DNA from: Salisapilia sapeloensis CBS 127946
Taxonomy: Eukaryota > Protista > Oomycota
DNA: 64,000 nt
Assembly (NCBI GenBank): GCA_023334545.1
Contig: JAADVB010000015.1
Location: 62,001 to 126,000 of the forward strand
Direction of reading: 5' to 3'
Part shown: piece after piece, positions 1 through 64,000 of the stretch
Layout of the letters: every line of letters starts with the position of its first letter
How positions within the stretch are numbered: position 1 is the first letter of the stretch
Translations under genes and position numbers: made by a program
Notes under the pieces: model-generated
Seen by the model: the letters and a program-made list of their open reading frames with translations, nothing else
Database searches by the model: none
What the model was told of the DNA's origin: nothing

Positions 1-712
1 GGTAGTTTGGCTTTTTCGTCATCAATCTGCTTCAAAATCTCAGCCTTTAGTTGCTGTTGATCTTGGTGCAAGTGCTGAATGCAGTCCTCATACGTATTAT
101 GCCTCCGCCCTAAAGGATTTACAGCATGATCCTTCGTAGCAACATATTTATCCACTTCTTTATGGAAACGTGGGAAGCTGTGGGCATACAATTTACATTT
201 TGCTAATACTTTGTACAGGATAGATGATACCTTAGCGACAAGATGTTGTGTTTCTTCGTCTTCTTTCTTCGCCTTTTCACTTTTGATCGACATACCGCTT
301 CTAGTTGTAGTTCAGAACTGCTACATAGAGTACCATGATGATCGCGATTGTAGTCTATTGTACGCATGCATGCTTCATGTTCGCTACTTGAAGGGGCTTG
401 CTTTGTCGTAGGCTTGGTAGCTTCCGCACCGACGCCACCATTTGTCTTTCGGTTGCGAACGGCAGGTAACTTTCGAGGTATCGCTTTCGTCATCTTTAAT
501 GGCTTTGCTCTTGATAAAGTTGGATCTACCCAGCTATATTCGCTTGTGCTTTGGCATCGCTTCGAGCTCTCTGCTGCATACATCTTGCATCTCTTCGACG
601 ATGGCTTTGAAAAAGTGGTTTTGTAGTCCTCTATCGTCTCTGCATCGACTCGCAGCCATGGATACTTGCTCACAAGTTGTGAAATATCCCAATTATTGCG
701 CTGCATGGGCAT
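1..712 (-). CDS. Hypothetical, probably multi-exon protein running off the left edge of the window
   Basis: 169-codon ORF 203-712, plus a further open stretch near the edge reading YEDCIQHLHQDQQQLKAEILKQIDDEKAKL after a putative ctttag acceptor. Exon structure not resolved and no family recognised. Confidence 0.35.
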
Positions 713-920
713 CAGAAGGAACTTAATGCTGCAGAGTACTTTGAGTTGGACAGCTTACCACGATTTCCTGTATGTAATTCAAAATGTCTATTTTTGCCTA
801 AAGTTTTTTCAAATAGCATGGATGCGCCAAGGGTATAAATCCGTTTGCATGTTCCTACAATGAATTATGATCAAGGGCTCACTTTGGGCAGCAGTCAACA
901 AAAATCTACTTCGTCTTCAA

Positions 921-2707
921 TCAATTCTCCAAGACACTGCCATCTTTCAACATCTTGCGCAGTGCAAACGAAATTTGCACTGCAGTTGGTCTCTCTTTCG
1001 GTTCGAAACTTAGACATTTATCTACCAGGTCGCGCATCGCCTCTGGGCAAACATCGGAGACATTTGGTTTGATTTCGCCACAGGCAACGCGATGCATAAG
1101 TGCAAAGTCTGGTAGCTTTCGTCCTCTTACATCCGTTGCATCGTATAGAGGCAGTTCATGTGTGTCCAGCTCAGTCAGAATGGCTCCAAAAGAGTACGAG
1201 TCGCAAGTGTGATCATAATATTCGCCAGCCACAACCTCTGGTGCAAGCCACTATGTCAAGAAAGGAGACAGTGAGCAATAATGATGGTGGAAAGGATAAA
1301 ATATTGATGTACATACCCGGGCACTTCCCACGGCCTGGGTGGTCATGGTGTTACTTTCCGACATGAGTCGAGCGGAGCCAAAGTCGCTCACTTTCGCGAC
1401 CATACCTTCTGATAATAGAACGTTGCGAGACTTGAGATCGCGATGGACGATAGGACGTTCAAAAGACTGAACGTATACAAGCGCTTCGGCACTGTCTATA
1501 GCGATGCAAAGCTTCTCTTTCGTCCAATGGCGAGGTACCATGGAGCGCTGTAAATAATCTCGCAAGTCACCATTGGACATGTATTCGAAGATAGCCTGGA
1601 AATCTGACTTCATAGTCCATGCGACGCCAATACACTTGATAATATTTGCATGCTCGATTCTTGCAACCAGCTTCACTTCATCCACAAACTTATCGAAAGC
1701 TACTGGATCCACGACGTTCCGTGCTAATCTCTTGGATGCGTAGTATGTGTTGTAGTACGACACGAGCCAGACGACTCCGTAAGCTCCAGAGCCTAGGACC
1801 TTGATGTCCTTAATGTCTGCGAAATTCAGCTTTTTGTCAACGAGCTCTCGGTCTCCCCATAGATCATAAACGCTGGAGCCAGTGGACGATTCACCAGTAC
1901 AGGTTGGAGGCATAGGCTGGGTTACCGTCTCAGTCATTGTCATTGCTCCACCTAGCGTAAAGCCCTCCTCTTCATCTTTTGCGGTTGGAGCTGGATTCCG
2001 TCGACGTAACCACCAGAATACGACACCAGCTACCACAAGAAGAGCAGCAATGATTGGAAGAACAAGTATGAGTATGTTGAGCCCACCTCTGTCCTCATCG
2101 TACGTACGATTTTCATACTCATCATATTCAAAAGTATCATCTGACTCACTCTGCGATTCGTCGTATGAGTTGCTTTCAGAATCTACGGCCGAGGACATTG
2201 ATAGGGCTAGTGCGGCTTCATTTTGCAGTATCCTCTCATCGACAAGATGCGGGTGCTCATAATCCGGGACGGTGTTACTCCCTTTTTTCTCTGTAAATCA
2301 AAGCATATCAATTTATCAGCTATACTTCAAAAGTAGAGTAAAAGCTTATGGGCACCTGGTAGACCACGAAGGTCACCTCGCATTCTACTCTTATAAAAAT
2401 CATTGCATAGGTCAGAATACGTTTTCTGGAGCTCCTTTAGATTCAAATAACCAAAGCTCTCCAAGTCGGACTCGCAGTCTGGAAGCTCTTTATACAAGTC
2501 TTGGTAAGTTCCAAGACACGAATCCGAACAGTCGTAGTTTAAAGTGAAATAATCCAGGCAAGAGGAGCCATCGGGCTGTAGTTCATCTCGCTCTTGAATC
2601 AGGTCGTACGATTGCATCGCCTCATCTTCAGTGCAATACTCGCTCAGAACATTTCGTACTGAAAATGCGCTCGATAGCACCGTGAGAAGGACAATCGGTG
2701 GATTCAT
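921..2707 (-). CDS. Receptor-like TKL protein kinase: signal peptide, six-Cys (elicitin-like) ectodomain, acidic stalk, TM helix, kinase domain; 3 exons
   Basis: Kinase motifs GSGAYGVV, YASK, HRDLKSRN, DFG. A 66-bp GTATGT..TAG intron (1251-1316) joins GSAR to WLAPE. A phase-1 intron ~2291-2355 joins ORF 2327-2707 in frame (EKKGSNTVPDYEHPHLVDERILQNEAALALS) to MSSAVDS of ORF 1251-2198. TM ILILVLPIIAALLVVAGVVFWWL-RRR. Kinase call is secure; the 5' exon join is inferred. Confidence 0.8.
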
Positions 2708-4175
2708 GACAAGTTAGCTTGGATTTGCAGTAATCTGCTGTGGTAGTGGTGGGAGGTCTTCGATGAAACTTGAAAAATGACCATGGTTTTTAGGTTTACA
2801 ATAGCGACGAAAGATCCCACACAAACGGTTAAGGTCATGAACAGTCGCCATGGCCTGCCCATTTTCAGCTAAAGACTCAACCTAGCTGGGCGTCCCATCA
2901 TGAAAAACTTCCATCATTCGGGTACAATCACAGTGAAGAGGCGCCAAAGGGACGAGAGAAGGGCCCAATCATCTATACGCCCAAGTTACCATCCTACGGA
3001 ATCCTTCGACCGGACTATACCATCGCAATATGCACAAGCGGTCTAACATTCCTTGAGCAACTTGGTATAGATTTCCTCGAAGCATGCTAAAGGACAGATA
3101 ACGCGAGATGCCATGTAATTTGTGTTCTTGAGATTTACAGCTAGAGCTGTAGCTCGAATGACACATGCTGATGTCAGCAGCGCCATCTTTAGGAACCTAG
3201 TGCTCAGAGACCATTAACCAATGACACGTGATCCATCGTTTGTTGTCGCAAATCCTGTACGCAGTTCAGCTTTTGAGCAAGGGGCATGATGTTAACACAA
3301 AGCGGCGGGTCCTACGTTCGGAGACAATTACGATGCTTCTCCTACCATGGCAAACATCTTTCGCTTGTAGGGAAGGCGCTAGACATGCAGTCTCTCACGT
3401 TCCTTGCGGACTCTCTGCTTGTGGGACATACATTAATCAGCTTTTTACCCCATGTGCTACAGCATGGATCAACGAACGGACGTTTGGTTCAAGCATGCTA
3501 TGTTTGTCATGATGAAAAGCTCCGTGGCTTGAATTGCTTAGCGTTTTTGCTCTATCGATGAGCGACACCGAATGAACTCCTGCAATGTGAAATTCAAAGT
3601 GAAGATAAAACACATAGCAATACACAATATCGTGGAGTAGTAGCCTTAGCAGATCGTACAGTAACGATCTCACAGCACACCTTATCCATTTCGGCGGCAT
3701 TGCATCGTCGTGCGTACACCGCATATCAACTCTTATATGAACATCACGTAGCGTGGTTTCTGCTAGTAAATCTTTACATAAAAACTAGAACATGAGATGC
3801 GAGGTGAGAAGGAAGCTGCAAGTGGATATTCCAACAAGGACTTTCATTCTCCGTCTCTAGCCCTTCAATGCGAGGTGGGTACTTGCTGCTTGTTGAAGCG
3901 TGTCACAAGCCCTGGACGATCGACATCTAACTATACGGCGATCCTTCCGGATACTAACCCACATCGAGACCGTTACACATTTCTCCCACAATGCGACGAG
4001 CAAAGGCACAGTCAATTTTCTTCTTACACCGCGTGCGGTCCCCTCCCGAAGGCAGTACACGTCAAAGCACGACCTGGTCTTGAAGAGCACCGTTTTTCCG
4101 AATTTTATACCTCGAGACACCTCTACTTGAAGCAATACTTGTCTATTCAGTATTCGACGGCAAAGAAAAGGGAGG

Positions 4176-4994
4176 ATGAACAAGCATTTTGTACTACGCA
4201 TATTATTCCTAGTCGCTGTGGCGCTATCGTTGGCGCAAACGTCAGCGCAGCAAGCGGCTGACGGGTCGCTAGACGCAGCAGCAGCGGCAGCAGCAGCAGC
4301 ATCGGCTTCCAGTGATGCCGCCAAGGACACGCCTGCCGCCGCAGCGTCTGCATCTGCATCCAGTGATGCCGCAACACCAACGACCACTCCTCCTGCAGCA
4401 GCAGCAGCAGCAGCAGCATCAGCGTCGAAAGACACACCCACACCGACGCCAAAACCAAATACACCTAATGTAACGCCGAAGAAAGACTCTAGTTCAGCTT
4501 CGTCTGACGGGAAGACTCCTACCAAGACCACACCGACGCCAACACCGACGCCAGTGACACCGGCACCGGCGGCAGCGACACCACCTCCTCCTGCTACGAC
4601 CACCATTGCACCTGAAGCTGCTGCGCCAGCCTTGCTAGACGGATCAGAAAGCAACACCGTCTACGGAACGCTGTCTCCATCCGCTTCGGCTGCTGCCGGC
4701 TCCGGCTCGAACGGCGGCTCAAGCTCGACTGGTGCGTGGCTAGTTCCCGCAATCATAGGCGCAGTACTCGTTGCCGCAGTGATATTTGTGTTTGTATATC
4801 TACAAATGCGGAAAGGAAGTGGTGGAAGACGCGACGACGAGTTTGTCGAAGTTCCGCCGACAAGAGCTTACAGTCGCAATGCGTCGAGAGCGTACTCTTC
4901 TCACAGCCGCGGTGGCGACAGTGCGATGGCCGTGACGCCGAACAAGGTTCCAGACGAGTCGGCAATGGGCCCGCCAATGCATTCTCGAGCTTAG
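4176..4994 (+). CDS. Type I membrane protein with signal peptide, Ala/Pro/Thr-rich mucin-like ectodomain and short cytoplasmic tail
   Basis: ORF 272 aa. Hydrophobic N-terminus LRILFLVAVALSLAQTSA, poly-Ala and TPTP runs, TM AWLVPAIIGAVLVAAVIFVFVYL. Confidence 0.8.
   Translation: MNKHFVLRILFLVAVALSLAQTSAQQAADGSLDAAAAAAAAASASSDAAKDTPAAAASASASSDAATPTTTPPAAAAAAAASASKDTPTPTPKPNTPNVTPKKDSSSASSDGKTPTKTTPTPTPTPVTPAPAAATPPPPATTTIAPEAAAPALLDGSESNTVYGTLSPSASAAAGSGSNGGSSSTGAWLVPAIIGAVLVAAVIFVFVYLQMRKGSGGRRDDEFVEVPPTRAYSRNASRAYSSHSRGGDSAMAVTPNKVPDESAMGPPMHSRA
4395..4418 (+). repeat. (GCA)8 coding microsatellite (poly-Ala); a related imperfect run lies at 4275-4301
   Basis: Directly visible trinucleotide repeats. 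Confidence 0.9.
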
Positions 4995-5335
4995 TATATG
5001 CACTAGACTGATGGACATTAAATGTCGAATGACCGGGCTTCGTGTCAGCAACATGAAGTGAGGGAGTAGTTCCCATGAATCTTGAAAGCATGATATGGCC
5101 CTGTAGCAAAGACTAACAATCGAACAGAATTTTTTTACGGAGAAAGCATGCATCGTTCATCTTGCTCTCGGCAAAACGTACGCCCGAGACGGATTTCTAT
5201 TTATCTTCTAACCTTTGAATCTTCTGCTTCCTGCGATGAAACGTCCTGGAGGAGTTTCGCCCCCATTCCTGTAGAGTCCGTCGCTGGTGCAGTTCCTGAG
5301 TAGATCGGTGTAAGTCTCGAACTGGACGAAACGAG

Positions 5336-8300
5336 ATGGCGACGATCAACTTGGCACATCGGTACATCACTGCTAGATAAGCATAATGTATCCTCCGTTG
5401 CTTATACCGGACGTAGACATATCTTTGGGCACAAGAACGATGTACAGATGGCTGTAGCTCACATCGATGACCAGGCCGTTGTCTATGCTGCTGGGCACTT
5501 GGTGGTGGTGTACCATATCGATGAGCAAAGACAAAAGTTTCTTCCTTGCTCGGAATCGACGGACGGAATCTCTGCGCTAGCATTCTCCGAGAACAAGCGG
5601 TTTCTAGCAGTTGCCGAAGTAAGCAATCGAGCGCTTATCAGTATCATCGATCTGAAGACGCTAAAGAAGCGAAAGGTATTTAGTATCGGCGATGATTTCC
5701 AGGGAAAGACGATCGTCAGTATGGCTTTCAGTCCAGACAGCCAGCATTTACTTGCACAATGTGGAGGTCCTGACTGGACACTTACGTATTGGAACTGGGG
5801 AAAAGGCAAATGCGTGGCGTCTGTGGTAAGTCCGTTGAACGTACCATCTTATGGGCACAGTAGTACGACTTCTACGCATCAATTGTCGTCATACTCCGGC
5901 ATGGGTGCTACCTTTCGACATCTTCCATCGTCAAGTGCAGCTGTAGCCACCGGTGGGCAGAGTTCGATGGGCGCATCCGATGGTGTTTCAGCGACAAACA
6001 GCGGAACGACTTCGCCTACGCTTCTAGCTACCTGCTGCTCCTTTTGTGGCGATGACCCGTCGTTGATCTGCGTTACTGGTCCCAGTTTAGTTCGCTTCTT
6101 TCGAATCGCTGACAGCACCCTGCGTCCATTGCCCAGCACACGTCTTGACGAATCGAGCAATGTTTTGTGCCACACCTGGCTGAAGCAGCGAGATCATGCT
6201 TTAATTGCAGGCACGAGCATGGGCGACTTGCTCCTGTTTAACGAAGGAGAGTTTATAACTCGATTACCAGCATCACCAGGCAAAGAGAATGGTGTGCATT
6301 CAATCATAGCTACATCCAAAGGCGTTGTATGTGGTCTCGCAGATTCGACGATCATCCTGTATGGCGTGAATCTAAGCTGTCGACTGACAAAGCCTTCAGA
6401 GGATAGCACTGACAGTGTCCACACTTCGTCCGGACCCAGTGAAGTTCTATACTTTCAGCGTTCGATTCAACTCGAGGCCGATCCGTATCCGATAACGACG
6501 TTGAGTGTAAATCTGAGCGAAAAGCAGATCGTGGCGTCTCTCGCGAGCAATCAACTCGTTAAATTTACGTATGAGGCGCAACCTGGAGCACTTGGTGGTG
6601 GCATAAGTTCGGCGCTATCGAATGTGGTATCCAGTGTACCCAGCGTAACAGAAGCTAAAGATGAAACACAAACTGTTGCAGACTCCACTTCCCCTGCAAC
6701 TCTGGCTCCAGTTGCTATCGTTCCAAAGGCGGACGATATCAACAATTTGCTCACCGCATTCCACCGTCCAGGAGAATCCCACGGACTGCCATACGTCACT
6801 GGCCTCGACACTTGCGTTCGAAAGCCAATGCTAGTCACCTGTGGCCTTGATCGTTCCGTTCGTATCTGGAACTACTTGGAGCATACTTGCGAATTGACCA
6901 AAACATTTGGAGAAGAAGTATACAGTGTTGCTTGCCATCCGTCCGGACTTCATATTCTTGCTGGGTTTGCCGACAAGTTGCGACTAATGAATGTCCTGAT
7001 GGAAGACCTTCGCGTCGTGAAAGAGTTTTCGGTGAAGGCGTGTCGAGAATGTCAATTTGCCACCGGCGGGCATCTCTTTGCTGCTGTAAATGGAAATACG
7101 ATTCAAGTATTTACTTTGCTGACTGGCGAATTGCTCACCACTTTGCGTGGACATAACGGCAAGGTCCGTAGCTTGCACTGGAATGCAGACGACTCAGGAC
7201 TCTTGTCTGCCGGTATGGACGGTGCTGTCTACCTCTGGGATTTGGATGAATCGAAACGAGACGCCGAGTTCGTTCAAAAGGGCGTACCGTACTACTCAGC
7301 TGTTCTCACGCGTGACGGTAGCACCGTCTATGCCGTCGGACAGGACCGACTGCTGAAAGAGCTTGAATTTCCAACGTCTCAGCTTGTCCATGAGCTGACG
7401 AGTGACGTCGTTGTTGGTCAAATCGCACTCGCTCATTCGCAGCGTCTGCTATTTGCAGCAACTTCAGAACCAGACAAACCAGGTCGCCTTCGCGTCTACC
7501 GACTTCCAATATACGGATCGGCGGATGGCGTTGAAAACGCTGTCTCGAACGCATCCGAGTTTCAGGCGCTGAGTAAACCGATCACACGTCTTCGAGTCTC
7601 GTACGATGACAAGTATCTCTTTTGCTCCGGGGAAGACGGTTGCATCGCGATCTTCGAGATTCGAGATAAAGAAGCTGGTAGAGCTCAAGCAGGACGTGGT
7701 GGTGCATTGGCGACTGGGTTGCAAGCTGTAGGTGGATACTTGAGTTCTACTGGAGGTGGTAGCTCAGGCGGTGGGTTTTCAGAAGAGGTACTGGTAACCA
7801 GAAGTGATTTGGAAGAGAAGCAGACGGTAACTCAGGAGCTAAAGACAAAGGTAGACGAATTGATGCTGCAGAATGAGTATCAGCTACGTCTGAAAGATAT
7901 GACGTACAACGAAGCGTTGAAAGATTTAACGGAGCGATTTACGCATGAAATTGACCAAGAGAAAAACAAGTTTGAATTACTACGTGAAGATAAGAACGAT
8001 CTGGAGATGGAGTACGAAGAGCAGCTGAAGCAACTTGAAGAAAAACACGTTCATGCGCTTCAGGCACTCGAGGCAGACGCACAGCATCGTATCATGACTG
8101 AGGTCGAAAAGTATCAGGAAGCACTTGCCCAACGCGACGCCCAGCGAGCGCACTGGGAGAAAGAACGTGCTAGACTCCAGGCGACGCACGAGCGATATGT
8201 AAGCGAAGTCACGGATGACTTTGAACAACGATTAAGTGAAGAGCATCAACTACGTGTTCAGATGGAAGAAGAGAACGATGAGTTGGACCGTGAATATGCG

Positions 8301-9422
8301 GAAACGGTGGCACAGATTGAAGCTGATGTGGATGAAGAGATCGAAAATTTGAAGAAAAAGTATGAAGCAAAGCTACAGGCCGAACGGGAAGCAACACTGC
8401 GCTTTAAAGGTGAGAACGGTATCATGAAAAAGAAGTTTTCAGCATTGCAGAAAGACATTGAAGACCAACGAGACACAATTAAGACGCTGTTGGAGAAGGA
8501 GAAGGCTTTAATTGAACAGATCAAAAGCTTGGAAAAAGAGATCCAGGCGTTGAAACGCGAGATCCGGTCTCGAGACGAAACTATCGGAGAGAAAGAGAAG
8601 CGCATCTACGATCTAAAGAAAAAGAACCAGGAGCTGGAGAAGTTCAAGTTCGTGCTTGACTACAAGATCAAAGAGCTGAAGCGGCAGATTGAGCCACGAG
8701 AGACTGAGATAAGCGACATGAAGACGCAGATCCGGGATATGGACAAAGAGCTGGAGCTGTTCCACAAGTCGAATGCCCAGTTGGATGCCTTGATCGGTGA
8801 GCAGCGCCAACGACTTGATGCGATGGGTGCGGAACTTGCTGCGCACCGATGCACCATCGGGAAACAGTGCTCTTGGCGTCGTCGATTCCGCTGTGACTTG
8901 TACGACTGCGTGCAGCATATTCAAGATCCAGAAGCGTTGCGTTTACAAGTAGCAGAGCTATACCAAAGGTACGCTTCCAAAGCGCAGACAGCCAAGGCGG
9001 TCGAGTCTGACATTCAGCAGGAGTACTCGCGTCAGAAAGAGTATCTCGAGACGGCCGTGAAAGAGCTGAAGAAGCAGTACGCCCACGAAAACACAGGTCA
9101 TCAAGAAGAACACTTGCGCGCGACGGCGAGTAACATGGTGCTCATCCAAGAAATCAATGAGCTGAGATCATTGATCACGAGCTCTAGAGCGACACTGCAA
9201 ATGGAGCGAGCAGCTATGCAGACTCGCGCGAGGGAGAATCAGATGCAACAGAACAACTCACCGAAGCACAGGGAGCAGGAGGATTTGGACGATGTTATTC
9301 GTCGACAGCAAAAGGAGATTGACAGCTTACAGAAGCAAATCCAAGCGATTGAGGAACGAATGCTGACTCCAACAAAAGAAACGGAAGGCATGTTCCCACC
9401 CATTCGAGGTATCGATGGTTAG
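5336..9422 (+). CDS. CFAP57: Cilia- and flagella-associated protein 57 (WD40 repeats + long C-terminal coiled coil); 2 exons
   Basis: ATG 5336 and intron 5362-5416 give MATINLAHR-HIFGHKNDVQ. Recalled CFAP57/WDR65 motifs: RQKFLPCSE..ALAFSENKRFLAVAE, LVTCGLDRSVRIWNY, ILAGFADKLRLMN, and the coiled coil IYDLKKKNQELEKFKFVLDYKIKELKRQIEPRE. Confidence 0.9.
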
Positions 9423-9517
9423 TTTACATAGAAAAAGAATCTGGTCGGTTGTTGTCAAAGCTGCTGAATGCGAATCCGAGTATCATTTCGTTATAAAGAA
9501 ACCTGTCTTGTTCGGCT

Positions 9518-10697
9518 TTACAGCCGGAGCATGACTTTGGCATTGTCTCGTAGAATCTTGCTCTGATCTTCTTTCGTCAAGTCCGAGAGGATGTCGTAGT
9601 TGCTAACAGTGGACGCCCACGTCCCTCCCATCTTGTCGCTCTCGTCTTGAGGAGGGAAAAAAGGATGGTCGGTGCCCCACACGACTCGATCAATCCCAGC
9701 AAATTCAATTAGGCAGTGTAGTGCCGGTGGGTGATACGCCACTCCATCGTACCAGAATCGTGTTTTCAAGTAGTGGCTAGGCGGATGTTTTAACTTGGCA
9801 TTTAGTGCTGGGTCATGGGCTACACAACTGTCGAGTCTGCCTGCGAGGAATGGCATGGTGCCCCCAGAGTGAGCGAGTAGAATCTGGAGGTCAGGCGAGA
9901 CTTGGTCCAGAAGACCACTCAGTAAGAGTCGAGAGACTGCAGCAGTCGTTTCGAATGTAAAGCCGAGAGCCAAATGGAGGGCATGACCGTAGTCTGTGAA
10001 TCGCTCGTTACCAAGGCCATAATGAGGATGTAGAAAGATGGTAAGACCGAGGTCTGCAACCTATTAAAAAGCATATAACTAGATGAATGCAACTGATGTG
10101 CGAGTGGAACGCACCTTTTGATAGAAGGAAAGCATATGAGGATCGTCAAGTCCGTTGCCCAGTCCCTTTGTGCCAAGGATGACTCCCTTCACATTGTCCA
10201 ACGTAGCAATGTGATCCAGCTCTTCTAGAGCTTCATGCAAACCCTGTTCGCATACATAAGCAACAGGACTAAAGGACCCGAAAGAAGAAATGTACTTGAG
10301 GGATGACACCAAATGACAAGAAGCGAGAGCTATGAGTTCGACAGATATCCCTCATGTCCTCGTTTAAGCTTTTCGCCAAGGTCTTTTGCTCCGAAAGAGA
10401 CAAAAAGTCGAGCCACGGATTGGCTAGACTAAGCAAGGACGTTTGTATGCCATGGACATCCATGTACGCGATCTTTCGATCCATGCTATAATACTCTTCC
10501 CCAATCGGACGTCCAGAAGCAATGCCTTCCTTGCCACTGTTTCCTTCCAACTCCTTTTGTTCATCCGGAAGGATGATCAACCGATCTTGACCGTCTATAC
10601 TACGGACAAAAGGGACGCTATCGCGACTGCGTAACATTTCCATGTATCGAGGCAGGTAGACATGAGTATGGAGGTCGATAGATTGCAACTCGTTCAT
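9518..10697 (-). CDS. Amidohydrolase-2 family decarboxylase, most similar to fungal iso-orotate (uracil-5-carboxylate) decarboxylase (IDCase); 3 exons
   Basis: Introns 10244-10295 (52 bp) and 10061-10114 (54 bp) join three ORFs. Motifs IDLHTHVY, GRP, SLANPWLDFL, GVILGTKGLGNGLDDP, FLHPHYGL, LALGFTFETT, LLAHSGGTMPFLAGRLDSCVAHD, GTDHPFFPP. Confidence 0.85.
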
Positions 10698-10917
10698 GGC
10701 ATTTTTACCCTGTCTACACTCAGAAATGAACTTTTTGTATAAAAGGAGAGGAATGGAGTTGCATTTACACACGCAAGAGCTTGGCAAACGCTTTCGACAT
10801 GATGCTCGGGATGGAACGATGGGCAATATCAGATAAGCAGAAGCTTAACGCCCCTAAAGTACTCCAGCAGCTGATTTTGGCGTAAAGTTAGAGCCACGAG
10901 CAAACCACCAAAACGAG

Positions 10918-11871
10918 ATGAACCGAGCGATTGCGGCGGCGGTGGCTCGCCATCGACTACTTGCTCAAGCCTCTACGAGCGTGCGATCCGTGCAACCCAT
11001 CCTTGCACGGACGTTTGCAGACAAGTCGAATGACATTAAAGAAAAGGTGCAGGTACTTCGACATGAGGGAGCGTCCAAGATGAGCCATGCCAAGACTGAG
11101 CAGCATATTGCCGGATTACAACAGCAGATTCGCGAGGCTTACAGTAAAGGAGACTACAAAACTGCACTGGAAGTAGGCTTCGACTGCCGTGACGCGATTC
11201 GAGATCACTTTGGCGAAGCCCATCCTGTATTTGCGAGTGCCGTCACGAACATTGCGCTCATGCACAAGAATTTGGGAGAGCATGAAGAAGCCGTGAGTGC
11301 GTACGAGTTTGCATTGCGGACGTACAAGGAGTCTGTGGGCGAACAGCACGCTTCCTTTGCGACTACTTTGTACAACCTGGCGTTCGTGTACAAGTCGCTG
11401 GCGCTGGAGACGCAAGGAATGGAGAAACTGAATGCTCGTGAGAGTGCGTTAGAGTGCTTCAACGAGTGCCTGAATATCCGTCGGGAGATTCTGGATCCCA
11501 CTCATACGGACATTGCTCTCTGCTTGAGCAACATTGGCGTCTTGAAAGCCCAGAACAAGAAGACTACTGAGGGCATTGAAGACGCCGAGAAGGCGAGAGA
11601 CATGATGGAGAAGAAATTAGGAAAGGAAAGTGGAATGACGGCGCTGACTCTGAACAATCTAGCGTATGTATATAAAGAGGCAGGCCGGTTCGACGAGAGC
11701 ATTCGCTTGTTCGAGGACACGGTGGCGATCCGCAAGTCTGTGCTCGGTGAAGCGCACAACGAGACGATCATGGCCATGCACAACCTGGCCGAAGCCCATC
11801 GAGCGAACGGAAGTGAGGAGAAGGCGGTAGACATTCAGAATCAGATCGTCGCCATCTTCGATGCGGAGTAG
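10918..11871 (+). CDS. TPR-repeat protein (kinesin-light-chain-like TPRs) with probable mitochondrial presequence
   Basis: Repeated HPxxAxxxxNlA..y...G.y.eA units. Arg/Ala-rich N-terminus lacking acidic residues. Confidence 0.8.
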   Translation: MNRAIAAAVARHRLLAQASTSVRSVQPILARTFADKSNDIKEKVQVLRHEGASKMSHAKTEQHIAGLQQQIREAYSKGDYKTALEVGFDCRDAIRDHFGEAHPVFASAVTNIALMHKNLGEHEEAVSAYEFALRTYKESVGEQHASFATTLYNLAFVYKSLALETQGMEKLNARESALECFNECLNIRREILDPTHTDIALCLSNIGVLKAQNKKTTEGIEDAEKARDMMEKKLGKESGMTALTLNNLAYVYKEAGRFDESIRLFEDTVAIRKSVLGEAHNETIMAMHNLAEAHRANGSEEKAVDIQNQIVAIFDAE

Positions 11872-12164
11872 AACGTGAAGCGACATAAAAATCCTATTTT
11901 TCAGATAGTTGAGAAACGTATTGAAAAATTTCAAATTTAGTTTCTTTTGGCGGATGGCGGAACATCGATGGACTTGATTTTTGTATGTACCAAGCAAAGG
12001 GTGCAACCGAGAAGAGCGATATGCACATCTGGCCGTCAACTGAAGCGTGTAGAAGTGGGTGGTACACTCGGGAGATGGATACCGAAAGTGAGACAAGGTC
12101 TCGGGTGAAAATTGACGATTAAAGTTTTGCTCGAAGGAAATGGTGAGGTTGGTAGTCTGCATCT

Positions 12165-12177
12165 TCATTTCCGAATT
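12165..12177 (+). promoter_or_regulatory. Oomycete-type INR+FPR core promoter motif (TCATTTCCGAATT) upstream of the His-rich small ORF
   Basis: Matches the recalled YCATTY-nnn-WTT consensus and lies 58 bp before ATG 12223. Confidence 0.6.
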
Positions 12178-12222
12178 GGACGAGCAACACACAAGCCAGT
12201 ACATTCTACAACAACAACAACC

Positions 12223-12375
12223 ATGACCGTCGAAGGCAAAGCCCACAAGTGCACCCACAAGGTCGTTCACATCTTGATGAAGCCGTTCCACATCGTCAAG
12301 CGCTTGGTCCTGAAGGTCACCCACAGGCGCAAGCACGTGGAGCACCACGGCCACCATGGACACCACCATCACTAG
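12223..12375 (+). CDS. 50-aa His/Lys-rich micropeptide MTVEGKAHKCTHKVVHILMKPFHIVKRLVLKVTHRRKHVEHHGHHGHHHH
   Basis: ATG in acaaccATG context, nearly all codons end in G/C (like alpha-tubulin and thiolase in this window), upstream INR-FPR, and an A/T-rich 3' region after the stop. Confidence 0.7.
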   Translation: MTVEGKAHKCTHKVVHILMKPFHIVKRLVLKVTHRRKHVEHHGHHGHHHH

Positions 12376-12813
12376 CAACCTAGCGAGCTCATGGTGCAAT
12401 TACCGACTGCAGCTACGAGAGAAAGCAGCTAATTTAAAAGCACCACAATATAAGTTTTTATTTGCTTTGAGTGTGGTCGTTCAGTCTTTTGCGATGAATT
12501 GAATTCGTACCTCTAGTAGCTTCCTGTCTGGGCTTACTCTACCCGTCAGTTCTTTCATTTCGTTCCTACCTGCCATAGTGAAACTCACTCCAGAGCGAAG
12601 TTCATTTTTCCACCTTTTATAACAACTAATCTCCACTAACTTGCTTCCCTTTGCATGAAGATAGCTCCACAGCACCTGTAATCCGACTTGAGAACGATTC
12701 GACACCTTTAACGTGAAGTTGTATCGTCGGAAGACCTTCGTGACACATCCTTGCATCAGTAAGTCATCGCTATTTTGCACCGCCGCCAAGTCGCAACGAA
12801 GCGACATACGACC

Positions 12814-15800
12814 ATGGTGTCGCTTGGAATCGCCGACAAGGAGCTGCGAAGCGTCACGCTGCTGGAGCCTCTGCCACGATATTTGCGTCTCGATGTATTG
12901 CCGTTTGGTTGGTTATACTGCACCGGTCTCTATCTTGGAGTCACGAGGGCTCTGGCGGTGGATCGCGCGTCTAGCTACGATCAAGATGCACTGACTACCT
13001 TGTTCTTCGCACTCACTCTATTTGTTCATGCCCTGACGCTTCTTTCTGGTGAATGGAGCGTACACTGCCACGCCTGGTTGGCATACACAAGAGCATCCGA
13101 ACTCCGAACGGATGTCACGCAGTTTGTGCTTGTCGAGCCGGCAGACACAACAACGAGCTCATGTCAGCTATGTAAATGCGCTATTGAAACAAACTATTCT
13201 TCAATGGACAAGGTACGCATTCAAAGCCATTAAATTGGTCGTAATTAATCTCGAAAGATGGATTTGCGCGTTTATTAACTTCTGATGAGCTAGGCCCGTT
13301 CCTCTCCAACGACTGCAAGCGTACCGACCATGGCGTTTGTGTTTGAAAATGTTAAATTCGCTTTGTTTAATCCTGTTGAAGATGTCAACCGGAGCAAATC
13401 TGGGGCAAAGATGCGAAGCTTCCATCGCATCGACTTTCCCACAAGTCTCTCGATAGACACCTACATGGCTGCCACAGGTTACACAAGTGAGTCCAGTCTT
13501 GCTGTTGCAAAGCAAAAGTGGGGCCAGAACGACTTTTTCATCCCAGTACCTTCGTTCGTAGCTCTTCTCAAGGAGCAGCTCGTGGCGCCATTCTTCGTCT
13601 TCCAGTTCTTTTGTATGCTCCTCTGGTGTCTAGATGAGTATGTGTACTATTCTCTATTTACTCTGCTCATGCTGGTGATCTTTGAATGCACTGTCGTTCT
13701 GCAACGACAGCGTAATATGGAAACGCTGAACCACATGCGTAGACCACCCCAAGCGATCTTTGTCTTCCGTCAGGTATGCTTCAATTTCTCCAAGTTTCCA
13801 CAAAGTTACCAAATGACTTATCAAGCTGTACAGAATGATTGGACGCCCATTTCTAGTAGTGACCTCGTTCCAGGCGACATTTGCTCCATCGGGCAAGCGC
13901 TAGCGGCACCTAGCCGATCGGAAAGTATAGTTCCATGCGACGTCTTGCTTTTGCAAGGAAACTGTGTCGTGAATGAAGCCATGCTGTCTGGCGAATCGAT
14001 CCCTTTGCGTAAAGAGCCTCTCGTATCGTCTTCCGAGCGAGACAGCGACCTTCTTTCCATCGACTCGGACTCGGAGATGCGTCATCGGAAGCACGTCGTC
14101 TTTGGTGGCACATCCGTCCTCCAACAGACCACATCCGGCCATAGCTTTAGCATACGAGATCCTCCCGATGGAGGCTGCATCGCATATGTTCTCCGAACAG
14201 GATTCGGGACGAGTCAAGGCAGTTTAATGCGTACGATATTGCACGCATCCCAGCGCGTGACTGCAAATAATGCAGAAGCTATGTGTTTCATCGCGTTACT
14301 CTTGGTCTTTGCACTCTGCTCTTCCGGCTATGTACTGTCCCATGGCCTCGCAGATCCGTTGCAAGACAGATTCAAACTCGGTTTGCACTGTATCATGATC
14401 ATCACCTCCGTTGTGCCACCAGAGCTGCCGATGGAGCTGTCGCTTGCAGTCACGAACTCGCTCGTGGCCCTGACGAAGCGGGGCATCTACTGCACAGAGC
14501 CGTTCCGAGTTCCTTTCGCAGGTCGCGTGGATGTCTGTTGCTTTGACAAGACGGGAACGCTCACGAGCGACCGATTAAAAGTGTGTGGTGTGGCAGGTAT
14601 CTCTCCAGACGCTGGACCACAACAAGTCGGAACAGAGCTGCTGTCAGCAGAGGAGTTGCCTCTAGATTCAGAGCTGACGCTTGCAGCATGCCACTCTTTG
14701 GTTTTACTAAATGGAAAGACAGAGCCGTCTGGAGATCCGCTCGAACTCGCAGCATTAAAGGCTGTTCAGTGGAAACTAGTTCCTGCCTTGAAGAGCGATA
14801 CGTCTTTCACGACACGAGCCATTCCGTCCATCGCGTCTCCTCGGCGAGATAAGATCGACTCGGTACAGATCATGCACCGGTTTGCGTTTTCGTCTGAACT
14901 CAAGCGTATGAGTACAATCGTTGCAATGACAATGGCTGATAATGAGGAAGATAGGGAGTCTCGGTTGCTGCTTAAAGGTGCACCAGAGGTGGTACAGCCC
15001 TTGCTGTCTTCTGTACCAGAGGATTATACGTCTACCTATCAGCGTTTAGCAAGTCGAGGGAATCGAGTGCTGGCCCTGGCATGGAAGTCGCTGCCAAAGA
15101 AGTGGGCAGACGATCAGATCTACTGGAACCGTCTAGATCGGAAGGAACTAGAGAGTGATTTAACCTTCGCTGGCTTCCTAGTGCTCGAGTGTCCGTTGAA
15201 GAAGGACTCCAAACAGGTCGTGTCAGACTTGAAAGATTCCAGTCATCGTGTCGTCATGGTCACGGGAGACAACGCTTTGACGGCGTGTGACGTCGCTCGT
15301 CAGGTCGGGATAGCAGACACCTCCGAGCCCACTTTGACTTTAAATGTAGATGGCGAGAGTCTTACCTGGGACCTTGTACATGACCAACTGTCCCAAGACC
15401 CATCATCTATACCTTTTATGAAGGAAAAAGTTGCAGCTCTTGCAGCAGAGCACACACTATGTGTTACAGGGACTGCCTTGACGTTTCTCCAGGACAAGAT
15501 TCACGACTTTATAGACGACAAGTCGAGTGGAGTGTCCAAGCAAGATTCCTTTTTGCGTGTACTAGAGGTGCTAGGTCTTCACGCACGTGTCTTTGCACGG
15601 ACGTCGCCGCAGCAGAAGGAGCTGCTATTACTTGCTCTCAATCGAGCTGGTAAGACGACGGTCATGTGTGGAGATGGCACGAACGACGTTGGAGCGCTGA
15701 AGAGAGCCCACGTCGGTGTCTCCATCGTCAATTCCCCCAACGGTTCGTCATCTCCTCGTCCCTCACGTCTGTTGTACAAACCCAAGCAGCAGTCGAATGC

Positions 15801-16738
15801 TCAGAAGCGCCTGGAACGGATGCGACGGGAGCAGGAGGAAGAAGAGAGAGCGCAGGTCGTTCGGATGGGCGATGCGTCCATTGCATCTCCCTTCACGTCG
15901 AAAACGTCTAGTATCCATGTCGTCAAGCAACTCATTCGACAAGGCCGATGCACCCTCGTGACGACCATCCAGATGTACAAGATCCTTGGTATCAACTGCC
16001 TCGTGACGGCGTATGAACTGAGTGCACTCTACCTCTTTGGAGTGAAGAATGGAGACCAGCAGCTGACTGTCTTGGGGGTATATTTCTTATCGATCTACAC
16101 TAGTAATCTTTTCACAGGACTAACCTCATCTATGCTCGTTAGCTCGGCATCGCGGTCTTCTTTCTGTTCCTGTCGCAAGCCAAGCCAGCTAAGACGCTGT
16201 CGAAGGAAAAGCCTCCCACGGGCGTCTTTTGCTTGCCTGTCATGCTCTCGATATTCGGACAGTTTGCCATCCACTTGATGGTCTTGGTTGTAGGCATCCG
16301 TCTTGCGCAGCCGTACATTGACGCGAATGATCCGTCCATGCACCCGAACGGCACCTTTGAGCCTTCGATCGTCAATAGCGTCATGTTCCTGCTTTCGTCT
16401 GTCATGCAAGTGAATACGTTCGTGACCAACTATCGAGGAAAGCCGTTCATGGAAAGCTTTTGGCAGCACAAACAGCTTTCCAGAAGCGCTGTCTTGGCCT
16501 ACATTGTCCTCGCACTGGCCGTCATGGAGGTATCTCCGCTACTGAATGAAACGTTGGAGCTTGTGGACATCCCGTCCGAGGTATGCTTCTACTCCTGTAT
16601 CACTATTAGCCCATGTCTAATACCAAATAGGTGAAGATGTACGTTGGAATGCTCATGCTCGGAGATACGCTGGCTGTATTCTTTTTTGAACGTCTGGTGC
16701 TAATCATGACCTCCAAGCAACCTGCGAAACTACAATGA
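12814..16738 (+). CDS. ATP13A1: P5A-type ATPase (Spf1/ATP13A1 homolog); 5 exons
   Basis: Motifs VNEAMLSGESIP, ITSVVPPELP (P5A-type), FDKTGTLT, MVTGDN, MCGDGTNDVGALK. Introns 13213-13293, 13774-13833 (in frame, read through by the ORF track), 16078-16142, 16581-16630. Confidence 0.92.
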
Positions 16739-16915
16739 AGAGACTAGTCTAGTAGGAACGCAATCAACTCGAGCTGTGTGTAAAACATATTATTCGACGT
16801 TCTCTTCATCCACTACGCACACAACTTGAGCGGTCTGTCCATAGTTTACACCCGCCACCACTGCCTCCATCTTATACTGCACCTTTCGGCGCCGATTCCT
16901 TAAATACCGCATGAG

Positions 16916-18235
16916 CTACTCGAGGTCCTCGCCTTCGAACTCGTCCTCGTGTTCATACTGCATCGCCATCGCCGTCGCCACCACCGCGTCTCGCCTCAGC
17001 TGTTCATAGTAACGCATGGCAGCGTACTGGTCTCCTTCCGACGCCGCCATCTCGAGCGCCATCTTTGCGTCTTCATCCTCCTCATCCTCCTGGTTTGATG
17101 TAGAAAGCATGCTGTCACCTGCCGCCAGCAGCGTCGGGAAAATTGGGCTATGACTCGCAGGAACAAGGCTCATGCTCGGAGGAGGTAGCGACGCCAGCTT
17201 GCTTGCCGTCGCCAGTGCCGCCTGGAACATGTCGGCCGACATCTGGATCTCTTGTTCATTGAAGCGACTGACGCTACGACGCTCGAGGAACTCGTAGATG
17301 CGGGCGACGAGGTCTGTGGCGTAGGTGCCAATATCCTCCACTTCATTTGACGTCAAGTGCCACAGCTCATCGCCTTCCGAGCACTCGATGGTGCTTCGAC
17401 AGATCGGACAAGTCTTGTTCTGAGCGCTCCAGTGCTGGAAGCAGCTTAAGCAAAAGCTATGGGTGCAAGGGAGCACGACCTGCTTGCGCTTGTCCATGCA
17501 TATCTGGCACTCCGCCTCGTCGAACCCGGCGTTGGACTGCACATCTCTACATGATACAACGTCAGGACGTGATTAATCAGAAAAATATCTTCAAAAGTAG
17601 TGTCGTACGTGGGATGCTCCGGTCCTTGGAACGTGTGCAAAGAGCAAGAGCGCACGTCTACAGGAGAGAAAGTGTGTAAGTTTTCAATAGAAATAGTGCT
17701 GTGGAAGAAAAAGTACCGGATAGAAAACAGTAGATGTAGTAGAATTGGCGGACTGTGAGCACCTTGGCTTGTCCGATCGTGTTGCTGAGCTCGTACGCTT
17801 GTGTGATATCTTGCGCAGACATCCCACTGTACTCGCCAGAAAAGTTGGATTTATCCTCACTGCGACGGATCTTGCGGGCCTCGACGTACACCTATTTCAT
17901 ACTTGACATGAGTTCCTATAGACCAAAGTGGCTGTTGTGGAATGGAACGTACGTTGCCTCGCAGACGCCAGACGTAGGGCAAGAGTTCGGCCGAAACGCG
18001 GTCGTTGATGACGATTCGAAAGGCGAGGTAGCACGTCTTGGGTGTCGGACACAGCCTCGCCCTATAAGGAACATTAGACGTGATGCACATTAAAGCGGCA
18101 GACGGTCGTGGGTGAGGGAATGTACCAGTCGTTGGCGTTGTGGAGGTGGTCCTGCAGATCGGCAAAGGACCCCATGGTCTGCCGAATGCGCTTTTTCATG
18201 GTGTCCTCCTGCGGAGAAGACGCCGCTTGACCCAT
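16916..18235 (-). CDS. RNF141: RING-finger E3 ligase, RNF141-like, with N-terminal myristoylation-type MG start; about 5 exons
   Basis: Start MGQAASSP. C3HC4 RING ECQICMDKRKQVVLPCTHSFCLSCFQHWSAQNKTCPICR, followed by ELWHLT..EDIGTY. The middle segment AKVLTVRQFYYIY resembles the RNF141 N-domain. Confidence 0.75.
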
Positions 18236-18798
18236 ACTTCAGATAGTAACGTTCTGCTTGGAGAAATCTGGTTGTGGCAGAGCTTGCACTTGAGCCGATG
18301 CACGCAGATTAGAAAGTGACTCTCGCTTCAATCTGTTCTTCCGATCGAGAATACAGACGACGTTTTGACGATTTGAAAATATTAAGCGTAACGCTTTTTC
18401 ATGGGACAGGAATATGGAAAAGGGAGGTGCCGTGATTTAACGAACCTATGATGTTGCTGTACGAGTCCACAACGAGGGGATTGCATCATTTGCGCGTGTG
18501 TTTTAGCACAACGTTTAGGCTCTGTCAGATCGACAGCAGCCTTGATTCGCCATAAGCACGTGGACGTCGATAAGCGTCACGCTCGTTTCCCGCCTGCGAC
18601 GTTTCATCTTTACCGAGATCTTGGCAGATGTATACCCATACAAACTTCAGTCTTGTGCGAAGCCACCTGACAGATTAATTGAAGCGACACTCAAGATACC
18701 CTGCAGCGACATCCGACGGAAAAGAGGAGCAAAGTATCGAGCTTGGGTGCCTCGACCGATCGTGACACTTACGCACCGATCTCTCTTGATAGTTCGAC

Positions 18799-21151
18799 AT
18801 GAGTGGGCTCACCGGTCAAACAGTCTCTGTCTGTGGCAACGTCTTTCGGTATATTGCATCTTATGTAGTCTATTTGCTGCTTCATGAACTCATTCGATTC
18901 TTCTGCTCGACAGCTTTGTCGAAATGATCGGCAGAGGGTCCTACGGCACAGTACGGCTCTTTCATGTTATAGGACAGTAAGAAGGCATGGCTAACTTGCA
19001 TTTACGTTAGGTGCATAAAGCTATTAACCTATCTTCCGGAGCGGCCGTCGCGATTAAACTTATCGACAAGGACAAAGTGAGGCGGCCGCATGAACGACAG
19101 AGCATTGAAAAAGAGATCGAGACCATGCGCGTGGCCGTGGAGCAGTTCGAGAATGGCCACCCACACATCATTCGACTCTTATGCACCAAAGTTCGTACCC
19201 ATCTTTTGTCTATCAAGATTATTATCTTTCTTACATGGCCTTGTAGGAATCACATGACCACATCTACATCGTCATGGTACAATTTATCCCACTGTGCGAC
19301 AACACTTGGACAGACTTACATGATTTATCTTTCTTTGTGCAGGAATACTGCGCCGGCGGAGATATTGCGATGCTCATGAAGATGCAAAATGGACTCTCGG
19401 TCGACCAAACACGATTGTACATGTCTCAATTAGGTATGTCCACCTGACGCAGCGTTCACTACTCCTTGTACTAAACACACAACAGCATCTGGGCTAACCT
19501 TCCTCCGGTCGACAAACGTCGTCCATCGCGACCTGAAACCAGCCAACCTGCTCTTGTCCAGCAAGAACCCTTCCACGGCCAAGCTCAAGATCGCAGACTT
19601 TGGCTTTGCGAGAGAGTTGAAGCAGGAAAGTATGGCCGAAAGTGTCGTCGGGTCGCCGCTTTATATGGCCCCTGAGTTGCTTGAGTACAAGAGCTACGAC
19701 GCCAAGGCAGACTTGTGGTCCGTCGGAGTCATCTTGTACGAAATGCTAGTGAACGACCATCCTTTTCTGGTTGTGGACAAGTCCCATGCGACCAACCACC
19801 TGGCTCTCCGTCGCAACATCTATCGATACTTTGAAAAGTTCGGAAAGGTGCGATTCCCTCCGTCCCTGAATGCCCCAAAGGAATGTCAAGACTTGGTGGA
19901 AGGACTGCTGCGTGTGGATCCTAGGAAACGAATTTCCTTTGAAGAGTTTTTCAACGCCCCTTTCCTACTGCCTCCCACGCCTTCAGAGCCAGAGCAGCCA
20001 TTGCAGAGATCGAGAGAGACGCAGGCACTGGTGGCGGAAGACCCGATGGAGTGTGAGGAGTGGTTAGCAGCGAGCGACGAGGAATATGTGATTGTGGACA
20101 AAGAGTATGAGGAGATTGGACGCCAGGTGCTGGACGATCAGGACGATGCCACTGATGCGCAGGTGACGGACGTGGTCGTGGACACGACTACGCCGCCGTC
20201 GACGCCAAAAGAAGATAACAAGTGGACGGACGAGCAGCAGGTGGAAGAGCTGCTCGGCATCTGCTACAAGAGCTTTGACGTCGGCAGCGTGGCACTGTTC
20301 GTCCCGACGCCGCTCGGCCACTTTATCGCTTTCCACGAAGGCTGTCCTCACTATTATCTTTCGGAAGAGACCATCGCTGCGTTCAAGAAAGAGGACGGAT
20401 CGTATGTTGCTCTTACTCTTGTATCAAAGCACAAGGTTTAATGGTCTGGTGATAGAAATCCGCCCTACGTCCTGGGCAGCATCGTATTCATCGAAGACTG
20501 CGTCGCAGCAGCGGTACCATGCACTTGATATCATAGCACTCGACAACTGGTTGTGACTTTCTCTTCTATAGGAGAATCCGTATGCGCTAAAGGATGGGAC
20601 GACGTACCACGTCGTGATGGTAGCTCCTCTGCTGTCCTCTTCCTCCCACCATTCAGAACAAGCAGGCACTGGTGGCAGTCTAGGATTTGATGAAACTCCA
20701 GCAGAGCTGCCGTTGTCTCAATCTCTGACGGCCAAGTCGCCGACGAACGCTGAGGCTGTGCAAGTGAAGACTGCCGCGACGGCGACTGGAGGCAAGATGG
20801 AGCACCAGCGCATCTCGTTCCGCAACTTCCAGATCAGTCACTTGGCGCTCTTCTTCTTAAAGGGAGGCAAGCTGCCGTACATGGCCTTCAATGAAGGCGC
20901 TCCGAACTACTACCTGGCGAACGAAAGCATACAAGCAGCGGTGCAAGGGAGTGAGGACAAGACTGCTCCGGCATACATTCTGGGCGAAGTTATCATCATC
21001 GACACATTCCAAGCGACCGAGGTACGTCTTGCTAGCTTCTTTTAGGTTGTTATTGAAGCTGATAATACGTGCATAGGACTTTAACCCGTACCGACTGGCG
21101 TACGGTACACGCTTCTATGTGGTGACAGTGGCGAATCCAAAGAGGCGTTAG
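18799..21151 (+). CDS. ATG1: ATG1/ULK-family Ser/Thr kinase with two C-terminal ATG11/FIP200 Claw-like domains; 9 exons
   Basis: Spliced kinase: GRGSYGTV, VAIK, VMEYCAGGD, HRDLKPANLLLS, LKIADFGFAR, ESVVGSPLYMAPE, YDAKADLWSVGVILYEML. Introns 18849-18913, 18951-19010, 19191-19246, 19277-19342, 19434-19485, 20402-20455, 20514-20571, 21022-21076; all GT-AG and all preserve frame. Confidence 0.88.
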
Positions 21152-21238
21152 ACTTCTATTCTCTTTACTTTGTTTTGGCAAAAAGGGTGGCACGCAAAAG
21201 TAAATAAATCATGTCGTTTTGTACCTCTACCAGCCTCT

Positions 21239-22306
21239 TCATACCAGCGCATACGCCTTCACTTGATTCGTCGTGTCTGCTACGTACAACATATTGTCGG
21301 ACGCGGTGCTCGTCACGGCATTCGATTTGGCCTGGACGTGGAACTGCTTCAAGAGGAATTTTTCATCTGCGCTCTGGTCATTCCGGCTGGCGTTGGCATA
21401 GTCCCAGACGCACACCTTCCTATCGTTACCACATGAGATCAGCCATTCGTCCTTCTTGAACGCTGGGAAGTGCACTTGGTTCACAACGCCCGTGTGCTCC
21501 TCCAGCTTCCGCACCACGTTCTTCGTCGTAAAGTCCACGACTGCGACGGAAAAGTCGCCCAGACCGGCAGCCAGCGTCTTGCCCGCGCTGTGGAAGGCGA
21601 TGGAGTGGACTAGAGGAGGGTTGACCATCTGGTTGGCGTTAGCTGAAGTGGGCGTCGCTGTCTCGATCGAGTCCAACGCTACGGCGCCACCAGCGTTGAA
21701 GTCGATTTTAGATCGCAGACGACCTCGACTAAAGTCCCAGAATAGCAGGAAGCCGTCCAACCCGCAGGACGCAATATCCCACGAACTCTTTGGTCGGAAC
21801 AACGCTTGCATGCACAGGTTGTCATGCTGGTTGCGCAGCGTTTTCGTTAGTCGGTTCGTGTTCGTGTCATAAATGCAGATGGCGCCACTGTCGTCTGCAG
21901 CACAGAGCAAGTGGGATTGATTCTTCGTTGGGTGGAAGTGGAGGGAATTGATCTCGTCCGTGTTTGCCTGTAGCGCTTCGTTGCATGTCGAAGTCAGAAT
22001 CATCCCTTCCTGACGCAGGTCAAAGGATAAAACTTGGCTGCCTGTCGCTACATAAACAGTATCTTTCCCCACTCGATCAAATGCAATCGCATTGACTTCC
22101 GTAGGTGCTTTATCAGACGACGAATAGCCAAGCGCAGTCGTGACATTCAAGCACCGACTGGTCTTGGCCGTTCGTGTGTCCCATAGTCTGCAGGTGCCGT
22201 CGTCACTTCCAGAGGCTAGCGTGTGCGTGTGGATAGACTCATCTGCAAATAAAGCGTTCACATCCGCTCGATGGCCTTTGAATACAGAGGTCGGTGCGGC
22301 CGTCAT
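21239..22306 (-). CDS. WDR53: WD40-repeat protein, WDR53-like
   Basis: GH..DVNAL, EINSL..AADDSGAICIYD, LFRPK..IASCGLDGFLLFW, VNPPLVHSIA match the recalled WDR53 pattern. Confidence 0.75.
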   Translation of the reverse strand: MTAAPTSVFKGHRADVNALFADESIHTHTLASGSDDGTCRLWDTRTAKTSRCLNVTTALGYSSSDKAPTEVNAIAFDRVGKDTVYVATGSQVLSFDLRQEGMILTSTCNEALQANTDEINSLHFHPTKNQSHLLCAADDSGAICIYDTNTNRLTKTLRNQHDNLCMQALFRPKSSWDIASCGLDGFLLFWDFSRGRLRSKIDFNAGGAVALDSIETATPTSANANQMVNPPLVHSIAFHSAGKTLAAGLGDFSVAVVDFTTKNVVRKLEEHTGVVNQVHFPAFKKDEWLISCGNDRKVCVWDYANASRNDQSADEKFLLKQFHVQAKSNAVTSTASDNMLYVADTTNQVKAYALV

Positions 22307-22517
22307 GAATGTCCAATTGGTCTCCAGTCGATTCGCGTTCCAAGTTCGTGCCGTAGACTGTTGTGGACCACACCACTTTCAGATTGGATGACACATCTGA
22401 TAACAAGCCACCAAGGTATTCACTTTATCTTGGAAACTGTATGTAGTCATCGTATTCTTTGAACTGGTTGAACTTGAAACATACGCATAAATCGATTTGA
22501 GATCGAGCACCCAAGGC

Positions 22518-24279
22518 ATGCTACGCTTCCTTCGCCACACGCCGTTCAAACACACCCGGACGCTGAGGCAATTCTCAGCTGTTGGCGGAGTCCTCCCGCA
22601 GCCCCCGTCCTCCTCTCCGTCCTACCTCGATGGACATGTCGACGTCAAGTCATCCGACTTTCAGGCCAATCTAGCGCAAATGGACGAACTCACGACCGTC
22701 CTGCGTGATCGTATGCGCCACGTTCGTCGTGGTGGAGGCGAAAAAGCCGTCGAGCGCCACAAGGAACGAGGCAAGCTGCCTGCTCGCGACCGGATCGACT
22801 CTTTATTGGATCCAGGTTCCCCGTTCTTGGAGCTCTCGCCGCTCGCTGCGTACGACATGTACGACAAGAACGTCCCTTCTGCCGGTATCATCACTGGCAT
22901 CGGTCGCGTACAGGGCGTTGAGTGCATGGTCTTGGCGAACGATGCGACTGTGAAAGGAGGAACGTATTTTCCACTGACGGTCAAGAAGCATCTTCGAGCG
23001 CAGGAGGTCGCACTGGAGAATGAGCTCCCGTGCATCTACCTCGTAGACTCTGGAGGAGCTTTCCTGCCATTACAGAGCGAGATCTTTCCCGACAAGGAGC
23101 ACTTTGGACGCGAGTTTTACAACCAGGCGAGAATGTCGGCCAAAGGCATTCCGCAGATCGCAGTCGTCATGGGCAGGTGAGTTCATTCTAGTACTTTATA
23201 TCTATTGCATACTAAAAGTGTTTTGCAGTTGTACGGCTGGAGGTGCCTACGTGCCTGCCATGTGTGACGAAAGTGTGATTGTCAAAGGCACGGGAAGTGT
23301 CTTTCTAGGCGGACCTCCGCTCGTGAAGGCTGCGACGGGTGAAGTGGTAACAAATGAAGAGCTTGGAGGAGCTGACGTCCATTGCCGGACGTCTGGCGTC
23401 ACGGACCACTACGCCAACAACGATTTCCACGCTCTCGAGATCACGAGAAACATTTTAAAACACCTGAACCGAGTGTCTCCGACGCCTCGCACCAAGGTCG
23501 AGAACTACTCGGAGCCAAAGTACAGCCCAGAGGAGCTGGGCGGTCTCATTCCGACGGACTCTCGACAGCCCTTCGACGTGCGCAAAGTCATCGCTCGTAT
23601 CGTCGACGGCAGCGAGTTTGATGAGTTTAAAAAGCTATACGGAACTACTGTCGTCACGGGATTTGCCTCCATCTACGGCATGCAGGTGGGTATCGTCGCC
23701 AACAATGGCATCTTATTCGCCGAGAGCGCACAAAAGGTGGCGCACTTTGTCGAGCTCTGTACGCAGCGAAAGATCCCGCTCGTCTTTTTGCAGAACATCA
23801 CGGGCTTCATGGTCGGCAGCAGCGCCGAAAGTGGAGGTATCGCCAAGCATGGAGCCAAGATGGTGACTGCTGTCTCGTGTGCAGACGTGCCGAAAATCAC
23901 ATGTATCATCGGAGGGTCCTACGGCGCAGGCAACTATGGCATGTGCGGTCGAGCGTTCGGACCGAGGTTCTTGTACATGTGGCCGAACGCTCGTATCGGA
24001 GTGATGGGAGGCGAGCAGGCTGCGAATGTTCTGGCGCAAGTCCAGCGAGACAATAAAGAGAGGAAGGGCGAAGAGTGGAGCGTAGAGGAGGAGAATGAGT
24101 TTAAGCAGCCGATCCTGGACAAGTACGAGGAGGAGAGCTCTGCGTACTTTTCTACGGCAAGGCTATGGGACGACGGCATCATCGACCCGAAGGACACTAG
24201 AAAGGTATTGGGGCTGAGTCTTGCAGCCGCTGTGAAGGAGAAGGAAGATGAGACCAAGTTCGGAGTCTTCCGGATGTAA
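22518..24279 (+). CDS. MCCC2: Methylcrotonoyl-CoA carboxylase beta chain, mitochondrial; 2 exons
   Basis: Motifs [69 protein letters not shown]-like, FGVFRM*. Intron 23177-23228. Confidence 0.96.
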
Positions 24280-24305
24280 ATCAGAGACAAAAGTTGCTTT
24301 TCTCT

Positions 24306-24722
24306 TTATTGCTTGTCGTTGCTGAATTTGGATCGAACGGCGCGTTGGAGCTGGTAGATCTGCGCTGTCTCGTTTGAGGCGTGGCATGCCAGCAAGAGAT
24401 AGTTGCGAGGCTTGACCATCCAAGCGAATCGCATGAACACGGCGCTGTAGACCGTCAGAGCTAGAGGAGAGTTAGTTGTGGAGCAGGTTGATGGGACAAG
24501 AGATTGATACCGGTAGTCATGTTGACGGAGATCTTGTCTGCTGGTTTCTTAATGTCACTTAGAGCCTACGATGACAAGCGAGTTAGCTAGAGGAGGGAAA
24601 TGGGGATGTGATGCGCGTACGGCGACGACGAAGCCCCAGTTGGCGACGGGCCCCCAGAAGTGGGTCGTCTTCGGACCCGTGGGGCTGTTGAGAAAAGTTC
24701 GGAAACGCGCCGCCATCGACAT
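24306..24722 (-). CDS. MPC1: Mitochondrial pyruvate carrier subunit (MPC1-like); 3 exons
   Basis: Spliced: TTHFWGPVANWGFVVA / ALSDIKKPADKISVNMT / ALTVYSAVFMRFAWMVKPRNYLLLACHASNETAQIYQL. Confidence 0.92.
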
Positions 24723-24925
24723 GACTACTTGTACAAGGTGAGGCTCCAATAGAGAGCGATGTGCGAAAGTAGAGGAGTACCTTCGTAGAGAATAAAATCG
24801 ATATTTGCTGCTTGGAGCCGCACGACGATCTGAGACGGAGCGAAGGGTTTCAATTGTGGAGCTTGAAGAGCCGTTGATCCATCTGATCGCTTTGGCTTGC
24901 TTCGATTCTATTTTGTGCTTCGACA

Positions 24926-25758
24926 ATGGCTGAAGGAGGTAGCTTTGCGTATGCCAAAGTACATTGAAGACTCTAAGTGGTTGGAATAGATACAAGGGTG
25001 TCACTCGTGTCCATTCACCAGTGCTTTGCTTTCGATCTTCCCCAGAAAACGCCCAAGAAAGGGTATCGGTAAGTACTCTGATGACTTTCAGTCTGTTATG
25101 CCTGTATTGATGACGCTAGTGCAGGGCAGATGATTGGTCGGAAGAGCCATCCTGGAGTGGCAAATTGGTAGTCGTGGCAACTGATGCAGACAATGCAAAC
25201 ATTGAACTGAGGGATCCCGCCACAGACACATTGTTTGTCCAGGCCACGATCACTCGAAATGACTCTACGTCAGTTCAGAAAGGTACAAGTAGGAGTTCAA
25301 AGGTGTATTTGCATATGCATATTGAATACATGAATAGTCATGGATAGCAGTCGCTACTTTGTCCTGACGACAGGAGGAGCAAAGAACATGAAAAAGGTTG
25401 GCATCGCCTTTGAAAACCGAAGCGATGCCTTCGATTTCAACAGTGCTTTGGAAAATTTCCACCAGTATGCTACCTGCTTTCACGCTTTGAACTTGTTATA
25501 TGACTTGAATGGAATAGAGCAAAGGAAAAGAAGGAGAGCTTGGAAACGACAAGCCCTTCGAAGGACTACTCGCTCAAGACCGGACAAACGATGAAGCTCC
25601 GAATCAACACTGTTCGAACGCCAAAGCACAGTGCCATGAAAGACCCCTTCTCTCCTGGAAGCAGCAAACCCTTCATGACGGATACGCCAACGAGCGCCAG
25701 CGCCACTGCCTTCGAACAAGATGCATCTCACTCCTTTAGCGATTGGGAGACGTTTTAA
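24926..25758 (+). CDS. NECAP: NECAP (adaptin ear-binding coat-associated protein, DUF1681/PHear domain); multi-exon
   Basis: Spliced GYRADDW..SWSGKL, DSSRYFVL, GIAFENRSDAFDFNSAL, KDYSLKTGQTMKL, and a C-terminal WxxF motif (DWETF*). Confidence 0.85.
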
Positions 25759-25826
25759 CCAGGTACGATCGACTCCAACAAGTTAAGACTGCTTCAGTTT
25801 TATTGGAAACCTGCTCTTGGCTTTGT

Positions 25827-26795
25827 CTACTGACGCTTGTCGCCGTCCCACTTGTAAAATCCTTCGCCAGACTTGCGTCCGAGCTTTCCTTCCTGCACCT
25901 TTTGCCTGAGCAGCTCTGGCACGAAGAACGCTGGCTCGTTCGGATGACTCTTCGTCCACCCTTCCATAATGTACAGCGTCGTGTCGAGACCGACGTAGTC
26001 GGCCAGGGTCAGCGGACCCATCGGATGTCCAGCTCCGAGCTGCATACTGACGTCAATGTCTTCCTGGGACGCATCTCCTCTCTCGAGCATTGAGATAGCC
26101 TGCGTCAGATACGGCACTAAGAGTCGGTTAACGATAAAGCCAGGCGTATCTTTGCACGACACGGGCGTCTTGCCAATAGCACTGGCCCAGTCCTTGGCCG
26201 TGTCAAAGATCGCTGGGTCCGTCTTGTCCGTCCGGATGACTTCCACAAGCTTCATGATCTGGACGGGATTGAAAAAGTGGAGACCGACCACCTTCTCCGG
26301 CCGCTTCGAGGCATCGGCAAAGTCCGAGATGGCAAGGGAGCTCGTGTTGGAGGCAAAGATGCAAGAGTCTTTTGCAATGGTGGCAAGATTCGCATAAAAC
26401 TCCTTTTTCACATCCACGTTCTCGACAATAGCCTCGATGATCAGGTCGCAGTCATGCAAGTCGTTCACTTGCGTCGACGGTGTAATCAGGCCGAGTGTCT
26501 TCTCCACGCTCGCCTTGGCGTCCTCCTCCGACAGCTGACCCTTGGACACCTTCTTGGAGCTGACCTTGGTGAGCGAGTCGCTAATGCGCTTCATGCCGGC
26601 CTCGAGGCCCTGGGAGTTGGCATCAACGGCCACGACTTGAAAACCTGCTGCAGCGGCCGTCTGGGCGATCCCGTGGCCCATGAGTCCTAGTCCGACCATG
26701 CCCACCTTTTCGATCTTGGGCGGGGCACTGGAAAAGGCTCGCATGCACGACACAGCGCGCATGGGCATGGACTTGAACAAGGTAGAGCGCATCAT
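25827..26795 (-). CDS. HADH: 3-hydroxyacyl-CoA dehydrogenase (short-chain, mitochondrial)
   Basis: Motifs GLGLMGHGIA, IIEAIVEN, ASNTSSL, GLHFFNPV, CKDTPGFIVNRLLVPY, GAGHPMGP. Presequence-like N-terminus. Confidence 0.95.
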   Translation of the reverse strand: MMRSTLFKSMPMRAVSCMRAFSSAPPKIEKVGMVGLGLMGHGIAQTAAAAGFQVVAVDANSQGLEAGMKRISDSLTKVSSKKVSKGQLSEEDAKASVEKTLGLITPSTQVNDLHDCDLIIEAIVENVDVKKEFYANLATIAKDSCIFASNTSSLAISDFADASKRPEKVVGLHFFNPVQIMKLVEVIRTDKTDPAIFDTAKDWASAIGKTPVSCKDTPGFIVNRLLVPYLTQAISMLERGDASQEDIDVSMQLGAGHPMGPLTLADYVGLDTTLYIMEGWTKSHPNEPAFFVPELLRQKVQEGKLGRKSGEGFYKWDGDKRQ

Positions 26796-26868
26796 GGTGG
26801 ATTAGACTCGTGTTTGGATATGTCGGAACTGACGTGAAGCCGAGAAAGAAAATAAAACTGTCTTTTTC

Positions 26869-28215
26869 TTAGAGTCGAGCGGTAATCTCGGTGCTGCCGG
26901 CGTCTGGAGAAGAAGCGTAGCGTTCGTGGAGGAGCGTGGCGAAACTCACTAACCAAGTCCTTTTCTCTGATTGACACGGACCTAATACTGCCTCTACAAG
27001 CTCCTTCGCGAATGGAGTTGCATCCTTCTCAGTGGTTTCCAGCTGTCGGAATAAAGACACTTCGACTTCCTTTGCGTTTAGCTCTAGCAGATCGAGTGGA
27101 CTCATTTTGAGCAGCTCAAAGACCATGCTGGCTAGCTCTAGATCGTCTGAGTCCAGCATAATGACTTTGTTGCAACACTGTCGGAACATCCAGACACCAA
27201 GTCGCTGTCTCATCTGCTGCTCGTCACTGTAGTTGAACGAGTAGAAGACGTTTCCGAAAAGGAATCCACAGACCTTTTGCACCTCTGCTTTCTGCAATTC
27301 ATGTGGATATAGAGCAAGTGTTGTGTCGAGGTAGTACGGAATGATCTGGTGCGGAGGGAAGACATTGCCCAAGTTTTGAAGTGTAAACTGTAGAAACCGA
27401 TGGGAAAAATCGTCCAGCGGCTTGTACACGTGAAACATGCCGTCGAATACGAGAGCAACGCTTTGATCCCGTACTTGGTCGTTGAAAGCACACATCTGGA
27501 CAAGTCGACGCATGTTGCGCTGTAGGAAAGATGCAAGCATGAGCACCTCGCATCCGGTCACAATATCCTGCCGAATGGACACAGAGTTCTGCTTTGTATG
27601 ATGGTAGTTCGATAGCAAGTTCTCAAAACAATAAATGCCCGTCACGTCGGATGCCAGGAATTTGTCTATCGCTTGGTTCGCGGTGATCGTCACAGTCTCC
27701 TGAGCTTTAGATGTCGTAATCTCCTTTGGCAGTTCAGTCACAAAGAGAAGCTTGGCAGCAATGCGAAACATGCATATCCAGACATCCACATCATCGGAAG
27801 GCAGCGCCCCAAGGAGTGGCACTAGCGTCTCCATTGTGAATGTCGAGAAGTTAACAAGGTTACGGATATATCCATCCGCATCTGGAGACTCGGAGCTTGC
27901 AATAGAAAGCTTCTTTTCGTCGATTTTATCGTTTCCCATGCCTTTTGTAAGCAGACAGAGTCGTCGAGAATCGCTCGTCAGAGCTTGTAGTACATGCTCA
28001 ACACCTTTGCTGAACGTTTGTAAAACAGATATGGCACTTTTATCAAGCTGAGGCGATGATAACAGTTCTGCTAGAGACGCATGTAGCTTATCCATACCAT
28101 TCGTCAACTCATCCGTTGATTGCTTACTTGACTGCGATGCATCATTCGAGGCGAAGTCGTAATACCGAGCAAACAGGTTCTTGTATCCTGTCAAGAGCTC
28201 ACTTAAGTTACTCAT
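26869..28215 (-). CDS. Hypothetical protein, 448 aa, predominantly helical, no family recognised
   Basis: Long uninterrupted ATG-initiated ORF with ordinary globular composition, filling the gap between HADH and MED13. Confidence 0.75.
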   Translation of the reverse strand: MSNLSELLTGYKNLFARYYDFASNDASQSSKQSTDELTNGMDKLHASLAELLSSPQLDKSAISVLQTFSKGVEHVLQALTSDSRRLCLLTKGMGNDKIDEKKLSIASSESPDADGYIRNLVNFSTFTMETLVPLLGALPSDDVDVWICMFRIAAKLLFVTELPKEITTSKAQETVTITANQAIDKFLASDVTGIYCFENLLSNYHHTKQNSVSIRQDIVTGCEVLMLASFLQRNMRRLVQMCAFNDQVRDQSVALVFDGMFHVYKPLDDFSHRFLQFTLQNLGNVFPPHQIIPYYLDTTLALYPHELQKAEVQKVCGFLFGNVFYSFNYSDEQQMRQRLGVWMFRQCCNKVIMLDSDDLELASMVFELLKMSPLDLLELNAKEVEVSLFRQLETTEKDATPFAKELVEAVLGPCQSEKRTWLVSFATLLHERYASSPDAGSTEITARL

Positions 28216-28573
28216 GACTGGAAGCCAAGATTAATCGATTGAAGAGGGAAAATGAAGCAAACTTGGACGCCCAATCTGCTCTGACGATGCAAATGCGCTA
28301 TTGTTGTCAACATTGGTTATATGCATGTTTCACGAAGGTCGCTCAATATTTGTATTGCGTCAACCTTAGGAGCGCAACTTCAATACAGTTGTTGCATTTT
28401 CTGAAAGGTATCTTTGGTGAGTACTCCAATAATCTCTACTCTAAAAAAGTGCATCAGCTATGACGTATACGACAGAGTTGGATCAGCCATCTGAAAGCAC
28501 CACTAGACAAAAATCGGGTCGTCATAGATGAGAAGGAATATAATTCTACTCTCTTAGCTACCCTCTACTCTCG

Positions 28574-31500
28574 TCATGTCAGACTCGCTGATCGCAGTTG
28601 CAACGGATCACTCGTCAGCTGGGACTCCAGTGCATCTACCTCTCTCTTCATCTTGTCCACAGCCGCCAGGTGCAGAGGATACGGACTCTGTCGCTCCAAC
28701 GTCGCAGGGTTCATGGTCAAGTACGACAGCGCATGGAAGTCCTCCAGCACCGTCTGCATGACTCCGGATGTGGCCGTCACAGCGCCTTCCTCCTCGACTG
28801 TCTCCTCCACATGCTCTGGCATCTTTTTCACGATTTCGACATGCAGCATCACTGGCTCCTTCCGATGAAGCTGCTTTGCATACGACAGCTTGTCTGTCTG
28901 CCATGCATCGTGACTCGAAAGAAGCGTCGTGCGACTCGGTCTGACATCCAGCGGCGACAGTGCTAACACACCTTGCGATTCGTCTGCACACAGTATCGAC
29001 TCATTCTCTTCGCCTCGAAGCTGACATTTTTCTGTGCTGACAGTTGACGCATGGGAAATGTACATTTTAGACACGAGGTTGGCGTAGGCTTCTGGAATCA
29101 GCTCTTCTTTCCGATCCGCATACAGACTCGCCCACACCTCGACTTCTTCCTCCGGTATCCGACCATCCGTTTGACCCAATCGAGTGATCACCAGGACAGC
29201 AGGGTCGCCTAGAAGGGCTATAAAGCGCAAACATGTATGCATCATGGAAATGTACGTTTTACGCTTGTCGCTTTCGTCAATCGGTAGCGAATGCGTCTCG
29301 AGAAGAGAGCCTATGGCGTCTGTGCAGCTCACGTGAAGCCATTTGCCATTGGACGGTATCGAATAGGCTGCATAGATAAAGCACGGAGGAGAAGGAGACG
29401 TTCGTCGGTCCGTCAGGTGGTACAGTCGTTCTCCGACGAACGTCTCAGTGTCCGTCGGCTTGGCACCTGCGAGTGGACTGAGCTCTACACGTTCCATGAC
29501 TCTGTCGTACAGCGCAAAGCACGATGTAGACAGCGTCGATGGGTTCATGTGGAAAGCACCTTCGTAGATGTCTTCGAGATACAGCAACTCTAGCGTCATG
29601 CTGTGTCTCCACGCCACTTGCTCCACATCCTCTGCGCCGAAAAGACCCTTGGCTAGCGCACCAAGTAGCCACATCTTATGCTTCATGTCTCGTTTACCGA
29701 ACGGAGCGACGACGTACAGGACGTTCGAGACGGCAGAGCGAGAGAAGGCTTGCTGCTTGCGCGTACCGTCCTGCATCATCGGATTAAGCAGTTGAGCTGC
29801 TAGACGGTAGTTTTGGAAAGCATCTTCCGGCTTAGTAGGACATTCCAGCAACAGCATCGAATTGGAAGAGTCGATCTGAACACCCGACTGTTTCGTCAAA
29901 CTCGACAAGTCTAGTGGAGCATGGTCGCCCATGTTGCAGCGAGAGTACATGCTTCGGAAACTGGTCAGGTAGGACAGCGTGAGTGTGGCGAGCCAATCGG
30001 AAGGGGATACTGGGCAGAGGATGGCGTAGTCAAGAGGCTTTTGCGCAGAAACAGGATGCAGACCGCGCAGAACGTACTCTGCCACAGCCTGCGGCTCAGC
30101 ATGGAAGGTCACTTCTTCCGAAGAGAGGACGAAACGTGGCGGCTTGAGCGGCACGACAGGCAGCTGTGCTTTCTTCATGAACACCTTGGTGGTAAAGTCA
30201 TCAAAAGAAAGCCACGGAGCATGTGTCTCTCCTTCTTCATTTGATTCTGGCTGGAGACGAGTGACAGCAGATGAAAGCACAGGTTCCAGTCGCTGGACGA
30301 CGCTCTTCTGGTACCTGGTGGAGGCTGCAACCACCTTATCCGTGGACTGGCGACTCCACCAGAGCAAGTGTTCGGAAGGACTTTGGTCCCAGCCAGCGCG
30401 AGAAAATATGGCAGCCACTCGGACACCGATAGAGATTTCGCTTTTCTGGATGGTGTCCATGAGACTGCTTGGGCTTTGATATTGATCCAACTGACTGAAT
30501 CGGAATGAAAGCAATAGTTTCCTGGCTTTCTCTTTCTTCCGCTGACGCTTGCGACTCCGATCGTAGTACGTAGCAGAGTAAGTCACTCGCCAAGGAGCAA
30601 GCGATTTCGAGGCCTGCTTCATATGATATTCTTCCGGATCGAAAGAAGACAAGGTAGAGAACGATTGAATCGCTCTTGGACTCGGCATGAAAGAGTCTGC
30701 ATTCGCCACTGTCGTTTCAAATGTCAGAGCTTCTTCCGACCTTTTCAGCCACTCTTGCGTCTCTACTTCTACCTGCTCTGCCAGCGTCTGCAACACAGGA
30801 TGCACCTCGTCATCACCCACGCCACTGTTCTTTGAATTAATTGAAGATAAGTACTTGGTCTGAATCATCCGAGAAATGGACATCTTGTCGGTTGGGGATA
30901 TACTTTCCTCTGTCTTTTTCCCCAGTTGAGGAGATAGCTCCACAGGCTTAAAGTCATCACTTGGCTTGAGCACACTTCTGTCTTTCAATCGGCGCTTGTA
31001 CGCATGAACCTCCAAGTCCTTGACAGGGTCGAGAACTGGGTCCTTTGGAAACGTCATGCGCATGACAAGAGTGTTCGCATTCGGTTGGTTGGCCAGTGGA
31101 TCTGGAGACACTGGCTTTGTGAATTCGCTTGTCAGTGCTGCAGACTGAGGAGCGCTTGGCGTCGGAGGAACCACGGGTGGAGCCTGACCCAGGGCAACGC
31201 TCTCCACTTCCGCCTCGACCGCAGCTTCTTCCTCGTCCTCTTCGACTTCCTCCATGACCCCCTTTAATTCGTTCGTAAGGCCCGCTCCTTCACTTCCAGA
31301 CTGAACAGAGCTGTCATCTGCCTTCTTCCGTCGTTTTCGGCGACGAGTGACTGCTCGAAAGCGAGGAAAAGCGTCTTTGTAGTCCGTTTCAGACGTGATG
31401 CGTGCTGGCAGACTGGCTTTGGAGTGCCATACGTCCACTACCGAGTGGTCGAGAGCAGTGGGTAGCCCCATCTTTTGCTGCCATGCACTCTCGAGAGACA

Positions 31501-32088
31501 CCGGAGTGTGTGGTATCTGCAGCGTGACGTCAACATTGACGCAGACGTGAGAATGAAAGAGCTGGGGGTGGAGTTGGAAGGACGGACGAGGCGTCTGCTC
31601 TTTTAAATTGATATCAAAATGATTTGAATGCAAAAGAGATGGATATAGAAAGACAATGGCTGGGTCGTTCGGATAGAAATATCCGTTCGTGTAGATGAAT
31701 TCGCCAGAGGAAACGAGGACGGACGAAAGAAAGCCATGGACGGCACTTAGGAGGTGCTTTTGAACGTGCGGATCGAGAGTGTTCTGGCTTTCTTGGCTCC
31801 ATTCACCCTTGCTGACCTCTGCGCACATAATGACAGTTGGATTTTACGTAGTTTGGACAGTAGGAAGAGTAGTACCGGCGTTGGCGAGATCTGACGGAAG
31901 GGAACGTTGGCGCAGATTAGAGTTGTTCAAAGTAAACACCCACAATTGACGGTCTCCTTCATCCGATGCAAGGCACAAAAGCTGGGGTTCCAATCGCTGA
32001 CGTAATGACAGCAATTCGCTCTCCGAGACGTTCGTGGCTTGATAGACAGTCCACGAAAGTGTCTTGAGCTCACCCTGCTTGGACATGA
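28574..32088 (-). CDS. MED13: Mediator kinase-module subunit 13 (MED13-like); 2 exons
   Basis: C-terminal motifs YSRCNMGDHAP, IYAAYSIPSNGKWLHVSCTDAIGSLLET, VITRLG..E..W, VLEDFHALSYLTMNPATLERQSPYPLHL (cf. recalled LEQYNALSWL..DRRSCLPIH). N-exon ends QLWVFT. Intron 31819-31875. Confidence 0.8.
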
Positions 32089-32281
32089 TACCTTTAGCTC
32101 TATGGACGGTGTATGGGATGAGCGAGAGATACGTACGAGCGCAAAGACATTCGTCGACGGAGGCATCGCTCGTAGCACCGCCAAGTCGAGCTCCTGTAGT
32201 CAAAAACATCGCGTCCCTATTTCGTACCTAAGTGAAATTTTCGATCAAGTGCGAAACAACAGATCGTGAAACGAAAGATAA

Positions 32282-33770
32282 ATGCAAGTCGAGGCGCCGT
32301 CCGCTGGCAGTCCACGGCAATCTTCTGCCCATGAACAGGAGAGTAGTGCCGGAGATGATAAGGAGGAAGAGCAGCCTCAAGACACATCTGATAGAGAGTT
32401 ACTCGAGTACTACCGCCAGCGATGTGAGCAGTTTCATTCGGAGCAAGAGGAGATGCTGCATAAACTGGCACAAATAGAAGTACATACATTCGTTTCGCCA
32501 TGCATGCTACACGCTAACTAGATAAAATTTTTCTAGCTATCAAAGGAAGAGCTTTGCCAGGCCAAGATGGAGCTAGAGGCTAAGAAGGAAGAGGTTGTGA
32601 AATTATCAGGAAGCATAAAAGCTCTTCAGAGTGAGCTGACCCAAGTCAAGAAGAAGAACGTGGACTTGGAGGCAGAAAAGGAAGAGATACAGCGACAGCG
32701 AGACGAAGACAAGAGCAAGATCCAGTCTCTACTCCGGATGACCCAGCCATTCGAAGATCATGTACCACTTTTACAGTTGACAACTAGCTAGTTATAGCTT
32801 CTGACGGTATCCATAGATCGTATGTCATCGACCTCAGCCTATCTTGGGCAACAATCAGACGTCTAGCACCTCCTTCCGTATATACAGAGACTATGGCTAC
32901 CCATCCTCTCTATCTCTGGCAGCCGACTCGGCTCCTATTAACCGCAAACACACACTTCCCAAGCGACCTTGTTCTTCAAATAGCACTTTTCGTTCCTCTT
33001 TTACAAAGAGCAAAAGCGTTATGAACGAGTACGCGCATGAAGTACAAGTGCGACAGCTTCAGCAGCAGATGCAGAGTATCCAGAACCAGCTAGACTCGTA
33101 CAAGCTCCTGTGGAAACAGCGAGAGCAGACGCTGATGGACTCGTTTGCAGATGAACGGAGTGCGGCGGAAAGGTCTCGGTCTCGAGAAAAGGAACGATTG
33201 GAATTTGTTGAGAAGGAGTTGGACAGGACGCAGCAGCTGCTGGACGAAACGACCAAGGACTATCTAGTCCTCCGCCATCGAGCGCAGGAGAATGAGAAGA
33301 CAGCGCATGAAGAGATCCACTCGCTCCAGCAGCAGCAGCAGTCGATGCTAGAAGAGCGGAAACAAGAGTCAAGGTTCTTTGAGTCGGAAAGGTCTGCTCT
33401 GGTGCAGTCGACGCAAGAGGAGCAGCGGCAGGGGCTGGAAAGGTACAAGAGCCAGGTCCAAGCCAAAGACAGAGAGCTCCAGATCCTAACGCAGCAGTAC
33501 GCCGCTGTGCAGGAGGCATGCAGGAAGCGCATTGAGGCGCTGCAGACGCGACTCAAGCAGCTGAGGAGCAAGTACAAGAGTTTGGAAAAGAGACGAGCAC
33601 TCGAGAAGGAAGGTTTTGAACGAGACGTGGCGCAAGTGAGGAAGAAGCTGGAGCAGGTGGAGACGGAGCAGCTGCGCCAAGGACTTTATCGACAAGAAGA
33701 GTCGTACGAAGACGAGATCCAGTCGCTCAAGTCTCGTGTGGCTCAAATGAAACTGTCGTTGGACTCGTAA
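32282..33770 (+). CDS. CCDC77: Coiled-coil protein, CCDC77-like; multi-exon
   Basis: RELLEYYRQR..EQEEMLHKL, EDKSKIQSLL, TQQLLDETTKDYL, SKYKSLEKRRALEKEGFERDV..RKKL match recalled CCDC77 blocks. Confidence 0.78.
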
Positions 33771-33828
33771 GAGAGGAATTTTGTTTCCTTTCAAAGTTAG
33801 ACGATACACAACTAGTGAGGGGAGGAGA

Positions 33829-35503
33829 CTACAACTGATCTTCGATTTCCTGCACGAGCTGCAGCAACTCGTGTGCGTCCGGTCGGACGGACGGGTCCGC
33901 GTCTAGACACCGAGTGGCCAGTTCAAGTACCACCGACGGACACTCTGCTGAGAAGGCTGGACGCATCTTCTCTCCAATGACCTTCTTGACGACGTTCATG
34001 CCCTGCAGCTTTTTCCCAGAGTCGTCTCGCTTGTCCGAGTACGGCACTTCTCCCGTGTCGAGCTCGGACATGACGATGCCGAACGAGTACACGTCCGACC
34101 GTTCGTCGTATTTCTTCCCCATCAGCACTTCCGGCGCCGTCCAGTAGATGCTATCGTCTCTTGTTAGTTTACATACCTAGATATACAAAATGCACAAGAG
34201 TTTACGTTCCGACACCAGCAGTCATCGTCTCTTCAATCGATCGCTCTCTCGAAATACCAAAGTCACTCAGTTTCGCACGGAACTCTCCGTCGAGCAAAAT
34301 GTTCTTCGACTTGAGATCCCGATGAATGACTTTCGGTGTGAGCGAGTGGAGGTATCGAATGGCTTCTGCCACGTCCTCTGCGAGGAAGATCTTGTGGTCT
34401 CGCCAGTTCAGCTGCTTCTTCTTCCGTCTCAAAAAGTTGTACAAGTCGCCCTTGGCCATATACTCGGTCACGGCACACAGGTCCTGCACGCCGCTCCACG
34501 CGACGCCGACGAACTCGACAATCTTGGGATGGTAAAAGGACGCCATGAGCTTAATCTCAGCGCCAAAGCACTCGATCTCCTTTTCGTCGTTCTTCTTTTC
34601 ACTCAAAATACGCTTCACAGCCACCTGCCGATTCTCTAGCTGCGCTAGCCACACCTCTCCGAACGCTCCTTTCGACAGCACACGCGTAAAGTAGAGCGCA
34701 GAGTACGGAATGCGACGTCGACCTAGTGCCGGATCCGTCTGGAACTCTGTCAAGACTTTTTGCATGGCTTCACGAGACTTTTCCGTCGGCTCTGGCGCCT
34801 TCTTGTCCGATTTGGGGTTTTTCGGTGGCATCTTCCGCACGGGAGACCCCTTCTGATATCGTCCCTCTCCCTGCTGACGACCATCTTCATCGTGGTGCCG
34901 ACGACGGTCACCGGAAGGCCGAGCTGGAGGCACAGGACCACGTCGATTCTCTTCTCTATCATTATCCGATGCTGGTCGCTGGTGCTCGTCTACTGCTCGT
35001 CTATCTCGACGCGGATACGCCGGTGGTGGCACTGGGGTTGACCGAGGTTCTCTCGGTGGATGATTGCGCTGGTCATACGACGGGTGAGAGCGCGGCTCTT
35101 TCCTTCGTCCGTGACGAGCAGGGTCCATGGGTACATTAAATGCATTCTGGGGAGTTCCATGCTGCCCATCTTGCTCCGACATGTGGAAAGAAAGCGGTTG
35201 ATTCGATTGATCCGGCGGGAACGAGTTCGTCACCTGTACTTGGGAGGTGGCAGGAGACTGCGTACTCGGGTTGCTTGCATGCGTCGGTAAACTTGGTTGT
35301 GGGAAGTCAGGACCGAGTTCAGTCTCGGCCTTCTTTTGTTTGCGGTGCCGGTGCCACATGAACAAGGCGGCGGCAAGGAAGAGAACGACAACCACGGCGA
35401 TGACAACATAGATGATGGTGGAGGAGGACCCGTCGGCCCGCACCGGCCGAGCGGCGACGGCGATGGCCGCGAGGACGAGCTTGACGGCCGTCCTGACGTT
35501 CAT
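33829..35503 (-). CDS. Receptor-like TKL kinase with signal peptide, almost no ectodomain, TM and long Pro/Arg-rich juxtamembrane region; 2 exons
   Basis: ATG 35503 MNVRTAVKLVLAAIAVAARPVRA-DGSSST-IIYVVIAVVVVLFLAAALFMW. Motifs SKGAFGEV, VAVK, HRDLKSKN, DFG. Intron ~34151-34206 gives AGVGT-IYWTAPE. Confidence 0.88.
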
Positions 35504-36089
35504 GTCTGTAATCGAAATACTGTCTTTTTCTCCGTGTTTTCCACCGATGACTTGACTACTGTATACAACTGGCGGCTGTCTTGCGATCGAACTGATTTTT
35601 TGTAGGAGCACGAGGACTTCAAGTGGCGGCAAGACCTCCATGGACGGCTGGCCATGGGTTCACCATCATCATGCCGTTAACTTATGACACTCGACTGCCG
35701 ATGGATCGTGTGTCCGCTTGGCGACTTGTATCACTGCCTCGGGATACACGAGCCGCTCGTGTCCGGTTGCTGGTAACGCGGAAAAAGAGTAGATGGAGGT
35801 AATTCAGACACTTTGTTTGGTCTATTCAAACTATGCTGGATGGACACTTACAGGAGGTAGATGGATGTACTGCTCTCTGTCATATCGACTAGACGCTTCA
35901 GACGCCAGCAGACCCTTCATCTACCAACTTCAACGCTGCGTGTGTGCTGGTTGAAGTGCGTCTCACTCGACCATGGCCATTCACTCTTGGCGTTTGTATG
36001 GTTGGCACACAACGTTAAACACACGAGTAACAGACCTTGAAATCGTTTGTTCATTCTTTCGAGAATTTGGTCATTCCACTTTAATCCGA

Positions 36090-36770
36090 ATGCTGCTGAC
36101 GCGTGTGCGCTGCGCCCTCCGAGCTCCGTCTACCTCCCGCCTCTTTTCCAGCCAAGCCATGGCCGCTGACTCTGCTCCCCACGACCTCGTCCTCGACAAC
36201 TTTTGCTTGCGCCAGTTTGACGACCCAGAGTACGCTGGCACCAAGATCCGCTTCGACAAGCACGAGTTCGAGCGCAAGATCAACGAAGCGTACCAGGCCA
36301 ACGGCAAGCAACTGACGGACGGATACGCTCCTTTCTGCAAACACCTCTTCATCGAGAACTTCACCGACACGCGGAAGAACGTGGCGGAGATCTCGCAAAG
36401 CAACAGGAAACTGCTCTTGTCGGCCTATGAAGCACGCAGCGAGAACGAACTGCCGGTCTTGGTCCGTTGGTTCCCATCCCACAGCGTCACACCGAAAATT
36501 GCGCAGTACCTGGACGTGATCCTGTACTCGCGTGACCAAGTGCGTGAGGAGAACAAGGCCATGGGCGTCGAATTCGACGAAAGCAGTACGGCTCCGTGGC
36601 GCATCATTTCCGTCAAGGCTCAGGATGTGGACCACGAATTGCCGATGAACCCGACAACGATGATGAGGAATGCGCTCGGCCGAGAGGAAGGCGGGTCCGG
36701 CGTCCCTCTGGATCGCGACGAGTACATGAAGAGCGTCGAGTATTGGAAGAATCACGCGATCGTGAGGTAA
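36090..36770 (+). CDS. DUF3228-family protein
   Basis: FCLRQFDD, DGYAPFCKHLFIENF, YEARSENELPVLVRWF, YLDVILYSR, PMNPTTMMRNALGREEGGSGVPLDR are recalled DUF3228 motifs. INR-like tcattccacttt at 36071. Confidence 0.8.
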   Translation: MLLTRVRCALRAPSTSRLFSSQAMAADSAPHDLVLDNFCLRQFDDPEYAGTKIRFDKHEFERKINEAYQANGKQLTDGYAPFCKHLFIENFTDTRKNVAEISQSNRKLLLSAYEARSENELPVLVRWFPSHSVTPKIAQYLDVILYSRDQVREENKAMGVEFDESSTAPWRIISVKAQDVDHELPMNPTTMMRNALGREEGGSGVPLDRDEYMKSVEYWKNHAIVR

Positions 36771-36810
36771 GGAGAGAATATAGGAAGAGAAGAGAAGACT
36801 GTCTTTCTTT

Positions 36811-38001
36811 TTACTTGCCCGTCTTTTGGAACTCGTCCCAAGCCGTGTTGACGGCTGCGAAGACGCGCTCGGCGATCAGCAGCTGCTCGGCACTGCGGCC
36901 GCTGCTCTTGTCCGGGTGGACGACGATCATGGCCTTTCGGTAATACTTTTTCACGTCGTTCGGCTGCAGGAGCTTGCCCATGTTCACCTCTGTCCATTTG
37001 GAGCCTTCCCACATGACGTTGTGCATAGTCGACAAGAGCGTACGGATGTTCTTCACGCGGCCATTGTCCTCTGCCCAGGCCTTGAGCTTCGGACCGAGGA
37101 CTGTGCCGGCGCTCTCTTTCTGCGCACTTAGTGTCTTGGCGCTCTCCTCTCGCTGCCGCAGCTCATCCCGCGCCTTTGCCATGCCCTGCTGAATCCTCTG
37201 TTCCCTCTCTTCCATGGCCCGTCGAACATCCTCCGACTTGGTTGCTTTGTCCACTTTACTAGCGTCGTAGACGTTCGAGCCGTCGTAGGAAGTGCCTTGG
37301 TACGCCTGCATCTCAGCCATGGTGACAGGACCGACAGTTTGGTTGGTCTCGTCGTCAAATTTGGGAGACTCTTTGTACGCCTGCTTTACAGGCGCTTTCT
37401 TCTTTGTCTGTGGAGGTGCATCGTTCATCAAGTCAATGTTCGAGCCTCCAGATAAAAAGTCTTGGGCTGGGGATGCTTGTGGAGGTTTGGATTTGGCCTC
37501 CTTTGCTGCAGGCCGCTTCTCACTGTACGCTGGCTCTGCCGATGCCTCCCTCCGCTTGGGGCTTGGAGCTCGATACGGAGGGCGCTTGTCACTGTATGTT
37601 GGTTCTGCAGGCGTTTCCCTCCGTTTGGGACTCGGAGCTTGATACGAAGCAGGAGACTGAGGCTTGTACGATGGCTGCATCGGTTTTCGACGGAAGACCA
37701 GTCCTCGTTTAACTGGTCGGCGAAGGCGCAGGAGTTTGCATATCACGCGTCCGTTCACCATAGGAATGCGAGTACTAGGATCAGAGACATCAAGCCAGAA
37801 GAAGGTCTTTTGTCCGGCCTTGGTCGTGTGATTCAGTCGAAAGCGAAAGTGGAATTGAGAGGCGTTTCCGAGGGGAAATGCTCGCTGCACGTCTGCAAAA
37901 GTGACTTCCGAGGAGTCTCCGATGCGGAAGGCATTCGGGTGCGATCGTTCTTCCCCATCCTCACCCTGGACAAAGTAAAAGGCCCACACACCGCTATCCA
38001 T
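36811..38001 (-). CDS. N-terminal DIX domain + C-terminal auxilin-type J-domain protein
   Basis: N: VTFADVQRAF..FHFRFR..WLDVSDPSTRIPMVNGRVICKLL. C: KNIRTLLSTMHNVMWEGSKW..VKKYYRKAMIVVHPDK..IAERVF..VNTAWDEF. Confidence 0.85.
   Translation of the reverse strand: MDSGVWAFYFVQGEDGEERSHPNAFRIGDSSEVTFADVQRAFPLGNASQFHFRFRLNHTTKAGQKTFFWLDVSDPSTRIPMVNGRVICKLLRLRRPVKRGLVFRRKPMQPSYKPQSPASYQAPSPKRRETPAEPTYSDKRPPYRAPSPKRREASAEPAYSEKRPAAKEAKSKPPQASPAQDFLSGGSNIDLMNDAPPQTKKKAPVKQAYKESPKFDDETNQTVGPVTMAEMQAYQGTSYDGSNVYDASKVDKATKSEDVRRAMEEREQRIQQGMAKARDELRQREESAKTLSAQKESAGTVLGPKLKAWAEDNGRVKNIRTLLSTMHNVMWEGSKWTEVNMGKLLQPNDVKKYYRKAMIVVHPDKSSGRSAEQLLIAERVFAAVNTAWDEFQKTGK
37512..37645 (-). repeat. Two imperfect 69-bp tandem coding repeats (Y[QR]APSPKRRExxAEPxYSxKRP)
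   Basis: Visible at DNA and protein level, units ~37512-37576 and ~37581-37645. Confidence 0.85.
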
Positions 38002-38212
38002 GACACTTTTTACAATTTATGCGTCTAGAGTCGTATCAGTTTTGTTGTACAAGACATACAATATTCAAGTGAATTGACGAGGAAGCGTGGTATCTCGAAC
38101 GCGATCTTCAAGAGAAGGATACTTGCTGGTAAGCTGCGTATTGATCCGACTGAATGATCGGATGTGCCATTTGCAGCTGGTGCGAGTACGTTATATATAT
38201 TTATGGCTTTGT

Positions 38213-39750
38213 CTAGGGGAATTTGTCGTACACGCCAAAATCGCTTCTAGTCGACACCCGGGAGGCCTTGGAGAAGCGCAACCACGCCAGCACGAGAACA
38301 CTGCAGCTGGCGCTGACGACGAAGACGCCGTCAAAATAGAGCTGAAAGCCATCAAAGTCAATACCTCCAACGACTTGGTCGATGTGGTCCCGATGCTCCT
38401 GCTTTAAGTTCATGCGCATGAGGACAAAGGCCGATACAAAGTACATGCCCATGAGGTGCGCAAACACGAGGACGACGCTGTTGGACCAGACGATGCTCGA
38501 CCACTCACGAAACACTTTCACGAGTGTCACCAAGAACCCTCTTGTCTGCGTGATCACCAGCACGCCCACAAGAGCGAGAGACGCCATCTCTGACACCTCC
38601 CGGACGTCCACGACCAAGGACGCGTCCGGGTATATGTACAAGAGCTTTTCGATCGCATCCGAGATCGGATCCTTGTCTCTATTCCGCCGAAAGACGACGT
38701 TGGCGGTGCTCGTGACCATCTTGTAGAGGCAAAAGGCAGACAGGACGTAGCCGAAGAAGTTGAGCATCCGACCCTGGACCGTTCGTGCCTTTTGTGATCG
38801 CATCTGAATGTCCCGAAGGTCGTGTAACTCGAGAAACATTTCTCTACCTAGGTTGTTTAGTGTCTTGATCTCTGCTTTGAGTCCTTCGACGAAATCTTGA
38901 TGACTGCTTTCCGATGGCGCACGCAAGGGAGAAGGTGTGAGGGCGTTCCAGACGCGAGTAGACAACGAAAGGGTCTCTGCTTTATCATGACGGTGCACTC
39001 GTCGCTCTAAACTCAATCGCTTCTTTTTAGCGGATAGTAGCTGTAGGTTGTGTAGAAGCCTCCTCTCCAACGACTCGATGTCGTCCTCAGCGATATGCTG
39101 CCAGCAAAATGAGAGGTATTCGTATGGACAGTTGACGGCACCGAAGCCTGATAGCGTGGCCATCACCACGACACCAAGAAGTCCTACACGACTGACGGCA
39201 TGTCGGATGGAGAAAATGGCTATTGAACATGAAAGAATGAGATTGGGATGCGGTCATGACACAAGGATAGGAACGTACTCTGGAATGAAAGGGGCACGGC
39301 GATTTCACCATCGAGCAAAGCTCCAAGTTTCCAGAATGAGGGTAAGTAGATGATAAAGGTGCATGCGGCTACGATGAAGGAAGTCTTGCGTCCAAGGCCG
39401 TACTCTCTGCTTACGGTGAAGAAGAGGGCGAGAGGAATGAAGACTATGAGGAGGTACGTGATCACGCCGAGATTCACTCGCCATCCCCACAGTCTAGATC
39501 TGGATGAAAGCAGTCCTGTCACTTCGCACAGGATGAGTTGAGCTAGACTGAGAGAGAAAGTGAAGGATGCCCCGAAGAGCAGTCGCGGGACCGGACTTCG
39601 CACTTCATAGTCGCGAAAGAGTCGAGCGGAAAAGAAATGCCGGGCTATGAGGTAGAAGACAACCCATCCACCGCATATGACGGTCAGGTCTCGCACTGGG
39701 AGCGTCGGAGCCGTCGCGAGTAGCTCCGGACTCAAGCTCACCTCTTGCAT
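38213..39750 (-). CDS. GPR89: Golgi pH regulator / GPR89 (GTG-type) multi-TM protein; 3 exons
   Basis: LFGASFTFSLSLAQLILCEV, SRVSVVGLLGVVVMATLSGFGAVNCPYEYL, GRMLNFFGYVLSAFCLYKM..NVVFRR..KDPIS, GMYFVSAFVLMRMNL. Confidence 0.9.
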
Positions 39751-39852
39751 TGATGCGTTTGTTCGTGTTGGTGCCACGACTTGCGCATTTTAGATATAAT
39801 CAGATAGCATGCGTATTTAGGAGCTTGAACAGCCTTTTGGCTAGAAACGGCA

Positions 39853-42800
39853 ATGAGTGCCACGAGCGATCGGGAGCCAGATAGTCTGTGGGATGCGTTC
39901 GAAGCGTTCAATGTTCGAGCTCAGGAGAGAGTGGAGAGATTGATTGCGGCTACGGACAAGGAGCTGTATGCACCAATCGATGAAGACGAGCCTTTTCAAG
40001 ACGAAGAGCAACTGTGCTCGGATGATGCGCATCTTCGGAGAACGTCCGAGCAGCTGAGAGCATTGGCCATTCCACCGTTCGTCAACTGGAAACGGACATT
40101 TGCCTACCTTCGGATTGATGGCAAGTCATTTTCGGAAGAGACGGCTTTGGATATCTCTGAGAGCAGTCATGTCGAGGCAGTGCTTGCCATGCAGTACGAC
40201 AACTCTTCAGCGTTAGTGGAAGAAGCGGAAGTTGTTGAACAGCATGACGTGGAGAGTGATACACACAGCGAACTAGACGAAAGTGTTGAATTAGTACTAG
40301 ATGAGTTAACGACGCGCTTATTTTCAAGTATGGTCGCACCGGCAGTAGTTCAGACAGCCGAGTCGCTGCTCCAAGCAAAGCAAATATGGTTACGAACTGT
40401 ACGTGAGGAGGAAGAGCGACGCAGAGTAGAATTAGAACGAAGGAGACAGGAAGAGGAAGACCGACGGATGGAAGTGCAGAGACGAAAAAGAGCCAAAGAG
40501 CGAATGGAGCTTGATCAGGCAATGAACGATTTGGTCTGTGGTGTAGTTCAGAAAGCAAAAGCCCAGAAAAAATCAGAAGAGCAATACAGAGTGGTGATGG
40601 AACGAATTAAACAAGAAGAGGAAGAAAGAAGACTCGAAATGGAGAGAAGAGAGAAAGCCAAGGATCGAATGGAACTTGAAAATGCGATGGATGGTTTGGT
40701 GTATGGCGTCGAGCAAAAGATAGAGAGTCAGAGGATACGAGAGGACAAGCAGCGGTTGGAGAAGCTTTGGAAGAAACAAGTGGAAATGGAAGTACATGAT
40801 CTAATGAACTACATCCTGAATGGAATTGAAGAGTCAATTTACCACGAACAACTGCGTGCTAAACGAAATGTAGAAGAGCAAGCAGCACGGTGGCGGCAGG
40901 AATTGGAGGAAGTTGACTTGATCCTAAGACAATTGTCGGAAGGGATTGAAGAAAGCGAACATTTTAGAGAGGTGAGTCTCGCAATCCGTCAGATACAAGA
41001 GATACTCGTAGATCAAGGCGAAATAGCGGAAGTGCAAGAGCAGTTGGACGATCTACTTGGTCAAGTGAGTGACCAGGCAGAGTTGGATGAAGTGTGGCTG
41101 GGAATTGAAAGGTTGCGGGAGTCAGTTGTCGACGCAGCTAATAAGACAGCACCAGAGGCTATAGCCTACGCGGAGGAAGAGCCATCGATGAGCTATATTA
41201 TGCATTCCATAAGTTCCTGCATAGAAAAGGAAGAATTGCTAGGCGAACGGCTAGGACATGGCAATAACCCCAATTGCGATGAGCAGTTGGTAGAAGGCAT
41301 TGACAGCAACAATACGAGTGTTCAAAGTGCTGATCAAGAGCACAATGACCTTGGATCAGCAGAAAGATATAATTCAGAGCATATCGGGCACAAGGAAGAG
41401 GTAAAACTGTGTGACGAGTTATCTAGTCCAAGTTTGGATGTGGAACATGCAATAGACAAGGATTACGTCGAGACTATGGAAGCAACGCAAGCAGATTTTT
41501 TGACTGATTCGTTCAATGTGATCAATGCTAGCTTTAGCGAAGCAGATGACACTTTTGCAAAGGATGGACGTACAGATGAACATGCCGATGATGTCCTCGC
41601 AGCAATGGAATTGATGGTAGACTACATCCTCTCCCATGATGACGACGTCGACACAGCTACAGTGGAGTTGGAACGAAAGGAGCCTGGGTACGATGATGAA
41701 GTAACCCGCGTAATGCAAAGGATGCTCTATTGCTTAGAGCAAGCAGACGATCGTTCGACAGACACACTGGGCTTGATTAGAGAGGTACCAGAGGAATATG
41801 TATTGGAGACCTCCACCTCGAAGGTCCAAAGAGATAAAGCTACTATTCTCCAAGATGAGGCATCCTTAACTCCTTTTGGTGATAAAGTTACAGAAAGTGG
41901 TGAACTGCAGTTCATACTGAGCGAGATACTTGTCATGCTTGACCCTACTGGAGAGGTTGACGACGTTGAGTGCATGCCAACGACCTCGGATACCTCAGCA
42001 AATATGAAGACAGATGAAGAACAGTTGGAAGATGCTGTGATTGACAATGTTCTGGGGATGCTGCTTGTATCGGCAATGAAGACAGAGCAGAAAAGCACGT
42101 CTGGTATTCTGGACGAGATGCTCACGATGGTGGTAGACGGTTATAGCGCACATCCCGAACCGAAGCTTGTCGATTGTGAAGAAGATGGATGCGTGCAGGA
42201 GATTATGAACGATTTAATTGATGCAACTGAACAGAAACCAGAGTGTATCTATATAGATGCAGTTGATAGAGATAAAGCTGAGATGGCTCGAGATATCATC
42301 CAGGAACTTGTTATGACGATTGAGATGGATCACGATGTCGAGGATCATTTAAACGAAGTACAAGATCAAATTTCATCAGTCGTTGCCGATGTTCAACTTG
42401 ATCAACAGGTAGAAGAACAGACAGAAGAACAAAGAGCAGAGGAAAGCGAGGCTTCTAGGTCGTCAACATCAAACTTTATGCCAGATGAAAAGGTCCAAGG
42501 ACAAGGTAGTGCCATTTTTGACATTCCATCTCTTCTAGACGAAGCTACTGATGTAAATACCTTTGTGGGCGGTGGTCAAGCTATTTCTACATCAATGGAT
42601 AGTCCAGAAAAAGCGCTTTTGTCAGATGATGCTGTCGATGACACTCCAGGACTTCTCATAGAAACTACTGACGTGGAAATGCATGTGGACGATTATGCAA
42701 GCACTTCTGCAGTAGTGCAGGGTTCGGAGAGGGACGTTTTCGTAGACTCTGAAGACGCTTTGATCGCAATAGAAGAGTCTCCCTTTGTAAGAAGAGACAT

Positions 42801-44061
42801 GGCAGGAGTGGATATCCAACAACAAGTACAGTGGACAGATCCTGAAAATGACTCTGTCGATTTGGAAGAGTATGCTGACGGTAGGGAAGATGCGGACGAT
42901 ATAGACACCATACTTGAGGAGAAGGATGATCCACACACCGTCAGGTCAGATGTAGGTGGACGCATAGTTACAGAATTTATTCGCGAAGGTGTCGAGCAAT
43001 ATCTCCATGAAACAGTGTCGATGGCTTTAGCACAAGTCGCTTCCTCTATATATGAGAAGCTTCAGCTAGAGCTCTTAAAAGGTGAAAGAGAAGCAGACGC
43101 TACTGCTGACCTTCAGACTCTTGATGAGCTTGCGGGGACACAAACCGAGAATCTAGACGATCAAGAAAATGAAAGGGTATGTGGAGATGAAGCACCGATC
43201 GTCCGTGAGACTGCATCAATAGGAAACTCAACGGAGGCATACTCCAATAGGTCCTCTGAAAGTCTGGAAGAAGCCATTGTTCAAGATGAATATCCTCAAG
43301 TACTTCTTCATACGCCATCGATGAATTCTTTTGTGAGTGAAGATGAAGACGTGATAGGGATGGATGGACCTAGGCAGTGTGTATACGAGACGGTTGAGAT
43401 ACAAACGGAGGACGAGCGAGAAAAAATACTAAAAGTTGACAAGGAAATCCAGCCATCACGATCCTTGCAGGCGTTTGGAGTGGATCAAGAGACACAGACT
43501 AGCGGACAAGAGTCCACCTCAAGCACAGAGACTCGACCCACCTTGCAAGGAAAAGACAAAGTCGGGAAAGAAGAACAGTCTCCACTAACACTCGAGATTC
43601 CGAGTCGGCACGAGCTCGATACTGAAGAGGAAGTCTGGATGGGATCCACAGTCTACTCTCCGCATCGTGAAGTGCATCGTGCTGAGAATAGATACTTTGG
43701 TCGTCGAGGTCGCCACTTGATGTACACAACGCCGGTGTTGGAGGCACACCGACGGGCGACGAGTCCTCAGCATCCCAGAAGTCCTGTTCTACCAGCATCA
43801 CCAGAGCCAAGTCCTCGCGCTCGTCGACTACAGGCTGCTCATCCAGCTTCCCCAACACCCCCGTCACCACGCCGAGGCTCTGACGAAGTGTACGTTCGCT
43901 TACCGATCATCCCTCGAGCCACATCACCCACGACGTTTGAAACCAAGAAACTCTTGTCAAGTCTGCACAAGCTATCATCGAGGCACACTGCGTTCGACTC
44001 TCTATCGCCAACGAAACCCAGGTCGTCCATACGACCACTGCCTTCGCCCAACAATCGCTAG
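39853..44061 (+). CDS. Large (1402 aa) acidic low-complexity / coiled-coil protein with dispersed amphipathic-helix repeats
   Basis: Single 4.2-kb ORF, Glu/Asp-rich, with a duplicated ERMELxxAMxxLVxGVxQK unit and a Pro/Ser/Arg-rich C-terminus. No family recognised. Confidence 0.85.
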   Translation: MSATSDREPDSLWDAFEAFNVRAQERVERLIAATDKELYAPIDEDEPFQDEEQLCSDDAHLRRTSEQLRALAIPPFVNWKRTFAYLRIDGKSFSEETALDISESSHVEAVLAMQYDNSSALVEEAEVVEQHDVESDTHSELDESVELVLDELTTRLFSSMVAPAVVQTAESLLQAKQIWLRTVREEEERRRVELERRRQEEEDRRMEVQRRKRAKERMELDQAMNDLVCGVVQKAKAQKKSEEQYRVVMERIKQEEEERRLEMERREKAKDRMELENAMDGLVYGVEQKIESQRIREDKQRLEKLWKKQVEMEVHDLMNYILNGIEESIYHEQLRAKRNVEEQAARWRQELEEVDLILRQLSEGIEESEHFREVSLAIRQIQEILVDQGEIAEVQEQLDDLLGQVSDQAELDEVWLGIERLRESVVDAANKTAPEAIAYAEEEPSMSYIMHSISSCIEKEELLGERLGHGNNPNCDEQLVEGIDSNNTSVQSADQEHNDLGSAERYNSEHIGHKEEVKLCDELSSPSLDVEHAIDKDYVETMEATQADFLTDSFNVINASFSEADDTFAKDGRTDEHADDVLAAMELMVDYILSHDDDVDTATVELERKEPGYDDEVTRVMQRMLYCLEQADDRSTDTLGLIREVPEEYVLETSTSKVQRDKATILQDEASLTPFGDKVTESGELQFILSEILVMLDPTGEVDDVECMPTTSDTSANMKTDEEQLEDAVIDNVLGMLLVSAMKTEQKSTSGILDEMLTMVVDGYSAHPEPKLVDCEEDGCVQEIMNDLIDATEQKPECIYIDAVDRDKAEMARDIIQELVMTIEMDHDVEDHLNEVQDQISSVVADVQLDQQVEEQTEEQRAEESEASRSSTSNFMPDEKVQGQGSAIFDIPSLLDEATDVNTFVGGGQAISTSMDSPEKALLSDDAVDDTPGLLIETTDVEMHVDDYASTSAVVQGSERDVFVDSEDALIAIEESPFVRRDMAGVDIQQQVQWTDPENDSVDLEEYADGREDADDIDTILEEKDDPHTVRSDVGGRIVTEFIREGVEQYLHETVSMALAQVASSIYEKLQLELLKGEREADATADLQTLDELAGTQTENLDDQENERVCGDEAPIVRETASIGNSTEAYSNRSSESLEEAIVQDEYPQVLLHTPSMNSFVSEDEDVIGMDGPRQCVYETVEIQTEDEREKILKVDKEIQPSRSLQAFGVDQETQTSGQESTSSTETRPTLQGKDKVGKEEQSPLTLEIPSRHELDTEEEVWMGSTVYSPHREVHRAENRYFGRRGRHLMYTTPVLEAHRRATSPQHPRSPVLPASPEPSPRARRLQAAHPASPTPPSPRRGSDEVYVRLPIIPRATSPTTFETKKLLSSLHKLSSRHTAFDSLSPTKPRSSIRPLPSPNNR

Positions 44062-44135
44062 AACAAGTATTCTCTTTTCCCATTTCGATTTATTTCTCTC
44101 TTACTCGTAGCAAAAGCCAAACATCGTCTTCGGTC

Positions 44136-45791
44136 TTACTTGGCAGGCCAGGCCTTTTTCCCTTGCATCACCGCCTCAATATCCTCCACCGTGCGCGGCA
44201 CGTTCGTCATATTCTCCACGCCGTCGGCCGTCACGATCACATCCGTCTCGATACGCACACCCCCAGAGCCACGGAAGCGCTGGAGCATCTCCTGATTGAC
44301 GAACTTGGCAGTCTCCGGCTTGCTCAGCACGTCCTTGATCTGGGCTTCGATAAAGTAGCACCCAGGCTCGATCGTCAGTACCATGTTCTTCTCCAGAGTC
44401 CGGACGCAGCGCAAGCGACCGAGGATCTTACTCGTAGAGCGCTCGTATCCGACAGGGAAGCCCCCAACGTCGTGCACGTCGAGACCCATGAGGTGGCCCA
44501 TGCCCGTCGGGAAGAAGTAGGCAGAGATCTCGTGGTCCATGAGCTCGTCTACCGTTCCGTTCTGGAAGAGTCCAACCTCCAGCAAGTACTGTGTTAGCAC
44601 TCGGTGGGACAGGAGGTGCATATCGACCCACGTGACGCCAGGTCGAATGGCGTCCATCACGGCATCATGCGACTTCTTGACGCCGTTATAGATAAGGCGC
44701 TGGTCTGGCGTGAACTTGCCGTTCACAGGGAAGGTGCAGGTGATGTCCGAGGCGTACCCGTGCAGCGCAGCCCCCATGTCGTTCAGCAACAAGTCTCCGT
44801 CTTCCAGCCGACGGTCGTTCGGAGCACCTGGATGACCGTAGTGCAGCGTCGAGGCGTTGTGTCCACTGCCGCAGATGCACGTGTAGGCATAGAGTCTAGC
44901 TCCTCCCTTCGAGTAGCACTGGTGGAGGAACTCGCTCTCGGCGTGGAACTCCATTCGTCCTGGCTTCATCCGCAGCATGACCTGGACGTGCGCCTGGGAG
45001 CTGAGTGAGTTGACGAAGCGCATGAGCTCCAGCTCCTTCTCCGTCTTGATGAGCCGCTGCTCACACAGGATCGGGTGCAGCGTCATTAAGTCACGCTCAA
45101 AGTCCTCGATGCCGTCAAAGGTGGAGGTGGTCGCCGTCGTGAGTCCGCTGTCCGTGTTCTTCCCGTGCAAGAGGTAGAGCTTCTCGACAGCGAACTCGTT
45201 CTTGAGGACGTGGTGCATCTCGTCCATGAAGAAGACAAAGTCCACCTTGTACTGGGCCTTGAAGTAGCTCAAGGCCTTGCGCTCGCCACACCAGAGCTCC
45301 CACTCGTCACTCAAGCGAGGGACGAAGAGAATGCTCTTCATCGACTCTAGGTCGATGGCTCCAGCGCATCCAGGCTCTCGAACACCAAAGAGATACTGGA
45401 AGAAGCTCTCTTGGCGGAACATGTACTGCGTGTCCGTGTCGTAGTGGTCCACTTCGTCTCCGCCATGGAGCAAGACGGCCGATCTCGTCTTCCCAGCAGA
45501 CTTGTCAGCCGCCAAGATGGACGGGATGAGTCGCTGCCGCTGCTGTGCGTGCATAGTGTAGTCGATGGGGAACAGTTCGTATCCCTCGGCAGCATCCGCG
45601 AGTGCCACTGGCGTCATTCCGTTCGTGTGCGCATGTCCGTTATTGGCTGCCGAGATGATACCATCCACTGCGGCTCTCTCAGCCTGCACCTTCTTATACT
45701 TGGCCGTCCGAGACCGCTGCCACAATGCAACGGAGGCAATGGTGGCCGCCGCCGTGGCCGTCGTCAGCACACTCGTCGTCTCCGAGCTCAT
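44136..45791 (-). CDS. PEPD: Xaa-Pro dipeptidase (prolidase, M24B) with N-terminal hydrophobic extension
   Basis: FRQESFFQYLFGVREPG, YTCICGSG..TLHYG, NDMG..GYASDITCTFPVNGKFT, GHLMGLDVHDVGG, TIEPGCYF, GGVRIETDV. Confidence 0.95.
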   Translation of the reverse strand: MSSETTSVLTTATAAATIASVALWQRSRTAKYKKVQAERAAVDGIISAANNGHAHTNGMTPVALADAAEGYELFPIDYTMHAQQRQRLIPSILAADKSAGKTRSAVLLHGGDEVDHYDTDTQYMFRQESFFQYLFGVREPGCAGAIDLESMKSILFVPRLSDEWELWCGERKALSYFKAQYKVDFVFFMDEMHHVLKNEFAVEKLYLLHGKNTDSGLTTATTSTFDGIEDFERDLMTLHPILCEQRLIKTEKELELMRFVNSLSSQAHVQVMLRMKPGRMEFHAESEFLHQCYSKGGARLYAYTCICGSGHNASTLHYGHPGAPNDRRLEDGDLLLNDMGAALHGYASDITCTFPVNGKFTPDQRLIYNGVKKSHDAVMDAIRPGVTWVDMHLLSHRVLTQYLLEVGLFQNGTVDELMDHEISAYFFPTGMGHLMGLDVHDVGGFPVGYERSTSKILGRLRCVRTLEKNMVLTIEPGCYFIEAQIKDVLSKPETAKFVNQEMLQRFRGSGGVRIETDVIVTADGVENMTNVPRTVEDIEAVMQGKKAWPAK

Positions 45792-45961
45792 GTTCGAGAT
45801 ATGAAAATTTCAGTCAGGCGATTGGATATCTTCGTTTTCAGTTAAGTAGTTAAGAACCGTTACCGAAAGTGTGGGGCTATGAGGTTTACGTATGCAGATC
45901 CCGAGTTTGACAAGACAAGTTGTACTTCAATCCCCTCTCCTCCGAAGCTTCATTTTAGAAG

Positions 45962-47254
45962 ATGCAGCGCATTGAACGAGTTAGAGCACACGTCGGCACC
46001 GGGAATGCCAAGGCTGCCACCGAGCAGGCAGACGACGACGTCGTCATTGTCTCCGCCTTCCGCACGCCTGTTACCAAAGCCAGACGCGGCGGTTTCAAGG
46101 ACACCACGCCTGATGTCCTCCTTGGACAGGTTCTCCAGGCGGTGTTGAAGCAGGCGAAACTAGACCCCAAGCGCGTTGGAGATGTTGTTGTTGGCAACGT
46201 CCTCCAGCCTGGATCTGGCGCCAACATGGCCCGTATGGCCCAGTTGGCCGCCGGCATTCCGTACTCGGTTCCGCTGCACACGGTCAACCGTCAGTGCAGC
46301 TCTGGTCTACAGGCCGTCGCGAACGTCGTCTCGGCCATCAAAGCAGGCTACTACGACATTGGCATTGGTGCCGGCGTCGAGTGCATGACGCTAGGGGCCA
46401 TCGGTCAGGACCCGCCGACGGTCGATTGGGACTGGATCGGAGAATCCCCGGATGCCATGGCGTGTACGATCCCCATGGGTATCACGAGTGAAAACGTTGC
46501 GGAGCAGAACGGCATCAATCGCCAGACGCAGGACGAGTTCAGTGCGTACTCGCAGCAAAAGGCCGCCCAGGCGCAGAAGAACGGATACTTTAAGCAAGAG
46601 ATCCAGCCGGTGGCCACCGTCCTCAAGGACAAAGACGGAAACGAGAAGAAGGTCATCATCTCGCAAGACGATGGCGTCCGTGCCAACACGACGGCTGAGG
46701 GACTTGGAAAGCTGAAACCTGCCTTCAAGAAGGGAGGCAGCACGACGGCCGGCAACTCGAGCCAGGTGAGCGACGGAGCTGCGGCCGTGCTGCTCATGCG
46801 TCGATCCGTTGCCAAGGACATGGGTCTATCGGTCCTCGGACGCTTCGTGTCGTACGCCGTGGCCGGTGTCCCTCCGTCGATCATGGGCATTGGTCCGGCC
46901 GTGGCCATCCCGGAGGCCGTCAAGAAGGCTGGACTGACCCTGGACGACATCGACGTGTTCGAAATCAACGAGGCGTTTGCCAGTCAGGCGACGTACTGCG
47001 TTGACAAGCTCGGCATTCCGATGGACAAGGTCAACCCGAACGGTACATATAATTTATGATTTTACAAAGCGATGAGATACTTATAATGAATTGTAGGTGG
47101 AGCAATTGCCTTGGGTCATCCGCTCGGATGCACGGGGGCTCGTATGACGGCGACGTTGATGCACCAGCTGAAGCGCACGGGTAAACGTTATGGAGTTGTT
47201 AGCATGTGCATCGGCACGGGCATGGGCGCCGCTGCTGTGTACGAACACGAGTAA
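45962..47254 (+). CDS. ACAA1: 3-ketoacyl-CoA thiolase, peroxisomal type; 2 exons
   Basis: PTS2-like [49 protein letters not shown] / [30 protein letters not shown]. Intron ~47043-47096. Confidence 0.95.
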
Positions 47255-47284
47255 TCGGAAATGAAACCTCTTTGTTGTTGAAAG

Positions 47285-47895
47285 TTAGCGTCGAGATGCG
47301 TTCTTGCGGACCGTATTTAGATTGTACCCCCAAATACCGACGATGAGGAGAGGAACTGCCAGCAGAGACAGGCCTTGGGACTTGGGAGGAAGCTTGGTGG
47401 AACGCATGGCCTTGCGCTCTGATAGCGTGGTGGCACGACGGCCGTTGTGCTGCAGTCCGCCAGCTCTGGACTGATGGTAGTGGGCGGTCGTGAAGCGTTC
47501 ATAGTCGTTCAGGCCACGCAACATGTGGTTCACATCCTCTCCTGTCAGAGGCTTGTAGTCGTTGTCCTTGGAAATGTCCAGGTCTGGATTGCCTGTGGCT
47601 CCGAACATTTGCATGTCGTACTTAAGTCGAGCAGAGGAGTCTCCGAGGACGTCATACGCTTCTCCGATACGGTGGAATTCAGACTCTCCTGTCTAAAGAC
47701 AAGTGCATTAGTGTTTGTCAAATGGAGAGCACGAGGAACTCGACGTACCTTGTCCGCAAGCTGCTTTCGATCATCCGTTACTCGGTCGGGATGGTGTTCG
47801 AGTGCTAGTTTTCGGTACGCATCCTTGATCTGGTCGGTCGTGGCGCTCCTGGAGACGCCCAAGACAGCGTAGTAGTCTGGTGTATTGTTACTCAT
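47285..47895 (-). CDS. DnaJ-domain protein with C-terminal TM helix; 2 exons
   Basis: [32 protein letters not shown], intron, [22 protein letters not shown]-terminal [16 protein letters not shown]. Confidence 0.88.
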
Positions 47896-48731
47896 CACGA
47901 GAGGAGTGGTGCTAAAGTCGAACGGAGGAGCTCAGGAGATAGCTCGTGGTGGTTCTCTATCCGGTGCTCTAAATTTTGGTACGCGTACCGACTGCTAAGA
48001 AAAGAGACGTTTTCTTAAAGAAATTTGGCAAAGTGTCTTGTGCTGATAGGACGCCCACGAGCGATAATCTGTGAGCTTTTTACCAAATTGGAAAGGAGAA
48101 GATGACGGTAAAGAGGTTTTAAATGTCGGGTGACAGCAAGCCCTGGAAACTCTCGGCGTTGGTGACACAAGAGTACTTGACTGCATACGAGTATAGGCCC
48201 TCCTTTGTCAAGCTGAAACTCAGATAAGCAGCATAACTTCAACCAAACGATGCCATTCTGAAGCGAGATAGGGACATTCAGATCGTCTCATACTTTACTA
48301 AGCGCTAGTAAAGTTCTTTTGATCGACCGAAGTAGTCGTGCGTGAGCAGCACACATGTCAGGCGCGTTGCTCGGTAGTACCTTGTGATCAGGAGGACCAA
48401 GAGCTCATTTATGTCAAATGACACATTCCAAGTAGCTGAAATGAAAGCTACCTGAATGCTTAAACGACGCAAGTAAAAGTCCTTTCATGTGCGATTTATA
48501 GTACTTGTAATTTTAAAGTGGCAAAATCATCAAGCTAGACGTGGAACTTTTCATCCTTTTCCCTTGTCTCTTCAGGCCCTGTCAAGTGCCGCTGCGTTCC
48601 ATCACAAGACACATGAACAATTACAGGATCTCAGTCTCAAGATAAGATGAATACCTTTAGGTAGTACTGCAGCTGCTCCTTCATGTTGGCCAACGACACC
48701 GTCTCTTCACTTGAAAACTAGACAGAGTTAA

Positions 48732-49323
48732 GTGTCTCGGAGGTGGTTTCAGAAGATAGAGGAGCGCACCGATGGTCGAGAGTCACTCGGGGAGGAGCTA
48801 GCGGTGGACTGCGTATCATCGCTGCTGGACAAGTGCCTCTCCTTGCTCATCTTGTCATTTCCCTCCAGCTTGGACCACAAGAGTAGCTGCTTGTGGAAAG
48901 CTCTGTCTTCATGCGTAAAAATTCGCTTGCTTTAGTTTTATACAAAAGAAGTGTTACGCTTGCGGATTTTCCTCGTTCGCTGGAAGATGTTCCAGTTCCG
49001 ACATGCCAGATCCCTCGATCTCACTTCTCTCCTTCTGCTCATGCACAACGTCAAATTCTGTATTGTGAATCAATTTTAAGATAGGACGGACTCGAGAAGT
49101 AGGCAACGGAGCCGACTCTTGTCTCCCGAACATTGGTCGAGCTCCTTTCGGGATAAATATGACCTACTCCACCTTGTTAGCTACGTCATTTAAAGTGAAG
49201 ATATGGTCAGCGTACTCGAATGTTGTCGAGGGTCGAGTCATCCACGCAGTAGACGTTGACACCGACGCAGTCTGGCTGGCTGGGGTCGAACTGGAAGATG
49301 TGGATGCCTATGACCGAAAATGA
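48732..49323 (+). CDS. Possible short multi-exon hypothetical gene
   Basis: Open frames at 48732-48935 and 49069-49323 (..VIHAVDVDTDAVWLAGVELEDVDAYDRK*) with nearby GT/AG sites. No start or homology established. Confidence 0.2.
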
Positions 49324-50199
49324 ACACCATGCTCTATAAAAATAAAACAGAGGCCGACATACCACACTTGGCGCAGAAACAGTGCTGACAGCCAGAGCTT
49401 TTGGATTCGTAGAGAGAAATCTCTGGCGCCTCCAGCATCTCAAAGCACGAGGTAGGAGCGATCTATTCAGCACACAAAGATCGAATTAGATCCTGTATAT
49501 ACAATTATGGAAACCAAACGGACAAGATAGGGGAAGCGACCCTTTTTGCAGGACAAGGTGTTGCTGTCGTCAAAAGCCTCGACGCTCTTGGGCGCCAGGA
49601 TCTGGAAACTATCTCTAGCGTCAGTTGCGCATCTAGTCTAGTCCAGAGAAGATAGCGGTACCATAAAGCGCCACAGTCACAGCTACCACTGTGCTGGAAG
49701 AGAGGGAGTGTTGCTCGAGTGTACTTGCGTCTGCAAGATCGACAACGACGACGGTTAGACAAAAGATACGATAAGAGCATTATAATACCAACATACTGGT
49801 GGTACGCATCGGCAGTCATCGTTCCGTCATACTCTTCCCACTTGCTCTTTCCAGTGGTGCGTCGGATGAGCTCTCGGACCTAAAGATCAGGTTGTGCGTC
49901 AGTTCCACTCGACCAAAAGATCTACAGGCAAGACATGCGAGTCACAACGTACCATCAATATGCCGACGCCCAGGACGATGGTCGACAGGGCCCCGATGGC
50001 TCTGTCCACTTCTCGTGCCATGCCTCCCATCGGACGACGAGAATTCGGCCGGTGGCTTGGATTGTGCTGTCTACAAAACACCCGGCCGCACCATTCTTTT
50101 CCCAAGTGTCCAGGACTGAGTACACTTTATTAGGACAACAACACAAAGATACACAGTAAAGTGAGATACGACGGCACGAGAGACACGGCTTACTTAATC

Positions 50200-51633
50200 T
50201 TATAGTTGAAAGCCAAAGGAGAAGGAAGCTGACTGAGGTTCCGCCACCAGCTTCTCCCACTTGCTCTTCCGGCTCTCTTCCTCCTCCGAAAGCTCCCTAC
50301 AAACTCTATCGTACGCTTCCGGAAGACGATCCTGCAGCGCTGCCTCGAAGGACGTTGGCAACTCCTTCCGCTGCTCCAGATGGTCAAACCCAGACACTTG
50401 GTCTGGTTTGTCCCGTAGAAACCGCACGACGCTCTTCAAGTTGGCCGACGAGACGTAGTTCTGCGTGATGGCGACGCTTTCCTCCAGATTCAGAACCAAG
50501 TGCCACCAGTTGTGCGGAACAAAGACCATCTCGCCTTCGCCACAGACGCACTCGATCGGCTGCTTGTCTTTCGGAAGCTTCTCCGCCTGTCGGTAGAAAG
50601 TCACGAACCACTCCATGAGCGACACTGGCGTCGAAACGTCGCTTAGGTCTTCGTTCGGGTGCACGCCAGGAGGAATGATCTCTGGCGGAAACATTATCCA
50701 CTTCTTCTTGCCTCTCAACACGGCGTTCCAGGCATTCGTAGAGTTCGGGTCGATGTGAAAGGTGGATCCAGACCGCTCGGGACCGATGATGAGCCAGCGA
50801 AAGAACGGACGACTGTCTCCTAGTAAATGGAACAAGTCTTCCTGGAAGTAGGACGGGACACTGTAGTCCTCTCCTAGCTGCGGAGCCTTGGAGGCAAAGT
50901 AGCGGTCGAATATAAACAAAGGCTGATCATCTTTCAAAGTGCGACTGTACTCGAGGTACTTTTCCATACTCATCTGGTATCCTCCAGCCGAATACGTCTT
51001 GCCTCTAGAAGCAGTTGCAAGGTACTCGTCCGTCCACTTTTGTGCTGCTGGCCATTTCGAAACACAATTTTGAATGAGCACAGGTCGGTTCGGAATCTCA
51101 TATTCCTTTCGGAACTGCTCAACAGTAAAGTCGTCTGCATTAATACGGTCCATATTGTCTTTTCGAACCCACTTTTCAGCCACTGGCACCTTGGCGCAGT
51201 AGAAAGATTGAAACAAAAGGTCTGAATAAAAGCCTGGGAAGGACAACGGACGGGCTAGCGGCACATCCGTCCTCTTTGTTTTGGACGCAATATAGCTGTC
51301 TCGCCATGTTGGCCGGACGCAAAAGTCTCCTTGAAATTCTTCGAGCGTTAGCACTCGCCACAGCTCGTCATGGCGGCTGAAAATGTAGCACGCACGGCTG
51401 CATTGACCTAGTGTATCCAGGTCTTTGGCGGACAAACAATTCAACAAACTCAAGAGATATAAGTCGTCAACGCACGCAAGTCTGCCCAGGCCTGGTGTGC
51501 GGCATTCCACGATGCCTCGGTCTTGGTCGGCAAAGTAGTGTCCGAGAGGCTGGACACCGTACGGATGCGTTAGTCGCGTGTCCTCTGTTTTCTGTCTTTT
51601 GGGTGCGTTGTCGCTAGAGTCTGCAGGCGCCAT
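50200..51633 (-). CDS. F-box-like + JmjC 2-oxoglutarate/Fe(II) oxygenase (JMJD6-related)
   Basis: GRLACVDDLYLLSLLNCLSAKDL..SRACY..DELWR (F-box-like). GPERSGSTFHIDPNSTNAWN, VFVPHNWWHLVLNLEESVAITQNYV, with the HxD..H triad intact. Confidence 0.9.
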   Translation of the reverse strand: MAPADSSDNAPKRQKTEDTRLTHPYGVQPLGHYFADQDRGIVECRTPGLGRLACVDDLYLLSLLNCLSAKDLDTLGQCSRACYIFSRHDELWRVLTLEEFQGDFCVRPTWRDSYIASKTKRTDVPLARPLSFPGFYSDLLFQSFYCAKVPVAEKWVRKDNMDRINADDFTVEQFRKEYEIPNRPVLIQNCVSKWPAAQKWTDEYLATASRGKTYSAGGYQMSMEKYLEYSRTLKDDQPLFIFDRYFASKAPQLGEDYSVPSYFQEDLFHLLGDSRPFFRWLIIGPERSGSTFHIDPNSTNAWNAVLRGKKKWIMFPPEIIPPGVHPNEDLSDVSTPVSLMEWFVTFYRQAEKLPKDKQPIECVCGEGEMVFVPHNWWHLVLNLEESVAITQNYVSSANLKSVVRFLRDKPDQVSGFDHLEQRKELPTSFEAALQDRLPEAYDRVCRELSEEEESRKSKWEKLVAEPQSASFSFGFQL

Positions 51634-51740
51634 GGCAATTCGTCCGCTAGAGCCTTGCAGCAAAGATGACGAAGTGGTTGTTTGCTTGGTTGTCTTTCGG
51701 TACCTTCATGCAACCTTCCGAGTTTTAAATGCGATAAGAA

Positions 51741-51750
51741 TCAGATTGGT
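51741..51750 (+). promoter_or_regulatory. CCAAT-box-like motif (TCAGATTGGT) in the divergent JmjC / MORN-DUF900 intergenic region
   Basis: Matches the recalled oomycete TGATTGG CCAAT element; position is consistent with a shared promoter. Confidence 0.4.
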
Positions 51751-52014
51751 ATCTGTTAATTGAGTCACTTGGAAATACTTTTCTCTAGTCGAACGTGGAA
51801 AGAATAAGCACGAGTACCGACAAGTCGCTTCTTGCGCACCTTATTTGAGCTAGATCGCACAATTGACTGCGTGCCTGCAAAGCATTCGACTTACGGCGCG
51901 TTGCAAAACGCAGCCATTCGGAAACGTATCAATTATAAATGCCGAATCACATCCGAATTTTTGCAACAAATTCAAGCACTAACTTATTTCTCATCTCACG
52001 ACCGAGGTGCGAGC

Positions 52015-54627
52015 ATGGGGACGCAGCATGTAGACTCTTCACTCCGCATGGACTTGCTTGCAGAGACGTCTACAAATGAAAACCAAGTGCCTGATGCTGC
52101 AAGTGATTCGAGTCGACACACAGAAGACAGCACGGTCGATTGTTTCAACTATCATCCGTACGCCTTACCACCTTCGATTGCTTTCCACGCATACTCTGTC
52201 GATGATACTGACTCCTTTGCCTTGCACAGTGTCTTTCAGATCATGATGGACCGCCGGAACCAACGTCGCTATAAAGGTGTTTACAGACAAGTACGTCGAC
52301 GAATGTATCAGGACAAGAGACACGTCTTCTAATTGCTGTGATGACATAGTACTCGACACAGCAAAAGTGGATTACATGGATTCTCGTCATCTACGTCGTC
52401 CTGGTTTTCACTGGAGATATTTTAACTTCGTGGGGTATGCTTCTCTATATATCAGGTGTTCTGGATGGAGACTGATGGATGTTCTCACCAGCGCTGGACC
52501 ATGAGATCACGATCGAGCGTCTGCTACTGACGGTCGGATGCGTCATCATCGCCTTTATTGCAGCTAGAGTACGTTTTAAAGCCTTCAATCTGGTTACAGG
52601 TGCACTGACGTGAGCATACGTGTAGCTAGCTTTGGTGATCCGGTGGATGCTCTACTGGGTTATAGTGGCAGAGATGCTGACCCTGGTCATCACGAACGAC
52701 ATCAAGGCTCTTTTCTGGCTTGCCGACGACATCCCAGAGAGCCAGCGCATTGCCCGCAATACCGTGTGGGTCTCGCTCATTGTCCTCGAGTGTCTAACAG
52801 TCATCTTCCACTTTGTCACGCACTACCTCTACCCATGGGTGGGTCGGCAGCACTGGATCGACCCAACCGTCTGGTGGCGGATCACTCCTCATCGGTCCGA
52901 AATGCATACGCTCGAGTACAGTGCAAACCTGTCTCCTCTCGTCTTCTGTACTTCCAACCAACGGGCTGTCGTTCAGTACTGTGGCGGCTTGGACGACGAG
53001 AACAGGCCGCACGGCTTTGGTATCTGGAGAGACAGCAGCTTCCACGGAGAGCACCTGCATGGACAGTGGGAGCACGGTCGACCGATTGGGCCGTTCCAAA
53101 GTCGAGAGCACGGAAGTGGGTACTGCTTTGCTAGTCTCCGCATCGCATACGCGCATAACCGAGCAGAGAGTAAGCCGGATGAAGTGTTGATGTTCCCAAA
53201 GCATGCCAAGGAGCTCGGGTGGGGAGTCACGAGCGTCGAGTGTTCCATATCTGGCGGCTTCTTCTCCTTCCTTCCTCAAGTAAAGCACCTAACGCCGTGG
53301 AACGGAACCGTGAAGACGTCCGTATCGTCTATTAATCTACTGGACACTCCAACCAAAGCTGAAGACTGTGTGCCTGTGCTCAAGTCACCGATGGATCAGT
53401 TGCGAGAAGAGGAGGCGCGTGTCATCACGAGACCCTTGTCGAGCGCCAATGTCCGGGTGAACACGAATGAAGCGCTTGTCTTTATTCACGGGTACAACTG
53501 TCCTCTGGACTATGGCATCTCGAGACTCGGCCAGTTGCTAGCTTTAGGAGACTTTCCCCCGACTTTGCATCCATTCGTCTTCAGCTGGCCCACGGCTGCC
53601 ACCCTCACCTACTTTCCAGGTATTCATTATGGATTGCCACAGTTTGATCGATGATTGACGAAAGAGTAGCCAAGAGCATCGGATGTGAGAGCGAACAAAC
53701 GGCCAAGGACTTTGCCACGTTCTTGCGGAGCATCGTGGACGCTGGCTATGGCAGGATCCATGTCTTGACGCACTCGATCGGAGCTCGCGTCTACTTTGCG
53801 TCGCTCATGAGGGACTACTTGGACCCTGTCTTTAAGGTACGTTGGTATCATGCTTGTTCATGGACTCGAATGCTGACGAGTGTGATTGGCGTAGGACCTG
53901 GATGCAGGCGAGATGGATGAGAAAAAGGCAGAATTGGCCACGTTGACGCTGGTGAATGCAGACTACCCGCAGGTGGACTTTGTCAAGCGAGGAGGAGCGT
54001 TCGACAAGAGTCACCGCTTCTGCCACCACATTACTGTCTACGGAGACCGACGAGACGGGGCACTCGTGTACTCGGAGTGGCTCTCTCGTGCGCACTTGCT
54101 TGACATTCCTATCTATACTATTGGCAAACACGTCGGCAAGCTTCGACGGCCAGCGACTGCTAGATCAGACAGCACCGAATCAAGTCCGGACGAAGGACGA
54201 GTGACCCAGTGGCGGAAGCGACATCGGACAGCAGGGCCCTTTGACAATTCTCGACTCGATACGGATGCGGCGTTCATGAACCAAAGGGGCGTGTTTAGCG
54301 GTGTGGCTAAGTACGCGTACAATGCGCCACGAAACGGCGAAGAAGCCTCCAATGAAGACGAGATCCTGGACATGGATGTAGTGGATACGACCTGGATGGA
54401 CAACAACGTCCACAATTTGCGGCACAACTACTTTAATCTGAACCCGACCATGGTAACTTGTATGCGTTAGTGACATGTATGCATTGAAGCTAATAAATGT
54501 GTAGGTGGAAGACTTGCGCCACGTGATCGTGAATCGCCGACGAGCGAAAGAACGGTCTGGATTGCTTGCAGTGGAAGGCAACATTCACATCTTCCTCGTC
54601 GCCCCTGCGCATGTAAAGAACGCCTAG
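52015..54627 (+). CDS. Multi-TM protein with MORN-like repeats and a DUF900-like alpha/beta-hydrolase domain; multi-exon
   Basis: TM-like segments (KWITWILVIYVVLVF, LLLTVGCVIIAFIAA, VWVSLIVLECLTVIFHFV). YCGGLDDENRPHGFGIW..LHGQWEHGRPIGPF. ALVFIHGYN..PFVFSWP..IHVLTHSIGARV..LTLVNAD..ITVYGDRRDGAL. 5' exon boundaries uncertain. Confidence 0.7.
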
Positions 54628-54861
54628 AACTCTAATAGAATCTCTGTTTGAATTATGTTACTCTGCATCCTCCCTCTTCCATCCATGCTTCTTATCGCCA
54701 TCTAGGCGGCACAGAGTCCTTCTCTCCCATGTCAGGACCGTAGGACCATATCCGCGTCTTAGTCCACTTTCGTTTCTCCTAACCGTTATCAACTCCCATA
54801 CTGAAGTCAGTACAAACGGATGGTTAAAAGAAAAGTTTGAGTCTCCCGCGTTCCAGCCATT

Positions 54862-54876
54862 TCATTTCCTTTTCCG
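54862..54876 (+). promoter_or_regulatory. INR/FPR-like core promoter of alpha-tubulin (TCATTTCCTTTTCCG)
   Basis: YCATTY motif ~90 bp before ATG 54955. Confidence 0.5.
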
Positions 54877-54954
54877 CACCGTCGAGAGCAAGTGCCATCA
54901 CAACACTTTCTTTCGCTTCCACCGCAAGTCGAAAACCACTAGACACACTCCAAC

Positions 54955-56319
54955 ATGCGTGAAATCATCTCCGTCCACCTCGGCCAGGGAGGCATCCAGG
55001 TCGGCAACTCGTGCTGGGAACTCTACTGCCTTGAACACGGCATCCAGCCCGATGGACAGGTCGTGACCGAGAAGGGCGTTGGCGATGAGGACGACACGGC
55101 ATTCTCCACCTTCTTCTCCGAAACCGGCTCTGGCCGATACGTTCCCCGCGCGGTCTTTGTCGACCTTGAGCCTGGTGTCTGTGACGAAGTCCGCACCGGT
55201 GCCTACCGCCAGCTCTACCACCCGGAGCAGCTTATCTCTGGAAAGGAAGACGCGGCCAACAACTACGCGCGTGGTCACTACACCATCGGTAAGGAAGTCG
55301 TCGATCTCGTGCTCGACCGTATCCGTAAGCTTGCGGACAACTGCACTGGTCTCCAGGGCTTCCTCGTCTTCAACGCTGTCGGTGGTGGCACCGGATCTGG
55401 TCTCGGATCCCTCCTCTTGGAGCGTTTGAGTGTCGACTATGGTCGCAAGAGTAAGCTCGGATTCACGATCTACCCATCGCCGCAGGTGTCCACGGCCGTC
55501 GTCGAGCCTTACAACTCGGTGCTGTCGACCCACGCTCTGCTCGAGCACACTGATGTTGCCATCATGTTGGACAACGAAGCCATCTACGACATTTGCCGTC
55601 GTCAACTCGACATTGGCCACCCGTCGTACACGAACTTAAACCGTTTGATTGCCCAAGTCATTTCGTCTCTGACGACGTCCTTGCGCTTCGACGGTTCCCT
55701 CAATGTGGATATCACCGAGTTCCAGACGAACTTGGTGCCATACCCGCGCATCCACTTTATGCTTTCGTCGTATGCTCCGGTCATCTCGGCCGAAAAGGCG
55801 TACCACGAGCAGCTATCTGTCGCTGAAATTACCGCCAGCGCCTTTGAGCCCGCGAACATGATGGCCAAGTGTGATCCTCGTCACGGCAAGTACATGGCTA
55901 CGTGCCTCATGTACCGTGGTGACGTTGTCCCGAAGGACGTCAACGCCGCCGTTGCGTCGATCAAGACGAAGCGTACGATCCAGTTTGTCGACTGGTGCCC
56001 GACAGGCTTCAAGTGTGGTATCAACTTCCAGCCACCGACGGTGGTTCCGGGAGCTGATCTCGCTCGTGTGCAGCGTGCCGTGTGCATGATCTCGAACACG
56101 AGTGCGATTGCCGAGGTCTTCTCACGCATCGATCACAAGTTCGACCTGATGTACTCGAAGCGTGCGTTCGTCCACTGGTACGTTGGCGAAGGTATGGAAG
56201 AAGGAGAGTTCTCGGAGGCTCGTGAGGACCTGGCTGCGCTCGAGAAGGACTACGAGGAGGTCAGCGCCGAGACTGCGGAAGGCGACGGCGAGGAAGACGA
56301 CTTTGGTGAGGAGTACTAG
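54955..56319 (+). CDS. TUBA: Alpha-tubulin (intronless)
   Basis: MREI start, [31 protein letters not shown]-terminal EEY*. Confidence 0.99.
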
Positions 56320-56590
56320 GTCGGTTTCGCACCATCAGTAACCAGTTGCATGTATTTGCGAGAGAGAAAGAATGAGCAGGATGAATTTGGCAAAGATGCA
56401 AGTGTATTTTTGTGTTTTCGTTTCGTAGATACCAAAGGTCGTGGAGAGTACTAGCTCCGAGAGGGAATGCAGGAGAGGGTGGAAAACTGGGACGCTAGTG
56501 GAGGTGTAAAATCTTGGAGTCAGGTCGTTCGGACCGCTGCCGTCACCCAAGACGGATAGCAGCTTAAATACCTCTTCGTTCGGCGGTGCT

Positions 56591-57691
56591 CTAGACGAGG
56601 CAGCCGTAGTCGGGCGAAATGTGGCAAAAGATGTCGTCGAAGAGCGTCCCGGTCTCGGCAAAGTGGTCCTCTCCATCGTGCACCGGCCGAACGTCTTCGT
56701 ACTTCATCTCGGTCGGCATGAAGTCATGCTGGAGGTTCATGTTGTCCAACGCACAACCACTGGACGGGTGGTCGCCCATGCTCTCTTCTGGCGCGTCGTG
56801 CGGGTAGATGGCCATGGGCTTGGACGAGTCCATCATCATCGAGTCCATAAAGTAAGGGTCGAAGGAGCCGTTGACCATGCGGTTGGGCTGGTATCGGAGG
56901 GTTACCGTCGGCACTTCTCCACCGTACATGGGTTTCTGATACATGGGTCGACGCATGCGCATGTGAGGAGGCACTTGGAAGTCGCCGAATGACCGATCCG
57001 AGTCGGGGCTGATGCTGCAGTCTCCGAACGAAGCGCCGAAGCGACCTGTGGGTGAGCACTCGTCCGTGCTGTCGTCGTCGTCGTCAAAGGCGTGGGCGTT
57101 GATTCGACCGGAAGGATCGATGCCATACGTCTCTGGGGACATAAGTTTGTCAAGCTGCTTCTTAAACGTCGTGTACTGGTACTGCTGCTTGTCGTTGAGA
57201 GCTCCTTGTTCTTTACACCGGTTCAGTTCGTGAAGACTGCGTTTGAGAGAGCGCACTTTTCGGTACGGCCAGTGACGGATGCCGATAGCGCGACAACGTT
57301 TCTTGAAGGCCGTAGCTCGGACGCCAAACTTTTCAGCGGCCACTTTGAGCGGCAGGTGGAAGTGGAGGCTGAAGGCCTCAAAGTTGCAGACGGGGTTCAT
57401 GTGGAGCAACGACTTTCGCTGGCGCATGGGCACGTGGGTCTGATGCGACGGCTGCGGCATCGAAAGCGGGGCATTGAAGTAGGGGGATCCCTCTAGGCAC
57501 TCGGGCACAGGGATCGTGGCGAGGGACAGCGAGTCCGTGGAGGACGAGACAGGCGCTTCAAGGCTTGACGTCTGCTGAAGATTCGGCGTCTCTTCAAGAT
57601 CGCGAGCCGTCGACTCTGGCCGCGGCACCGTGTCCTCGATCTTAATCAGAGAGGAGCTGCTTGGAGCAGGGGAGGCAGCGGATTCGTGCAT
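56591..57691 (-). CDS. RWP-RK domain transcription factor
   Basis: FEAFSLHFHLPLKVAAEKFGVRATAFKKRCRAIGIRHWPYRKVRSL. First plausible ATG is 57691 (MHESAASP); the upstream ORF extension is A/T-rich and UTR-like. Confidence 0.9.
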   Translation of the reverse strand: MHESAASPAPSSSSLIKIEDTVPRPESTARDLEETPNLQQTSSLEAPVSSSTDSLSLATIPVPECLEGSPYFNAPLSMPQPSHQTHVPMRQRKSLLHMNPVCNFEAFSLHFHLPLKVAAEKFGVRATAFKKRCRAIGIRHWPYRKVRSLKRSLHELNRCKEQGALNDKQQYQYTTFKKQLDKLMSPETYGIDPSGRINAHAFDDDDDSTDECSPTGRFGASFGDCSISPDSDRSFGDFQVPPHMRMRRPMYQKPMYGGEVPTVTLRYQPNRMVNGSFDPYFMDSMMMDSSKPMAIYPHDAPEESMGDHPSSGCALDNMNLQHDFMPTEMKYEDVRPVHDGEDHFAETGTLFDDIFCHISPDYGCLV

Positions 57692-59396
57692 TAGGTTCGT
57701 TTTGTTCCGTGGAGGGAGTATGGGCTTGTGTTCAAGCACAGAAAATATCGAATGAGGACAAACTGGCCGGCAGGTTTTGATCTTTTCTTGTTTGGAGAAA
57801 AGAGAGAGGAGAAAGGCTTTCAAACGGTTTACTCTCGGCTGAAAGGATTTTTCTTTCCGTGTTTTGAAATATATTTCTTTCCTTCTATAAATCTTGCGAT
57901 CTCTTCTGGAACGGAAGGAGGGTGGAAGGGTTGAATGGCTACCAACGCGCCGAGCTTTATACCTAGCGGACGCAGGCGAGCTGGTACAACGCCACGAGTA
58001 CGCGCGGCAGACGTGACGACGGCGTTTCTCCTTCTTTTTTGCAGTTATGCCCAATCTTGAAACGCCCTCCACCTGCGAGCTAGCTCCGTCTCGTCTTTGG
58101 CGACGAGCACTTATCCCACTGTCCTAGATGGCCCGGTAAGTACGAGGTATGTACCCTCCCGCTTTGCTTCTATGCAGTGTTGGATGCAGAACATCTGAAC
58201 ATCGAGATGGCCACGCTGTCGCACTTGCACCGCGTTGCCTCTACACTTGACCAGAGGCATTACTAGTGATGACGAAATGACAGAAATTTTCGATAGCAGC
58301 GTTGGCCGAATTGCGGCGCCATCAAGTATCCGATTGCCCGCGTTACTGCCAGCGCGTTCAGACGGGAAGAACTTTTAGACGTCGCCGGTGCACAAGCCCA
58401 AGGCTACTAGAAACCAGTCATCGACGTGCATTCTAGAGTTTACGAGAGACTCCTGCGAAAAATGCCGAGGGCAGCATAAAAGCCAGAAGCCCGTTACAAG
58501 ATCGAGTCGAGCCGTTTTGTTCACTGCAACAGCTCACATTTCCCCTCTTCAAAGATACTTTTTATTCTGTTAGCACATAAAAGCCTTTGTAGATCAGGGC
58601 AAATACAAAGATCATGAGAGGTCGCATATGAGGTGGCAAAGTAGACAAGCACACAGTGGATGGGAGCCGTTACGCTTTCCGTCGAAATCTTGCACCAAAG
58701 CCTCGACATGAAACCGGCATAGACTTCGACGGAGCTCCTGGAGAGACCACCGCGGTGGCTATCCACCCTTCCCGCGAGCTACAGCCCTCGACTAGGTGGA
58801 GAAGTTGCCGAGCAACATGGCATCCGGAAATGGGCATTTTAGAGCACGGAGTAAATGCTGCGCATACGCAAAGATCCGATGCTAAAACCACTGGCATTTC
58901 TATGCGTGAAACTCCGTTCGGTGCCATTCCGCACGAGTTCTCATCATTTTCGCATGCTAAATGGGAAGGATAGCAGCATCAGACAGGATCACTGTAGATG
59001 AGGCATCATCCGTATCTTGTAAGCAATACAGATCTACGCGACCCGTCGGCTCTCGGCCAAGTCAACATGGGTAAATTCACTGGATGCGCTCGTACACAGG
59101 GATTGCAATTAGCTAGCGTACAAGTTGCCACATGAAACGCGCGACTCCGGATCTCTTCCACGCGACATGATGCACTTGCACACGATAAGCGCAGTGACAG
59201 CACGTAATAATTTCCACGTAACTATCCTTTATAGAGCAGGCCTGTCCGGGTGTAATGAACAAAGAAAAATGGCGTTGTCCATTGTATCTCGCCTTTCCTA
59301 TCGTGTATCTCTATCCGGCGCTACGAGAGCATTGAGGGTACACCTCGACTTGACTTCTGTCAACCTTCTTGACGCATGACACTCTTCCATGGCTTT

Positions 59397-60945
59397 CTAC
59401 ATCGTAACTTCGTGACTGCGATCGGCGGATGAAAACTTGGTCGCACTGGCTACTACTCTCCCTACTTCATCTTGGGAGAAAGCTACTCGAGTCAGCAGTG
59501 GGTCTCGCCCAGAGTGGACTGGGAATGCTCGAGAAGACAAGAGCTCCAGTAATCTCTCTTTCGCCAACAAGGCCTCGATGAACTTTTGTCTATCTGGAAG
59601 CTCCATTCGTTTCGCCTCCCCGTCCTGCTTGTGGCGCGATGAACTGACGGTCGGCAGCTGAAGTAGAGCTTGTTGCTGAGCGACCTCCTTTCGCACATCT
59701 TGGACACATTCCTTGATGAGCTTTTCCAGTTCTGTTCGATTCTGAATTTCATTCTTGTACGCCACTCTTGCATGCTGCAGACTTCTTCTCTCGGTCTCCA
59801 ACAGTCGCTTCAAGCGATTGATGACATCCTTGTACCGACCATCTGACTCCTGGTTGATCGGTGCTGTCAGTGGCTTCACTCCAGCCGTCGTCGGTCGAAG
59901 AGAGGGCGCGGGTGACGAACGCACGTCCGGCAAGGAACTCACAGACGCTGACGTCGGCTTGGCGTACACCGAACGGTCCGTCCGACCGTCAGTCGGGTCG
60001 TTCTCCAACTGTTCCTGGAGAGCAGTCAGATCCGACCGAAGGCGTGCATTGTCTTTCTTGGCTGCCACGAGTTGGGTGACGAGGAACTCTCGGTCGTTTT
60101 CCTGGCAAGTGTACTGGGTCTTGAGTCGCTGGTTCTCCTTTGTGAGGCTTTGGTTGAGACGATCTAATCGATCGGCTAGTTCCTTGGTCCACTCCAATTC
60201 GGTTTCCAGTTGTTTGGTTTTTTCGATCCACGCACTCGCGCCATCGCCACCTTTGCTTTTTTCTGTCTCTAGCTCCTCCTGGACACTGTACAGTCGCGCA
60301 CGAAAAGCACGCAGGAGGTCTTTTTCTTGGTCTGCAAATACGTCGACCAGTTACTAGAGGGCAGGGTATCTATAGGGAGTCAAGCGCACCTTGAAGGATG
60401 ATACTAGTTCGGTCTTGAACCTGACCCACATTTTCCAGTATTCGATGATGCATCGTCCGTAGCTGATCCATCGTGCTGTCGATGGATGAGACCTGATAAC
60501 GAGATGGCTTGCCGTCACTGATCTGTCTTTGCAACTCATCGATTCGAATCCGATATTGGCGTTCTCTTCGAACATAACTTTCTTGCCTTCTATTCAATTC
60601 GCTCTTTAGGTTCTCTATCGTCTCCCTTGGGTTTTGTAGATCGCCAATGGAAGCCCTAGTGTCATCATCTGGAAGAGTATTCGTGATACCGTTCTGCTCA
60701 GAGACGGAGGAGAGACGGAGGATCTTGTTGCGAAATTTACCATTCGATTCGTCCGGTCCTGACTAGATCGTTCGAAGAAAGGAAGCATAAATACGTATGG
60801 GTTTGCCTGAACGCCGGAAGAATGGTAGAGGTACCTTACGCGTAGGAGGATTCTTCGGCGACGACGTGCTCATGACGTACGAATCCGTCCGCACGCGTTT
60901 TCCGGCAGTCCTTGAATTCACTTTGTCGTATAAATAGCTCTCCAT
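59397..60945 (-). CDS. Coiled-coil protein of unknown function; 3 exons
   Basis: Introns ~60765-60834 and 60332-60389 join MESYLYDK..NPPTRK / SGPDESNG..LNRRQESYVRRE..IILQ / DQEKDLLRAFRARLYSVQEELE..WIEKTKQLETELEWTKELADRLD in frame. Confidence 0.75.
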
Positions 60946-61180
60946 GCCCTACCGATCGACTAGCGCATCGTCCGTCACGTCGTATCTGGACTCGCATAGA
61001 GCAGATCTTGGACCGTATCAGCGGTTCTGTACCGATCTGTCAAAAGATCTTGGGCGACATGCCTGCGTCCGTCCAAGATCTCAAACTTCAAGCAACTCTG
61101 AAAAAAGCAAAACCTTCTACCAAAGACGCGGCGGATCCATTCGAGGGACTTGCGATAGCCACTGCCGACGACAGCGCTGT

Positions 61181-63505
61181 ATGATGCCGATGCAAGCCAA
61201 TGAAAAGACGGCTCTCTTGGACGACGCCAATGACCAAGATGACCAAAGCCCGGAGATGGACCCGGAGCACGGGCAGGCGACGCCACACTCGGCGTCTGCA
61301 ATAGCGTGGCGACTGACTCGTACGCTCCTCATCCTCGCCGGATGTGGACTCGCTATCGCCTTGATCGTCTTTCTTGTCCAGCTCGGAGCAAGTGACGTTG
61401 CACGGGACAGCGCGCCTTCCGCAACTGCCCTCGATGATGACGTGGTAGGCTTGCGCTCAGCTTTTTCCACCGACAAGCCTAATTAACATGATCACTTTCT
61501 AGTACGACGCAATTATCGTTGGCGGTGGACCTGCCGGCTCTGTCATTGCCAAATTGTTATCAGACGATCCGAGCCGACGAGTACTGCTCATCGAGGCTGG
61601 CAATGCATCTCAAGCGGATGTTGGCGGAGAGGTAGAGAAACTGCTTCTGCGAGTATAGATCCATACATTCGGCTGACGTATTTTTTCAGGCAAAAATCGA
61701 CGCAGAACACAGTGACATGACAGCCTTTGACGTTCCCTTTTACTGGACGAACGTCGCCAACACCCCGGATCTTCACTGGGACTACCCTGACGTCCATGTT
61801 GCCAAGGCCCTAGGCGGGTGCGGTATTCATAACGCTATGCTTTATGGTATATCCCGTTACCAGTCGTACGCTTGGTAAATCTGACCTTGCCTTCGTAGTT
61901 CGAGCGCTTCCATCGGACCTTGAAAAGTGGAATTTGCCCAGATGGACATGGGAAAAGGCCCTGGAGTTGTACTTGGCCATGGAGGAGTTCCAAGGTCCGC
62001 CATCGTCGTATCACGGATCGAACGGGGTGATCCGGACGATGCCTCCGCCACCACCGCAACCCTTCGAATTGGCTCAGCAGTTCGTGGATGTATGTGAGGA
62101 TGTCGGCATCCCTAGAACCTCCGACTTTAATTCTCCATACGGTCGCTTTGGCGCAGGATTCTACCATTTTAACATTCGAGATGGCGTTCGAGATAGTGCT
62201 GCTCGCACATTTCTTGGCCCCGTCTTGCGTCAAGGCCGAGAAAACTTTAAGCTGTTGCTCCATACCCAAGTGACCGTACATACTCTCTTCGTATAGCTAC
62301 TGATGCACCGATATCTAATACACTTTTATGTCTTAGAAAGTTCACCTGGATGAAGGAAGAAGTGCTACTGGAGTGGAAGTGGAGGACTTGGTGACCAAGG
62401 TCCGGCGCACTATTCGTTTGTCACAAAAGGGAGAAGTGATTTTGACAGCCGGAGCCATCAACACCCCAAAGATCCTTATGTTGTCAGGTATTGGTGACGC
62501 AGCCATCCTCTCTCCTCTCAACATCCCAGTGAAGAAGCATCTGCCTCGCGTTGGCAAGAATCTGCAGGACCACCCTTCTATCGGTGTAGCTTTTGAGGAC
62601 TTGTCGCCTACGAGCATGAACCTGGAGGCTGAGTTGAAAAAATTCTTTGGCGCGAGAAAGAATGCATCCAACGCCTCTAGCTTTGGTATTCTGGGGACGA
62701 CTGGCATCTCTGCTGGGGCTTTCCTCATTCCTCCCGGCTCCACCGTCCCAGAAGTACAGCTGACTCTCTTTCCGAGTCAGTCGGAGCCTCACATCACAAA
62801 GAGTGACTCGTTGGATCACAACGACGGCGTCTTGTTCACTGTCACCATTCTCCATCCAGAGGCTAGAAACACTCTGTTTTTGGCCGCAAAAGATGGCAAC
62901 GTGCCTGCAAACGAGTCCATCGACGCGAACAATGCAATTCCAGACATTGTAGGAGAAGTCCCCATGTATAAGTCAGAAGAGTACCTGTCCGGCACTGATG
63001 TCTGGAAGCTGTCATGGGGCGTATCTATCGTGCGGGAGATTGCTGCTAAGCTCCGTACGTTTCATGTAGCTACTTGAGAAACGAGCAGATCTGACGGATG
63101 TGCATAGAGGAGAAGCATTTTATTGGAAAGGAGCTTTCTCCAGGAGCAGAGTACGCGACAGAGCAAGGTAAGATATCAAGTACAATGAACTCGAGTCTCT
63201 GGAACTAACTCTGTCGAACAGACTTGAACAAGTGGGTGTACGAGGCCACGTTCCGGAACTCCCACTGGGTCGGCAGTGCATCCATGGCGGCGTCGGAGGA
63301 AGAGGGGGTGGTCGACAATCACCTGCGTGTCTTTGGCGTGCACAAGTTGCGTGTGGCAGACGCTTCTGTCATCCCACTGATACCGAACGGGAACGTCCAC
63401 TCGTCCGTGCTCATGGTCGCTGCCCACGCGGCAGAGCTTATCGTGGAGGATGAGACGGGTCAAGCTCCGGACGCTCAGCAGGCAAACAACGACGCCAGAG
63501 TCTAG
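61181..63505 (+). CDS. GMC (glucose-methanol-choline) FAD oxidoreductase with N-terminal type II membrane anchor; multi-exon
   Basis: [129 protein letters not shown]. Confidence 0.9.
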
Positions 63506-63798
63506 TGCGAGGTAATCAGAAGTAATCCAGAGCTAAATTGAAGATTGGTTGAAGCTTGATACGGAGTTTGAAGTCATAGTGAAGTGCCGACCAGAACGCT
63601 GGAAGGTTGAAACGGAGGAAGGCAGTACACGAGTAAAAATAAGTGCTCGCTTTCCTCGTTAAAGCGTATCAGCTCCTTCATTTGCACTGCTCTAATCTTA
63701 CCACTCGTGCGCATAACAAGATGAGAATGTACGGAAAGACGCCAACAAGGAGGGCGGAGGTCTCTGTCAGTGACGATCAGTTGCTTCAATACGAGCGT

Positions 63799-64000
63799 AT
63801 GCTTCGAGAGTCTAAAGCTTTCTTCAAAGCACGTGACTTAGCCTCTGATGAGGACGTGCCTCTCTATTTCGCCTGGCAGCGGCTTTACATTAGTGCTCAA
63901 GCACGAGCCAATGGTGACTGGACTGAGGAAACGCCGACAGAGTTCGGAGTGCGTAAGAGTGCTCGGCTACCTCCACGGTCTGGGAATCTACCTGCGCATT
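63799..64000 (+). CDS. Possible 5' part of a gene running off the right edge
   Basis: Open frame from an ATG (MLRESKAFFKARDLASDEDVPLYFAW..) with no stop before the window end. Confidence 0.3.
   Translation, partial: MLRESKAFFKARDLASDEDVPLYFAWQRLYISAQARANGDWTEETPTEFGVRKSARLPPRSGNLPAH

What the first reader, a model, noticed from the sequence alone, without database searches (positions are those of the whole stretch)
18799..21151. ATG1/ULK kinase fused to two tandem ATG11/FIP200 Claw-like domains: a possible single-polypeptide autophagy-initiation / cargo-sensing module
Seen: after splicing, the ULK-type kinase is followed by two copies of one domain. Copy 1 (~20259-20622) reads ICYKSFDVGSVALFVP..FIAFHEGCPHYYLSEETI..YVLGSIVFIE..ENPYALKDGTTYHVVMV. 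Copy 2 (~20809-21151) reads RISFRNFQISHLALFF..YMAFNEGAPNYYLANESI..YILGEVIIID..FNPYRLAYGTRFYVVTV. Knowledge: this pattern (kIs..dFqvg.laLf..Y.L..ES..wi.G.i..e..Np..l..gt.fy.v) is the C-terminal Claw of Atg11/RB1CC1-FIP200/plant ATG11, which binds phospho-FIR motifs of cargo receptors. Canonical Atg1/ULK1 ends in tandem MIT domains that bind Atg13, and I see no MIT region here. Inference: the kinase may be recruited to cargo directly, bypassing the ATG13-ATG17/ATG11 scaffold. The ORF track fragments this gene, so the architecture is easy to miss.
Basis: partly seen in the sequence, partly recalled or inferred. Interest (0 to 1): 0.82.

Follow-up and report, generated by a model that had tools for sequence, protein, structure and literature searches.

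The report
Oomycete Atg1 kinase with two Claws
This is a real, expressed oomycete gene in which an autophagy-starting kinase (Atg1/ULK type) carries two cargo-receptor-binding "Claw" domains instead of its usual tail; the layout was noted for oomycetes in 2017, but nobody has tested what it does.

Summary
Window 18799-21151 (+) is one 9-exon, 628-aa gene. All 8 GT-AG introns (52-66 nt) appear in single RNA-run contigs that join the kinase and Claw exons.

The N-terminus is a complete ULK-family kinase. Its best solved relatives are ULK3, ULK1 and ULK2; its nearest non-orthologues in the large database are MIT-bearing ATG1s.

The linker holds a strictly conserved EEYVIV motif. It matches the verified Atg8-binding LIRs of yeast Atg1 (REYVVV) and ULK1/2 (DDFVMV/DDFVLV).

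The C-terminus has two Pfam ATG11 domains that are 38% identical to each other. In AlphaFold models of the closest orthologue, each matches the FIP200 Claw (Z 10-11.5; next unrelated fold Z ~4.6). No MIT region is present.

The layout is not new. Chen et al. 2017 (PMC5431975) described oomycete "Atg1a", with an Atg11 domain replacing DUF3543, alongside a canonical Atg1b, Atg13 and Atg11. I found full-length orthologues in all sampled oomycete orders.

Added here:
- The Claw duplication predates the oomycete radiation.
- Claw2 is at least as conserved as the kinase.
- The FIP200 phospho-binding residues K1569/R1573 are absent, but the hydrophobic pocket is kept.
- Two metagenomic relatives lie outside the sampled oomycete clade.

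Direct recruitment to cargo is plausible but untested. "Bypassing the scaffold" is overstated.

The parts
18799..21151 (+). Whole coding region of the Claw-kinase gene (9 exons, 628 aa, stop at 21149-21151). The transcript starts near 18695.
   Evidence: Gene model; all 8 junctions and single-contig continuity in RNA runs.
18847..19958 (+). ULK/Atg1-family protein kinase domain (aa ~17-287), spread over exons 1/2-6. Motifs present: GRGSYG (aa 23), VAIK (42), HRDLKPAN (143), DFG (167), GSPLYMAPE (185).
   Evidence: Pfam Pkinase 1.7e-42 on exon 6; motif positions; orthologue P0066 hits ULK3/ULK1/ULK2 best in the PDB.
20079..20096 (+). LIR/FIR-like short linear motif EEYVIV (aa 328-333). It sits in the conserved island W-x3-S-[DE]-E-Y-V-[IML]-V-[DE]-x-E-[YF]-E-[DE]-[VI]-G-R of the otherwise divergent linker.
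   Evidence: Conserved in all orthologues examined. Matches the verified LIRs of yeast Atg1 REYVVV, ULK1 DDFVMV and ULK2 DDFVLV listed in PMC5119064. Fits the FIR core consensus of PMC7946963.
20259..20622 (+). Claw domain 1 (aa 388-471), interrupted by introns 20402-20455 and 20514-20571.
   Evidence: Pfam ATG11 5.2e-7 on the exon-6 part; jackhmmer domain 383-476; AF2 model of orthologue Claw1 matches FIP200 Claw at Z 10.6-11.5.
20623..20808 (+). Inter-Claw linker (aa 472-533), predicted disordered. It contains a small conserved ELPLSQ-type island.
   Evidence: pLDDT below 50 in the AF2 model of the orthologue; alignment.
20809..21139 (+). Claw domain 2 (aa 534-625), interrupted by intron 21022-21076. 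It is the most conserved part of the protein.
   Evidence: Pfam ATG11 2.9e-14; 76-86% identity to oomycete orthologues against 71-83% for the kinase; Foldseek top 24 hits are all FIP200 Claw; VIA Z 10.3-11.3 over FIP200 1493-1592.
20402..20455 (+). Example intron (54 nt, GT..AG) inside Claw1. The other seven are 18849-18913, 18951-19010, 19191-19246, 19277-19342, 19434-19485, 20514-20571 and 21022-21076.
   Evidence: Joints table.

Best explanation
The gene is an orthologue of the oomycete 'Atg1a' paralogue. It encodes a catalytically complete Atg1/ULK-family Ser/Thr kinase that keeps the Atg1/ULK1-type Atg8-binding LIR in its disordered linker. The C-terminal tandem-MIT (Atg13-binding) module is replaced by two anciently duplicated Claw domains of the Atg11/FIP200 type. 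Shown here: the architecture, its expression as one mRNA, the Claw fold of both copies (on the closest orthologue), strong purifying selection on both Claws and on the LIR, and a single origin of the fusion within the ATG1/ULK kinase group. Inferred: the two Claws dock the kinase directly onto short hydrophobic/acidic (FIR- or Atg11BR-like) motifs of selective-autophagy receptors or other ATG factors. Two Claws in one chain would give the bivalency that FIP200 and Atg11 obtain by coiled-coil dimerisation. The LIR would tether the kinase to Atg8-decorated membranes. Clustering on multivalent cargo would then drive activation-loop autophosphorylation (the Ser at aa 182 aligns with yeast T226 and ULK1 T180). 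On this view the kinase works beside, not instead of, the canonical Atg1b-Atg13-Atg11 complex. The confidence of 0.6 is a blend of about 0.95 for the identity and architecture and about 0.45 for the proposed mechanism.
For: - Gene model and single transcript.
- Domains: Pkinase plus two ATG11 hits on window exons. The same Pkinase + 2x ATG11 layout occurs in P0001, P0005, P0087, P0082 and P0186.
- Orthologues: full-length, 59-65% identical, in Phytophthora, Peronospora, Plasmopara, Bremia, Pythium, Globisporangium, Lagenidium, Albugo, Aphanomyces, Saprolegnia, Achlya and Thraustotheca.
- Kinase family: PDB ranking ULK3 175.7 bits, ULK1 162.5, ULK2 158.3, then SIK3 146. The nearest non-orthologues are ATG1s with MIT_ATG1 or ATG1-like_MIT domains at 44-47% identity.
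- Kinase tree: Claw-kinases are monophyletic (99/96*) inside the ATG1/ULK group.
- Claw tree: all Claw1 copies form one clade and all Claw2 copies another, each 100/100*.
- Fold: both Claws match FIP200 Claw at Z 10-11.5, against about 4.6 for the next fold.
- LIR: conserved and matches verified Atg1/ULK1/ULK2 LIRs.
- Pocket: the FIP200 positions C1565/A1567/F1574/V1576/F1582 read F/A/Y/L/F in Claw2 and C/A/Y/L/Y in Claw1, by ungapped motif alignment.
- Literature: the Atg1a architecture and the coexistence of Atg1b, Atg13 and Atg11 in oomycetes are reported in PMC5431975.
Against: - There are no functional data anywhere. Silencing of PsAtg1 failed in PMC5431975.
- The FIP200 basic residues K1569/R1573 that bind phospho-FIR are not conserved, so the ligand class is unknown.
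- The best single PDB kinase hit is ULK3, not ULK1, and the tree leaves the sister group unresolved.
- AF2 gave low pTM (0.34) and did not order the LIR or pack the two Claws. Neither an intramolecular pseudo-dimer nor cis LIR-Claw binding has support.
- Whether this particular genome also has Atg1b, Atg13 and Atg11 could not be checked from one window.
Confidence: 0.6

Rival explanations
1. The Claws are a substitute assembly handle, not a cargo sensor. They bind FIR-like motifs in core autophagy factors (as the FIP200 Claw binds ATG16L1, NAP1/SINTBAD, TNIP1 and SMCR8) or in Atg13/Atg9. This would plug the kinase into the canonical initiation complex without tMIT-Atg13 contacts.
For: PDB entries of FIP200 Claw with ATG16L1, NAP1 and TNIP1 are among the matches. 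Papers on the SMCR8 and ATG16L1 interactions are listed. Oomycetes keep Atg13 and Atg11.
Against: No partner motif was identified here. Two Claws under very strong selection (Claw2 76-86% identical across orders) would be more than a simple assembly handle needs. Nothing distinguishes this reading from cargo-receptor binding in silico.
Confidence: 0.2
2. Autoinhibited switch. The conserved acidic LIR/FIR-like motif in the linker binds one of the protein's own Claws in cis and holds the kinase closed. Atg8 binding, or phosphorylation of the preceding Ser, releases it.
For: The motif S-[DE]-E-Y-V-x-V fits both the LIR and the FIR core consensus (psi-psi-Theta-x-x-Gamma, PMC7946963). It is invariant in a divergent linker. 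It lies in cis with two Claws.
Against: The AF2 model leaves the motif disordered (pLDDT 43-50) and does not dock it. The Claws lack the basic residues that would read its acidic or phospho part.
Confidence: 0.12
3. The kinase has a non-autophagy role, ULK3-like or otherwise (for example membrane trafficking or cytokinesis), and merely reuses a Claw-fold peptide-binding module.
For: The best solved kinase relative is ULK3. The position relative to canonical ATG1 is unresolved in the tree. The FIP200-type phospho-binding residues are missing.
Against: The nearest relatives in the 5.8-billion-protein search are MIT-bearing ATG1s at 44-47% identity, whereas the one ULK3-like hit (P0108) is at 37-38%. 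The linker LIR is of the Atg1/ULK1/2 type. Apart from the Claw-kinases themselves, every domain-scanned Claw hit belongs to an Atg11-type protein: most carry ATG17_like + ATG11, and one is an annotated fungal Atg11.
Confidence: 0.06
4. The fusion is a gene-model artefact: two neighbouring genes (a kinase and a Claw protein) were wrongly joined.
For: The ORF track is fragmented. Several database entries are Claw-only fragments (P0002, P0003, P0004, P0008).
Against: Single RNA contigs cross every junction in three runs from two organisms. The reading frame is continuous. The same fusion is annotated in more than 35 species, including an intronless metagenomic gene.
Confidence: 0.02

Closest known systems
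Oomycete Atg1a (Phytophthora sojae PsAtg1a and orthologues; Chen et al. 2017, Sci Rep 7:1879, PMC5431975)
   Same: Same family: an N-terminal ULK-type kinase with an Atg11 domain where canonical Atg1 has DUF3543/tMIT. The window protein is 59-65% identical end to end to Phytophthora, Plasmopara, Pythium and Saprolegnia members and nests in their clade.
   Different: It comes from a different, apparently unlisted oomycete; no database protein was flagged as the window's own. The paper's text speaks of 'an Atg11 domain'. The findings here on two Claws, their ancient duplication, the conserved LIR and the missing basic residues are not in the text passages I read (the figure was not visible).
Canonical Atg1/ULK1/ULK2
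   Same: Same kinase family and activation-loop GSPLYMAPE context. An acidic LIR ([DE][DE][YF]V-x-V) lies a few dozen residues after the kinase domain, as in yeast Atg1 427-432, ULK1 355-360 and ULK2 351-356.
   Different: There is no C-terminal tandem MIT domain (no ATG1-like_MIT1/2 or MIT_ATG1 hit), so the known Atg13-binding module is absent.
Atg11 / FIP200 (RB1CC1) C-terminal Claw domain
   Same: Pfam PF10377 membership for both copies. The Claw fold matches at Z 10-11.5 over FIP200 1492-1593. The conserved N-P-[YF] ... G-T-x-[FY] strands and hydrophobic-pocket positions are present.
   Different: There are two Claws in tandem on one chain. There is no Atg17-like scaffold domain or long coiled coil. 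FIP200 K1569/R1573 are replaced (E/P and A/P), as PMC7946963 reports for yeast Atg11. The Claws are attached directly to the kinase instead of meeting it through a complex.
ULK3 (kinase + two MIT domains)
   Same: It is the best-scoring solved kinase domain (175.7 bits), and it is likewise a kinase followed by two small peptide-binding modules.
   Different: ULK3's modules are MIT domains, not Claws. The ULK3-like sequence sampled here (P0108) is only 37-38% identical, lies on a long branch, and no LIR-type motif was found in it with the pattern I used.
S. pombe Atg1 activation by Atg11-mediated dimerisation (Pan et al. 2020, PMC7511232)
   Same: It offers a conceptual precedent that Atg11-type scaffolding alone, without Atg13 or Atg17, can activate Atg1 by bringing kinase molecules together (abstract).
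   Different: There the kinase and Atg11 are separate proteins, and the relevant Atg11 region is not the Claw.

Membership tests
ULK/Atg1 protein kinase family | Eukaryotic protein kinase domain with intact catalytic motifs (Gly loop, VAIK Lys, HRD, DFG, APE) | tested here: met
   Pfam Pkinase 1.7e-42; GRGSYG, VAIK, HRDLKPAN, DFG and GSPLYMAPE located in the spliced protein.
ULK/Atg1 protein kinase family | Kinase domain closest to ULK/ATG1 kinases rather than to other groups | tested here: met
   On orthologue P0066, ULK3, ULK1 and ULK2 rank top in the PDB. The nearest non-orthologues are MIT-bearing ATG1s. The tree places the clade inside the ATG1/ULK group, separated from the CaMK-like outgroup at 100/100*. 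The exact sister group is unresolved.
ULK/Atg1 protein kinase family | C-terminal tandem MIT (tMIT/EAT, DUF3543) domain that binds Atg13 | tested here: not met
   No MIT-type Pfam hit in the window exons or in full-length orthologues P0001, P0005, P0087, P0082 and P0186. Canonical ATG1s scanned the same way do hit MIT families.
ULK/Atg1 protein kinase family | Atg8-binding LIR in the linker after the kinase domain | tested here: inconclusive
   The sequence motif EEYVIV is present and conserved and matches verified Atg1/ULK1/ULK2 LIRs. Binding to Atg8 was not tested, and AF2 leaves the segment disordered.
Atg11/FIP200 Claw domain (Pfam PF10377) | Significant match to the family HMM | tested here: met
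   5.2e-7 (30.3 bits) and 2.9e-14 (53.7 bits) on partial exon pieces, both above the 22-bit cut-off; two stretches at 112 bits in orthologue P0001.
Atg11/FIP200 Claw domain (Pfam PF10377) | Claw fold (a short helix followed by a curved beta sheet) superposable on solved FIP200 Claw | tested here: met
   Tested on orthologue P0066. Claw2: Z 10.3-11.3, rmsd 2.4-3.4 A over 86-95 residues. Claw1: Z 10.6-11.5, rmsd 2.4-2.6 A. Foldseek top 24 are all FIP200 Claw. This was not run on the window's own spliced sequence.
Atg11/FIP200 Claw domain (Pfam PF10377) | FIP200-type basic residues (K1569, R1573) that read the acidic or phospho part of FIR motifs | tested here: not met
   Ungapped motif alignment to the FIP200 residues named in PMC7946963 gives E/P in Claw2 and A/P in Claw1. 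The same paper notes that these residues are also not conserved in yeast Atg11.
Atg11/FIP200 Claw domain (Pfam PF10377) | Hydrophobic pocket that takes the core bulky residue of the ligand | tested here: inconclusive
   The FIP200 positions C1565/A1567/F1574/V1576/F1582 read F/A/Y/L/F (Claw2) and C/A/Y/L/Y (Claw1) by sequence alignment. No side-chain-level structural check was possible.
Atg11/FIP200 scaffold proteins (whole protein) | Atg17-like scaffold domain and long dimerising coiled coils upstream of a single Claw | tested here: not met
   There is no ATG17_like hit, and the Claws are preceded by a kinase and disordered linkers. Genuine Atg11-type hits (P0019, P0020, P0044) show ATG17_like + ATG11.
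Oomycete Atg1a (kinase + Atg11 domain) | Orthology to the published oomycete proteins with this architecture | tested here: met
   End-to-end 59-65% identity; placed within the starred oomycete clade (100/99*) of the kinase tree; its Claw1 and Claw2 each fall in the corresponding oomycete clade; architecture description in PMC5431975.

The most novel reading that the evidence does not exclude
The tandem Claws act as a built-in pseudo-dimer, replacing the coiled-coil dimer of FIP200/Atg11. Together with the cis LIR/FIR motif they would make this a self-contained, scaffold-independent, autoinhibited initiator of selective autophagy. That would be a second, parallel initiation route, with a ligand code different from the FIP200 phospho-FIR code. 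It would be confined to oomycetes and a few unidentified protists.
Probability: 0.2. Interest if true: 0.7.

Novelty: new member of a known kind. Interest (0 to 1): 0.42.

Why it matters
In yeast, animals and plants the Atg1/ULK kinase meets cargo receptors only through a separate scaffold (the Atg11/FIP200 Claw). Here nature has fused the kinase to the receptor-binding module, twice over, and has kept that fusion under strong selection across all sampled oomycete orders.

This makes it a natural experiment on whether bringing the kinase straight to a Claw ligand is sufficient to start autophagosome formation. It also bears on what Claw domains recognise when they lack the FIP200 phosphate-reading residues.

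Oomycetes include major plant and animal pathogens, and the architecture was not found in plant or animal proteins in my searches. The protein could therefore be a lineage-specific handle for studying oomycete autophagy.

The value lies in functional follow-up. The architecture itself is already in the literature and in public annotations.

Tried and rejected
1. Feeding the spliced 628-aa protein to Pfam, PDB and AF2. I used stop-free exon pieces and the closest orthologue (P0066) instead.
2. The protein-atlas search on the Claw part of P0186 gave only noise (scores about 0.4, Rieske proteins), so I discarded it.
3. The search for homologous proteins with the P0186 Claw region returned nothing, so the non-oomycete relatives could not be named.
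4. The organism behind P0113/P0181 could not be identified. Its contig (L001) is 65% GC, gene-dense and apparently intron-free.
5. AF2 on LIR-Claw1-Claw2 gave no confident inter-domain packing or LIR docking. The pseudo-dimer and cis-binding ideas therefore remain speculative.
6. The search of earlier findings for ATG13, ATG101 and similar words in this genome returned nothing. The presence of the canonical complex in this genome rests on the oomycete literature only.
7. The primary LIR papers (PMC3442273, PMC3501051) are not held. I took the verified LIR sequences from the iLIR table (PMC5119064) instead.
8. I considered a diatom origin at first, because of the short introns and about 51% GC. 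I rejected it once all close homologues proved to be oomycete proteins.
Full report
**1. What is in the sequence**

ORF listing and direct reading of 18700-21300 show a + strand gene broken into short exons. I assembled nine exons: 18799-18848, 18914-18950, 19011-19190, 19247-19276, 19343-19433, 19486-20401, 20456-20513, 20572-21021 and 21077-21151. They have eight GT-AG introns of 52-66 nt and an uninterrupted 628-codon frame. No upstream ATG lies between the transcript start (about 18695) and the ATG at 18799.

**2. Transcript evidence**

Public RNA-run contigs were laid on 18500-21500.
- Every one of the eight junctions appears exactly as modelled.
- Runs X1 and X2 each hold one contig, 100% identical, that runs from 18695/18697 through all exons. 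X6, from a roughly 96%-identical relative ("organism B"), holds a 1.9-kb contig with the same eight junctions. X5 (organism B) gave short contigs with two of the junctions.
- The kinase and Claw exons are therefore one mRNA, and the "two genes" alternative is excluded.
- The contigs continue past 21151 into the convergent WD40 gene. Contigs have no direction, so this shows only that the 3' ends overlap or abut.

**3. Domains**

Pfam on stop-free exon pieces:

| Piece | Family | E-value / bits | Profile positions |
|---|---|---|---|
| Exon 6 | Pkinase | 1.7e-42 | 110-263 |
| Exon 6, aa 255-301 | ATG11 (PF10377) | 5.2e-7 / 30.3 | 37-89 |
| Exon 8 | ATG11 (PF10377) | 2.9e-14 / 53.7 | 28-106 |

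- Both ATG11 hits exceed the 22-bit curated cut-off although each piece is only part of a domain.
- The two copies (aa 388-471 and 534-625) are 38% identical (E 2e-18).
- Catalytic motifs are all present: GRGSYG (aa 23), VAIK (42), HRDLKPAN (143), DFG (167), GSPLYMAPE (185).
- No MIT-type family is hit, either here or in full-length orthologues. Canonical ATG1s scanned the same way do hit ATG1-like_MIT1/2 or MIT_ATG1.

**4. Relatives and organism**

An exhaustive HMMER search with exon 8 against 1.84 billion representatives found only 59 proteins at E<=1e-3.
- The best, P0001 (Phytophthora ramorum, 698 aa), has Pkinase + 2x ATG11.
- A follow-up search listed the same architecture in Phytophthora (many species), Peronospora, Hyaloperonospora, Plasmopara, Bremia, Nothophytophthora, Globisporangium, Pythium, Lagenidium, Albugo, Aphanomyces, Achlya, Saprolegnia and Thraustotheca. 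That covers both the saprolegnian and peronosporalean sides of the oomycetes.
- The spliced window protein aligns end to end with these at 59-65% identity.
- In a kinase-domain tree it falls in the peronosporalean clade next to Phytophthora + Plasmopara (82/82; the clade itself 100/98*).
- No database protein was flagged as the window's own, so the source is an oomycete whose protein is not in the collection in full length.

**5. Prior knowledge**

Chen et al. 2017 (PMC5431975) state that in oomycetes [quoted passage not shown]. They add that Atg1b is the conserved form, that Atg13 and an Atg11 carrying an extra Atg17 domain are present, and that attempts to silence PsAtg1 gave no transformants.
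- Database names such as "ULK/ULK protein kinase", "Serine/threonine-protein kinase involved in autophagy" and "Autophagy-related protein 11" are attached to orthologues.
- Full-text searches found no later functional or structural work on this fusion.
- The architecture is therefore published and annotated, but functionally untouched.

**6. Which kind of kinase**

- Orthologue P0066 hits ULK3 (175.7 bits), ULK1 (162.5) and ULK2 (158.3) ahead of SIK3 (146) in the PDB.
- In the 5.8-billion-protein search, the nearest single-kinase non-orthologues (44-47% identity) are ATG1-type proteins with MIT domains. They include an Aphanomyces "ULK/ULK" protein that is probably Atg1b, Balamuthia atg1 and plant ATG1s. 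The one ULK3-like sequence is at 37-38%.
- The tree makes all Claw-kinases one clade (99/96*) inside the ATG1/ULK group, separated from the outgroup at 100/100*. It does not resolve their sister; the weakly supported neighbours are MIT-bearing kinases.

**7. A conserved LIR**

The linkers are divergent (11-42% identity) and predicted disordered, except for one island: W-x3-S-[DE]-E-Y-V-[IML]-V-[DE]-x-E-[YF]-E-[DE]-[VI]-G-R. It is present in every oomycete orthologue examined. In the window it reads EEYVIV at aa 328-333, nt 20079-20096.
- The experimentally verified LIRs of yeast Atg1 (REYVVV, 427-432), ULK1 (DDFVMV, 355-360) and ULK2 (DDFVLV, 351-356) are listed in PMC5119064. They have the same form and a comparable position after the kinase domain.
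- The metagenomic relative P0186 carries DDFVLV, identical to the ULK2 motif. Several MIT-bearing ATG1s near the clade have similar motifs.
- This is a second Atg1/ULK1-type hallmark and argues for an autophagy role.

**8. The Claws**

- *Fold.* AF2 on P0066:318-700 with 26 aligned sequences gave confident Claws (pLDDT 65-92) and disordered linkers. Foldseek's top 24 PDB hits are all FIP200 Claw (E 1e-6 to 2e-5, target-normalised TM 0.53-0.75); the next hit has E 0.03. VIA-align places model residues 286-382 (Claw2) on FIP200 1493-1592 at Z 10.3-11.3, with the next fold at 4.6. A separate model of Claw1 (pLDDT 76) matches FIP200 1492-1593 at Z 10.6-11.5 and rmsd 2.4-2.6 A, with the next fold at 4.7. 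Both copies are therefore genuine Claw folds.
- *History.* In a Claw-domain tree, all oomycete Claw1 copies form one clade and all Claw2 copies another, each 100/100*. The duplication is therefore older than the split of the oomycete orders.
- *Conservation.* Claw2 is 76-86% identical between the window and other oomycetes, at least as conserved as the kinase (71-83%). Claw1 is 65-76%.
- *Binding site.* I used the FIP200 residues named in PMC7946963 and an ungapped alignment anchored on the shared L-G, N-x-[FY] and G-T-x-[FY] motifs.

| FIP200 residues | Role | Claw2 | Claw1 |
|---|---|---|---|
| C1565, A1567, F1574, V1576, F1582 | Large hydrophobic pocket | F, A, Y, L, F | C, A, Y, L, Y |
| K1569, R1573 | Read the acidic or phospho part of FIR | E, P | A, P |

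The same paper notes that these two basic residues are also missing in yeast Atg11 and suggests a different binding mode there. The hydrophobic core of ligand recognition is thus plausibly kept, while FIP200-style phosphate reading is not.

**9. Beyond the sampled oomycetes**

- P0186 (767 aa, JGI metagenome, intronless gene) has kinase + LIR + two Claws.
- P0113/P0181 (about 805 aa, ENA metagenomes) have kinase, an FVLV motif, a degenerate first Claw and a clear second Claw. Their contig is gene-dense and 65% GC.
- Both group with the oomycete Claw-kinases (99/96*) but on long branches. Their organisms could not be identified.
- Among the 59 Claw hits, the only kinase-bearing ones belong to these clusters and the oomycete clusters. 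The domain-scanned others are Atg11-type proteins: most carry ATG17_like + ATG11, and one is an annotated fungal Atg11.

**10. Mechanism**

*Shown:* an expressed, catalytically complete Atg1/ULK-family kinase with a conserved Atg1-type LIR and two conserved Claw-fold domains, and no tMIT.

*Inferred:*
- The Claws dock the kinase directly on short hydrophobic/acidic motifs of selective-autophagy receptors or ATG factors.
- Two Claws give the bivalency that FIP200 and Atg11 obtain by dimerisation.
- The LIR tethers the kinase to Atg8 membranes.
- Clustering activates the kinase through activation-loop autophosphorylation. The abstract of PMC7511232 gives a precedent for Atg13-independent, Atg11-driven Atg1 activation.

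Oomycetes keep Atg1b, Atg13 and Atg11, so this is most likely a parallel, specialised arm, not a bypass of the scaffold.

*Rivals:* the Claws may bind core ATG proteins instead of cargo; there may be cis autoinhibition by the linker motif (not supported by AF2); or the kinase may have a non-autophagy role (disfavoured by the LIR and by its nearest relatives).

**11. Verdict**

The structural interpretation is supported, while the functional interpretation is plausible but untested and partly overstated.

On novelty, this is a new member of a published family (oomycete Atg1a). The new details found here are the ancient tandem duplication, the conserved LIR, the loss of FIP200-type basic residues, and the relatives outside the sampled oomycetes.

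Interest is moderate: the protein is a neat natural experiment for the autophagy field, but not a discovery of a new architecture.

Noticed in passing
window 21239-22306 (-): An intronless 355-aa WD40-repeat ORF converges on the Claw-kinase gene. RNA contigs run continuously from the kinase gene's 3' end into it, so the two 3' ends overlap or abut within about 90 nt.
   Followed up: partly
window 16916-17542 (-): A 208-aa ORF with a C3HC4-type RING-finger signature and an acidic C-terminus lies upstream, divergent from the kinase gene.
   Followed up: no
window 22497-23180 (+) and onward: This ORF fragment looks like the beta (carboxyltransferase) subunit of methylcrotonoyl-CoA/propionyl-CoA carboxylase.
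   Followed up: no
window 20623-20808 (+), aa ~498-505: The disordered inter-Claw linker holds a second small conserved island. It reads E-L-P-L-S-Q in peronosporaleans and P-F-x-M/L-S in saprolegnians, and may be a phospho-site or docking motif.
   Followed up: no
P0042 / P0187 (Tulasnella sp. Atg11-like proteins): These fungal Atg11-type proteins show two full Claw domains about 170 residues apart. The two copies cluster together in the Claw tree, which indicates an independent, recent tandem duplication or a gene-model artefact.
   Followed up: no
L001:8001-10418 (ENA metagenome contig, 65% GC): This is an intronless kinase-Claw gene (P0181) in a gene-dense eukaryotic contig, next to MetH, an LSM protein, a thiolase and a kinesin. 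The organism is unidentified. It may push the origin of the fusion beyond the oomycetes.
   Followed up: partly
Logan fragments P0011, P0013, P0014, P0039, P0043: These short transcript-derived proteins each carry two Claw hits. Domains 1 and 2 of P0011 (and domain 1 of P0013) group with Claw1 and Claw2 of the metagenomic kinase P0186. They are probably fragments of further Claw-kinases from unsampled protists.
   Followed up: no
window 18731-21019, run X6 (organism B): A related organism's transcript is about 96% identical with identical splice sites. The listed differences are overwhelmingly transitions, as expected for a closely related species or strain.
   Followed up: no

Follow-up and report, generated by a model that had tools for sequence, protein, structure and literature searches.

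The window, a stretch of 64,000 nucleotides from a contig of the oomycete Salisapilia sapeloensis CBS 127946, carries on its minus strand, at positions 36811..38001, a complete intronless coding sequence, stop codon included, for a protein of 396 amino acids. The list of open reading frames (ORFs) gives this frame an ATG start, and the gene model is further backed by full-length homologs and by RNA contigs. RNA-type contigs from four runs (three samples of one study) span positions 36379-38004; they contain no splice joint within the ORF, and the introns of neighbouring genes are spliced out there. Since the ORF is uninterrupted and the RNA contigs cross it without a splice joint, the DIX domain at its N-terminus and the J-domain at its C-terminus belong to the same polypeptide. 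The fusion of a DIX domain to an auxilin-type J-domain is a real, expressed oomycete gene, and its domain identities, conservation and expression are established here.

The DIX domain covers aa 4-93 (37723..37992, minus strand) and was delimited by Pfam PF00778, an AF2 model, Foldseek and residues invariant in the family. The earlier note had aligned this region by eye with the Dishevelled DIX domain, and the same blocks were reproduced in an HMM alignment to Dvl1: the VTLADF block, YKFFFK versus FHFRFR, and LPCFNGRVV versus IPMVNGRVI. Against PF00778, which has a cut-off of 22.2 bits, the whole protein scored 22.9 bits and the N-terminal 102 aa alone scored 26.8 bits (E 4.7e-6, covering aa 9-90). 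A profile built from 25 family DIX domains matched the DIX domains of Dvl1, Dvl2 and Axin in the PDB. The AF2 model of aa 1-107 (pLDDT 90.1) has five strands and one helix in the order b1-b2-a1-b3-b4-b5: b1 at aa 5-12, b2 at 23-28 (within HPNAFRIG, aa 21-28), a1 at 35-41, b3 at 50-59 (FHFRFR), b4 at 65-71 (KTFFWLD) and b5 at 85-92. When this model was searched against the PDB with Foldseek, the best 18 matches were all DIX domains, those of Dvl1 followed by Dvl2, Ccd1, Axin and SOSEKI, and the top match was Dvl1 3pz8 (E 4e-5, TMt 0.77). The protein thus shares the fold of the Dvl, Axin, Ccd1 and SOSEKI domains (TMt 0.64-0.79, with blocks a1, b3 and b5 in common) but differs from them in sequence (12-21% identity) and lacks PDZ, DEP, RGS and other Wnt-pathway domains. 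Twelve residues are invariant across the family DIX domains (Y9, Q12, N23, P43, H51, F52, R53, R55, W69, P80, K89 and L91). The domain is followed by a conserved basic tail, RRPVKRGLVFRRKP (aa 94-107; 37681..37722, minus strand), which was defined by alignment and whose consensus R-P-x-K-x-G-L-x-[FL]-[RK]-R-[KR]-P is found in oomycete and ochrophyte members alike.

The whole-protein Pfam score, barely above its cut-off, could be taken to mean that the resemblance is due to chance, with the N-terminus a generic beta-grasp fold of the ubiquitin-like or PB1 kind and the ORF not a real gene. We regard this as scarcely credible. The score of the DIX region alone is higher, and among the 50 PDB matches listed by Foldseek neither a PB1 domain nor ubiquitin itself was present, other beta-grasp folds appearing only from rank 19 onward and much more weakly. 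In addition, conservation of the domain reaches from oomycetes as far as brown algae, and contigs of spliced RNA span the gene. This explanation was therefore rejected.

The auxilin-type J-domain, identified by phmmer, Foldseek and alignment, spans aa 295-396 (36814..37119, minus strand). It contains the motif NIRTLLSTMH (aa 318-327), a conserved basic helix II (KKxYRKA) and an HPD motif (aa 362-364; 36910-36918); in alignment A2 the residues H131, P132, D133 and K134 are invariant. In a phmmer search of the PDB, aa 293-395 matched bovine auxilin (1xi5, 1n4c and 1nz6; E 1.5e-22 to 4e-22), and Arabidopsis JAC1 (3ag7) was matched at 6e-18, whereas canonical DnaJ domains (DNAJB) matched weakly, with E values of 0.2 or higher. 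Similarly, the 7 best Foldseek matches of an AF2 model of aa 232-396 were all J-domains of auxilin or JAC1, with TMt of 0.82-0.86 to the crystal structures, and canonical J-domains had E values above 1. The domain is 47-48% identical to that of bovine auxilin over ~95 residues (rmsd 1.8-1.9 Å) and 36% identical to that of JAC1 (rmsd 1.8 Å). This bears out the claim of a C-terminal J-domain of the auxilin/GAK type with intact HPD. The proposed check against the generic Pfam DnaJ model gave scores of 22-23.6, below the cut-off of 27.8, which we attribute to auxilin-type J-domains having diverged from that model. We considered this score as an argument against a J-domain and dropped it, since the auxilin matches are strong.

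A charged helix of 56 residues is predicted by AF2 to precede and enter the J-domain (aa 257-312; 37066..37233, minus strand); in the model (m37ca23abb4b6) it corresponds to residues 26-81 of the 165-aa construct, with pLDDT of 76-93. A weak, sub-threshold match to DUF7900 lies at aa 272-323 (17-20 bits versus a cut-off of 27). Pfam returned only DIX, DnaJ and this sub-threshold match, and no PTEN-like/C2, kinase or TPR domain. The protein is therefore auxilin-like, yet its architecture departs from that of canonical auxilin, GAK and Swa2. It shares with auxilin, GAK, Swa2 and JAC1 the J-domain subfamily and the placement of a C-terminal J-domain after a disordered region with short motifs. 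However, auxilin (DNAJC6) and GAK (DNAJC26) have a PTEN-like/C2 module, in GAK together with a kinase, and Swa2 has TPR/UBA domains, while the Salisapilia protein has a DIX domain instead.

Between the two domains lies a linker rich in Pro, Ala, Ser and Lys (aa 108-256; 37234..37680, minus strand), which is putatively disordered on the basis of its composition and its low conservation outside motifs. The SLiM-type motifs kept in it (RPxKYSD-like, [FL]EDFLSGG, [DN]x[ND]LM, PKFDDDxGQTVGPVTMAEM and DGSNVYN) are common to oomycetes and brown algae. Two of them, QDFLSGG (aa 180-186) and NIDLMND (aa 188-194), are adjacent (37420..37464, minus strand) and were located by an alignment block and a motif scan. 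The first has the family form [FL]EDFLSGG; the second reads [DN][VI][ND]LM in oomycetes and DLLNF[DG] in ochrophytes. The LLNFD of Choristocarpus and Phaeothamnion matches the clathrin-box pattern L-phi-x-phi-[DE], and NIDLMND of the Salisapilia protein falls outside the strict pattern. A strict scan of the Salisapilia protein for clathrin-box, DPF, FxDxF and NPF motifs gave one DLM and no canonical box, whereas canonical auxilins carry multiple DLL/DPF clathrin-binding motifs. By its sequence, the DLM/DLL(NFD) motif may be called clathrin-box-like, and it may bind clathrin.

Farther along the linker, alignment defined the conserved motif PKFDDETNQTVGPVTMAEM (aa 213-231; 37309..37365, minus strand), whose form PKF[DE]DD.GQTVGPV[TS][ML]AEM is near-invariant in all oomycete members, and the conserved segment DGSNVYD ... 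VDKATKSEDVRRAMEERE (aa 240-267; 37201..37284, minus strand), which leads into the long helix. Tandem Repeats Finder detected a 69-bp tandem duplication (37510..37646, minus strand; 2.0 copies, 79% DNA match). The product of this duplication is a pair of 23-aa units, aa 123-145 and aa 146-168, which agree at 15 of 23 positions; each carries SPKR and the motif [TA]YS[DE]KRP. Since this position is occupied by just one RPxKYSD motif in other family members, we consider this duplication of the YSD/KRP motif lineage-specific.

The same layout is shared by 77 homologs, several of which are named 'DIX domain-containing protein' in UniRef. Full-length homologs were found in Peronosporales, Pythiales, Albugo and Saprolegniales (E 1e-133 to 1e-81), with 47-53% identity over 99% of the Salisapilia protein for members from Phytophthora, Globisporangium, Albugo and Saprolegnia, and the family is present throughout the oomycete orders and extends to ochrophyte algae. 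In a tree, the Salisapilia protein lies inside the peronosporalean oomycete clade (support 98/99) on a long branch (0.85). This architecture was given the name DARTAGNAN by Kostareli et al. 2025 (mBio; PMC12077222), who counted it among the four 'Musketeer' DIX proteins of SAR and described the family as having an intrinsically disordered region with SLiMs. Their supplementary table lists proteins of Aphanomyces astaci and Phytophthora nicotianae as DARTAGNAN. The printed A. astaci protein has the same N-terminus and motifs as our homolog P0052, which matches the Salisapilia protein at E 7e-102. Like DARTAGNAN of Phytophthora palmivora (PLTG_06708, PMC12077222), the Salisapilia protein has a DIX-like domain at its N-terminus, a putatively disordered linker with SLiMs and a C-terminal J-domain with HPD. 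It differs from the DARTAGNAN proteins of Peronosporales in being shorter (396 aa versus about 440-500) and lacks the DFLSSMDPLA motif, as do those of Saprolegniales. Full-length similarity and the position in the tree thus identify the gene as this oomycete's ortholog of DARTAGNAN, also called DDP, and an ordinary member of a known family.

The DIX-J fusion is not new: it has been published as DARTAGNAN in 2025 (PMC12077222) and as TgDDP in 2026 (PMC13753751), and the architecture, its distribution in SAR and the analogy to auxilin have been in print since 2025-2026. The DARTAGNAN paper likened the J-domain to that of DnaJC12 and mentioned neither auxilin nor clathrin (PMC12077222); in contrast, we show an auxilin-type J-domain for the Salisapilia protein. 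The literature has shown neither an auxilin-type J-domain specifically nor that such a gene is the only one of its kind in a genome. What we add is the auxilin-type assignment, from sequence and fold, and the finding that this J-domain is the sole one of its type in the assembly.

That finding comes from a search of the assembly (22.4 Mb in 1365 contigs, so that unassembled sequence could contain a further auxilin) with a profile of the family C-terminus that included Trichinella auxilin. The DIX-J gene was matched at 1e-76, and the next match, at 0.0016, covered only the generic core of helix II, HPD and helix III. The DIX-J gene therefore holds the sole auxilin-type J-domain of the 22.4-Mb assembly. 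A second J-domain match, C771, was rejected as an auxilin, as its ORF encodes TPR-like repeats followed by a canonical HPD J-domain, the layout of a DNAJC7-type TPR-DnaJ protein. The genome also has a clathrin heavy chain gene (a 1704-aa frame with 7 repeats). With respect to the other Musketeer proteins, we found PORTHOS, with a DIX exon and a kinase whose best PDB matches are STK16 (2e-35), GAK (3e-25), AAK1 and BIKE, and ARAMIS, with DIX and ELMO within one 368-aa ORF. A DIX locus resembling ATHOS (C516) is a weak candidate (profile E 0.004).

In auxilin, GAK and Swa2 the J-domain stimulates the ATPase of Hsc70 on clathrin coats. Our preferred reading, which we hold to be probably correct, is that the Salisapilia protein is a DARTAGNAN ortholog with the architecture of TgDDP that acts as a DIX-targeted, auxilin-like clathrin co-chaperone. 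Its J-domain would, through the HPD motif, stimulate cytosolic Hsc70 on clathrin coats and so promote uncoating, and motifs of the linker, among them DLM/DLL(NFD), would bind clathrin or adaptors. The DIX domain would replace the PTEN-like or kinase targeting module of auxilin and could raise the local concentration of the protein, both by homotypic contacts and by heterotypic DIX-DIX contacts with ATHOS, PORTHOS (a NAK-type kinase) and ARAMIS (ELMO). The protein would probably act in clathrin traffic at the trans-Golgi, endosomes and plasma membrane.

A close characterised parallel is TgDDP (TGGT1_261410), the DIX-DnaJ protein of Toxoplasma gondii, which is essential and is found at the trans-Golgi network (mBio 2026, PMC13753751), the only localisation reported for a DIX-J family member. 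Immunoprecipitation and mass spectrometry of TgDDP recovered clathrin heavy and light chains, Hsp70 and the DIX-only protein TgDCP; clathrin light chain co-localises with TgDDP, and its authors proposed an auxilin-like role and assigned it to the DARTAGNAN class (PMC13753751). TgDDP has the same DIX and C-terminal J-domain as the Salisapilia protein, and its trans-Golgi, clathrin, Hsp70 and dimer data match the proposed mechanism. It differs in being apicomplexan, in having a DIX domain that begins around residue 120, and in its parasite-specific phenotype, a failure of daughter budding (PMC13753751). TgDDP was absent among the homologs returned by our sequence search with the Salisapilia protein.

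The earlier note had further suggested that a self-polymerising co-chaperone could concentrate clathrin uncoating. By analogy, the TgDDP pull-down, co-localisation and dimer are consistent with a clathrin co-chaperone of the auxilin kind that DIX concentrates and lend this idea indirect support, but true polymerisation is not supported: by SEC-MALS TgDDP was a monomer and a dimer and nothing larger (PMC13753751). Moreover, of the four classical interface residues of Dvl2, the HMM alignment shows two as replaced (Y27 by N23 and K68 by W69), and N23 and W69 are invariant within the DIX-J family. The changes at Dvl2 F43 (V38) and V67 (F68) are both conservative, and within the family conservation of the DIX domain is highest in b2 and b4, the strands of the head and tail surfaces. 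A two-copy structure prediction of aa 1-100, run with the alignment unused and controls absent, scored 0.00 against a mark of 0.32 and speaks neither for nor against self-association.

DARTAGNAN co-purifies with the DIX-only protein ATHOS (PMC12077222), and together with the TgDCP-TgDDP pair this gives two heterotypic DIX pairs in the family. Kostareli et al. 2025 (PMC12077222) raised as speculation that DARTAGNAN supplies the J half and PORTHOS the NAK-kinase half of a GAK rebuilt from two polypeptides, which assemble by way of their DIX domains and combine adaptor phosphorylation with uncoating driven by Hsc70. This proposal refines our preferred reading and does not conflict with it. Both genes are in the genome, one with an auxilin/GAK-type J-domain and the other, PORTHOS, with a kinase of the NAK group; however, that kinase is closer to STK16 than to GAK, and the reported pull-down partners of ATHOS were ARAMIS and DARTAGNAN only, without PORTHOS (PMC12077222). 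On balance we find the proposal rather doubtful.

A different role, as a scaffold for polarity or motility, draws both on the earlier note's idea of hyphal-tip polarity and on the hypothesis of Kostareli et al. about motility. In such a role the protein would work mainly within a DIX complex placed, for instance, at the zoospore's ventral groove, at the base of the flagellum or at the hyphal tip, and Hsp70 would remodel clients other than clathrin. In animals and plants, polar sites are marked by DIX proteins; ATHOS, a physical partner of DARTAGNAN, lies close to the ventral groove of zoospores, and among SAR species that have Musketeer proteins 97% have a motile stage (PMC12077222). Against this, non-motile downy mildews retain Musketeer genes, and expression of these genes is constitutive (PMC12077222), and TgDDP is at the trans-Golgi network with clathrin in its pull-down (PMC13753751). 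The hyphal tip in particular is not supported as the site, given the trans-Golgi position of TgDDP and the groove position of ATHOS. The J-domain itself is specifically of the auxilin type. To our knowledge, all characterised members of that J-protein subfamily act on clathrin. We therefore judge a polarity or motility scaffold improbable and favour the DIX-targeted clathrin co-chaperone.

This co-chaperone reading would make the fusion an unusual route for targeting clathrin uncoating driven by Hsp70. The pieces of a DIX-driven auxilin have each been raised separately in the literature as speculation. A broader version, which we put forward as tentative and would not ourselves expect to hold in full, is that oomycetes, and perhaps stramenopiles and apicomplexans as a whole, have no other auxilin than this one, that the lipid-sensing PTEN module has been swapped for DIX, and that uncoating is dosed by co-assembly with PORTHOS and other Musketeer proteins in a condensate equivalent to a split GAK. 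That the Toxoplasma member is essential makes the DIX-J family a plausible target for drugs or control measures against pathogenic oomycetes and apicomplexans. To the published family the present gene adds one further, fairly divergent DARTAGNAN ortholog, a clathrin-box-like motif traced across oomycetes and as far as brown algae, and a linker unit bearing SPKR that has been duplicated in a lineage-specific manner.

The DIX-J gene, which joins a DIX domain to a J-domain, consists of one 396-aa ORF with an ATG start at window 36811-38001 (-). The earlier note had claimed an N-terminal DIX domain. We found that Pfam DIX (PF00778, curated cut-off 22.2 bits) scored 22.9 bits against the whole protein and 26.8 bits (E 4.7e-6, aa 9-90) against the first 102 residues alone. 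In the PDB, a profile built from alignment A1 (25 DIX domains of the family) matched those of Dvl1, Dvl2 and Axin, and the blocks previously aligned by eye with Dishevelled were reproduced in the profile alignment to Dvl1. The AlphaFold2 model of aa 1-107, made with the family alignment as input, reached a mean pLDDT of 90.1, and its strands and helix follow the order seen in DIX (b1 5-12, b2 23-28, a1 35-41, b3 50-59, b4 65-71, b5 85-92). When this model was compared to the PDB with Foldseek the best 18 matches were all DIX structures, Dvl1 first (3pz8; E 4e-5, TMt 0.77), followed by Dvl2, Ccd1, Axin and SOSEKI SOK4. Staphylokinase-type folds ranked below these 18 with far lower TM-scores, and neither a PB1 domain nor ubiquitin itself was among the 50 PDB matches listed. 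The comparison upholds a DIX rather than a PB1 or ubiquitin-like fold; it covers the fold, not polymerisation.

The C-terminus (aa 293-395) matched the bovine auxilin J-domain (1xi5, 1n4c and 1nz6) with E 1.5e-22 to 4e-22 and Arabidopsis JAC1 (3ag7) with E 6e-18; ordinary DnaJ domains gave no better than E 0.2-0.6. In a model of aa 232-396 (pLDDT 84.3) a 56-residue helix (aa 257-312) continues into the J-domain. In Foldseek the best 7 PDB matches of this model were all J-domains of auxilin or JAC1. Those that are crystal structures had TMt 0.82-0.86 at rmsd 1.8-1.9 A; identity to bovine auxilin was 47-48%. Canonical J-domains appeared only at E > 1. By sequence and modelled fold the J-domain thus belongs specifically to the auxilin/GAK subfamily, an assignment added here, and the HPD, which had been described as intact in an auxilin/GAK/Swa2-type domain, is present at aa 362-364. 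The DIX match, the auxilin match, the HPD and the reproduced Dvl1 blocks therefore confirm the original observation. Pfam DUF7900 also scored below threshold (17-20 bits, cut-off 27) at window 37033-37188 (aa 272-323), on the long helix before the J-domain.

A word-based protein search returned 77 homologs, several of which had a precomputed PF00778 match or were named 'DIX domain-containing protein' in UniRef. Matches over the full length, at 98-99% coverage, were mostly 44-53% identical (E 1e-133 to 1e-81) and came from Phytophthora, Peronospora, Plasmopara, Bremia, Hyaloperonospora, Globisporangium, Pythium and Lagenidium, and from Albugo, Saprolegnia, Achlya, Thraustotheca and Aphanomyces. 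More distant two-domain members were found in the ochrophytes Ectocarpus, Choristocarpus, Phaeothamnion and Chrysoparadoxa. Since full-length identity to any match was at most 53%, the DIX-J protein is a divergent member. A maximum-likelihood tree gave it a long branch (0.85) nested among the peronosporaleans (support 98/99), with a weak placement as sister to Phytophthora plus downy mildews.

A eukaryote-wide DIX screen (Kostareli et al. 2025, mBio, PMC12077222) defined four SAR-specific "Musketeer" classes: ATHOS (DIX only), PORTHOS (DIX and a NAK-like kinase), ARAMIS (DIX and ELMO) and DARTAGNAN (DIX, a disordered region with SLiMs, and DnaJ). Toxoplasma TgDDP was assigned to the DARTAGNAN class by its authors (mBio 2026, PMC13753751), and a literature search for DARTAGNAN with DIX found nothing beyond these two papers. 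The DIX-J gene is a divergent yet ordinary ortholog of this already known family. The DARTAGNAN J-domain was overlaid on, and compared with, that of DnaJC12 (PMC12077222), whereas the DIX-J J-domain matches the auxilin type; a text search did not find the word auxilin for that paper, and its supplements contain neither auxilin nor clathrin.

We searched the organism's 22.4-Mb assembly with a profile of the family C-terminus and Trichinella auxilin. The DIX-J gene scored 1e-76, and the next matches, at 0.0016 or worse, were confined to the generic helix II-HPD-helix III core, so that by this profile the DIX-J gene has the only auxilin-type J-domain in the assembly. The second match of a single-sequence J search proved to be a TPR-DnaJ protein and was rejected as an auxilin. 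Clathrin heavy chain is present. TgDDP resides mainly at the trans-Golgi network, and is essential, being required for daughter budding; both clathrin chains, heavy and light, came down with it, as did Hsp70 and TgDCP, a DIX-only protein (PMC13753751). We consider it probable that the DIX-J protein works on clathrin coats as a co-chaperone of Hsc70, much like auxilin. The DIX domain would serve as a targeting or concentrating module, replacing PTEN or kinase, and the site of action would be TGN/endosomal and possibly plasma-membrane traffic. A role as a scaffold in polarity or motility, with clients other than clathrin, would agree with the localisation of ATHOS; however, an auxilin-type J-domain does not fit such a role, which is also at odds with the TgDDP data, and we regard it as improbable.

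The other Musketeer classes are encoded as well, ATHOS only as a weak candidate. A PORTHOS-type gene on contig C634 (locus L005) has a DIX exon at 5770-6156 (-) (Pfam 20.2 bits, family profile E 2.8e-8) and, after an apparent intron, a 424-aa protein-kinase ORF at 4351-5625 (-). The best PDB matches of the kinase were the NAK kinases STK16 (2e-35), GAK (3e-25) and AAK1 (1e-22). A refinement in which the DIX-J protein and PORTHOS together make up a split GAK is possible. It is weakened by the kinase, whose match to STK16, a Golgi kinase, is closer than that to GAK, and by the ATHOS pull-down, for which PORTHOS was not reported (PMC12077222). An ARAMIS-type gene of 368 aa lies on contig C1256 (L007 703-1809, -; family DIX profile 1.3e-11, ELMO 1.4e-18). 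Adjoining it, L007 17-667 (+) is a Glu/Arg-rich 216-aa ORF ending ..GDLLDFELDNEDIEFDEEDD, a tail in which LLDFE resembles a canonical clathrin box and which also has an acidic cluster. On contig C516 a weak ATHOS-like candidate (profile E 0.004, no Pfam match) is split by an apparent intron (L009 1132-1437 and 1361-1774, +); a tail rich in Pro, Ser and Asp comes after its DIX-like sequence (..FPLPGSFHFRFKTPFEGTYG / ..TVWLDVLHDEDPVPEYNGMIISKVARM..).

The head and tail surfaces of Dvl and Axin filaments are formed by the b2 and b4 strands. In alignment A1, b2 (HPNAF) and b4 (TFFWLD) are the best-conserved DIX elements. HMM alignment to Dvl2 gave conservative changes at F43 (V38) and V67 (F68) and non-conservative changes at Y27 (N23) and K68 (W69), N23 and W69 being invariant in the family. 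Because b2 and b4 are conserved while Y27 and K68 are replaced, the interface is kept within the family yet is not that of Dvl residue for residue. DIX-mediated self- and hetero-association of the DIX-J protein is likely. TgDDP was monomer and dimer in SEC-MALS with no higher species (PMC13753751), and experiments on relatives gave a dimer and heterotypic DIX partners, not filaments (PMC12077222, PMC13753751). The earlier idea of a self-polymerising co-chaperone at the hyphal tip is partly supported: its DIX and auxilin-type J identities stand, by sequence and fold, true polymerisation is putative, and the proposed hyphal-tip site is unsupported.

Between the domains, motifs conserved in oomycetes are, from the N-terminal side, a basic tail after DIX, RPxKYSD, [FL]EDFLSGG and [DN][VI][ND]LM, and further PKFDDDxGQTVGPVTMAEM and DGSNVYN..VDKSTKS..VRRAMEERE. 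The [DN]x[ND]LM motif (NIDLMND, aa 188-194) aligned with ochrophyte DLLNF[DG], in which LLNFD matches the clathrin-box pattern, and is the best candidate for a putative clathrin contact. DFLSSMDPLA, a motif that Peronosporales and Albugo share, is missing from the aligned DIX-J protein, as in Saprolegniales. A 69-bp tandem duplication (window 37510-37646; 2.0 copies, 79% match) yields two 23-aa units identical at 15 of 23 residues, each with SPKR (CDK-type S/T-P-x-K/R); the corresponding motif is single-copy in other family members.

The neighbours have no evident bearing on the DIX-J gene. Upstream, 38213-39279 (-) encodes a Golgi pH regulator/ABA_GPCR family membrane protein (PF12430 6e-30, PF12537 1e-13); its 59-nt intron occupies 39220-39278 (CT..AC, GT..AG on the minus strand). 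The convergent gene at 35600-36811 (+), for a DUF3228 protein (E 5e-89), is interrupted at 35797-35858 by a GT..AG intron of 62 nt. Both introns are spliced out in exactly matching contigs from four public runs of three samples in one study, so these contigs derive from RNA. They cover 36379-38004 without a joint inside the ORF, and the DIX-J gene is therefore intronless and transcribed. The contigs stop three bases before the ATG; this start codon aligned with the start of every homolog, and among the contig pieces listed for the four runs none lay in 38005-38122. The stop of the DUF3228 gene (36770) is 40 bp from the DIX-J stop (36811), and in runs X1 and X2 a single contig covers the two genes, which makes an overlap of their 3' ends probable.
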